A stretch of DNA of 41,926 nucleotides, taken from the IMG/VR virus record IMGVR_UViG_3300020045_017856, positions 1 to 41,926 of that record, one strand, 5' to 3'. This document shows positions 1 to 41,926 of the stretch, piece after piece. The stretch's first letter is position 1. Each line of letters begins with the position of its first letter. Source of the DNA: a virus (lineage: Duplodnaviria > Caudoviricetes). A program made the position numbers and the translations under genes. The notes below the pieces were generated by a model that searched no databases, was not told the DNA's origin, and saw nothing but the letters and a program-made list of their open reading frames with translations.

Positions 1-109
1 CCAATCCTCTGCGTGCTGACGCTGCTCGAAAAATGCGGAAGTTGCACCAGGTGCGAATACCGCCACGGAGGTATCACGATCCACTTCAAGGTCGACTTCG
101 AAATCTCCG
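1..109. repeat. 109-bp inverted copy of 1921-2029 at the window edge
   Basis: Positions 1-109 are the exact reverse complement of 1921-2029; probably a chimera or assembly artefact. Confidence 0.9.
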
Positions 110-134
110 CTGCAGCGCACATGATCTTCGTGGC

Positions 135-665
135 ATGAACTTCAATCAGTACCGTACATACTTCAAGCACCAGGCCGAGACACACCCGTCGCTACTGCAC
201 ACCGACAGCAACCGGGTTTTCGCCGTAGTGCGCAGCGATCGTGAGTATGGCGACCTGCGCAGCAAGGTAAAGGAGAAGGACTTTGTGTTCCGTCTCCTTG
301 AGTACACCTACCAACGCAACGATGACCAGGTACCTGGGCGCAAGCGGATTCGTGGTGGCTTCCTGATCGCTAAGTTCTACAGTCAACGTGAGGGAGATGA
401 TGACACCTACTTCACAGCAATTGAGGCTGCGGAGGAGGTGATGGATGACATGATCGATAAGATGTTCCAGGATTCTCGCAACGGCCACCCGCTATTCGCC
501 TATGACTTCGATGCTACGAATGAGCTGATCGTTACCCCCGTACATTATACTGGTGATGGTAGTTATACCGGATGGGAAGTATTGTTCACCCTGCGCCCAG
601 GATGGCCAGACCGCTGCGGATCGGTGGAATGGACGGACGACGGACTAACGCCCTTACCCGCATGA
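135..665 (+). CDS. Phage protein, possibly tail terminator/neck-type
   Basis: ATG at 135 preferred because the ORF-track extension from 33 runs through the inverted duplication; ATGA overlap with next gene; tail-module context. Confidence 0.6.
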   Translation: MNFNQYRTYFKHQAETHPSLLHTDSNRVFAVVRSDREYGDLRSKVKEKDFVFRLLEYTYQRNDDQVPGRKRIRGGFLIAKFYSQREGDDDTYFTAIEAAEEVMDDMIDKMFQDSRNGHPLFAYDFDATNELIVTPVHYTGDGSYTGWEVLFTLRPGWPDRCGSVEWTDDGLTPLPA

Positions 666-2344
666 TTACCATCTCCGAATCGCCCTACGACGTACACACC
701 ACTGGCAACCCTGCCGTATGGACCATCATGGCCAGTGATGCCGATAGCATACCATTTTACTGGAAAGGTGTACGCTCTGAGCTGGCCACCACTGGCCCCG
801 CCAATCTACCCAATGGTACCGACCTGACAATCGCGTGGAGTGAACCAAGGTTCGGGCCTACTATTTCTATTACATTCACAGCGGTCACATCGCCAACGTC
901 TGACATCCTGGAGATACCCGCTAACCCCGCTGATTACGCCAGCTATGCTGCATACTGGCAGGCAGTGGCCGACAAGATCCAGGCGCACCCGAAAGTCTTC
1001 CCGTTTCTGAAAGCCTACGCTGAAGACCGTGGTGTAGGCGTTAGCTTATGGCTGGAAGCCATGGAGTACGACGATGAGTGGAGCGTCACCATCACCGACC
1101 CGAGTGTGGCCAGCATCGCCGTGATTGCCCACGACGAAATCGAAACAAATTTTCCCTCGAATTATAAGGTCTCCGCCGAAGTCATGGTGGAAACCGAATT
1201 CGATGGCACATACACCCGAGCCGCCATTTTGGAGGTTATTCCGGGAACCGATTCAAAAGCGCGTTTCAACGTCGCGGATGTACTACATGCCTACATCCGC
1301 GACAGCCTGACGGATCCGCTTGTACCGGCATGGGATGCCGATGCTCCATTTACGACCGATACTGTCCGGCACTACTACCTGCGCATATGGGAAGACATTG
1401 GCGAGGTGAGCGCGGATTACGATACTTACCTGGAGTCGGATCCGCACATTGCGGTGTTGGGGGGGGTTGCATCGAGCATTGCCGCCGATATGGATTTTTT
1501 CGGCGCGCTGGATGTGGATCGCCCTATCCTCAGCTGGTTTCCCGATGGTAAAACGATCGACGAAGTCAGTCCGGAGTGGCTGCCCTGGTACAACTACAAA
1601 ACCGAAGACGCCACCCCTGGCATCGAATGGATCGTGTACTACACCGATGGCTCCACAGAAACCAATACCCAATACCTCGAAGACATCATCGTGGCCCCGT
1701 CAGAAATTGTCCTTTTCCCGATCTCTTACCGGTTACTAGATGTGCTGGTATTTTCGCCCCTGCTGTATAAGGTAGAAATCCGAGTAGTTGATGGCTCCGA
1801 TGTATCCTACACCGCCGCTTCACCTTGGCGGACATACATGGTCGATCACAACTATTACGAGTCTGTGCGCTACCTGATGTACCTCAACGGCTTTCACCTT
1901 CCCATGTGCCTCATTTGCAACGGAGATTTCGAAGTCGACCTTGAAGTGGATCGTGATACCTCCGTGGCGGTATTCGCACCTGGTGCAACTTCCGCATTTT
2001 TCGAGCAGCGTCAGCACGCAGAGGATTGGACAAATGTTTTCACCTACAATACCCCATACCTCCGCTCGCTGGAAGCAGATGCGCTGCGTGAGCTACTCAT
2101 CTACGGGAAGCTCTACGAAGTAAGCGAATACGGCTACATCCCGCTCCTGCTGCGCGGAAAATCCTTTCGACTTACCACTACCCGAAACAACCTGAACGCA
2201 TTCAGTATTGAGGCCGAACCCGCATTGCTGAGCCGCTTCTACAGCACCATCATGATCCCTACTACCGATGAAGGCGCGGCCTGGTTAACTGATTTGGAAA
2301 ACTACTGGGCAACCGAGCTGGCATTGCCCTGGCAACTCCCTTAA
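662..2344 (+). CDS. Phage tail/baseplate structural protein
   Basis: Acidic protein starting at an ATGA overlap; tail-module position; C-terminal WLTDLENYWATE-type short motif of the kind seen on fibre-anchoring proteins. Confidence 0.6.
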   Translation: MITISESPYDVHTTGNPAVWTIMASDADSIPFYWKGVRSELATTGPANLPNGTDLTIAWSEPRFGPTISITFTAVTSPTSDILEIPANPADYASYAAYWQAVADKIQAHPKVFPFLKAYAEDRGVGVSLWLEAMEYDDEWSVTITDPSVASIAVIAHDEIETNFPSNYKVSAEVMVETEFDGTYTRAAILEVIPGTDSKARFNVADVLHAYIRDSLTDPLVPAWDADAPFTTDTVRHYYLRIWEDIGEVSADYDTYLESDPHIAVLGGVASSIAADMDFFGALDVDRPILSWFPDGKTIDEVSPEWLPWYNYKTEDATPGIEWIVYYTDGSTETNTQYLEDIIVAPSEIVLFPISYRLLDVLVFSPLLYKVEIRVVDGSDVSYTAASPWRTYMVDHNYYESVRYLMYLNGFHLPMCLICNGDFEVDLEVDRDTSVAVFAPGATSAFFEQRQHAEDWTNVFTYNTPYLRSLEADALRELLIYGKLYEVSEYGYIPLLLRGKSFRLTTTRNNLNAFSIEAEPALLSRFYSTIMIPTTDEGAAWLTDLENYWATELALPWQLP

Positions 2345-2347
2345 TCC

Positions 2348-2635
2348 ATGGTCGGCACCAAAGTTCATCTTTTCCCCGTCATTCCATCCCTAACCAGGGA
2401 GACGCAGCTATACACCCAGCGCCGCAGTGCAGCGGAGGCTCCGGATAATTTCCGCTTCACGGTGGGTGATGTGATCGATTTTATTGTCGATGAAGGCTAC
2501 GTGATGATTATGGGCACTTATCCCGACGATGAAACCGCCAGCGCCGATGGCGTACAGCTTGATGAAGTATACGAACTAACTGCTGACAACATCTGGGCAC
2601 TTCCAGAAGGAGTCTTAAAACGCTGCAAAGTATGA
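2348..2635 (+). CDS. Small tail/fibre-associated protein
   Basis: 95 aa; C-terminal YPDDETASADGV...Y...GVLK motif resembles short fibre-end motifs; ATGA overlap with next gene. Confidence 0.5.
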   Translation: MVGTKVHLFPVIPSLTRETQLYTQRRSAAEAPDNFRFTVGDVIDFIVDEGYVMIMGTYPDDETASADGVQLDEVYELTADNIWALPEGVLKRCKV

Positions 2636-5097
2636 TCACCCGCATCCTCCTCTTCCTCCTTTTCCTCCCCACCCTCGCCTTTGGCCAAATCTACGGCACA
2701 GGCGTAGGCTACGTGACTGGCACGCCGACCCACACGCCCAACATCGCCCAAAAAGGCTCCGAAATTTGTATCTCCATCAACAACAAAATAGGCTACATAT
2801 GGAACCGTGATTCTTTAGAGTGGAAGCCTTTCGCAGCAATGACTGTTACTTTCGGCGCGCCTACCGCCGCGCCCGGCATAGGAGAGACCCGCACCGCAAT
2901 AAACATGCAAACCGGCCTCCTCTACTGGTGGAACGGCACAGCCTGGAAAGAGCTAATCGCCTACTCTGTAGAGCTTGCCAGCGCCTACGCCAGCGCCGTG
3001 GCTGAGCTATACGCCAACCAGGTGCGCGACGAACTCGCCGACAGCATGGTGGTAGCTCGGGAGTACGCGGATTCGCTCCATCTCGCGGATAATGATAGAG
3101 ATAGTACGAATGAGTTGCAGACTCCTTTTTTCGACGCAGGTAGCTCTGTACTTTATCTTTTCCCTGGCACCGGTTTTACAAGCCTCGCGCCGCTTGTTGC
3201 GAGTCTAGTTGCAGGGAGTGGCACACCTGGCTATATCCCAAAATGGAACGTAGGTGGCGTATCGATCGGAGATTCGAGAATTTATGATAGCGGAACAAAT
3301 CTAGGGATTGGCACAGCATCCCCGGCATACTTCCTAGACCTGAATTCGACAGGGGCAATACGACTGCCCAGAGGTACCGATGCCCAGCGCCCAGTTGGAG
3401 CTGAGGCAGTTTTTCGATATGGGCAAACTTACGGTCCCGAGTGGTACGATAATGTTGGATTGTGGAACAAGGTAATGGCCAGCAGCATCACGAAGGGCAC
3501 GCCCGCAAATGTGCCGCACATAAACAATAGTGGACAACTTGCTGAGTCTGGTCGAATTCGGTGGAATGGTGTACAAACAGATATTTACGGGTCAACAAAC
3601 GCCTATACAACGGCTACAAAATCGTTTAGGGTTCTGGCTCTTAACGGCGTAGAAATGTTCTATGTGAATGACAATGGATTTGCCGGCAATTCTTCATTTT
3701 CTGCTGGTAATAATGGATTTACAATGGGGGGAGGAACTGGATTTCCTGCCTTTAATGTGTGGAGTGGGGCCGGTGTTGCTGAGTTATTTCAGCATGAGAC
3801 TTCAGGAACAATTTCATTTGCGGATAATTCTTATACTAATATACGAGTGTTCCACTCCGCCGCGTCATTCAACGCCGCGAAAACAATGAGCTTGTGGGGT
3901 AGGTTAAGTATTGGGAAAACTACCCCTAGTTACGATTTTGACATTACAAGTACAAACGCTTACGGCATCCCACGCGGGACAGTATCGCAACGCCCCACAA
4001 TCGCAGCATCTACAACTCCTTTGCGATACAATACAGATAGCCTAGCCCTAGAATTTGGGGAGAGCGTTGGAATTTGGGACCTCATTGCTACTCGGGCCTA
4101 TGCCCGTTCCCTTATTTCAGCATTGCCTTCAACGAATATCTACACGGCAAATGGGACATTAAGCGGGAATAGGACATTAACGGGTGCGAATTACAGCCTT
4201 AACTTAGACAATATTTCGGCATTTAATCTTGTGTCTGGGGGGGTCACTCCAGCAAGTACAATAACTTCAGACGTTTACTGGAGCCAAAAGCAATACTACA
4301 ATCAAGCTAAGACCAGATACTTTCAAAAATACCACAGTACAGACACCCGCACCTCTACAGCGGATGGTAACCCCAATTTTATAGATATTTTTGAAGTTGA
4401 TTTAGGTGGGATTACCGGGTTTGAGTGGGGAAATGCAACTAGCTTCGATACCATAAATGCTATTTTTTATTACAAATTTGGGGGTAGATATGCAAGTTCT
4501 TTTCTTAAGTTTGGAGGAAATCGGCCACCTTCTGGTACAGCCAATATTTTGACCCCATTATTCGATTTCAACAATAATTTAGTAGGGAATGGCACCGCAA
4601 GTAGTCCGCATACCTCTTTTCGTATAGGTACGGATACGTTATTGAACATTAAGGGAAATGGCGCAATTGAGGTTAAAAAATATGGAAACGGTGACATGGA
4701 ATCTACCGATCTCGGGTTTTTACCCCCTGTCTATATAGCAGCTTTTGCCCCAGCTGACACAGGACAAGGTACGTTTCTAGACCTCAACATCGATACCCTC
4801 GCAAAATCCGAAAAATACTACACCCTAACCTCTACCTCATCCCCACAAACCCTATCCAACGACTTTTCCGACAACCTCATCAACCAAGGCGGCACCCAAG
4901 CTACCTTCACACTTAATTTTCCCGCATCCCCCGTAGACGGGCAAATTCTTACCATCACCTACAACAACAACATTACCGACCTGACCCTCGACGGGAATGG
5001 AAATACCATAGTGGGCAGCGCCGTAATAACCGGTGTCCCAGGATCACAACGCAAATTCAAATTTTACACCGGCATCGGCTGGATCAAAATCTATTAA
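2632..5097 (+). CDS. Tail-fibre/adhesin-like protein with N-terminal signal peptide
   Basis: MITRILLFLLFLPTLAFG|Q signal peptide; G/T/S/N-rich; two repeats of the type GIGTASP..LD...GAIRLPRGT..QRP; DNDRDSTNELQ and NIYTANGTLSGNRT motifs. Confidence 0.7.
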   Translation: MITRILLFLLFLPTLAFGQIYGTGVGYVTGTPTHTPNIAQKGSEICISINNKIGYIWNRDSLEWKPFAAMTVTFGAPTAAPGIGETRTAINMQTGLLYWWNGTAWKELIAYSVELASAYASAVAELYANQVRDELADSMVVAREYADSLHLADNDRDSTNELQTPFFDAGSSVLYLFPGTGFTSLAPLVASLVAGSGTPGYIPKWNVGGVSIGDSRIYDSGTNLGIGTASPAYFLDLNSTGAIRLPRGTDAQRPVGAEAVFRYGQTYGPEWYDNVGLWNKVMASSITKGTPANVPHINNSGQLAESGRIRWNGVQTDIYGSTNAYTTATKSFRVLALNGVEMFYVNDNGFAGNSSFSAGNNGFTMGGGTGFPAFNVWSGAGVAELFQHETSGTISFADNSYTNIRVFHSAASFNAAKTMSLWGRLSIGKTTPSYDFDITSTNAYGIPRGTVSQRPTIAASTTPLRYNTDSLALEFGESVGIWDLIATRAYARSLISALPSTNIYTANGTLSGNRTLTGANYSLNLDNISAFNLVSGGVTPASTITSDVYWSQKQYYNQAKTRYFQKYHSTDTRTSTADGNPNFIDIFEVDLGGITGFEWGNATSFDTINAIFYYKFGGRYASSFLKFGGNRPPSGTANILTPLFDFNNNLVGNGTASSPHTSFRIGTDTLLNIKGNGAIEVKKYGNGDMESTDLGFLPPVYIAAFAPADTGQGTFLDLNIDTLAKSEKYYTLTSTSSPQTLSNDFSDNLINQGGTQATFTLNFPASPVDGQILTITYNNNITDLTLDGNGNTIVGSAVITGVPGSQRKFKFYTGIGWIKIY

Positions 5098-5102
5098 CCA
5101 AT

Positions 5103-5819
5103 ATGAAATCCAACATCATCACCACCATCTGCCTTCTCATTACCATCCCCCTCAGCGCCCAAATCGACCTACCCCAAGGCTGCGTCGCTGAGTACGACTC
5201 CACCTACATCACCAAGGGCAAAAACCGCAATAAGCAGCAGTTTGGCCCCGCCGATTCCATCTACTACCTCACCCGCGAGTACCTCTGCGCCGATGGCCGC
5301 GAAGGAGCGCCGAAAGTCCCCATCGGAGACAGTGCCACCGTGCTCAACAACCTAAAGCGCAATGCCATCGACCTCTCCCGCCAATGGGCCGCCAGCGTTG
5401 TAATCAGCACCCTCAAGAACGAAGCCGTAATCAACCCCGTGCGCACCATGAACCGCACCGCGCAAAGCCTGTTCAACGTCAACCTCTACGCCGAAATCGC
5501 CGGGCTATTTCAAGATTCCCTTATCATCGGAGACTATACCCTCAAGCCCGAAACCGGAGACCCCATCCCCGCTACCATCACCAAGAACGCCCAGGGGCAA
5601 CTACGCCTCCGCTGGGGAACCAACAACACGAAGCAGGTCATCGTCCTCTCTGACGTACACATGCGCATACTCAACTACACCACCGGGAAAGACATCGACC
5701 TGGTGCGGCGTAATGACACGACGCCGAAGTGGAACTCCGACGTGACTACCATCACCTTGGTCAACAAAAAACTACAGGCAGTACAGCAAGCCCAGGCTTC
5801 CACCATCAAAAACAAATAG
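5103..5819 (+). CDS. Secreted protein (Sec signal peptide), function unknown
   Basis: MKSNIITTICLLITIPLSA|Q; 238 aa; directly after the fibre gene. Confidence 0.7.
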   Translation: MKSNIITTICLLITIPLSAQIDLPQGCVAEYDSTYITKGKNRNKQQFGPADSIYYLTREYLCADGREGAPKVPIGDSATVLNNLKRNAIDLSRQWAASVVISTLKNEAVINPVRTMNRTAQSLFNVNLYAEIAGLFQDSLIIGDYTLKPETGDPIPATITKNAQGQLRLRWGTNNTKQVIVLSDVHMRILNYTTGKDIDLVRRNDTTPKWNSDVTTITLVNKKLQAVQQAQASTIKNK

Positions 5820-5821
5820 GT

Positions 5822-6061
5822 ATGCTGTATTACCTCACCATCACCTACTATCTATTCACCGCCACCCCCACCGAAAACCCCACCATCTTCACCGTCACCG
5901 CCCGTGAAGTAACCGATACTCGCCTCCTTCTCAACCGCGAGGAGGCCTACACGCAGTACTACAAGGAACTCGCGCTCCGCCCCTACAAGCGCGAGTACCT
6001 CCGCGTAGAACTCGACAGCGCCACCATTTGCCCCATTCCAAGCACCAAAAAAAAGAAGTAG
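5822..6061 (+). CDS. Small hypothetical protein
   Basis: ATG at 5822 fills the gap between neighbouring genes; hydrophobic/aromatic N-terminus. Confidence 0.55.
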   Translation: MLYYLTITYYLFTATPTENPTIFTVTAREVTDTRLLLNREEAYTQYYKELALRPYKREYLRVELDSATICPIPSTKKKK

Positions 6062-6064
6062 CCC

Positions 6065-8002
6065 ATGCTCCAGCTCCGCACCCTTGCGCCCGAATACTTC
6101 GACCTCGACCCCCGCACCTCTCTCAACATCACGATGAAGGCGCCCATCTTTGATCCCGAAGGCATCGAACGCATTTTTAGCTATCCGTTTGTGCTGCCGG
6201 ATACGCCCAAAAACGTGCGTTTGCTCAAAGCTGCCCAACGCCTCGATGCGCGAATCAATACCACCAAAATCGATGTAGAGATCCTACTCGAAGGCCAGGT
6301 CTTCCACCGAGGTTTTTTGCGCATCACTGGCCGCCAGAACAACGGCATCGAGGTGAGTTTTAAAAACAAATCCCTCGACCTGGCTGAAACCTTGGGTAAA
6401 ATTCGCTTGCGCGACATCTCAAATATTGAGACGGTCACCGATCCGTTTTGCCCCCAGCTCATCATTGCGCTGGTATACCCTATACTTACACCTATTACCA
6501 CCAACATTGCCCTGCAAATCAATACCAATGTATACATCTACACCATAATCCAGCTCGATGACCTAATAGCTGCCATCGAAGCCGACTACCCAGGTATTGC
6601 CTCCGAACCCGTACTCGGGCAAGCGCCCAATGAGCTACTCATTTTGTTTAGTTGTCCACCCAACCCTGGCGAGTTCAATATCTACATCCGGCCAGCTGTA
6701 CCGGATCCGCCCAATACCCTTTTCTTCAACGTTTTTGCCAGCGACTACGAGGATGAAGCCGACCGCATCACCACCGATTGGGCTACCTTTCTTGCTGCCG
6801 AAGGCTCAGCCAAAAGCAAGTACCCAGTCGTTTTTGCCCCTAACCTCTATGATGGGAAGAACACTAAGTTCAGCCGTTACGCCAACTACGTAGATGCCGA
6901 TGGTGTACATCCCGCTACCGGTAGCGACAACACCAATGATGCCGTATTGGCTAATGATCCAGGTGGATCGCCTTATTATTCCTATAGCCTCAGCCAATGG
7001 CCACACACGCTATTGCCGTTCCCTGTGCTGCGTAGTGTGTTGGATGCAATCATCCCTTTGGTTGGAGCGGTAAGCCTCACTGGAACCTTCGTAGATGACG
7101 CCGAAATTGCCGACTTGATTCTGTGGAACAACACTGCTATAGATCGAGTGATTAGTGCAGAAGAATACATTGTCGATTTTCCAGCGACAAATGAATCCCA
7201 CATCTATGAGCCAGAATTTGACCTAAAAGACCTAATGCCCGACATCTCTGCCATGGACCTGCTCAAGGGCTTGATCAGCATGTTTTGCTTGTACATTCGC
7301 TACGAGCAAGGCAAAATCATCATCAATCCATGTCGGGATGCGCTCACCGCTAAGCCCGAAGAGTGGACGGCTTACGCTGAGCCGAGCTATAACCAGGACA
7401 TTCCAGAAAGTGTAGCCTACACCCTCGATTACAACCGCCAAGGTGATGACACCAACCTCGTAGGTCAGCTGCAGCGCGTAAACGGTGGCACTGATGCTCA
7501 GGACTTCATCAGTCAGCCTTTTACACTGCATTATCGCCTCGAAACCGATCCTCTTGACACCGATCGTGCTTGGAATATCCCCATCATCTCCGAAAAAGGC
7601 ACCTCCAGCTATTACAAAATTGCCAACAAGGCGAGCTTTAGGCTCCTTTTTTACAGAGGAATGCAGCCCGACTCAGGTGGCAACGATTACCCCTTCGCTT
7701 CACACTCGAACCTAAACTTACAAGGCGAATCCGTAGGCAACTACTCCCTCGACTGGCAAGGCCCCAACGGCCTCTACGAAAAATGGTGGAAGGAATACAT
7801 CCACCTCCGCACCCATGGCCGCCCACTGAAAATGCGCTTTCGCCTCAGCGTTGACCAGCTTATCGATCTGTCACGCTGGCGCAAAGGCTCCAAGGTCATC
7901 TATACCGAGTTTGGCCAGGTCACTGGCATCATTCAATCCATCCAGTTTCGAGCCACTCCGCGCGGCGTCAGCATTGCCGACGTAGAACTCATTACCCTCT
8001 AA
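6065..8002 (+). CDS. Phage tail protein (baseplate hub/tail-tip-like)
   Basis: 645 aa; N-terminal FSYPFVLPDTPKN and central LMPDISAMDLLKGLISMFCL motifs resemble Bacteroidota phage tail proteins. Confidence 0.65.
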   Translation: MLQLRTLAPEYFDLDPRTSLNITMKAPIFDPEGIERIFSYPFVLPDTPKNVRLLKAAQRLDARINTTKIDVEILLEGQVFHRGFLRITGRQNNGIEVSFKNKSLDLAETLGKIRLRDISNIETVTDPFCPQLIIALVYPILTPITTNIALQINTNVYIYTIIQLDDLIAAIEADYPGIASEPVLGQAPNELLILFSCPPNPGEFNIYIRPAVPDPPNTLFFNVFASDYEDEADRITTDWATFLAAEGSAKSKYPVVFAPNLYDGKNTKFSRYANYVDADGVHPATGSDNTNDAVLANDPGGSPYYSYSLSQWPHTLLPFPVLRSVLDAIIPLVGAVSLTGTFVDDAEIADLILWNNTAIDRVISAEEYIVDFPATNESHIYEPEFDLKDLMPDISAMDLLKGLISMFCLYIRYEQGKIIINPCRDALTAKPEEWTAYAEPSYNQDIPESVAYTLDYNRQGDDTNLVGQLQRVNGGTDAQDFISQPFTLHYRLETDPLDTDRAWNIPIISEKGTSSYYKIANKASFRLLFYRGMQPDSGGNDYPFASHSNLNLQGESVGNYSLDWQGPNGLYEKWWKEYIHLRTHGRPLKMRFRLSVDQLIDLSRWRKGSKVIYTEFGQVTGIIQSIQFRATPRGVSIADVELITL

Positions 8003-8015
8003 AAACCACACGCAC

Positions 8016-8648
8016 ATGAATGCCTTCATTATCTCCTTCCTGCTCCCCTTCCTGCACCGCGCCGCCTCCGGAGCCAAAAACGGCGCAGGCTACGCCAACA
8101 ATTTTACCCTGGCTTGGGTGGCGGTACTCAACATGGCCTTACTATCTTTTGTACTATATGATTTCGCCCCTGCTGATGGGCAAAGCCTCATTACTGCCAT
8201 CGCCGCTGCTGGCTCCGTGCTCAGCAGCGTTGCGGTGGTGCTCAGCTACCCCCGGTACCAGGTACTGCCCGGCAAGTGGAACGACATCCACTTCTGGGAA
8301 CTCTGGACCACCGGATTTTTCACGGCGGCCGCCCTCCTTGCCAACGCCAATATTTTCCTCGTCATATGCAGCGTATACCCTGGACTCATCCTGCATAAAG
8401 GCTTCGTAAACCTCGGCGGCAATCACCCCTTTCTATACTCCGGCACCGACGATCCTACGGGCAATACCTTCAGCATTCCCCTCCTGGGCTGGAAGATCCC
8501 GCGCCTGGGTACCACTGGCCGACTCATCCTGGCCGGGCTTAGCCTGGTGGCCATACCCTGGGCCATCATGTGGAGCATCACCCTGGCCGAATTGCTCCAG
8601 GTGCTCCTCGTGATCATCTCCGCCATCATCATCAACTGGCTGCTATGA
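8016..8648 (+). CDS. Multi-pass membrane protein
   Basis: 210 aa with several hydrophobic segments. Confidence 0.7.
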   Translation: MNAFIISFLLPFLHRAASGAKNGAGYANNFTLAWVAVLNMALLSFVLYDFAPADGQSLITAIAAAGSVLSSVAVVLSYPRYQVLPGKWNDIHFWELWTTGFFTAAALLANANIFLVICSVYPGLILHKGFVNLGGNHPFLYSGTDDPTGNTFSIPLLGWKIPRLGTTGRLILAGLSLVAIPWAIMWSITLAELLQVLLVIISAIIINWLL

Positions 8649-9034
8649 GCAACCTGCTGCCCGCCACGCATACCTTCTTTGTTGGCCAAACGCTCCTGGT
8701 GCAAGACCAGGCCAGTGGCCAAACATATGAGGCCTACATCAAGCTCGTCACGCCCAAACATATCCTCATCGCTTGGCCACACCGCAACGGATTTGAGGAA
8801 TGGCAGGAGCTGCGCACCGTACTCTGGGGCTACACCATACTCGAAGACATCACCGCGCACCTGGTGCAATCCAGCCCCGTGCAGGAGCTAAAGCCCATCA
8901 TCGACAACCTCGCCGAATTTGACAGCGAGGATCTGCGCAAACACCTGGTCAAAATTTACACGGCCACCACCGGCCACAACCCTTGGAAAAATGAATCCAA
9001 ACCCGACGACAGCGGAAACCACCGCGCCGATTAA
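8645..9034 (+). CDS. Hypothetical protein
   Basis: ATG at 8645 in ATGA overlap with upstream stop. Confidence 0.6.
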   Translation: MSNLLPATHTFFVGQTLLVQDQASGQTYEAYIKLVTPKHILIAWPHRNGFEEWQELRTVLWGYTILEDITAHLVQSSPVQELKPIIDNLAEFDSEDLRKHLVKIYTATTGHNPWKNESKPDDSGNHRAD

Positions 9035-9941
9035 CCTGCACCTGGTGCAACCCAGCTGGAACGAGCTGAGCCTGCGCCAGCTCATCACCATCTTCCAGAT
9101 CCTCACCTGCCGCCGCCCGCTCATGGTCGATACCCTGGCCATGGACCAGGCACGGCGCATCAAGGTGTTCGAAGTGCTGCACCCTGCGCTGCCTAAGGAT
9201 TGGCTAAACAGCTTCACGGATCCGGAGGATGAAGACGAAGACCTCATCCTCAAATCTACCCTCAATCACGCCCTGGATCACAGCCTGGGCAAACTCTTCA
9301 TCCCGCACGAAACGCAGGCCGACCGCTACCGCCTTACCCTGGAGCTTACCCGCTGCCCCTACCCCAAGCTGCTGCACACCAAGCCCTCGAACAAAGGCAA
9401 GCCCGGCGAAAAAGCCGCTTACTACGCCCCCGCCGACGCCCTGGGCAACATCACCATCTACGAGCTGAGCGTCATCTTTTCCGACCTGGAAGACTACATC
9501 CGCTCCAACGATGAGACCAGGCTAAGTTCCTGCCTCGCCGTCATCTACCGCAACCCCAAACCCAAAACTCCCCACAACTTGGAGGCGGCTTACGAAGGCG
9601 ACATCCGCCTGCCTTATCGCCGCTACGAGTCTACTGTATCCCGCCGCGAGCCGCATATGCAGCAGCTTAGCCCCGTCATCCGGCAGCTGCTGGCGTTCTG
9701 GCTGGCCAGTTGCCGCGCACACATCATCTCAAACTACAAGAAGGCATTCGAACGCCCGGAAGATTCAAGCCCCTGGGCGCTGGCTGGCCAGAAGGTGGGG
9801 AATGACTACAGCTGGGGTGGCGTACTCCTCAGCCTGGCCGGTGGTCCCGCGCAGTTGGAAGCCGTAGCCGATCAACATTATGGGAACGCACTGACGTATC
9901 TGTGCATGCTGGAGGACCAGCGGCAGGCTGCGATGAAATAA
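8991..9941 (+). CDS. Conserved phage protein, possible tail assembly chaperone
   Basis: ATG at 8991; PSWNELSLRQL N-terminal motif recalls Bacteroidota prophage proteins near tail genes. Confidence 0.55.
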   Translation: MNPNPTTAETTAPINLHLVQPSWNELSLRQLITIFQILTCRRPLMVDTLAMDQARRIKVFEVLHPALPKDWLNSFTDPEDEDEDLILKSTLNHALDHSLGKLFIPHETQADRYRLTLELTRCPYPKLLHTKPSNKGKPGEKAAYYAPADALGNITIYELSVIFSDLEDYIRSNDETRLSSCLAVIYRNPKPKTPHNLEAAYEGDIRLPYRRYESTVSRREPHMQQLSPVIRQLLAFWLASCRAHIISNYKKAFERPEDSSPWALAGQKVGNDYSWGGVLLSLAGGPAQLEAVADQHYGNALTYLCMLEDQRQAAMK

Positions 9942-9987
9942 GCCATCTCAAAAAAATGTAGCCTATTTGCATTTTTGAAAACGCCCC

Positions 9988-10023
9988 TGTCCTTTCCACT
10001 CTTTTTGAGCCGGCCTATTTTTG
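9988..10023 (+). promoter_or_regulatory. Putative phage late promoter (TGTCCTT...TATTTTTG)
   Basis: One of five copies with 34-35 bp from the first T to the G of TTG. Confidence 0.6.
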
Positions 10024-10043
10024 CCTCAACCAAACCAACCATC

Positions 10044-10298
10044 ATGGCCCAACAAGACCTGATCCGCAAAACCCAATTCGAGCACATCGTCAAGTACCCT
10101 TTACTCAGCTCCATCATGAAGGAGATCCACGACATTGAAAAATTCTACGGCAAAGACATCAGCGAAAAGAAACTGTTCGACGACCTGGAAGAGCGACTGA
10201 AAGAAGACCGACCCATGCTCATCGCCGACTACATCGATATAGCTGCAGTGGCCATCGTGGCCGCCAAGCTGATCCCGCAACAACAAGCAGAGCAATAG
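10044..10298 (+). CDS. Hypothetical protein
   Basis: ATG at 10044 after the promoter-like motif; followed by a terminator. Confidence 0.6.
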   Translation: MAQQDLIRKTQFEHIVKYPLLSSIMKEIHDIEKFYGKDISEKKLFDDLEERLKEDRPMLIADYIDIAAVAIVAAKLIPQQQAEQ

Positions 10299-10320
10299 TT
10301 TTTTTCATACATGATCATCG

Positions 10321-10347
10321 AGCGGGGCACACTACCCCGCTTTTTTT
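10321..10347 (+). terminator. Rho-independent terminator
   Basis: AGCGGGG-cacacta-CCCCGCT followed by T-run. Confidence 0.75.
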
Positions 10348-10384
10348 ATGCTTTTCGCTATTCGCTTTTCACTCTTCACCCCCC

Positions 10385-10420
10385 TGTCCTTTTCCCCACC
10401 ACCCCCCTTCCCCACCTTTG
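10385..10420 (+). promoter_or_regulatory. Putative phage late promoter (TGTCCTT...CACCTTTG)
   Basis: Same motif and 35-bp spacing; upstream of the portal operon. Confidence 0.6.
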
Positions 10421-10440
10421 CACAAATCAAATGTGCAAAC

Positions 10441-10803
10441 ATGACCACGATTGAAGTGCAGCAAATGCTGCGCGAGATGGAGACCGGAATCATCTTCAGC
10501 ATTACCTACGTCACCTACGACCGCCAACGCAAGAAAGGGGGCAAAGTGATCACCCACCAGGAAGCCAAGCTCCACCGCGCCGACGATGCCATCGCCGCCG
10601 AAAAAACCCTCATGCAACGCCCTCTCAGTGAGGCCGAGCAAGCCGTGGCCACCCAATACACCAACGCCAAGCGTAGCCCCCATCACGGCGAGCACTTCAC
10701 CCGCAACCTCGTGCTCATGCAGAATGGGCATACCACCTCGCAAATCCGCAAAATCCACATTCCCCTGGTGGTCAAGTACCAGGGCAAAACCGTTGTACCG
10801 TGA
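10441..10803 (+). CDS. Conserved phage hypothetical protein upstream of portal
   Basis: ATG at 10441; GTGA overlap with portal gene. Confidence 0.65.
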   Translation: MTTIEVQQMLREMETGIIFSITYVTYDRQRKKGGKVITHQEAKLHRADDAIAAEKTLMQRPLSEAEQAVATQYTNAKRSPHHGEHFTRNLVLMQNGHTTSQIRKIHIPLVVKYQGKTVVP

Positions 10804-12203
10804 GCCAAACAACCGAAGAAGTATTCAAGCTCGATGTAGTCACCATCCAAAAGCGTACCCAGGTACTGCCGGCCTACACCCGCTACCATCAGGGGCCAGC
10901 ACCAGGTATGCCCGCTACTGGCGACACTGCTACCCAAGGCGCAGCCCCTACCGAGCTGGAAACGGGATACCAGCACGCCCCCTGGGGAGCACACGACCGG
11001 CTGCCCACTACCCTGCGCCTCAAGCTGGATAAGGTGAGCATCGCCGGGCGCACCATCAACCAGCTGGTGCAAATGATGTACGGCAACGGCCTGGTCTACG
11101 TGCGCAACAGCGACTACGCCGCCGACCGCTCCAAGCTGCGCCCCGCCTACATCCCCACCGTGGAGGATTGGCTTACCCGCAACCGCATCAACACGCACTG
11201 GCTGCCGGCACAGTTCGTTGATTTTCGGCACACCTTCGCCTGCTTCAGCGAGCTGATCTTTTCGCAGGATTACTCGCTCATCACCGGCCTGTACCACAAA
11301 CCCGCCGAGCACTGCCGGCTCAGCAAGCAGAATGAGGAAACGTTGTACTCCGACTGGCTGCTCTACAGCCCCGACTACGCCGTCAAAACCACCACCACCC
11401 CGGAGCGCATCCACCGCATCCCCTTGTACCGGTGGCAAGATCCCGAAGCTTTCTTTGCGCAGCTCAATGGCCGCAAAATGGCCTGGTATTCCTTCATGTA
11501 TACTTCCGGCATGATCTACTACCCCGCGCCGTTTTGGCTGGGCTTGTTCCGGACTGATGGCTGGATGGACTCTTCCATCCAGGTGCCCGAAGTGGTCAAC
11601 GCCCTAATGCGCAACCAGGTCACGCTTAAGTACCAGATCCTCATCCCCGAATCATACTTCCGCATCCGGCATACGCAGTGGGACAACTACCCCGACGCGC
11701 AGCGCGCCAAGATCATCGACCTAAAGGTAGCCGAGCTGAACGAAACCCTCAGCGGGACCGACAATGCTTTCGTGTCCATCTCCACCGTGTTCCGCACCGA
11801 ACTGAACGGCAACGACCTGGGCAAAATCGAGATCATTGCCCTCGATGACAAGCTGAAGAATGATAACTGGGTGCCCAGCTCCGAAAAGTCTGACGCCCAA
11901 ATTGTGCAAGGCCTGGGGCTTCACCCCTCGCAAGTAGGCCTTGCACCCGAAGGAGGTAAGATGGGTGCCGGATCCGGTAGCGACAAGATGCAAACCTTCA
12001 ACATCGGCGTATCCCTCAACACCATCGAGCAAAACATTGTGCTCGAAGTCCTGAACTGGATTGCCCGCTGGAACGCCGCCACTGATCCCGACTGGGATAT
12101 CCGCTTTTTCATCAATCACGATACCCTTACTACTCAGAATGAGCAAGAGAACGGCGTAAAACCATCCACTTTTTCCACCCAAATACAAAGCCCCACCCCC
12201 TAG
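10800..12203 (+). CDS. Portal protein
   Basis: 467 aa; YYPAPFW and GLHPSQVG...GAGSGSDK motifs typical of Bacteroidota phage portals; followed by adaptor gene. Confidence 0.75.
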   Translation: MSQTTEEVFKLDVVTIQKRTQVLPAYTRYHQGPAPGMPATGDTATQGAAPTELETGYQHAPWGAHDRLPTTLRLKLDKVSIAGRTINQLVQMMYGNGLVYVRNSDYAADRSKLRPAYIPTVEDWLTRNRINTHWLPAQFVDFRHTFACFSELIFSQDYSLITGLYHKPAEHCRLSKQNEETLYSDWLLYSPDYAVKTTTTPERIHRIPLYRWQDPEAFFAQLNGRKMAWYSFMYTSGMIYYPAPFWLGLFRTDGWMDSSIQVPEVVNALMRNQVTLKYQILIPESYFRIRHTQWDNYPDAQRAKIIDLKVAELNETLSGTDNAFVSISTVFRTELNGNDLGKIEIIALDDKLKNDNWVPSSEKSDAQIVQGLGLHPSQVGLAPEGGKMGAGSGSDKMQTFNIGVSLNTIEQNIVLEVLNWIARWNAATDPDWDIRFFINHDTLTTQNEQENGVKPSTFSTQIQSPTP

Positions 12204-12205
12204 CC

Positions 12206-13273
12206 ATGTTCACCAGCATCACACAGATTAAAGAACACATCGGCGGCGGCGGCAACCTATCGCTCGAAATCGAAAGCCTGCGCCCCACCTGGGAACTTGT
12301 CGCCGAAAACGATCTGATCGTTTGGCTTGGCCCCACTACCTACGCCGCGCTGCTTAGTTACGTAGTGGAGGATGATGAAACCGGCGACGACGACCTTACC
12401 GCTCTGCTGCCCCTCGTGCGGCGCCCGCTGGCGCTCTGGACCATGGCGGAGTATGCCAAGATCGGCGGCATCCAGTTTGGGGAGTCCGGCATGGCCCGCA
12501 TCGAGTCCGAAGGCCGCTCTACTCCCTACAAATACCAGGAAAACGCCTACAAGGAGTACATGCTCCAGCATGGCTGGAACGCGCTCGAAACCTTGCTCAA
12601 CTTTCTCGAAGCCAATAAGGCTACCTATACCGACTGGGCTACCGAGGCACGGCCACGCCACCGCGCCCTGTTCATCAATACCGCCGCTGAGCTGCGCGAT
12701 TGCTACGCCCGCTACTGCAACCGCTACACGTTCGAGAGCATTCGCCCCCTGGTGCAGGATATGGAGGTATTTTTTCTACTACCCTCCATCGGTCCCGAAC
12801 AGTACGAGATTTTCAAAACCGGTATCCTCGATAACGACCTCGATGCCACCCAAACCGAAGCTGTTGCCCGCCTCAGCAAAGCCCTCGCGCACGTAGCCGT
12901 AAAGGAAGCGCTACGCCGCAACCTGGTGGGCATCAAAGGCCACATGCTCATTCAGGTCGAAAGCCTGGAGCCGCAGAGCTACCATAAGGAAAGCCCTCCG
13001 GCCATGAACAACATCAGCGCGGCACACCAGCAGCTCGACGAGTTCGCCCAACGCCACCTCGATTACGCCCTGCAATACCTGGCCGACAACCCCACCGATT
13101 TTCCCGAATACGTAGCCTACGCAGCAGCTCAGGCCGAAGCCGCCACCGCTGCCCTGGAAGCCATCGAAGGCACGACCGAAACCTGGACCTACGAAAGCCG
13201 CGAACCCAACCCCTACCTACTCGCAGAACAGGAATACATCCCGCGCAAAGGCAAGGGAATTATTAACTTTTAA
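12206..13273 (+). CDS. Head-tail adaptor-like protein (DUF6712-like)
   Basis: Two internally similar helical halves (LETLLNFLEAN..Y..W / ALQYLADNP..FPEY); directly after portal. Confidence 0.65.
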   Translation: MFTSITQIKEHIGGGGNLSLEIESLRPTWELVAENDLIVWLGPTTYAALLSYVVEDDETGDDDLTALLPLVRRPLALWTMAEYAKIGGIQFGESGMARIESEGRSTPYKYQENAYKEYMLQHGWNALETLLNFLEANKATYTDWATEARPRHRALFINTAAELRDCYARYCNRYTFESIRPLVQDMEVFFLLPSIGPEQYEIFKTGILDNDLDATQTEAVARLSKALAHVAVKEALRRNLVGIKGHMLIQVESLEPQSYHKESPPAMNNISAAHQQLDEFAQRHLDYALQYLADNPTDFPEYVAYAAAQAEAATAALEAIEGTTETWTYESREPNPYLLAEQEYIPRKGKGIINF

Positions 13274-13283
13274 GTGAAGTGCT

Positions 13284-13763
13284 ATGGCTATTGATGGAGA
13301 TTTGTTGCAAGCTATGAATGATGAAGTTGGCCGGTGGGCCCGTGGTACTGCCAGTAAAATGAAGCAGCGACTTGCTGCTGAAGGCCTCGATTCGCGACGC
13401 GCCAAACAACGTGGCAGTAGCCGATTGCGCATAGCTCGGAGTAGCAGTGGAGCAACCAAGTTGGTACAAGAAGTTCCCTTGATTGAAAGCATCCGCAGTG
13501 CGCTCAAATTTGACAATCAACTCCTGGATAGTATCGCCTTCCGATTTTCACGGCATGGTATTTTCCTGGAACTAGGCGTTGGAAAAAACCGCCCCAAAGG
13601 CAGCAGCTCCGCCAGTGCTACCGCTACTCCATGGTTGGCCCCGACCCTCAATGCAGAGATAGAAACATTGGCCGACATCCTTGCCAACAATTATGCTGAC
13701 ATCGCAGCCGGAGAAGTACGCATCCTCATCCCAGGTATTTTTGACACTCGAATAACCATTTAA
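13284..13763 (+). CDS. Neck/tail-completion protein (HK97 gp10-like)
   Basis: Basic protein with HGIFLELGVG and PWLAPTL motifs; between adaptor and tape measure. Confidence 0.6.
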   Translation: MAIDGDLLQAMNDEVGRWARGTASKMKQRLAAEGLDSRRAKQRGSSRLRIARSSSGATKLVQEVPLIESIRSALKFDNQLLDSIAFRFSRHGIFLELGVGKNRPKGSSSASATATPWLAPTLNAEIETLADILANNYADIAAGEVRILIPGIFDTRITI

Positions 13764-13767
13764 TCCC

Positions 13768-16644
13768 ATGTCCACAAGAAGACAAGTCAGTATTTTTATA
13801 AATGGCAAACAAGTAGAAAACTCCCTGCGCGGAATTCAAAAAGCTAAGAGTGCCATCAATGCGGAATTACGGGATATGACCATCGGGACAGCAGAATACG
13901 AAGCCAAGGTGGGGGATCTGCGCAAACTCAATGGCATATTTGATGAGCACCGCAAAAAAGTTGGAGGTGTAGGCCAGGCGGTGGATGGACTAACCAAAGG
14001 AGCCTTAAATAAACTGGCAGGCCTGGCCGGTGCAGCCTTCGCCACAGACGTCATCATCGGCTACGGAAAAGAACTGTTCAAGCTCGGCGTAGAAATGGAG
14101 GTGCTCGATGCCAAGGCCAAAACCGTGTTTGGCTCTGCCCTACCCGCCGTCACTTCCGCCGCGCAGATGAACGCCACCGCGCTGGGCCTCACCACTACGC
14201 AGTACACCAACGCCGCCGCCGCCATCGGCGACCTCCTCATCCCCATGAAATTCACCCGCGATGAAGCGGCCAGCATGAGCACCCAGCTGGTGGATTTATC
14301 CGGAGCATTGTCCGAGTGGACGGGTGGCCAGCGCAGCGCCGAAGAAGTAAGCCAAACCCTGAGCAAAGCCATCCTCGGCGAGCGTGAAGAGCTGAAATCG
14401 CTTGGCATCGCAATCAGTGAGGAGGATGTAAAAAACCGCATCCGCGAAAAAGGCCTGCAAAACCTGACTGGCGAATACCTCCAGCAGGCCAAAGCCGTGG
14501 CCACTATGGAGCTGATCCTGGAGAAATCCACCGACGCACAAACCGCCTTTGCCAACAACTCCGAAACCCTGGTCCGCCGCCAGGCTGAACTCCGCGCCCA
14601 GCTGGTCCAGGTAAGCGAAACCCTGGCCCGGACTTTGCAGCCGGTGTTTGAGCGACTGGTAGGTGTTGCCGCCAGTTTTGCAGGTGGATTGGAAAGTGTG
14701 GCCGATGGATTTACCTCCCTGATCAACCCCGCCAAATCCTCCAGCAATGCATTCGACGAGCAAGCGGCCAAGGTAAACAAGCTGGAATCGGCACTTCCTC
14801 CCCTGCTCGATCGATACGAGGAACTAAAAGGCAAAAGCAACCTGACCAAGAAGGAGCAAACCGAACTGGCCAAAGTCATTCAGGATATTGGGATACTTAC
14901 CCCCACTGCCATTACCGAAATCGACAACTACGGCAAAGCCCTGGGCATTAGTGCCAGCGCCAGTCGTGAATTTTTAAAGGCGGAAAAAGCGCGGCTCCTG
15001 GTTGTCAACGATCAAGCCATAACCGACAACTTCCGCGCAGCCGTTCGGGTCAAGGAGCAGCGGGACAAGCTCAAAAAGGAAATCGAATCCGGGGTAAAGG
15101 AACTTAGAACGGTAACCCTTGGAGGTACAACAACACAGCTGATTGATCTAACTGCCGAAGAAATTACCAGAAAAAGTGCTGAACTTGAAAAACTAACCTT
15201 ACAACTAACTGGCCGTCGTGCTGAACTGAAACGCCTCAAAGGCGAACCATTGACCGAGCAAGGCACTGCTGCAGCTCCGGGACCAAGCACAGAAGAAACC
15301 CTCAATCGCGTATCCGGTGCCCCTACCGACAAGGAAATCAAATCCGCCGAGAAACAGCGCCAAAAAGAATCCGATGATCTCCAAAAGCACCTCGACGAAC
15401 TAAAGGGAATAGCAGCGAAGTACAATGAAGACTATTTCCTACAGCAGCTAGATGCTGATGAACGAGAACTGCTTCAACTAGAATTGAAGTACGAAAAAGA
15501 GATAGCCAAAGCCAAGGAACTCGAAGCAAAAAATGTACAAGGGGCTACTACTATCCGCGAAGAATTAGAAAAACAAAAATACGCAGCCATCAATGCCCTG
15601 ATGGCAGAGCAGTACGCAAAAGAAGAAGAAACCCGCAAAGCTGAGGAAGCCAAACAGATTACAGCTATAGGTGAAAAGGTTACTACTGAACTGGAAGCCC
15701 GTACAGCTTTCAATGAACAAGTACAGGAATTCACTTTAAGCGAACAGGAAAAACAAATTGCAGATTTACAATCCCATCATGAATTGCTGCTCACCGAGGC
15801 GAGAAAATATGGCATTGATGTAACTGCAATTGAAGAAGCTTTCCAAAAAAAGCTTAAACAAATAAGGGAAGGGGCGGCAACCACTGAATTAATCGATTTA
15901 GAGAAGCGAAAACTTTTACTGGAGAAAAACGCCGCAGTCTATTCTTCCTATGCCAGTATTGCATCGTCCGCTTTGACTTTATTGACTGAGGCCAACGCTG
16001 AACATACAGCAGCATTTAAGGTAGTAGCATTGGCTCAAATCGCTTTGAATGCTGCAGCTGCCATCGCTTCCGCTGTACGAGCTGCTGCCGGCGAACCTTT
16101 TCCCGCCAACTTAGTAGCCATTGCGGCAAGTATAGCTGCCGTAACGGGGGCAATTGCGCAGGCAAGAGCGGTCTTCAAGAAAGCCCCAGATGTCCCGCAG
16201 AAATATACCGGTGGTTTCCACAACGTCACAGGCGCCCAGGATGGCCGCAGCTACAACGCCCAATACATCGGTAAGCAAGGGACAGGCCTACTCCCCTCGC
16301 ACCCTGTGCTACTGGCCAGCGAGCGCGGCCCCGAGTACCTGGTAGCCAACGAGGATCTACGCAATCCCACAGTGCTCAATCACGTCCGCGCCATCGAGAA
16401 CATCCGCTCCAGTCGCGGCGGCACTGTACCCCAACGCGCCGATGGAGGCTTCACCCCTACCCCAGCTGGTGGCAGTAGTATCCCACCGGAGATGCTGGCC
16501 ATTATGGCCAATATGATGCAAACCAACGCAGCGCTTTTGGCTGCCATAGAAAAAGGCATTCCCGCCATCGTGGGTGACAATGCCATTGTAGACCTGGGTG
16601 AACGGCAGCGGCAGCTGAATCGGGCGAGTGGCGGAATCCTGTAA
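13768..16644 (+). CDS. Tail tape measure protein
   Basis: 958 aa, Ala/Glu/Lys-rich helical; ILGEREELKSLGI and C-terminal GGF...ASERGPEYLV motifs. Confidence 0.88.
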   Translation: MSTRRQVSIFINGKQVENSLRGIQKAKSAINAELRDMTIGTAEYEAKVGDLRKLNGIFDEHRKKVGGVGQAVDGLTKGALNKLAGLAGAAFATDVIIGYGKELFKLGVEMEVLDAKAKTVFGSALPAVTSAAQMNATALGLTTTQYTNAAAAIGDLLIPMKFTRDEAASMSTQLVDLSGALSEWTGGQRSAEEVSQTLSKAILGEREELKSLGIAISEEDVKNRIREKGLQNLTGEYLQQAKAVATMELILEKSTDAQTAFANNSETLVRRQAELRAQLVQVSETLARTLQPVFERLVGVAASFAGGLESVADGFTSLINPAKSSSNAFDEQAAKVNKLESALPPLLDRYEELKGKSNLTKKEQTELAKVIQDIGILTPTAITEIDNYGKALGISASASREFLKAEKARLLVVNDQAITDNFRAAVRVKEQRDKLKKEIESGVKELRTVTLGGTTTQLIDLTAEEITRKSAELEKLTLQLTGRRAELKRLKGEPLTEQGTAAAPGPSTEETLNRVSGAPTDKEIKSAEKQRQKESDDLQKHLDELKGIAAKYNEDYFLQQLDADERELLQLELKYEKEIAKAKELEAKNVQGATTIREELEKQKYAAINALMAEQYAKEEETRKAEEAKQITAIGEKVTTELEARTAFNEQVQEFTLSEQEKQIADLQSHHELLLTEARKYGIDVTAIEEAFQKKLKQIREGAATTELIDLEKRKLLLEKNAAVYSSYASIASSALTLLTEANAEHTAAFKVVALAQIALNAAAAIASAVRAAAGEPFPANLVAIAASIAAVTGAIAQARAVFKKAPDVPQKYTGGFHNVTGAQDGRSYNAQYIGKQGTGLLPSHPVLLASERGPEYLVANEDLRNPTVLNHVRAIENIRSSRGGTVPQRADGGFTPTPAGGSSIPPEMLAIMANMMQTNAALLAAIEKGIPAIVGDNAIVDLGERQRQLNRASGGIL

Positions 16645-16654
16645 ATTAAAAGGC

Positions 16655-16840
16655 ATGACTTGGATGGCTAAAGAATCGGCACCAAAAACAGGCGAATGGA
16701 TCCTCGTATGCACGGACTTGCGGCAACCTCCCTTTACCGTGCGGTACACTACCCCATTTAGCGCGGCTCCGCAGCTGTCCGATTGGCGGGATGAACGGGG
16801 AAAGGTTAGGGAGTGGAGGTGGTGGAAGGCAATTGGGTGA
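16655..16840 (+). CDS. Small Trp-rich phage protein
   Basis: MTWMAKESAPKTGEWILV...WRWW pattern, DUF551-like. Confidence 0.5.
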   Translation: MTWMAKESAPKTGEWILVCTDLRQPPFTVRYTTPFSAAPQLSDWRDERGKVREWRWWKAIG

Positions 16841-16871
16841 AAAAAAGATTTACAAAAAATATCGTGTACGA

Positions 16872-16903
16872 TTTGTTTTTATAGATAATTACATATACTT
16901 TTG
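16872..16903 (+). promoter_or_regulatory. Bacteroidota sigma-A type promoter for antirepressor gene
   Basis: TTTG (16872-75), 20-nt spacer, TACTTTTG (16896-903) matches TTTG-N19-21-TAnnTTTG; inverted repeat ATCGT-gt-ACGAT at 16861-72 abuts the -33 box. Confidence 0.65.
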
Positions 16904-16931
16904 ATTATCAATAGATTAAAAGAATGTAATC

Positions 16932-17474
16932 ATGCAAAAGTCAATTGAAAAGTTTTTGGAGTTTAATGGAAAGCGGATTTCCGTTTTGTGTGCTGATGGC
17001 ACCTGGTGGGTAGCGATCCGCCCTATTTGTGAAGTGCTTAATGTAGACTATCATGCGCAGTACAAGAACCTTCAGCAGGATGAAATTTTAGCTCAACTGT
17101 TGTCTAAACAGACAACAGTTGGCGGTGACAATCGCCTTCGTGAAATGGTTTGTTTACCCGAAAAATACATCTACGGATGGCTTTTTTCGATACGCTCCGA
17201 CAGCCAAGATCTGAAAAAGTACAAGCTAAAATGCTATGAACTTTTGTACAACCACTTCCACGGCACCATGACTGGCCGCATGAACGCCCTTAGCCAAAAG
17301 ACTGAAACAGAACTAGAGATCATCGACCTAGAAGAAAAGCTGAAGGCCAAGCTATTGGAGAGTGAAGAGTATACCCGCATCCAGGAGCTGAAGAAAAAGC
17401 ACAAGAGCATCGCAAAGACGCTGAAGGATTTGGATGTGGAGCTTTTGGCCGGGCAGTTGAGTTTGAAGTTGTAA
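16932..17474 (+). CDS. Phage antirepressor (P22 AR N-terminal-like domain)
   Basis: VAIRPICEVLNVD..AQY...EMVCLPEKYIYGWLFSI...YKLKCYELLYNHF. Confidence 0.85.
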   Translation: MQKSIEKFLEFNGKRISVLCADGTWWVAIRPICEVLNVDYHAQYKNLQQDEILAQLLSKQTTVGGDNRLREMVCLPEKYIYGWLFSIRSDSQDLKKYKLKCYELLYNHFHGTMTGRMNALSQKTETELEIIDLEEKLKAKLLESEEYTRIQELKKKHKSIAKTLKDLDVELLAGQLSLKL

Positions 17475-17483
17475 CAAACGCAT

Positions 17484-17597
17484 GTGTTGTCTGTTTGGAC
17501 AACACACCCACTCAACCACCGTATGAATAAACGGTGGTTGTTTTATTTAACAATGCTTCAACTGTTTGCTAAATAGCCAACAGTTGAAGCATTGTTA
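17484..17597. terminator. Three tandem hairpins between convergent antirepressor and integrase genes
   Basis: TGTGTTGTC/GACAACACA, CAACCACCGT/ACGGTGGTTG and a 19-bp perfect inverted repeat (17548-66/17579-97). Confidence 0.7.
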
Positions 17598-18791
17598 TGG
17601 TAGGATCTTATTCTCAAACCCCTTGAACTTTTCATTCACCTCACTCTTGTGCCGATACTTCATGGTCATCTCCGGCTTACTATGCCCGGCCTGGTCTTGC
17701 ACCGATAGCAGCGGCAAATACTCCAGCGCCTCGGTGATACCGGTATCCTTCCAGCTGTACAGCGTTAGCCCTTCTATATCCCGCAGCTTTCCCTCGCGGT
17801 GCAGTTCCTCCAGTACTTTCAGGTGTTGCCGGTACATGATGTTGTGGCCGCAAGACTTGGCTTTACCTGGCTGAAAATCTTCGCCAAATACGTGGCTTTC
17901 TGCCGGGTATTTAGAAAAGAATTGCACATCGAAGTACGGCAAGAAGTCGGAAGGGATGGTCACCACCCGGTTGTCGTTGTCCTTCGCGTGCTTATAGCTG
18001 AGGTAGATGAGGCCCCGCTTCAGGTCAAACTGTTTGAACCTAAGCGAGCGGATCTCCTTTGGCCGCAGGAAGCAGCAGTACAAGATCAGCACCGTATAAA
18101 ATAGCAGTGGCCGCTCCCTGATCCGCTTCATCACTACCCGTGCCTCATCCTGGGTGAATGGTCGGCGTTTTTTCGGCAGGTTCTTTTTTTTCTTAATGCC
18201 CTGGAAGGGGTTGCGCTCCACATAGCCACGCTCCAGGAGCTCGTTGAACATCGTGCGCAGCACCGCCACCTGGTTGTTCCAGGTGATGGGCGATAGCTTT
18301 CGCACAATGAGGCAATCGTCCAGGTACGCACGGGCATGCGTTTTGCCCAGCTCCCCTATCGATAGCCGGTCCCACTTCTTTTTTTCGAGAAACAACAAGA
18401 ACATCTTGCTGATCGAGATGAAGCTGCGCTGTGAATCGGGTTTGAGCATGGCCTTGATGGCAAGGATGTGATCGAGGGCCTGCTTCACGGGCGTGTTGAG
18501 CAGCGAGTAATCCTCAGTCAGCACCCCGGTGATGCGTACCTTCTGCTCCTCGAATTTGGAGATGGGCTTACCAGCATCCAACCAAATGCCAATTTTGGCG
18601 ACCAGGTCGTTGGCCCTGCTTTCCCGTTCCTTAATGTTGTGAATCCGGTTGAGATTAAAGGTAGGCCGGTAGTGTTTTCTTCGCCCACCATCCAGATCAT
18701 CCGCAGCATAAAAGCTGATATACCAGCGATCTCGGCCCTTCACGAGCCTGGGTGGCTCGTATGCGGACAAAAAGTTTTTTTTCAGCACCAT
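17595..18791 (-). CDS. int: Tyrosine recombinase/phage integrase
   Basis: FLRPKEI (catalytic R), KDNDNR, YSWKDTG (variant HxxR), QAGHS, TMKY catalytic Tyr; SAM-like middle domain. Confidence 0.92.
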   Translation of the reverse strand: MVLKKNFLSAYEPPRLVKGRDRWYISFYAADDLDGGRRKHYRPTFNLNRIHNIKERESRANDLVAKIGIWLDAGKPISKFEEQKVRITGVLTEDYSLLNTPVKQALDHILAIKAMLKPDSQRSFISISKMFLLFLEKKKWDRLSIGELGKTHARAYLDDCLIVRKLSPITWNNQVAVLRTMFNELLERGYVERNPFQGIKKKKNLPKKRRPFTQDEARVVMKRIRERPLLFYTVLILYCCFLRPKEIRSLRFKQFDLKRGLIYLSYKHAKDNDNRVVTIPSDFLPYFDVQFFSKYPAESHVFGEDFQPGKAKSCGHNIMYRQHLKVLEELHREGKLRDIEGLTLYSWKDTGITEALEYLPLLSVQDQAGHSKPEMTMKYRHKSEVNEKFKGFENKILP

Positions 18792-18818
18792 GTCAAAGTT
18801 CCCCCCTGAACTAGCTTT

Positions 18819-19021
18819 AAACTGTGTTAAAACTGTGTCAGGGTTTTCCGGGATGGTGCTGTAAGTTTATGAATTACAGTGATTTAGAAGTAAAATTGTG
18901 GAGGTAAGGGGATTAATTAAAACCATTCCACCCCCATAACTCCCTCACTCCCAACCCAAAACACCTCTCATTTTCTCTCACTTTAGCCCATTCCGCCACT
19001 CCCTGACACAGTTTTGACACG
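18819..19021. other. attP-like site: tmRNA/tRNA-Ala-type 3'-end core flanked by inverted arm-type repeats
   Basis: Core 18898-18914 reads AATCCCCTTACCTCCAC on the - strand; 15-bp inverted repeat AAAACTGTGTCAGGG (18829-43)/CCCTGACACAGTTTT (19001-15), each with a partial tandem copy. Confidence 0.75.
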
Positions 19022-19173
19022 AGTATATTATTGAATCACAACCTATTACACCCCCAATACCTACACCCTACACCCAATTCCTACTACAATGTGCCCGGCA
19101 CAGCACCTTTCCCGTGCTGCACCAGGCAAGATGGACATTTAATAAGTAGACATACACAACCCTGATCCATCCC

Positions 19174-19926
19174 TTAATCTTCAATCGGCTCTTCGTACAT
19201 AGCCATCTTCTTAATCACCTCCAGTGTAGCTAGACAATCTCCGCCCGCTGTATGATCCCCTCCAGGCAATCTCTGAAATTTGAAATCACCATGATACTCC
19301 GAGTACTGCCCGACAAAAGCAGCGTAGTGTTTCATAGCGCAGTTCATCCTAAACTTAATGAACTTCCGAAAATCATCCTGGATCATCGTCTGAAAAAGCA
19401 TCCTCTCATCAAACTCCGCATTATATATGATTGCTTTTTTACCTTTCACTGCAGCCTCCAATTCATCCACTATCTCCAGTAAGGTAGGAGCATCTTTCAA
19501 GTCACCTATTTTGATGCCATGTATTTCCGTCGATTCAGTACTAATTCTTTTACGTTTGCTTGGTTTGATCAAGGTATTGATGATGGGATTCCCTTCTATA
19601 TCGATCACCGCCAACTGAATGATCACATCATTCTCTCCTAACCCAGTAGTCTCGGTATCCAGGATGACGTATTTGTCTTTTTGATCCAAAACTTTCTTAG
19701 CCCAATTGATCGCCATTTGGCGACGCCGTTTGGAAAAATTCTCTACACTTTCTCCTCTTTCAATTCTGGGCAAAACATTTGGACCGTCTTGCCATCGATC
19801 ATCATCTTCATCTTCTACATCTTGTCTTGATGCTTGTACCTTAGGAGAATTATTCTCCTTTGAAATTAAGCCTACTAGGCCAATGACTACAGCAATCCCC
19901 ACCACTATAATCAAAAAAGTTTCCAT
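19174..19926 (-). CDS. DEDDh (DnaQ-like) 3'-5' exonuclease with N-terminal transmembrane anchor
   Basis: ILDTETTGL, YNAEFD, HTAGGDC motifs; N-terminal FLIIVVGIAVVIGLVGLI. Confidence 0.85.
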   Translation of the reverse strand: METFLIIVVGIAVVIGLVGLISKENNSPKVQASRQDVEDEDDDRWQDGPNVLPRIERGESVENFSKRRRQMAINWAKKVLDQKDKYVILDTETTGLGENDVIIQLAVIDIEGNPIINTLIKPSKRKRISTESTEIHGIKIGDLKDAPTLLEIVDELEAAVKGKKAIIYNAEFDERMLFQTMIQDDFRKFIKFRMNCAMKHYAAFVGQYSEYHGDFKFQRLPGGDHTAGGDCLATLEVIKKMAMYEEPIED

Positions 19927-19938
19927 GAGATATATGAT

Positions 19939-20283
19939 TTAAGGTTTAAAATTCCTGAACATCTCTTTCAAAAAGTCCTCTATCCGATCTAATCTATCAT
20001 TGTTGTTTGCATACCGCTCTCTCGGTTCATGCACAGCATGGATAGTCTCATTGTCAGTTTTTCTTAAAAAATCTGACAGCTGCAATTTTTCCAAACAAAA
20101 TCTTCTAAAAGGCACCCCAGACATTTCCTCGATTTTCAATAAGTCATCCATGTTCGGTTGATACTTATTATTCTCCCACGCACTGATCGTTGCATGTGAA
20201 ACATTGAAAATCAAGCTAAACTCTTCCTGCTTCATCCGAAGATGCTTGTCTCTGAACAACTTTAGGTTTTCGCCAAAATGCAT
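19939..20283 (-). CDS. XRE-family HTH repressor (CI-like)
   Basis: NLKLFR..MKQEEFS..FNVSHATISAWENNKYQP; divergent from Cro-like gene. Confidence 0.85.
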   Translation of the reverse strand: MHFGENLKLFRDKHLRMKQEEFSLIFNVSHATISAWENNKYQPNMDDLLKIEEMSGVPFRRFCLEKLQLSDFLRKTDNETIHAVHEPRERYANNNDRLDRIEDFLKEMFRNFKP

Positions 20284-20381
20284 TCGATTAAATTTTCCCT
20301 TAAAAAAATTTAAGGAATACTTGCAATTGAAGTAAAACTTACATACACTTGCAAAGTATTTGGAAACAAAATGTAAAGATA
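20284..20381. promoter_or_regulatory. CI/Cro divergent control region
   Basis: AT-rich intergenic region with repeated ACTTGCAA and AAGT-aaa-ACTT palindromic elements; exact operators not resolved. Confidence 0.55.
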
Positions 20382-20600
20382 ATGGAAACTACTCTAAAGA
20401 GTAAACTGAAGTGTTACAGTGGATCTATGAAGGAAATTGCGAATAGGACAGGCTTCTCTCGCCAGTATGTTCGTATGGTTCTATCTGGCAAAGCTAACAA
20501 TCTTCTGATTATCGAAGCAGCCACTACCCTACTTGCTGAGTACACCGAAAAAAAGAGAACGCTCGAAGAAACGGTATTGCAAGTAGTTCAAGAAGCATAA
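20382..20600 (+). CDS. Cro-like HTH protein
   Basis: MKEIANRTGFSRQYVRMVLSGK HTH; ATG at 20382. Confidence 0.75.
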   Translation: METTLKSKLKCYSGSMKEIANRTGFSRQYVRMVLSGKANNLLIIEAATTLLAEYTEKKRTLEETVLQVVQEA

Positions 20601-20643
20601 TTGTTTTTGGTCATTTTTTTTCATGAGGATGATTTGTATTACG

Positions 20644-20670
20644 TGCCACCCATCAGCGGGTGGCTTTTTT
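20644..20670 (+). terminator. Rho-independent terminator after Cro-like gene
   Basis: GCCACCC-atcagc-GGGTGGC followed by T6. Confidence 0.75.
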
Positions 20671-20738
20671 ACCGCGCACATTAACTGGTATTTTAATAAT
20701 CGTTTTTCCGGCAGCAGTAAACGTAACTGCTGCCAATC

Positions 20739-20811
20739 AGTGAGGTGGAGCAGTTGGTAGCTCGCCGGGCTCATAACCCGGAGGTCGGAGGTTCAAGTCC
20801 TCCCCTCGCAA
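20739..20811 (+). tRNA. tRNA-Met(CAU), initiator type
   Basis: Full cloverleaf; anticodon arm CCGGG-CTCATAA-CCCGG with three G:C pairs; A11:U24; 1:72 mismatch; T-loop TTCAAGT; CCA not encoded. Confidence 0.92.
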
Positions 20812-20885
20812 CATCTCTTGTTTTCTTTCTTTTTTTTGATTCATGAAGTTAAGTTCACTTTCAGCCCCCTTACGTGGGGGCCATT

Positions 20886-20958
20886 GCCGGGAAAGCACAA
20901 TTGGTTGTGCATCGGATTTGTACTCCGAGGGTTGCGGGTTCGAGTCCCGCTTCCGGCT
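20886..20958 (+). tRNA. tRNA-Thr(UGU)
   Basis: Acceptor GCCGGGA/TTCCGGC; anticodon arm TCGGA-TTTGTAC-TCCGA; T arm GCGGG-TTCGAGT-CCCGC. Confidence 0.9.
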
Positions 20959-20965
20959 CACTTAA

Positions 20966-21100
20966 TGGGAATTCTGGTCCGGTCACGTTGGTGGCGCAAC
21001 GTGAAGCCAAAAAGCCAGGGGAGTTCTAATGTGGACTCCCCTCTTCAACCAAAAAAATACTCGTTGGTTTTGGGGGTGAGTCATCCGGTGATTCCCCCCA
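20966..21100 (+). ncRNA. Candidate structured ncRNA (four consecutive hairpins)
   Basis: Stems TCACGTTG/CAACGTGA, AGGGGAGTTC/GGACTCCCCT, AACCAA/TTGGTT, TGGGGG-GAGTCA/TGATTC-CCCCCA; no convincing ORF. Confidence 0.4.
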
Positions 21101-21274
21101 TACTTTGAATAGCGTATTAACTGGGGTTTTAGTTTATCGAGAGTGGGAGGATAGCTTTGTGCTGTTGAGGTGTGCCCACTCTCCTTTTCTCCCAAAAAAG
21201 AAAGCCCCGCGCAGCTGTAACTGCGCGAGGCCGGAGTAGCAAATAATTATTCACTACAAAAATGCAACACAAAG

Positions 21275-21997
21275 ATGAGCATTTCCAAGCAAACTCACAA
21301 CTTCGTAAACCCTGCATTTGCAGGTATTTTTGACGGAGTTACGGCGTACATGCCGCAAATTACTTTCTACGGCATCATTGCCACCTACGCCATCACGGCG
21401 TTACTCAACGTGTTTTTCATTCCCCTCCCCTTCTTCGTGTCCATCCCGGCAGCCGTCGCGATCGCCTTTACGCGATTCGCCATTGTCTTCATGGACTTCC
21501 TCAATCCAACTGGCCGCCGCAGCGTGTGGCCCCTCATGATCGCATTCGGCCTTACGGTGGTGGCACTGGTGGAGCTGGGCTTTAGCATCCAGGAGTTTGG
21601 CTGGGCAGAAGAAAAATTTTGGGCAACCTTCCTTTTTGGGTCCACCATTATTGCGGGAGGGTATCTCTTGGAGGTGAACTTCATTGCCAAGGGCGCCGAG
21701 GCATTTGGCCTCGGGGAAGCTACACAAAAGCAAAAAGGCGTGCTTAGTGCAGCAGCAACACCCCCCCCATCTACTGGAGATGTAGCGGCACTGATGGCAG
21801 AGATTGAGTTCCTAAAGAACCAGATGACTACCGCCGCACAAGCTACCCCTACCCTACTACCGGGAAACGGGCAACCCCCAGTGAAGGCGAATCCGTCTAC
21901 GGCGAACCTGGGGCATCTTCCTTCTTACTCGAACGGGAACTCGAACGGGAACACCAACGGGAATGGCAACGGGAACGGGAACGGCTACAAGCCGTAA
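21275..21997 (+). CDS. Early multi-pass membrane protein with Asn/Gly-repeat tail (0-frame product)
   Basis: About four hydrophobic segments, short coiled coil, NGNSNGNTNGNGNGNGNG tail. Confidence 0.8.
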   Translation: MSISKQTHNFVNPAFAGIFDGVTAYMPQITFYGIIATYAITALLNVFFIPLPFFVSIPAAVAIAFTRFAIVFMDFLNPTGRRSVWPLMIAFGLTVVALVELGFSIQEFGWAEEKFWATFLFGSTIIAGGYLLEVNFIAKGAEAFGLGEATQKQKGVLSAAATPPPSTGDVAALMAEIEFLKNQMTTAAQATPTLLPGNGQPPVKANPSTANLGHLPSYSNGNSNGNTNGNGNGNGNGYKP

Positions 21998-22134
21998 CGC
22001 CAACCCCCCATTTCTGCGCCAGCTGCGGCGTAGAAATTACCTACCGCCCAGCACGGCAAACCCTTGTCCAACACTGCTCCCCGAGGTGCAGGACAAGGGC
22101 TTACCGAAAACGTAAAGCTTTAATGTCCAGTTAG
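21868..22134 (+). CDS. Start-less -1-frame extension: ER-rich helix plus CxxC...CxxxC zinc finger (putative frameshift product)
   Basis: Frame open 21808-22134, no ATG/GTG/TTG before 22123; encodes ERELEREHQREWQRERERLQ...CASCG...HCSPRCRTRAYRKRK; in-phase G GGA AAC at 21862-68. Confidence 0.65.
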   Translation, partial: RATPSEGESVYGEPGASSFLLERELEREHQREWQRERERLQAVTPTPHFCASCGVEITYRPARQTLVQHCSPRCRTRAYRKRKALMSS

Positions 22135-22176
22135 AAATGCGTCACAGTGACGCACTTAGTTTTCACCAATCAAAAA

Positions 22177-22419
22177 ATGTACATTATGTACGATAAGCGA
22201 TATAGCAACGAGGCCATCAAGCGCATCCGCAATCAAGCCTCCATCACGATGTTTATTTGCATGCTACTCCTGGCCATCGGGGTAGGGAAGGTAGCGTATG
22301 CTACCGGCTACCATGATGGATATTACTCCAGAACCATGTCGCCAGCAAATGTAAAAACAAGCAACGTACAGCAGCCGCGCTCCAGCTTGGTTAGTCCTTT
22401 TCAAATGAGCAACGAGTAA
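22177..22419 (+). CDS. Small single-pass membrane protein
   Basis: ITMFICMLLLAIGVGKVAY hydrophobic stretch; start uncertain (22177 or 22186). Confidence 0.55.
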   Translation: MYIMYDKRYSNEAIKRIRNQASITMFICMLLLAIGVGKVAYATGYHDGYYSRTMSPANVKTSNVQQPRSSLVSPFQMSNE

Positions 22420-22579
22420 GGATCTTCATTACTCCAATTTTTACGCTGCAGCATTAGCTGCTTTCTCACAGTCTACTTACACAATTGAAAAGTTTTCCAG
22501 GGCATAGCGCAATCCCTCCTGCGCTATGCTCCTGGACAGATCGACTCATTTTTATCCACTTCGCAAACACCAGGCCGGC

Positions 22580-25500
22580 ATGATCAAAAATGCAACGGAG
22601 ATCCGGGACAAGGTCTCGATACTACACGTAGTAGGGGAGCACGTAGAGCTAAAGCGCTCGGGTGCAAACCATGTCGGGCATTGCCCTTTTCACCAGGAGA
22701 AAAGCCCCAGCTTCACAGTTAGTGAAGCCAAGGGAATCTATAAGTGTTTTGGCTGCGGAGCGTCCGGTGATTCGGTCGCGTTCCTCATCGATCACCTGGG
22801 CCTCAGTTATCCCGAAGCCCTGGAGCGTGCCGCACAAATAGGAGGGATCTCCGTAGACTACGAAGAGCGTGAGCGCCGCGCGGAGTTCATTGCCAAGCAA
22901 AAGGAGAGCCGCGACAAGATGTCCACGCTATTCCAGGTCATGCAGCAGGTACAAGCATTCCTGCTCAAAAACACCTGGGGGCACCTGGCCTTTGCCCCTG
23001 AAGACATCATCGCCATTGGGCCCAACCGTACCTACACCTATGCTACACTAGAAAAATACGGGGTAACCTACACCCCCGAAGGGAACCATCTGCCCGATGT
23101 GAGCGATGAAAGTCTTGTAGAAGTTGGTTTTAATAAGTCGTCTGACCGAGGCGGTTCCTATCCTTTTTACCGGGACCGCCTCCTTTTTCCCATCACCGAT
23201 CACCGTGGCCGCATCTGTAGCTATGCTGGCCGCAAGCCTTACACCGATGTTCGGCCCGACAATCCGAAGTACATCAATGGTAGGGACACTTTCCTGTACA
23301 AAAAGGAGGAGCACCTCTACGGACTGCACCAGGCCCTACGCCACATCCGCAGCATGGACAGTGCTGTGCTGATGGAGGGCTACACCGATGTACTCACCCT
23401 CAGCGAACACGGCTACCCAAACGGGGTGGCCAGCTGCGGCACCGCATTTGGTACCGAGCAAGCCAAGCTGCTCAAGCGCTTCACGACCAACGTGCTCATC
23501 CTGCGCGATGGCGACGCAGCTGGGCTGAAGGCCGCAAAAAACGACGTCGAAACCCTGGTGCGCGAGGGCATCGTGCCGAAGGTATGCATCTTGCCCGATG
23601 GCGAGGATCCCGACTCCTTTGCCCGCAAGCACGGTGAGTCCGGCCTGCGCTTTTACATCGAGGAGAAAGCCCAGGATGGCCTGGTCTGGCGCGTGATGAG
23701 CGACTACTCCGAGGATCCATTCCTGAAGCAAACCAGCCTGCGCATAGCCGGTGAGTTGCTGGCTTGTCTGGACAGCGCCTCGATGCGCGACGCCTACATC
23801 AAGGAGCTGACCAAAAAGAATAGGCTAGGGGATATGCGCCGCATCCTGAAGGATGAGATGGAGCAGGCCGAGGAGAAAATGCTTAAGACTAAAAGCCCCC
23901 TCACGGACCAGCAGCAAGAAGACGCTATCCACTACGGCCTGTACGCCAACAACAACAAGTACTTTGTCACCAGCGACCCCAACAATACGGGGTTCTCCAT
24001 CTCCAACTTCACCGTGGAGGGCATCATGCTGGTAATCGGTACCGAGATCAGCCAGCGCGTGATCCGGATCCGGAATGAGTGGGGCAAAGAGTACACCCTC
24101 ATCATCGATGCCAGCTGGATGACCAGCTTCACCGACTTCCGCAAGCAGGTGGAGCGCATGGGCAACTTCTTGTTCACAGGCAAGCCCGAAATGTTCGACC
24201 GCGTAAAGGCGATGGTGTACGGCCAAACCCGCGATGCATTCCCGATCAACACCATGGGCTGGCACCGCGATGGGTTCTATACCTGGGGCAACGGCGTGAG
24301 CATCGACGGCAAATTTATACCGGTGGACGAGCTGGGCCTGGTGCAGCACAAAGACACCCGCTATTTCCTGCCCGCCTTCAGCAAGCTGAGTGAGCAGTTT
24401 AAGGGTGATGACTCGGAGGATAGCTACGAGTTTGAGCGCAAGTTCTGCTACCATCCCGAACCTGCCTGCACCAGCACCAGCCACTGGAGCAAGCTCATGG
24501 TGGAAGTACACGGCTGGAATGGGGGCATGGCCGTAGCGTACTTTGTGGCCAGCTTGTACCGGGACATCATCTTCCGCAAGTTCCAATTCTTCCCGCACCT
24601 GAACATGTTCGGTCCATCCGGATCCGGCAAAACGTTCTTGGCACGCTCGGTCATGGCCATGTTTGGCCGTGGCAACCTGCAGGATCCGTTCAACCTGGCC
24701 AGTGGTACGCCCGTGGCGTTTAAGCGCCGCTTGAGCCAGGTCTCCAATGGGATCATCTGGTTTGACGAATACTCGAACGACATCGACTTCAAGCGGGTAG
24801 AATCCCTTAAAGGAGCCTACGACGGTGCTGGCCACCAGCGCGGCACCGTAAAGGATGGTGAGGTAAAAACCACCAAAGTCCGTAGTGCCTTACTGCTCAG
24901 CGGCCAGCAGCAGCCTACCAAGGATATAGCCCTGTTCAAAAGGGTAGTAAGCTTGAACTGTAGCTCGGGAAAAAACACCCTCGAAAAACAGATCGTTGCC
25001 CGCGAGCTGAAGAACATCGAGGAGACTGGCGTGCTCACGCAGATCACCCAGGTACTGCTCCAATACCGCGACTACGTGGAGGAAGAATTCAGCCTCCGCT
25101 TCGAAAAGCTGCGCACCTTTTTCACGGGCCTTATCGAGGAGAAAGGCGCTTTTGTAGAAGACCGCATCACGGCCAACCACCTGATCCCGCTTACCGTGAT
25201 TCAGATGATCTCTGAAAAAATCGACATCGGCTTTGACATGAAAGCCTTCCTACTGTTCACCCTGGAGAACATCATCCAGCAATCTGAGGCCATTTTCGCC
25301 GAAGACGAGCTGAGCATCTTCTGGCGCATTGTGCAGTACCTGCTCGAATCGGGTAGGGTAGAGCACAAAAAGGATGTGCTGGTAGAAGAGAAGATCGACG
25401 AAACCTTCCTGAACGAACTCGACCGCGACCGCAAAGAGAGCGTATCCAAAAGCTTTAAGGCCAAAACCAAACTGTGCTACATCCGCTTTAGCCGCATCCA

Positions 25501-25723
25501 TCCTGAGTATCAGGATCGGCACAGTAAGCAGCGCGGCAAACTTGGCCTGGAGCTGGGCGCACTGCAATACTACCTCCGGGGGAGTGAAGCGTACCTGGGC
25601 CAGAAGCGCAGCAAGAAGTTTGGCAACGCCAGCTATGCCTGCTACGTGTTCAACGCGGAGCTACTGCCAGTAGAGCTGCAAGTTTCAGAATTGCAACAAA
25701 TAACTTCCGAATCGCCCTTTTAG
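22580..25723 (+). CDS. dnaG: DnaG-type DNA primase fused to P-loop NTPase/helicase domain
   Basis: CHC2 zinc finger CPFHQEKSPSF..YKCFGCG; PKYING; Toprim EGYTDV and DGDAAG, DPD; C-terminal GPSGSGKT and IIWFDEY. Confidence 0.92.
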   Translation: MIKNATEIRDKVSILHVVGEHVELKRSGANHVGHCPFHQEKSPSFTVSEAKGIYKCFGCGASGDSVAFLIDHLGLSYPEALERAAQIGGISVDYEERERRAEFIAKQKESRDKMSTLFQVMQQVQAFLLKNTWGHLAFAPEDIIAIGPNRTYTYATLEKYGVTYTPEGNHLPDVSDESLVEVGFNKSSDRGGSYPFYRDRLLFPITDHRGRICSYAGRKPYTDVRPDNPKYINGRDTFLYKKEEHLYGLHQALRHIRSMDSAVLMEGYTDVLTLSEHGYPNGVASCGTAFGTEQAKLLKRFTTNVLILRDGDAAGLKAAKNDVETLVREGIVPKVCILPDGEDPDSFARKHGESGLRFYIEEKAQDGLVWRVMSDYSEDPFLKQTSLRIAGELLACLDSASMRDAYIKELTKKNRLGDMRRILKDEMEQAEEKMLKTKSPLTDQQQEDAIHYGLYANNNKYFVTSDPNNTGFSISNFTVEGIMLVIGTEISQRVIRIRNEWGKEYTLIIDASWMTSFTDFRKQVERMGNFLFTGKPEMFDRVKAMVYGQTRDAFPINTMGWHRDGFYTWGNGVSIDGKFIPVDELGLVQHKDTRYFLPAFSKLSEQFKGDDSEDSYEFERKFCYHPEPACTSTSHWSKLMVEVHGWNGGMAVAYFVASLYRDIIFRKFQFFPHLNMFGPSGSGKTFLARSVMAMFGRGNLQDPFNLASGTPVAFKRRLSQVSNGIIWFDEYSNDIDFKRVESLKGAYDGAGHQRGTVKDGEVKTTKVRSALLLSGQQQPTKDIALFKRVVSLNCSSGKNTLEKQIVARELKNIEETGVLTQITQVLLQYRDYVEEEFSLRFEKLRTFFTGLIEEKGAFVEDRITANHLIPLTVIQMISEKIDIGFDMKAFLLFTLENIIQQSEAIFAEDELSIFWRIVQYLLESGRVEHKKDVLVEEKIDETFLNELDRDRKESVSKSFKAKTKLCYIRFSRIHPEYQDRHSKQRGKLGLELGALQYYLRGSEAYLGQKRSKKFGNASYACYVFNAELLPVELQVSELQQITSESPF

Positions 25724-25780
25724 AAAAAAAGGGGCGGGGGGGAATTGAATTGATTTTCAAAAATTCACCTCCCTTTTTTA

Positions 25781-26015
25781 GTCGACTTGTCGACCAGCGT
25801 GTATTTTCTTAGGTAAAATGTTATCTAAGTAATTGAAAGATAAAGGGAATAACGATTGAATAACCCGTTATATGATGTCGACTTTTAGTCGACTTTTAGT
25901 CGACTGGTGTCGACTCGGTCGACAAGGGGGTGTTCTTGTCGACCGCCTGTCGACCAATCATCTAATTGATATTCAAATCGTTAACCCCTCAGTCGACACG
26001 GTCGACACGGTCGAC
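25781..26015. repeat. Twelve GTCGAC palindromic repeats; candidate replication origin
   Basis: GTCGAC at 25781, 25789, 25877, 25888, 25899, 25909, 25918, 25938, 25949, 25992, 26001, 26010 with AT-rich spacers, directly after the primase-helicase. Confidence 0.8.
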
Positions 26016-26202
26016 AGGTTTTTGGGGTATTCAGGTTTTTTGACACCAATTCCCCCCCGACTTTTCGCCGATAGGGGATAAAACCCCTTCCAAAAGTTCT
26101 TTGACATGCGATCCACCAAAAACAAATTGACTCACTGAGCCGTCAAAAACACGTGTTTGTTAAATGCATTGTTATGACGGTTGTTAAAAATCAGTCACTT
26201 AC

Positions 26203-26457
26203 ATGGATAACGTAAGCACCAAAGACCGCCTGGTAGGAGTGAAGCGCATCAAGGCCATGACCTTCTCCAACCTGCGGAAACTGTACGATACCGGCAACCT
26301 GAGTAAAAACGAATACCGCGCCACGCACACCCTGGTCATTGACCTGGAAAAACTACTACAGCAAATGGAAGCCCGGCAATTGGAGTGGGATCAGCTGATC
26401 GCCTTCATTGCCAAAGACGATAAGGATTACCTGGAAGATATTTTTTCACAACCCTGA
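26203..26457 (+). CDS. Hypothetical protein
   Basis: 84-aa ORF followed by terminator. Confidence 0.6.
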   Translation: MDNVSTKDRLVGVKRIKAMTFSNLRKLYDTGNLSKNEYRATHTLVIDLEKLLQQMEARQLEWDQLIAFIAKDDKDYLEDIFSQP

Positions 26458-26464
26458 TTTTGCC

Positions 26465-26501
26465 CCCTGCCCGTCCCCTCCTAGGGGCAGGGATTTTTTT
26501 T
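26465..26501 (+). terminator. Rho-independent terminator
   Basis: CCCTGCCC...GGGCAGGG followed by T-run. Confidence 0.65.
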
Positions 26502-26514
26502 AACAATCACTGCA

Positions 26515-26778
26515 ATGTCTACTAACAATACCACAGCTCACAGCTCACAGCTCACAGCTCACAGCTCACAGCTCCACATCAATGGAATCCCTACTTTTTA
26601 TAGCGATTTCATACTGAGTGTATACAATCAACTCAAGGATTGCACCTCCATCCGGGAAGCCAAGGCAATCAAGTTCACAGGCAAAAAGCCTGGCAGCCTT
26701 TCCGTAGTGGCCGACAAAGACAGCATCTTATTTTTTGAATCACCAAGGCAGGTATATGCCAAAATCACTTTTCCATGA
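26515..26778 (+). CDS. Hypothetical protein with N-terminal heptamer tandem repeat
   Basis: 87 aa; ATGA overlap downstream. Confidence 0.55.
   Translation: MSTNNTTAHSSQLTAHSSQLHINGIPTFYSDFILSVYNQLKDCTSIREAKAIKFTGKKPGSLSVVADKDSILFFESPRQVYAKITFP
26532..26573 (+). repeat. (CACAGCT)6 tandem repeat
   Basis: Six perfect 7-bp units (42 bp). Confidence 0.95.
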
Positions 26779-26858
26779 AACCAGTACGTGATTGGACCGA
26801 ACACGATTATCTAACTGCGGCAGTAGGCTTGATTGTGCTGGCCGCTATAATCTTCTAA
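26775..26858 (+). CDS. 27-aa membrane peptide
   Basis: MKPVRDWTEHDYLTAAVGLIVLAAIIF; ATGA-coupled to upstream gene; stop 2 nt before the next ATG. Confidence 0.55.
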   Translation: MKPVRDWTEHDYLTAAVGLIVLAAIIF

Positions 26859-26860
26859 AG

Positions 26861-27124
26861 ATGCACGAATCGACTTTATTAAAAGCCAATGAATTGGCTA
26901 AGGAAATCAAGGAATTTAAAGAAGCCTTGAATTGCTTTGAAATTGAATTTGGAACTGAAGTGATTTCAACTGATCCCCGATTGATTATTGAATTCGAGGA
27001 TTTCGAAGGTGGTCGAGATAACGTCAAGATCCCAATGAATTTGAATGCAGTCTTGATTGATTTTTTGAAAACAGAAATCAAAAAAGGATTGGCTGAAGCA
27101 GAAGAGAAATTTAAACAACTATAA
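26861..27124 (+). CDS. Hypothetical protein
   Basis: ATG at 26861; AT-rich; acidic. Confidence 0.6.
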   Translation: MHESTLLKANELAKEIKEFKEALNCFEIEFGTEVISTDPRLIIEFEDFEGGRDNVKIPMNLNAVLIDFLKTEIKKGLAEAEEKFKQL

Positions 27125-27136
27125 CCATCCACTACA

Positions 27137-27610
27137 ATGAACAAAACAATCCTCTACGGCAACCTCGGGCAAGACCCCGAAATCCGTACCCTCGAAAGTG
27201 GCATACTTGTTGCCCGCTTCACCCTTGCCACCTCCGAAAACTACCAGAAAGACGGCGAGTGGCACACCATCACCGAGTGGCATACCATCACCGCCTGGCG
27301 TGGCCAGGCCGAGAAGGCCGAGAAGCAACTCAAAAAAGGCGATGCGGTATTGATCGAAGGCAAGATCCAATACAAGAAGTATACCGATAGTGAAGGAGTT
27401 GCCAGAATTGCCACCAACATCGTAGTCGATTCATTTACCAAAGCCAAAGGCAGCAGCAAAAGCGCTGCAGCTGAGACCTGGCCTAGTGAAGCCGATGCAC
27501 CACCGGCACGCCAATCACGTATGCCAGAAGGGGCCTTGAATGGAGATGCTACCAGCAATGACGCAGCAGTACCCGCCGCCACTGCTGGCGACGATGACCT
27601 TCCATTCTGA
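27137..27610 (+). CDS. ssb: Single-stranded DNA-binding protein
   Basis: MNKTILYGNLGQDPEIR, TEWHTITAW, VLIEGKI and acidic DDDLPF tail. Confidence 0.95.
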   Translation: MNKTILYGNLGQDPEIRTLESGILVARFTLATSENYQKDGEWHTITEWHTITAWRGQAEKAEKQLKKGDAVLIEGKIQYKKYTDSEGVARIATNIVVDSFTKAKGSSKSAAAETWPSEADAPPARQSRMPEGALNGDATSNDAAVPAATAGDDDLPF

Positions 27611-27855
27611 TGGCCCGGCATCGATACGCGACCAATCAACCCAAGCCTTGCCCGTTCCTGGGCAAGGCTTGCACTATCCTGCGCGGGCCCAATGCGGGCT
27701 GCGTAGGGCAGGTGATCCACTACGACCGCCTGGAGAATGAGTTTACCCTTAAAATCGAACACGGCGAGAATAGGGTAGTGTGGATTTGGGAACCGAGACA
27801 CAACACGGATTTGATCAAAGCTCAAAAGCATATCCGCCATGCCAATCAATTATAG
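27610..27855 (+). CDS. Hypothetical protein (KOW/SH3-like)
   Basis: Overlapping starts and stops with neighbours; ILRGPNAGCVGQV motif. Confidence 0.5.
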   Translation: MARHRYATNQPKPCPFLGKACTILRGPNAGCVGQVIHYDRLENEFTLKIEHGENRVVWIWEPRHNTDLIKAQKHIRHANQL

Positions 27856-28159
27856 CAAATACCCGCCAAACTGGAAAAGTGTAATCCGCCCGCGTATCCT
27901 GGCTCGCGCTGAAAACTGCTGCGAGGTATGCGGCGTGCCTAACCAAACCGAACACCCCGATACTGGAGCACTGGTGATCCTCACCATTGCGCACCTGGAT
28001 CGGGATCCCGAAAACTGGGCAGTAACCGACGACCGGCTGCAAGCCATGTGCCAACGCTGCCACCTGAATTACGATAGAAGCGACAACAACTACCGGAGAA
28101 AATACGGCAAGAATGCTGGAGAGATGCAAATGGTTTTATTCGAGAAAAACGAAAGCTGA
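27839..28159 (+). CDS. Zn-binding HNH endonuclease-like protein
   Basis: CEVCG...LTIAHLDRDPEN...LQAMCQRCHLNYD. Confidence 0.8.
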   Translation: MPINYSKYPPNWKSVIRPRILARAENCCEVCGVPNQTEHPDTGALVILTIAHLDRDPENWAVTDDRLQAMCQRCHLNYDRSDNNYRRKYGKNAGEMQMVLFEKNES

Positions 28160-28878
28160 TGAATGTAGCAACAAAGCTGCGCTATGTGGAGCAGCCCAGG
28201 GGGATTTTCCAAATAGAGAGAATAGTTGTGCGGATAGATGCTCACGTTGGCACACGTCGCCGCCAAATCTGGATTGATTCGGAACGGGAATTGCTTCGAG
28301 AGCTGTGGCCAACTACACCACTGCGCGAAGTGATGGAGCGATTGGGTAGGTCCAAATGCTCAATCTATGGGGAGGTACACAAGCTGGGATTGAAGCGGCC
28401 ACTTGAGTTCCTGAAAAAAGAATTCGGTGCCAAGCTGCGCGAGGTAGGTGCCAAGCACCGCTTCACTAAAGGCCAGCAATCCTGGAACAAAGGAACCAAG
28501 GGCGTATGCAAGGGGAGTAGCACTTCCTTCAAAAAAGGAACTATACCCCCAAATACATTATACGATGGAGCTATCTCCATTCGCCGCGATAGCAAGGGAA
28601 TTCCTTACCGGCACATCCGTTTGGCGCAGGGCAAATGGGACCTTTTGCACCGGCACATTTGGGAACAAGCCAACGGGCCGGTACCCGAAGGGCATGTGGT
28701 TAAGTTCAAAGACGGCAATCAGGAAAACTGCGCCCTGGAGAACTTGTACCTCTGTACCCGCCAGGAGCACATGCAGCACAACACGATTCACAACTACCCG
28801 CCAGAGCTGAAGCAAACGATACGCACATTGGGTAAACTCAAAAAAACAATCAGACATGCCTCGGAACAAAATAACTGA
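28159..28878 (+). CDS. HNH endonuclease domain protein
   Basis: FTKGQQSWNKG and FKKGTIPPN repeats; HRHIWEQANGPVPEGHVVKFKDGNQENCALENL. Confidence 0.85.
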   Translation: MNVATKLRYVEQPRGIFQIERIVVRIDAHVGTRRRQIWIDSERELLRELWPTTPLREVMERLGRSKCSIYGEVHKLGLKRPLEFLKKEFGAKLREVGAKHRFTKGQQSWNKGTKGVCKGSSTSFKKGTIPPNTLYDGAISIRRDSKGIPYRHIRLAQGKWDLLHRHIWEQANGPVPEGHVVKFKDGNQENCALENLYLCTRQEHMQHNTIHNYPPELKQTIRTLGKLKKTIRHASEQNN

Positions 28879-29155
28879 CTTGAGGAACCACCTCTTTGAA
28901 GCCATTGAAAGCCTGCTGGATCCAGAGAGCAACATGGATGTAGAGAAAGCGCAAACGGTTGCCAACCTTGCCCAGGTGATTGTGAACTCTGCCAAGGTGG
29001 AGCTCCAGTTCGCCAAGATGGTAGGGGGCAGCGGTACTGGATTTATCCCACTTGAGGAGGGTAAGGAGCTAGAAGAAGGGAAACCTGAAAAGAGAAACGA
29101 CGCTGCCCCAAAAAGTAGCAAAGAGCCATTACCCTTATTCGGAACACCAGCATGA
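28856..29155 (+). CDS. Conserved phage hypothetical protein
   Basis: NKITDLRNHLFEAIE...KAQTVANLAQVIVNSAKVE, a family often adjacent to this HNH type. Confidence 0.7.
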   Translation: MPRNKITDLRNHLFEAIESLLDPESNMDVEKAQTVANLAQVIVNSAKVELQFAKMVGGSGTGFIPLEEGKELEEGKPEKRNDAAPKSSKEPLPLFGTPA

Positions 29156-29589
29156 TACTTAGCTACACCTTCCCACAATTCGAGCAAAAGATTCTCGATG
29201 GGGAAAAGATCCACACTTTCCGACTCGATCCGCACTGCCGCTGGCGCACTGGGCTATCCATTCAGCATTGGATGGGTAGCCCGCGCAACCCGAAGAGCAA
29301 CCCCCGCCAGTTCCTGGTGAATGAATGCACTGGGGTGCAGACTGCTGTTATTGTTCGGGTGCAAGGCAAAAGCATCTTACGATACAGCAATGCGCGATGT
29401 GGACCCTATACCTGTACAGTAGAAGAACTGCTCATCCTCATCAACGGCAGAGAATACATCGACGAAGAGACCATGCCGATCATAGATGCGGATGGACTGA
29501 CGCAAGCTGAGTTTTACGATTTCTTTGTCCCCAAGCCAAAGATGTGGTGGCAAGGCCGCATTATTCACTGGACACCAAACTTATACTAA
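29152..29589 (+). CDS. ASCH/PUA-like domain protein
   Basis: FEQKILDGEKIHTFR...DGL...F..FF...GRIIHW pattern. Confidence 0.6.
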   Translation: MILSYTFPQFEQKILDGEKIHTFRLDPHCRWRTGLSIQHWMGSPRNPKSNPRQFLVNECTGVQTAVIVRVQGKSILRYSNARCGPYTCTVEELLILINGREYIDEETMPIIDADGLTQAEFYDFFVPKPKMWWQGRIIHWTPNLY

Positions 29590-29590
29590 C

Positions 29591-29920
29591 ATGGCACTAT
29601 CAATCTTACCAGCTCCACGCGATTTGGCGGTGATCATTGCAGTGGCAGCCTTCATGGGGCCACTATTTTACATTGTCTATAAAAACATTCAGCCAGAGAA
29701 TGAAGAGCACTGCGAGTACGAAGTCATCTACTTGCATACCTCTGGGCGCACACTGACCAAAGATGTGTATTGCCCGTGCTCCGGATTCTATCACTGGAGT
29801 ACGGAGATAAGGGACGGGGGCTACGTATCCCGCATTCCATTCTCGAAAGGAGCATACACCGAGGAGATCATTGGGGCAACGGATATTTTTTCGGTACGAA
29901 AGAAAACACCGAATCAATGA
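29591..29920 (+). CDS. Membrane-anchored hypothetical protein
   Basis: ATG at 29591; N-terminal hydrophobic helix. Confidence 0.55.
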   Translation: MALSILPAPRDLAVIIAVAAFMGPLFYIVYKNIQPENEEHCEYEVIYLHTSGRTLTKDVYCPCSGFYHWSTEIRDGGYVSRIPFSKGAYTEEIIGATDIFSVRKKTPNQ

Positions 29921-30249
29921 GCACACTCACCACCCAAATCCACAAAGCACTCACCACTGGAGCTTCTACCAAGAAGCTCCAGCAGTTGTTGGCAAAACTG
30001 AATGCTGAATTGATTCAGTTTAATGCCTATCGTGTAGCACTTAACTTGGCGATTGAGCAAGGGCAGTGCTACAAAATAGGGGATACGGTAAAAGTATACG
30101 GCGGCGGGCTACTTACCGAAAACGAATACCTCATCGGAACTTTTACTATTCATGACATGCAGGTGACCGATCAGGGACAGATACGATTGACATTTGCGCA
30201 GGATGGCATACCAGTTAAAGTCGGGTACGCTTATTATGAAAAAGCCTAA
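29917..30249 (+). CDS. Hypothetical protein
   Basis: ATGA overlap at 29917. Confidence 0.6.
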   Translation: MSTLTTQIHKALTTGASTKKLQQLLAKLNAELIQFNAYRVALNLAIEQGQCYKIGDTVKVYGGGLLTENEYLIGTFTIHDMQVTDQGQIRLTFAQDGIPVKVGYAYYEKA

Positions 30250-30260
30250 ACAAAACAACA

Positions 30261-30512
30261 ATGTCTAAAAACATATTTTCCATCGAAACCCAATACCAGC
30301 TCTACCTCAAGCGCATCCAGCTCAAGGAAGAGGACATGCACGAGCAGCAGCGCATCCAGCTGCGCCAAACCTTCTACGGTGCCTGCGGCCAAATGATGCT
30401 ACTGCTGCGCGATGACCTGGCTCGCCTGGAGGAAATGCACGGCGTGATGGTGCTCCAGGATATGATGGACCAGGTGCAAACTTATTTTTTGAACTCAATA
30501 AGTCAGAACTGA
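30261..30512 (+). CDS. Hypothetical protein
   Basis: 83-aa ORF; QLRQTFYGACG motif seen in small phage proteins. Confidence 0.6.
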   Translation: MSKNIFSIETQYQLYLKRIQLKEEDMHEQQRIQLRQTFYGACGQMMLLLRDDLARLEEMHGVMVLQDMMDQVQTYFLNSISQN

Positions 30513-30531
30513 TGAATACCAACTACACCGT

Positions 30532-31506
30532 ATGAAAATCAGACTAACACAAATAGATGGGAAACTACCAAACCTTGCGCTGATGAAGTTGTCTCACTTC
30601 TATCGCTCGCAGGGGCATAACGTCTATTTTGAGCATTCGGTGACACGGGGGGTGTTCGAGCCTGATTATGATCTTGTTTTTGGTAGTGCGATTTTCAGTA
30701 CATCGGGAAAGAAATTACAACTCTTTCTAGCACATTTTCCTGAAGCAAAAATAGGAGGGACTGGAAGCGGTAAAAAGTGGACGGTTGAAGATTTTACGGG
30801 CGATTATCCAGACTTATACGACTATTCTATTTACCCAGAGTTTCGTCACTCAATTGGATTTTCCCAACGCGGATGCCGCCTTCGCTGCAAGTTCTGTGTT
30901 GTCCCCGAAAAGGAAGGGAAAAACCGTAGCATAAACGGAATCGGTGCAATTTGGAGGGGCGAAGGCTACCCAAAAAACCTCCTATTATTGGATAATGACT
31001 TTTTTGGACAACCTGAATGGAGAGAGAAGTCTGAAGAAATAATCTCAGGCGGGTTTAAAATTTGCTTTTCACAAGGTATAAATATCCGGCTTTTTGATCA
31101 GGAAGCCGCTGGGGTTTTGGCTAGAATGAACTACTATGACGATCAGTTTAATGCTAGGCGGATATACACAGCTTGGGACAACTTGCGCGACGCTGAAATC
31201 TTTTTCCGTGGCATAGGATACCTAACAGATGCTGGAGTCAAGCCAGATCAAATTATGGTTTATTTCCTTTGCAATTACTGGCAAAAAGGTCTAACGAATG
31301 ACGTTTGGGAACGATTTGAGCGTATGCGCGAAATCGGCCTACGTCCTTACCCAATGGTTTATGATATTCAGAATTCTGACGCTGAAATCAAGGCATTCCA
31401 AACGTGGGTGATTCGGAGGGGATATATGAAATTCCCATTTTCAACCCATTACAGAAAGGAGAAACCGCAGCTAACCAAGATGCTTGATTTGTTTTCGTTG
31501 CAGTGA
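30532..31506 (+). CDS. Radical SAM protein
   Basis: CxxxCxxC motif GCRLRCKFCVVPEKEG; PNLALMKLS N-terminus; LLDNDF. Confidence 0.88.
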   Translation: MKIRLTQIDGKLPNLALMKLSHFYRSQGHNVYFEHSVTRGVFEPDYDLVFGSAIFSTSGKKLQLFLAHFPEAKIGGTGSGKKWTVEDFTGDYPDLYDYSIYPEFRHSIGFSQRGCRLRCKFCVVPEKEGKNRSINGIGAIWRGEGYPKNLLLLDNDFFGQPEWREKSEEIISGGFKICFSQGINIRLFDQEAAGVLARMNYYDDQFNARRIYTAWDNLRDAEIFFRGIGYLTDAGVKPDQIMVYFLCNYWQKGLTNDVWERFERMREIGLRPYPMVYDIQNSDAEIKAFQTWVIRRGYMKFPFSTHYRKEKPQLTKMLDLFSLQ

Positions 31507-31537
31507 ATTCAAAAGAACACTTGCACATACTACATAG

Positions 31538-31573
31538 GCCGCTGCATACACCCGTTGTGCAGCGGCTTTTTTT
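31538..31573 (+). terminator. Rho-independent terminator ending the early operon
   Basis: GCCGCTGCATA...TGTGCAGCGGC followed by T-run. Confidence 0.75.
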
Positions 31574-31574
31574 A

Positions 31575-31610
31575 TGTCCTTTCCCCACCTCCTTACCTGC
31601 TCTACATTTG
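31575..31610 (+). promoter_or_regulatory. Putative phage late promoter (TGTCCTT...TACATTTG)
   Basis: 35-bp spacing; upstream of lysis genes. Confidence 0.6.
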
Positions 31611-31632
31611 TATCAAAATCAATCAACTCCGT

Positions 31633-32214
31633 ATGAGCAAGTACCTAATTATTCCACCGCAGCGCCCCAACCTCAGTCGGGAACAAGTCCTCCAGCTTTT
31701 TCCCGCTCCGCCTGATTTTGGTAAGTATCCGCTGTATTGGGGTGGCTTGCGCGGCTATTACAAAAAATCCTTTGGTGATGTAAACAAGAACGATGTAGGC
31801 CTATACGATGACGCTATATTCCTACTGAGTGCTGAGCATTTCAGCACTTACAACGGCAACACGGATCCGGCACGAGTACTGCGCGGATCCTCCTCTAAAA
31901 AAGGTACGGCCACTCTGGTGCCAGACTTGTACTACGCGCACACCTTGGGCTTGCACAAAAACAGCTACACAGCCCTGAGCCAAACACACGGCACCGTAAA
32001 AGTGTACCGGCACAAAGCCGATGGCACCCGCTGGGTAGACACCGGCTACTTCGGCATCAATGGCCACTGTGGTGGCCGCAGCAGCACCAACAGCGAAGGC
32101 TGCCAAACGGTAGTGCCTATTCAATATCCCGAATTCATGTACCAGGTGGTGCAGCACGTTGGCCAGTACGGCTACAACGGCAAGGTGGTGCCGTACCTCC
32201 TGGTCGAATATTGA
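31633..32214 (+). CDS. Putative endolysin
   Basis: GLRGYY...YDDAIF...NTDP...GINGHCGG...SEGCQ (His/Cys motif reminiscent of YkuD-like enzymes); directly before holin-like gene. Confidence 0.6.
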   Translation: MSKYLIIPPQRPNLSREQVLQLFPAPPDFGKYPLYWGGLRGYYKKSFGDVNKNDVGLYDDAIFLLSAEHFSTYNGNTDPARVLRGSSSKKGTATLVPDLYYAHTLGLHKNSYTALSQTHGTVKVYRHKADGTRWVDTGYFGINGHCGGRSSTNSEGCQTVVPIQYPEFMYQVVQHVGQYGYNGKVVPYLLVEY

Positions 32215-32249
32215 TATTTTCAGCCTCCCCCCCATGAACACTCGATACT

Positions 32250-32615
32250 ATGCAAGAAAACATCATTCACGAAATCGTCGTGGCCTCGGGCATGGACCCG
32301 CGCGGCATGGTGATCGGCCTGGTGGGTGCCATGATCAGCTGCCTCTATCGGGGTAGCATCAGCTGGCGTGCCGCCTTGGTTATTTTATTTAGCGGTGGGG
32401 CATTGGGTGGATTTGCTGGTCCATTTCTGGGGCAGCAGTTCGGACTCAGTATCGAAGCTGCAAACCTTTCTTGCCTGGTGATCGGCTTTGTGAGCAAGGA
32501 CATTTTCACGCAAATACAATCCGGAGCGCCCAGCCTGATTAAAGCGGGACTCAACCGGGTGAGCAAAAAAATTGACAATGATGGGCAATCTGAATCTGGA
32601 ACTGATGATCAATAA
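32250..32615 (+). CDS. Putative holin
   Basis: 121 aa, about three hydrophobic segments, charged C-terminus, next to lysin. Confidence 0.65.
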   Translation: MQENIIHEIVVASGMDPRGMVIGLVGAMISCLYRGSISWRAALVILFSGGALGGFAGPFLGQQFGLSIEAANLSCLVIGFVSKDIFTQIQSGAPSLIKAGLNRVSKKIDNDGQSESGTDDQ

Positions 32616-33285
32616 CCTTTCTGCCATCGTGGGCCTGGCCATTTGTGCCGCCGTAATATACATGGCGTTTAGCATCCTGGACAACGAGCGCATTATGCGC
32701 CGACACCCGTACTTCCGCAATCCATTCCTTCGCGGCCTATTGGGCGCAATGATGCTGGCACAGCTGGCCGAAATCCTTTTTCCTGAATATGCCAACCTCT
32801 GCGCCTTGCTGTTTGACACAGCGCTGCTCCTGGGCCTGGTATGTTTTGGGTGGCTCTATTCCCGGCATGTGGTCAAAGTAGGGGTGGGGTATAGCGCGCA
32901 GGATGCACCCATCATCACGGAGGTGGTGTACGTCAACGTGCCCACCGATCACTACGTGGGCGTTGCCCCTGGGGTGTTTTACCGGGTGCTCACCAGCGCC
33001 GCCGATCTGCAACACGATGTGGAGCGCTACTACGCAGATGCAATACAGTTGCAAGACTTTGGCCGTAGCGTGATCATTTTTATGCAGTTTACCAGCGCTG
33101 CATCCTTTCAGCCACATTACCAATTGGGTGAAAAAACCTTCACGGTATTGCAAGGATCGTTCCGGCTGCAGCCAGGGCAAGACCCCGTCAACGAGGGCGA
33201 TGTAGTAACCATTCCCGCCCGGACCATTCACAGCATCGAAGGGGTAGAGGGAGGATCGGCGTTGCTGGCTATGCCAAGGAAATAG
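32581..33285 (+). CDS. Membrane protein with C-terminal cupin domain
   Basis: Three N-terminal hydrophobic helices; PHYQLGEKTFTVLQG and GDVVTIPARTIHSI cupin motifs; start uncertain (32572-32605). Confidence 0.7.
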   Translation: MGNLNLELMINNLSAIVGLAICAAVIYMAFSILDNERIMRRHPYFRNPFLRGLLGAMMLAQLAEILFPEYANLCALLFDTALLLGLVCFGWLYSRHVVKVGVGYSAQDAPIITEVVYVNVPTDHYVGVAPGVFYRVLTSAADLQHDVERYYADAIQLQDFGRSVIIFMQFTSAASFQPHYQLGEKTFTVLQGSFRLQPGQDPVNEGDVVTIPARTIHSIEGVEGGSALLAMPRK

Positions 33286-33341
33286 GGGGATCTTCACGAC
33301 ATCGATGTCGTTAACATGCAATCTTAAAAAGCAATAATACC

Positions 33342-33707
33342 ATGCCAATTAACGTAAAAAAAGCCGCAGCCATTGGGGTAAAAGAAACCCTGGAGGTATT
33401 CGATTTTGCGGATGCAGTAATCGATGCTGTACGCATCAGCAAAGCCAACGATGGAAAAGTTGACTGGCGCGATGCCGGCAACTTCTTCACGCCTGGCTTC
33501 AAACTCATGACCGCCATCACCGGCATCGAGAAGGTGGACGATGAGCTGGTGGATCTGGATGCGCAAGAGATTGCCATCCTCGAATCGCGCATCACCAAGT
33601 ATGCCAACAATCCGCGCTATGCCGTAGCTACTGGACACTTATTGGCTTTCGCCAACGAGATCGCGGCGATCGTGAAAGAAGACAAAGCGGACAAAGCCCT
33701 CGCGTAA
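33342..33707 (+). CDS. Hypothetical protein in lysis region
   Basis: 121-aa ORF followed by terminator. Confidence 0.65.
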   Translation: MPINVKKAAAIGVKETLEVFDFADAVIDAVRISKANDGKVDWRDAGNFFTPGFKLMTAITGIEKVDDELVDLDAQEIAILESRITKYANNPRYAVATGHLLAFANEIAAIVKEDKADKALA

Positions 33708-33715
33708 CACTGGAA

Positions 33716-33751
33716 TGGTAGGGTAGCAGGGGCGCACCCTACTATTTTTTT
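33716..33751 (+). terminator. Rho-independent terminator
   Basis: GTAGGGT...ACCCTAC followed by T-run. Confidence 0.6.
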
Positions 33752-33826
33752 AACCAACATTTGTTTTATTAGAAAAAAAGCTGTTATTTCGATGCAGCAA
33801 AACAGGGTTAGAACACTTAATAAAAT

Positions 33827-34357
33827 ATGTCTACAAAGAACACCGCAGCCAGCATTGTGCTGGTCGGGTCTATTCCTGTTCGCCCCACCATGTTAGCCTA
33901 CCTGTGTTTCAAGGAAGGCATTCAACCCAACGACATCATCGACTTGCGCGGCAGCGGCCACATCAAAGGCTACCTGAAAGATTTGCTCTGCAACAAAAGC
34001 GAGCTACTCAGCAGCCGCATGAAGTCACGGGAATTTGTGCTCACCTACTCCACGTACCTCAAAATTGCGGTGTCCATCCGGATGGAACATTTTTACCGCT
34101 TCTTCATCTCCAGGGATGGGATAGTGGTATTCGATCGGTTCTTGTACAGCCTAATGATCAACGACCTGAACATGGCCATTCTCATTGGCGTCAGTGCCGG
34201 GAAAACCGAAAAGCAGGTCATCGAAGAATTTCTGCGCATGCTGGGCATCGAGGAGCAAATAGAACACGAATCCCTGAAGCGGGCATGTACCCGTTACCGG
34301 GCACGACAAAACCAAAAAAATCTGCACGAAATCAAAAAAAACCTGAAAGGACAGTGA
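33827..34357 (+). CDS. Conserved phage hypothetical protein, possibly regulatory
   Basis: 176 aa, basic; own AT-rich upstream region; C-terminal helical ESLKRACTRYR. Confidence 0.6.
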   Translation: MSTKNTAASIVLVGSIPVRPTMLAYLCFKEGIQPNDIIDLRGSGHIKGYLKDLLCNKSELLSSRMKSREFVLTYSTYLKIAVSIRMEHFYRFFISRDGIVVFDRFLYSLMINDLNMAILIGVSAGKTEKQVIEEFLRMLGIEEQIEHESLKRACTRYRARQNQKNLHEIKKNLKGQ

Positions 34358-34434
34358 CATTTTGTGTCACCAACCTGGAAGCATTGAATTCATTGGGCTA
34401 ACGCCCGTTTTCCTAAAAAAACAATTGTCCTAAT

Positions 34435-34923
34435 ATGCTGACTGAAATAGCCTCCTACTGCAACCTGAACCTGGGTGGAATTGCCCTGGTGGAATATGCC
34501 CCACTGCCCTGGATCAACACGGCGGAGTTTCCGGATTATGTGAACCAGGTGGGCAACATTGATCAGGACATTACCTTCAGCTCGGGCGATTGGTTGCGCT
34601 GCCCATTCCTGACCAAATCCCTGAACTGGAATGAACCCTTTGAGCCAAGTGCCAACGGCGGTTTTTATAATGCCCAGCTGGGAGGCACCACCCCTCACCT
34701 GCGCCCGGAGGTGAACATGCAACTGGATCGCATGAAAAACTACAGCTACATCCTGCGGCTGAAGGACCGCAATGGGAAGTACTGGATCATCGGTAATCCT
34801 TTTTATCCCCTGCGCTTCGAGCATACCTTAGCCTCCGGAAACAGCGACGGCCTTTCTGCCTATACCCTCAGGTGGCAAGGTGCGCAGAAAAAAGCCAGTG
34901 CAGGATTCCTGTTACCGGCCTAA
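34435..34923 (+). CDS. Tail-tube-like fold protein (possible paralogue of 38328-38873)
   Basis: NLGGI N-terminus and LRLKDRNGKYWIIGNPFYPL motif. Confidence 0.5.
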   Translation: MLTEIASYCNLNLGGIALVEYAPLPWINTAEFPDYVNQVGNIDQDITFSSGDWLRCPFLTKSLNWNEPFEPSANGGFYNAQLGGTTPHLRPEVNMQLDRMKNYSYILRLKDRNGKYWIIGNPFYPLRFEHTLASGNSDGLSAYTLRWQGAQKKASAGFLLPA

Positions 34924-34955
34924 ATTGAAAATTTTGTAAGTAGACATATGCAGGA

Positions 34956-34990
34956 GCAACCCCTGTAACGATAGGGGTTGCATACTTTTT
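34956..34990 (+). terminator. Rho-independent terminator
   Basis: GCAACCCCT...AGGGGTTGC followed by ATACTTTTT. Confidence 0.6.
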
Positions 34991-35165
34991 GGATCGATTG
35001 AGCATTGTTTTTTTCATACACGATATGGGTTTAGGTGTTCTTAATGGTGCAGTACCTGGTGCTGCACCACCATTTCGGACTAGCATGACCGCCACATACG
35101 ATACTGGCTACTATCTCTAGCTGGGTATTTTTCATTTTGTGTTTCTCCCAAGTAAACAGCTTTGC

Positions 35166-35200
35166 AGCCCCTGCACCGTGATGGTGCAGGGGCTTTTTTT
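35166..35200 (+). terminator. Rho-independent terminator
   Basis: AGCCCCTGCACC...GGTGCAGGGGCT followed by T-run. Confidence 0.75.
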
Positions 35201-35201
35201 A

Positions 35202-35236
35202 TGTCCTTGGCTCCGGTAGGGGATGGCTTGATCTTG
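35202..35236 (+). promoter_or_regulatory. Putative phage late promoter (TGTCCTT...TGATCTTG)
   Basis: 34-bp spacing; upstream of head operon. Confidence 0.55.
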
Positions 35237-35250
35237 CAGAAAAAACACAC

Positions 35251-36411
35251 ATGAGCTACTTCCGCGTAGTAGTTGGCTCGACCAACGAAGCAGCCGAACT
35301 CTACCTTTACGGCATCATTGGCCAGGAAAAATACTGGCTTGAAGAAGACGAGGAAGCCCTCACTGATCTGGCCGTAGTACGCGCCATCCGCAGCCTGGAA
35401 GAATCTCACCGCCGCATCAATATCCGCATCAATTCGCCTGGTGGCATGCTGTATCATGGCGACGCCATCATCAGCGCCATAATGAACAGCCGCGCCGAAA
35501 TACACACCTACAACGACGGTATCGCGGCCTCGATGGCTGCCGACATTTGGCTTTGTGCGCCCAATCGGCACATGCCAATGCACGCCAAAACCATGCTGCA
35601 CAATACCAGTACCATCGTGTACGGCAATGCCAAGCAGCTGCGCAGGGAAGCCGATTTGCTGGAAAAAATGGATGGCATCAGCATAGCCATGTTGGGCAAG
35701 TGTACGGGCATGACCGAGGATGAAATCCGCACCAAATTTTACAACTACGAAGACAATTGGCTGACGGCTAAGGAGTGCGAAGAGCTAGGCCTGATCCCTC
35801 AGATCGAAGATTATAGCAGCAACGCCGCCATGCCGGAAGCCCCGGAGCGGATGAGCGCCACTGCCTTATTGCGCTTTTACGGGCAGGCCTCGACCGATGC
35901 CGACCCTGCGCACAATTCACCCGCAGTCCATCCCAATGGCCAGCGGGGTACGAGCCTTCTGGAAAGAATGCGCCGCACCTTATTCGGCTCGACCGAGCCA
36001 AACGAATCCAAGCCGGATGAGCCGGAATTCACACAATCACAATCAAATGAAATGACCTCGATAGAAGAGTTGCGCCGGGCGCTGGAAGATTCCAGTATCA
36101 CCGAAGACCAACTGATCGACCTGGTGCGCGAACGCGGGTATAATGCCGAGCGCCGCGCTGAGCCAGAAACAGTACCACCCGTCGCCGCCGCCGCCGATCC
36201 TGCGCCTGATCCGCGCATTGCCGAAATGGAGCGCAAGCTCGACGACATGATGGCCATGCTGCGCCAACAAGGCAAAGTACCTGGGGCTAAGCCTGCAGCA
36301 GTAGCTGCCGATGGCGACGTATCGGACGAAGCTGGTAACGCGCTGGAGGCTTACAACCGCCAGATGGCTGCTGCTGCGCAAAACGGCGATGCAGTGCGGG
36401 TAACGAAGTAA
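35251..36411 (+). CDS. ClpP-family head maturation protease with scaffold-like C-terminus
   Basis: RINSPGG, GIAASMA (catalytic Ser), MLHN, WLTAKECEELGL; acidic coiled-coil tail; precedes capsid. Confidence 0.9.
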   Translation: MSYFRVVVGSTNEAAELYLYGIIGQEKYWLEEDEEALTDLAVVRAIRSLEESHRRINIRINSPGGMLYHGDAIISAIMNSRAEIHTYNDGIAASMAADIWLCAPNRHMPMHAKTMLHNTSTIVYGNAKQLRREADLLEKMDGISIAMLGKCTGMTEDEIRTKFYNYEDNWLTAKECEELGLIPQIEDYSSNAAMPEAPERMSATALLRFYGQASTDADPAHNSPAVHPNGQRGTSLLERMRRTLFGSTEPNESKPDEPEFTQSQSNEMTSIEELRRALEDSSITEDQLIDLVRERGYNAERRAEPETVPPVAAAADPAPDPRIAEMERKLDDMMAMLRQQGKVPGAKPAAVAADGDVSDEAGNALEAYNRQMAAAAQNGDAVRVTK

Positions 36412-36446
36412 TCCCATTTTCTGAACAACCATTATGAATTTTTGAC

Positions 36447-37415
36447 ATGGCACATAATATTTCCATTACTGGAACTGCCGACGCGCTGCTCCAGCACATG
36501 ATTACCTACGGGCCAAAGATCAATCAGAACCTGAAGCAAACGCTGGAGTTCGAGCGCGATCTTTCGTTCGTAGCCTGCGAGAACACCTGGGCAGAACCCA
36601 ACGTGGTGGTCACCAGTCCCTTGCAGCCGTTCCAAACGGCGTTTACGCCGAACAACACCGAGACTTTTGACGTAGTGGAGAATCAACTCCAGCACGGTAA
36701 AATCGACTTGGAATTCAGCCACGAACAGCTAAAGGAGTTTTACGAAGCCTGGAAGTGCAACTGGTTCCAGTTGGGCAGAAACCCCCTGGAGTGGTCGTAC
36801 CCTCGCTACATCATCGACCAACATTTTATGCCTGAATTCTATCAGGATCTGAACCTGGCCAGCTGGGCCGGTATCCGGGTAGAACCTACCCCAGGTACCG
36901 CAGGAACGGCAACGCAGTCGTTCGACGGCTTCGGAAAGAAGATCGACGATGCTGAGGATGATGGCCTGATTGTACCGGCTGCGATGGGCGCTGTACCTGT
37001 AGACTCGACCATCATCGAGTACGTGCGGGACTGGATCCGCATGTTGCCGATTGCCTACCGTAACCGGCCTGGCAAAATCCGCATGAGCGCCACCAATGCC
37101 AGCTACTACGCCGAAGCGTATCAGCGCACCTACCAGTTCAATAGCCAGATCAGCAACAACGCCGATACCCCCTACCTGCGCGTAGATCACTTCAATAAAG
37201 TGATCGTACCGATGGATTGTATGGAAGGCAGCGACCGCATGATCTTCTACCCAGATACCACCGACAACATGGTGATTGGTACGCGGATCAACGAGAATGT
37301 TTATCCCGAGCTGCGCTTCGAACCCTTCGAACGCAAACTGAAGGTGATGGGCGAATTCTCGCGCTTCTTCGGTTTCCGCCACTGGGGGCACTTGTTCGTG
37401 ACCGATCAGGCGTAG
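36447..37415 (+). CDS. Major capsid protein
   Basis: 322 aa directly after protease; LQPFQTAFTP, FDGFGKKI motifs. Confidence 0.8.
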   Translation: MAHNISITGTADALLQHMITYGPKINQNLKQTLEFERDLSFVACENTWAEPNVVVTSPLQPFQTAFTPNNTETFDVVENQLQHGKIDLEFSHEQLKEFYEAWKCNWFQLGRNPLEWSYPRYIIDQHFMPEFYQDLNLASWAGIRVEPTPGTAGTATQSFDGFGKKIDDAEDDGLIVPAAMGAVPVDSTIIEYVRDWIRMLPIAYRNRPGKIRMSATNASYYAEAYQRTYQFNSQISNNADTPYLRVDHFNKVIVPMDCMEGSDRMIFYPDTTDNMVIGTRINENVYPELRFEPFERKLKVMGEFSRFFGFRHWGHLFVTDQA

Positions 37416-37446
37416 TTTTTTTCATTTTCAAAAAAGAAAGTCAATC

Positions 37447-37827
37447 ATGGCTAAGAATAATCAAGAACTGGAACTCGCCAAGCTGAAAGCAGAAAACGAG
37501 GCCCTGCGTGCAAAAGTGGGCACTAGCTACGCCAAGCCAATTCCAGGCACGTACACGGTACAAAACGGCGAAACTCCGGAGGGAGAATCTGTAGCCGGAG
37601 CAGTGTATCAGTTTCGCCCAGGGCAAACGCACATATTGTTGCCCAGTGGTGACTATGTTGCTTCTGAGGTTTTCCTGAAGGTGGTGAACGGCGAAGAGAT
37701 CAGCCCAGCTGAAACAGCCCAAAACCCTGCCCTGGTAAAGCTGGGTAAGGATGGGGCCATCGCATTCATCAACCGGATTATCAGCCGAGGCACTCGGGTG
37801 CTGCAAAAGGTTGAGATTCCAGGGTAA
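37447..37827 (+). CDS. Hypothetical virion-module protein
   Basis: N-terminal coiled coil; after capsid. Confidence 0.65.
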   Translation: MAKNNQELELAKLKAENEALRAKVGTSYAKPIPGTYTVQNGETPEGESVAGAVYQFRPGQTHILLPSGDYVASEVFLKVVNGEEISPAETAQNPALVKLGKDGAIAFINRIISRGTRVLQKVEIPG

Positions 37828-37860
37828 CCTTCATTTTTTCACCAATCAATCATTAAAACA

Positions 37861-38292
37861 ATGAAGCTTTTGAAAAATATTTATTTGGTGTTGCTGCTGC
37901 TGATCAGTTTCGCTGTGAGCAGCAATGCCCAGTTCCGCAGCGGTACCACCAAGACCTTCACCACCGACACCGTTGGTACGGGTGAAACACTCACCTTTAC
38001 CGTGCCTCAAACGGCGGTGGAGTTCGAGCAGTACGGGTACATCTGGCAGGTGCAACTGGACAGGATCAGCGGCAGTTCTGCCGGGAGCATCTACGTGGAG
38101 GAAAGCTTGTACGCATCGGGCTCGAAATGGTTCAGGGTAGATACCGTTACGGTAGCCAATGCGGCCACCCAAACCCTGGTCTTTTCTGGAACCTTGCAAG
38201 GTGTACGGCAGCGAATCTTGTATGTACCCAGCACTACGGGTAGTATCGAAGCTGACGCGCCCATTGTGCGAATCAGGCAGCGGAAGTATTAA
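37861..38292 (+). CDS. Secreted beta-rich protein (Sec signal peptide) in the head-tail module
   Basis: MKLLKNIYLVLLLLISFAVSSNA|Q; T/S/V-rich mature part. Confidence 0.75.
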   Translation: MKLLKNIYLVLLLLISFAVSSNAQFRSGTTKTFTTDTVGTGETLTFTVPQTAVEFEQYGYIWQVQLDRISGSSAGSIYVEESLYASGSKWFRVDTVTVANAATQTLVFSGTLQGVRQRILYVPSTTGSIEADAPIVRIRQRKY

Positions 38293-38327
38293 CCCAATTC
38301 ATTTAAACTTCTAAAGCAAGATTCACA

Positions 38328-38873
38328 ATGTGTAATATCGAAAGAATAACCAAATCCTGTGGGACGCTTACGCCCCCAGGTACCAAGCTGGTGCTGTACC
38401 TGATTCCAAAAGAGGAGATCCTCGCTTGGCCAACAGTGGGTAGTGCCGCTTATGGGGATGCTAAAACCCTTACTACCGCCTGGTCCCTGACTACGGATGT
38501 AGACAAGGGATACTGGCGGCGTGCCGACATTCTGGTGAATAGTGGCAACCTGAAAGTGGGGATGGAAGGTGAGATCGGTGGCCAAGGCTGGAAACAGCGC
38601 CTGGAATTCTTTGTCGAACAGATGGGCAAAGACAAGCTCCAGTGGGCCGACGACATCCTGGCCTGTAGCGGCTGCCTAATCGCCATGATTGCCGGCAAAG
38701 ATGGAAACATGTTTGTGTTGGGCGACCTAGACAATCCAGTGTTTCTGGAAGCAGGGGAAGGTGGTACCGGTGGAGACAAGAGCGGGATACTCTATACCTT
38801 GTATGCAGATACAGGTAAGACCCCGTACATCTACACCCATGCCACAATTGACATCACTCCAAACGCCGCATAA
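38328..38873 (+). CDS. Major tail tube protein
   Basis: 181 aa; EGEIGGQGW, KDGNMFVLGDLDNP, GGTG motifs typical of Bacteroidota siphovirus tube proteins. Confidence 0.65.
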   Translation: MCNIERITKSCGTLTPPGTKLVLYLIPKEEILAWPTVGSAAYGDAKTLTTAWSLTTDVDKGYWRRADILVNSGNLKVGMEGEIGGQGWKQRLEFFVEQMGKDKLQWADDILACSGCLIAMIAGKDGNMFVLGDLDNPVFLEAGEGGTGGDKSGILYTLYADTGKTPYIYTHATIDITPNAA

Positions 38874-38876
38874 GCC

Positions 38877-39116
38877 ATGCCAAGTACAATCACTTTACGA
38901 CCAGATACGGCTGAGAAATACGAAATCGTGGACTACAAAGGCAGCAAGGACGAAGTCCATGTCTTAGGCCACGGAGACATTGTTTTCAGCAAACTTACTC
39001 CCGAAGCCTGCGAAGCTCTGCTAAGCAGAAAATTTCCTTTCCTGCGCAAGAAGGAAGAGAAGAATACAACCACCGCAACAACGCCGAAGCTTGAGAAAAC
39101 CGGGAAACCGGAATAG
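38877..39116 (+). CDS. Small phage protein
   Basis: 79 aa; GDIVFSKLT..CEAL...FPFL. Confidence 0.6.
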   Translation: MPSTITLRPDTAEKYEIVDYKGSKDEVHVLGHGDIVFSKLTPEACEALLSRKFPFLRKKEEKNTTTATTPKLEKTGKPE

Positions 39117-39142
39117 TCGAGATTACATTTGGAGTAGGAAAT

Positions 39143-39178
39143 GGGCTTGTGGAAGACACCGCAGGCCCTTTCTTTTTT
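39143..39178 (+). terminator. Rho-independent terminator
   Basis: GGGCTTGTGG...CCGCAGGCCC followed by TTTCTTTT. Confidence 0.65.
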
Positions 39179-39180
39179 GG

Positions 39181-39215
39181 TGTCCTTGGCAGACAATTGT
39201 TTTGGCTGCACCTTG
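39181..39215 (+). promoter_or_regulatory. Putative phage late promoter (TGTCCTT...GCACCTTG)
   Basis: 34-bp spacing; upstream of packaging operon. Confidence 0.55.
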
Positions 39216-39220
39216 CCTCC

Positions 39221-39859
39221 ATGTTAGCAGAACAAATACACGACTGGATAGAACGCAAGGGGCCATATGCCCAGGGGCTGAGCCTGGCCACTGCTGCGGG
39301 TGCTAAGATACCGGCAGATATGCAAAACGTGAAAGTAGTGTTTCCTCAGCTGCGCGAACGGCTCACTCAGCTGCTACGGCCATACGCAGCCCGGATCAAC
39401 AAGCCGATACCCGTAGCGCAAAGCAGCGGCCAAACAGAGCCGGAAGCGGTGGCCTTGCTACGGCTGCAGCTGCGCGATGCGTACAAGGTGTACGGCACGC
39501 TCAAAGGGCAGCTGTATAGCCTGTGCATCAGCGGCCAGGACAATAGCCGGTACGATGTGGCCAGGCAGATCATGGAAGATGTGATCCCGCAGATCGATGC
39601 ATTATCCGCGAAGCTGAAGGCATACGATCGTTCGGGCATCTTGCCCAGCTTCAGCGATCGGGAAATAGTACGCCTCACCGTCGAAAAAATGAAACAGCTG
39701 GCCAACATGGAAAGCCGGGTAAGTCGCCTAAAAGGCTGGCTCAGATCTGGCGTAGCCGGCACCGAGCGCCTGACCACCGACAAGCTGGCGGAATACGAAA
39801 AGGAGAAGCAGGAAAAGGAACTGCGGATCCAGGAACTTAAAGCCGAACTCGATGCCTAG
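39221..39859 (+). CDS. Hypothetical coiled-coil phage protein
   Basis: ATG at 39221; upstream of terminase genes. Confidence 0.65.
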   Translation: MLAEQIHDWIERKGPYAQGLSLATAAGAKIPADMQNVKVVFPQLRERLTQLLRPYAARINKPIPVAQSSGQTEPEAVALLRLQLRDAYKVYGTLKGQLYSLCISGQDNSRYDVARQIMEDVIPQIDALSAKLKAYDRSGILPSFSDREIVRLTVEKMKQLANMESRVSRLKGWLRSGVAGTERLTTDKLAEYEKEKQEKELRIQELKAELDA

Positions 39860-40430
39860 AAAGCCCGGAGGAATAGTAGAGAACCTGCGCAAATGGTACG
39901 CAGACAGCACCGGCAGAGTGATACTCACGCCGCAGGAGGAAGAGCAATACCAGCGGATCAGGCAGGCCTGGGCGCTACTATCGGATGTGGTGTATCCGCG
40001 CACCAATCCGGAAATCGTGAAGATCCTGATGCAGAACTATGACATCCGCTCCAGCGTAGCCTACGAAACGATCACCTTCGCCAAGGAACTCTACGGCGAC
40101 ATCACCACGAGTGATACATCAGCCAGCCGGGAAATTCTATACGGATTCCTCATCGAGGCGTACCGGATCGCGCATAAGCAGGAGGATCCCAAGGCCATGA
40201 TCGCGGCCATCGGGAAGATGGCGCAGATCAGAGGACTTGACAAAGACACCGCGGACTTGCCCGACTTCAGCAAGGTGGAACCAGGTGACACCATCGTGAA
40301 CCTGCTGGAAGGCGAATTCAAACAGATCGCCATGCTGCTCAGCAGTGGCGTGATTGACTTAAACCGACGCATTGATGCTGAAGAGATCGAGTTCGAACTC
40401 CTTGAACGAGGAGATCAAAAAAGCCATTGA
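39852..40430 (+). CDS. Terminase small subunit (putative)
   Basis: 192-aa helical protein immediately upstream of and overlapping the large subunit. Confidence 0.65.
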   Translation: MPRKPGGIVENLRKWYADSTGRVILTPQEEEQYQRIRQAWALLSDVVYPRTNPEIVKILMQNYDIRSSVAYETITFAKELYGDITTSDTSASREILYGFLIEAYRIAHKQEDPKAMIAAIGKMAQIRGLDKDTADLPDFSKVEPGDTIVNLLEGEFKQIAMLLSSGVIDLNRRIDAEEIEFELLERGDQKSH

Positions 40431-41926
40431 GTACTTGCATGAGCGGGAAAGCTCGGATTATGCAAGCTTGATCAGAGCGATCCAGCCCAGGGTAGTCAAC
40501 TTCAATGTGCCGCAGCTGGTGGCTTCACTAAGCCGGGTGAAAGTACTTGCGCTGGAGTGGGGCCGTGGCACGGGAAAGACAACGTTTTCGGGGTACCGGT
40601 ACAAAGCCATTGTGAATACGATGCCCCGGAGCACGGGCCTATTGGTAGGCGTGACGTATCAGGATGTGCTGACGCGGATCCTACCCAGCTTGGTCCAAGG
40701 CCTGGAGATGTTCGGGATGTACAAAGATCTGCACTACTTTGTAGGCAAGCGCCCGCCGCGTGCCTGGCGGCGTACCTGGGGCAGTGCCTGGCAACCGCCC
40801 GAACGATTCAACCGGTACATTACGTTTTGGAATGGGGCTGGGATACACCTCATTTCGCAGGAGGTGAAAGGCGATGGCCGAGGCTTGAACGCCGATTGGC
40901 TGCACGCTGATGAAGCGGTGAAGCTCAACGGCACCAAGATTGCCGACGATGTGGTCCCAACGCTGCGGGGTACGCATAAGGACTTTAATGGGAATTATTT
41001 GTTTGGCTCGGAGCTGTACTCCAGCTCGACGGCGCTCACTCCGGAAGGGCAATGGTTCTTGGATCTGGAAGAAAAAGCAAAGCAGGAACCTTGGCTGGTG
41101 AACTTCATCTCGGCCACCAGCGCCCATAATAAGATAAACCTGCGCGAAGGGTACATGGACGAAGCCAGGCGCACGGCTTACGTGCTCTGGAAATACGAAG
41201 CGGAGTATGAAAACAAGCGCCCGAGCTTCTCGGTGAATAGCTTCTACTACCTGTTAGATGAGAAGATCCACGCTTACATTGGCGATTACAATTACGAATT
41301 TTACGACAGCATCGGGAAGCAACCCGACTGCCGAGGCGACAACGACCTGGTCAAAGGTCACCCGCTCATCCTCGCCATTGACTGGGGTGCGGCCATCAAC
41401 TCCATGTCGGTCAATCAACACCTGCGCAGCATCAACGAATACCGCACGTTAAAGGAGTTTTACGTGCTGGGTGAAGAGAAAAAAAGCCAGGACGACCTGT
41501 TCAAAGCTTTCGACAACTATTACAAACACCACGACAATAAGGACGTGTACCTGTGGTATGACAATACTGGCAACAACGACACGGGCATTGTGCCACAAAC
41601 CAGGGCTGAAAAGGCGCGGGATCAGCTGCTGGGGATGGGCTACAACCCGATTTTATACACAACAGGGGGGAGTAACATCAGCCACAATGCGAAGTTTATG
41701 CTCTGGGAAAACATTTTCAAGGAGGATAGTTATAGTCTACCTGCCTATAGGATCAATAAATCCAACTGCCCAAACCTATGGCTCAGCATGCGCAATGCCA
41801 AAACCAAGAAGGACCATAACGGAATTGTGCACAAAGACAAGTCTTCAGAGACTTCCAGCAAGATCCCACGCCAGCAAGCAACGGACTTGAGCGATGCGAA
41901 CGATACCGTAGTTTGGGGTTTGTTCA
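40375..41926 (+). CDS. terL: Terminase large subunit (3'-truncated; absent from ORF track)
   Basis: My translation from ATG 40375: WGRGTGKTT Walker A, GRGLNADWLHADEA Walker B, LAIDWG RNase H-like nuclease motif; frame runs off the window. Confidence 0.9.
   Translation, partial: MLKRSSSNSLNEEIKKAIEYLHERESSDYASLIRAIQPRVVNFNVPQLVASLSRVKVLALEWGRGTGKTTFSGYRYKAIVNTMPRSTGLLVGVTYQDVLTRILPSLVQGLEMFGMYKDLHYFVGKRPPRAWRRTWGSAWQPPERFNRYITFWNGAGIHLISQEVKGDGRGLNADWLHADEAVKLNGTKIADDVVPTLRGTHKDFNGNYLFGSELYSSSTALTPEGQWFLDLEEKAKQEPWLVNFISATSAHNKINLREGYMDEARRTAYVLWKYEAEYENKRPSFSVNSFYYLLDEKIHAYIGDYNYEFYDSIGKQPDCRGDNDLVKGHPLILAIDWGAAINSMSVNQHLRSINEYRTLKEFYVLGEEKKSQDDLFKAFDNYYKHHDNKDVYLWYDNTGNNDTGIVPQTRAEKARDQLLGMGYNPILYTTGGSNISHNAKFMLWENIFKEDSYSLPAYRINKSNCPNLWLSMRNAKTKKDHNGIVHKDKSSETSSKIPRQQATDLSDANDTVVWGLF

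Follow-up and report, generated by a model that had tools for sequence, protein, structure and literature searches.

Introduction

Most annotated frameshifts of phages concern virion assembly, and the tail chaperones account for 2397 of the 2476 joined genes in one training set of such annotations (PMC10885494). The heptamer GGGAAAC has been predicted as the chaperone slip site in Colossus (PMC3556154), KL1 (PMC3483164) and HCTV-1 (PMC5009743). Among IS elements the same heptamer, G_GG.A_AA.C, is frequent yet weak in E. coli, and the V_VV.A_AA.R and H_HH.U_UU.Y types are counted among the most efficient heptamers (PMC4066793). A review of the Ig-like domains of phage proteins further states that their decoding may be -1, +1 or in-frame indifferently (PMC5009743).

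Here we describe a membrane gene of a tailed virus (Caudoviricetes) that is followed by a zinc-finger module in the -1 frame. The window, meaning the whole stretch of DNA that was analysed, comprises 41,926 nucleotides (IMG/VR record IMGVR_UViG_3300020045_017856). An earlier note on this DNA had proposed a -1 frameshift at G GGA AAC that would yield a short and a finger-bearing form of the protein, and the conservation of the heptamer across relatives now argues for that proposal. The coordinates given there, together with the open frame, the phase of the heptamer, the spacer and the stem arms, were all reproduced base for base.

The Membrane Gene and its Genomic Context

The 0-frame gene (21275..21997, + strand) encodes the 240-aa short form, for which AF2 and hydropathy predict four membrane helices, another helix and a disordered tail rich in Asn and Gly. 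In the AF2 model the four long helices span residues 13-48, 53-75, 85-107 and 112-143, the fourth being of modest hydropathy, and the further helix spans residues 167-188. The four-helix membrane domain (21311..21703, +) is common to the whole family and found no match in Pfam, PHROGs, NCBIfam or PADLOC. PDB fold searches with the membrane model returned generic four-helix bundles only, and the predicted structures gave no match that would assign a function.

The surroundings of the gene in this 41.9-kb virus record include an integrase, cI/Cro-like genes, two tRNAs and a DnaG-type primase. Upstream lie divergent cI-like (-) and Cro-like (+) HTH genes (19939..20600), followed by tRNA-Met(CAT) and tRNA-Thr(TGT) (20739..20959, +), which were the only passing matches of the Rfam scan. 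Downstream, a small hydrophobic gene, also found in L003 and L004, precedes the DnaG-type primase with its P-loop domain (22177..25723, +). Similarly, the membrane gene of several related loci stands after cI/Cro or integrase genes and before a primase.

Several smaller features flank the gene. Between tRNA-Thr and the membrane gene (20965-21192) runs a series of strong hairpins, -18 to -35 kcal/mol per stretch, which belongs to no Rfam family and is possibly made of decayed tRNAs or a small-RNA array. Next to it is a GC-rich hairpin (21193-21247), terminator-like on the minus strand, whose 55 bases were found unchanged in a freshwater contig with different flanks. A short upstream ATG frame (MQHKDE..., 21263-21334) overlaps the start of the membrane gene in the -1 frame. 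Directly after the -1 stop there is a perfect inverted repeat with 8-bp arms, TGCGTCAC-A-GTGACGCA (22138..22154, +), possibly an operator or a weak terminator; its left arm and the bases before it are common to L003.

Slip Site and Overlapping Frame in the Window

The slippery heptamer G GGA AAC (21862..21868, +) lies in phase, comprising the third base of Pro196 followed by Gly197 and Asn198, and it is the sole XXXYYYZ sequence in any phase within 21790-21997. When codons were shuffled synonymously, G GGA AAC arose in the window overlap with P 0.025. The -1 frame (21808..22134, +) leads from the slip site to TAG 22134 and is devoid of a start, its only ATG, GTG or TTG being ATG 22123; by the same kind of shuffle, P is 0.029 for its staying open over the 44 codons to the 0-frame stop. 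The predicted fusion is a long form of 286 aa that ends in a treble-clef-like zinc finger of the pattern CxxC...CxxxC with a basic helix (22015..22131, +; net charge +8 over the last 49 aa), and its Cys codons begin at 22015, 22024, 22075 and 22087. The earlier note had suggested comparing this start-less frame with related phages, and in divergent relatives both the heptamer and the start-less -1 module turned out to be kept.

Behind the heptamer comes the spacer GGGCAAC (21869..21875, +) of 7 nt, which measures 6 nt in L003, L004 and L112, and then a candidate stimulatory stem, CCCCAG (21876-81) pairing with CTGGGG (21908-13), with an inner hairpin (21876..21913, +). The arms and the inner hairpin are present as the earlier note had described them, folding at -13.8 kcal/mol, but dinucleotide shuffles fold just as stably (z 0.0), and the four aligned loci of the window type, all of which have the stem, show four invariant basal C-G pairs and no two-sided covariation. 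The stem is retained in 4 of the 16 split loci found through the membrane domain (the window, L003, L004 and L112). Folding z scores below -2.5 were obtained in two of these 16 (L004, -2.8; L105, -3.9), and scores of -2.5 or lower in two of the five split loci found through the finger (L119, -2.5; L120, -5.6). The 3' arm also codes for an LG(S)H-like motif that is retained in fused forms.

A dual-coding stretch (21929..21994, +) gives the Asn/Gly tail in frame 0 and a charged linker in the -1 frame. The linker had been taken for an ER helix, a claim that has to be given up: it is not conserved and is simply the -1 reading of AAC GGN codons. The tail, on the other hand, recurs throughout the family, with NG within the last 20 aa in 80 of the 82 short homologues among the matches listed. 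Of these 82, 25 have Pro-Phe/Leu close to the end and lack xGN. Since this NG tail is conserved, is written with varied synonymous codons in the split loci and is kept internally in the fused finger forms, the sequences suggest that the short form matters too.

Survey of Relatives

A search with the membrane domain retrieved 187 proteins among 350 candidates. The class counts, which cover the 120 of these 187 that were listed, comprise 82 short proteins, 8 with the finger in frame and 30 with a basic helical domain in frame. Locus DNA was taken from viral, metagenome and genome collections, giving 112 loci with a profile match, 10 of them truncated. Of the 80 distinct complete loci analysed, 16 are split and have the module in the -1 frame, 25 are in-frame fusions, two are odd cases (L012 and L106) and 37 are short genes, most of which have behind them a gene with a start of its own. 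Five further split loci came from a search with the finger, described below, making 21 in all. The membrane domains of the 16 split loci from the membrane-domain search are 31-81% identical to that of the window; these loci are mutually related, and therefore the counts and per-locus probabilities given below are not independent and the probabilities are not to be multiplied as such. The family tree has an unresolved backbone and an unreliable L116 branch, and the order of events is not readable from it.

In genome records, the named relatives belong to Saprospiraceae and Haliscomenobacter, and more distant ones are labelled Flavobacterium and Pseudomonadota. The GenBank phage collection gave no tblastn match, no longer homologues (421-2000 aa) were present among 915 candidates, and genome searches around G002, G003 and the order yielded no further loci. 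In one contig the gene region is present twice, as identical copies at a distance of about 7 kb (L006 and L007), representing either a tandem element or an assembly duplication. A distant clade of short-only genes (L002, L039-L082 and L095-L097) has a basic, KRRKRK-like tail, and most of its genes are coupled by an overlapping start to a gene of about 160 aa, presumably RuvC-like from its look.

Homologues with the finger in frame had been named in the earlier note as a finding that would speak against frameshifting. They do exist, the 8 of the 120 listed matches being of this kind, and we read them as support for the fusion product. L094, the sole in-frame finger locus with tail DNA read, has no heptamer there. 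When 54 frames were ranked by a profile built only from in-frame fingers, the ten with out-of-frame fingers came at the top (window, E 3e-4), and relatives therefore encode directly the type of fusion that is predicted here.

These fusions might also be taken to mean that the split arose from a sequencing or assembly indel, or that it marks the decay of a once-fused gene; both kinds of in-frame fusion are known among the matches listed (8/120 with a finger, 30/120 with a helical domain), neither of two small-share DNA runs reaches 21270-22400, and L012, L106 and L119, the last having an internal stop in its membrane gene, may be damaged copies. However, the same split with the same heptamer recurs in many separate contigs, in which the membrane domain is 42-81% identical to that of the window, the out-of-frame modules retain their conserved residues, and the 0-frame tail has a conserved NG motif of its own, so that an indel or decay is barely credible as the general explanation.

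Independent Search with the Finger

A profile built from ten out-of-frame fingers matched 52 of the 401 genomes of the family, and the best 30 of 54 finger places were read. They included three known loci and five new split loci (L116, L119, L120, L121 and L122), each with a membrane gene and a finger in the -1 frame; the in-phase heptamer is G GGA AAC in four of the new loci and G GGA AAG in L120. Among the best 30 of 54, fingers lacking a start before the first Cys are accompanied by a heptamer in six of seven cases, the seventh being L106, while 17 of the other 22 finger loci have no heptamer.

The membrane genes of the new loci differ in their relation to the family. That of L116 is a distant homologue with an independent E of 1.2e-8; its later profile score is circular, the L116 sequence being inside the profile. 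Homology is borderline for L120 (E 0.02) and L121 (E 0.05). The membrane gene of L122 has no detectable homology to the family and still uses G GGA AAC, and the same holds for that of L119, which resembles L122 by eye.

Fingers of this type were also met in other settings. In L115 (1150-1632) and L118 (1333-1680), fingers with an in-phase heptamer are fused into unrelated frames and look like stray 3' remnants of split genes. The L118 finger comes after what we take to be a toxin-antitoxin-like pair. Three larger proteins of membrane or coiled-coil-like appearance (L124, 286-1629; L125, 550-1635; L142, 1-1644), none with a Pfam match, carry the same finger in frame at the C-terminus, and L124 has GGGAAAC in finger phase. 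L131, finally, combines a finger of this kind with an HTH_17 excisionase domain.

Selection on the Slip Site

An in-phase XXXYYYZ heptamer inside the overlap that is open in the -1 frame was found in 16 of the 16 split loci from the membrane-domain search, and in 21 of 21 when the finger-side loci are included. Of the 25 in-frame-fusion loci one gave a positive result in this test, and of the 37 short-only loci three did, the overlaps of these controls being shorter; the background of any in-phase heptamer is 26 in 5551 codons. G GGA AAC serves in 16 of the 21 split loci, behind 8 different NNG codons; on the membrane side it does so in 12 of 16, after CCG, CAG, ACG, TTG, GTG or AAG. At xGN control sites, by comparison, G GGA AAC occurred in 0 of 23 cases in fused and short-only relatives and in 0 of 23 cases in nine large ORFs of the window. 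Among the matches listed, 57 residues other than Asn precede a tail GN, and 56 of them can be written with a codon that ends in G; among non-Asn tail residues, 13.5% have no such codon. Synonymous shuffles of each locus gave P 0.013-0.058 for G GGA AAC in the overlap and 0.04-0.43 for any A/T heptamer.

The remaining membrane-side loci use C CCT TTG (L001), C CCT TTC (L038), A AAA AAA/AAT (L104) and A AAT TTT (L105); the sites of L120, L038 and L105 and one of those of L104 fit the V_VV.A_AA.R and H_HH.U_UU.Y classes. Since at least four other heptamers replace the slip site and the modules are of two unrelated types, the recoding itself appears to be under selection. In six loci of the helical type an extra A AAA AAG lies 8-11 codons downstream. 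The notion that slipping is coupled to membrane insertion at a fixed distance was rejected, the distance between the last helix motif and the heptamer spanning 25-134 codons.

The overlap behaves in a corresponding way. In all 16 membrane-side split loci the -1 frame has no stop from the heptamer to the 0-frame stop, with 1-8 stops in the 60 codons upstream. Ten of these loci have 29-44 codons to the stop, and in each of them the -1 frame would stay open by chance with a probability of 0.03-0.17. In L104 and L120 the first Cys of the finger comes before the 0-frame stop.

This evidence bears on whether the finger could instead be a separate small protein, made by a restart at the near-cognate ACG of TAACG with the heptamer being incidental. 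Upstream of the first Cys, ACG 21997 alone differs from ATG by a single base, and it overlaps the 0-frame TAA like the starts of coupled genes. In addition, the module start always lies near the 0-frame stop, the finger could have a start of its own in L038, where a TTG covers the stop, and in L121, where an ATG is located 7 codons ahead of the Cys, and many of the best 30 of 54 finger loci have the finger at the N-terminus of its own ATG gene. However, the ACG is found in none of L003, L004 and L001. Its position -3 is a G, and its 15 upstream bases include 4 A, versus 9 for the gene's own ATG; Bacteroidia are stated to select starts by upstream adenines (PMC13000457). The position of the first Cys in L104 and L120 therefore excludes restart after termination in these two loci, and restart leaves unexplained both the selection on the third base before GGA AAC and the stop-free -1 overlap. 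We regard it as very unlikely.

Deviating Loci

Two loci depart from the -1 arrangement. In L012 (3020-3227) the finger is in the +1 frame, with an in-phase C CCA AAC; its -1 frame is open through the stop and closes two codons after. The locus could use genuine +1 recoding; alternatively, the +1 frame would be accounted for if a single base had been lost behind the stop. The short-form end of P0164 is nearly the same as that of L012. In L106 (2030-2244) the finger is in frame 0 directly after TGA, without a heptamer, possibly by readthrough or as a damaged split locus.

Such frames invite the thought of another recoding event, either transcriptional slippage or an event at the stop codon, be it a shift or readthrough, that the Asn/Gly/His tail would promote, and the NG motif in the last 20 aa of 80 of the 82 short forms listed would suit the latter. 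Yet there is no homopolymer of 6 or more within 21808-21997, and a shift at the stop codon needs neither an upstream heptamer nor the stop-free overlap of 29-44 codons seen in ten loci, nor can it yield a full finger in L104 or L120. For the family as a whole we hold these alternatives to be highly improbable, and -1 slippage at the heptamer is retained in what follows.

Appended Modules

The modules encoded in the -1 frame come in two sizes, a finger of 40-55 aa or a basic helical domain of 80-95 aa. Among ten out-of-frame fingers three Cys are invariant (10/10), and the fourth ligand is Cys in eight and His in two. The finger gave weak matches to L24e (E 0.007) and to DUF2256, DUF2116, zf-FCS and YacG, all below the Pfam curated cut-offs, the YacG match of the L001 finger having E 0.005. 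In the predicted model (pLDDT 80, helix 33-48) the best fold match is YacG with Z 3.9, rmsd 3.1 and 41 aligned residues, a Z score in the range of common arrangements.

Eight split loci carry in the -1 frame the helical domain instead of the finger, with 12 invariant columns. Homology to the in-frame helical module of group B was not detected (best E 0.48), and the two are therefore treated as different modules; a viral scan with the helical module gave 60 pattern matches, none of them confirmed. All appended modules that were measured are net basic (+3 to +15), as are the short tails of ten short-only loci. The membrane domain of L103 is 40-47% identical, and its tail and module are nearly the same as those of L092.

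Proposed Mechanism and Function

The comparison makes it very probable that the locus is expressed by programmed -1 ribosomal frameshifting, in which ribosomes slip at the conserved heptamer. Ribosomes with tRNA-Gly and tRNA-Asn on GGA AAC would occasionally slip back by one base and continue to 22134, producing the 286-aa form with the same four predicted membrane helices and a basic zinc finger, and those that do not slip would produce the 240-aa form with the Asn/Gly tail. The long form is probably the minority product, because G GGA AAC is of low efficiency in E. coli (PMC4066793).

Helices 2 and 3 are joined by a basic loop, PTGRRS, which suggests a cytoplasmic location of both termini; a flexible linker would then connect the basic finger of the long form to the inner membrane. 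We lean, from the sequences compared, towards nucleic acid as what the finger binds. A protein ligand has also been considered, the finger then making a membrane-tethered modulator of gyrase like YacG, or else the pair of products serving superinfection exclusion, with the frameshift real in either case. YacG is indeed the best fold match (Z 3.9), accompanied by the weak Pfam match of L001 (E 0.005), and membrane genes of early regions often act in exclusion. On the other side, common arrangements also reach Z scores of this size, and PADLOC gave no match. Furthermore, four unrelated C-terminal modules (the finger, two helical domains and the short basic tail) share basic charge only, and nucleic-acid binding therefore fits better than a specific protein target. 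We consider the protein-binding and exclusion readings rather unlikely.

If the finger binds nucleic acid, a tentative proposal for the job of the long form would be to anchor the excised or replicating element at the membrane in the early programme. The suggestion of DNA tethering comes from the basic charge common to unrelated modules, from the excisionase fusion, from the setting of the gene near integrase, Cro and primase, and from weak fold matches to DUF2637 and to phage membrane proteins labelled HTH or excisionase.

Equally tentative is the idea of a portable cassette, in which heptamer, stop-free overlap and module may travel together and attach to the 3' ends of various membrane genes, in Saprospirales and in other mobile elements, and would fix a low share of DNA-gripping anchor subunits. 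Signs pointing this way are the lack of detectable homology in L119 and L122, the likeness of the tails of L103 and L092, and the apparent remnants in L115 and L118. If true, the cassette would be a second widespread class of phage frameshift, outside the virion genes and missed by gene callers.

Comparison with Known Systems

The tail assembly chaperone G/GT likewise consists of a short and a long product with a common N-terminus. Unlike G/GT, however, the present gene lies between the Cro/tRNA region and the primase, about 4.6 kb past a 958-aa tape-measure-like gene and not upstream of it, and no Pfam or PHROG match was obtained for its protein, P0001, at E 0.1. Identity with G/GT is thus ruled out by position and homology. 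The gene before the tape-measure-like ORF (13284-13763) has no in-phase heptamer near its stop, and there is no obvious tail-chaperone frameshift in this phage.

IS1 and IS3, with their OrfA/OrfAB products, resemble the locus in being mobile-element genes among which G_GG.A_AA.C is frequent (PMC4066793). They differ from the present family, in which it is the membrane domain that stays the same and the frameshift that would supply the presumed DNA-binding part, and an OrfAB identity was rejected, there being no transposase (DDE) domain and the -1 module being a finger or helical. The TRASH, YacG and FCS treble-clef fingers share the CxxC..[YFH]CxxxC pattern and the basic helix, with all matches below curated cut-offs, and their function is not transferable.

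Membrane proteins of the DUF2637 type from actinophages, some of them annotated as HTH or excisionase fusions, were the top structural neighbours of two independent models and have a similar plan, a membrane bundle with a presumed DNA-binding C-terminus. The fold comparison reached TM 0.61 in the Atlas, under the naming bar, and E 0.01-0.05 in BFVD, all above E 0.001; Pfam DUF2637 (PF10935) gave no match at E 0.1 in P0001, 24 homologues and the finger-side membrane genes that were scanned. The literature searched held passing mentions of DUF2637-type proteins and no functional paper. The membrane protein p16.7 of phage phi29 brings the viral DNA to the membrane (PMC4974454); it is a functional analogue only, with no homology seen and no frameshift mentioned.

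A description of the family or its frameshifting was not found in the open literature searched. We regard the locus as a case of a known mechanism in an undescribed family, a predicted assignment strongly supported by comparison. It would expose hidden, predicted DNA-binding membrane proteins that are now annotated only as truncated hypothetical proteins. The family also offers a natural panel of slip sites for the rules of -1 frameshifting in Bacteroidota, whose ribosomes are stated to disregard Shine-Dalgarno sequences.

The closest parallel is found in the Ig-like domains on capsid and tail proteins of T3, A2, A118 and PSA, where a C-terminal module is likewise placed on a share of the products (PMC5009743). 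In those systems -1, +1 and in-frame decoding coexist, just as -1, +1, stop-separated and in-frame forms occur side by side in this family. The Ig-like systems are virion proteins, whereas the gene described here lies in the early region, and its predicted inner-membrane product would gain a zinc finger or a basic helical domain. Annotated phage frameshifts are almost all found in tail chaperones, with a few in capsid and tail proteins, and the present candidate, a comparatively well-supported one, belongs in contrast to a non-structural membrane family of the early region.
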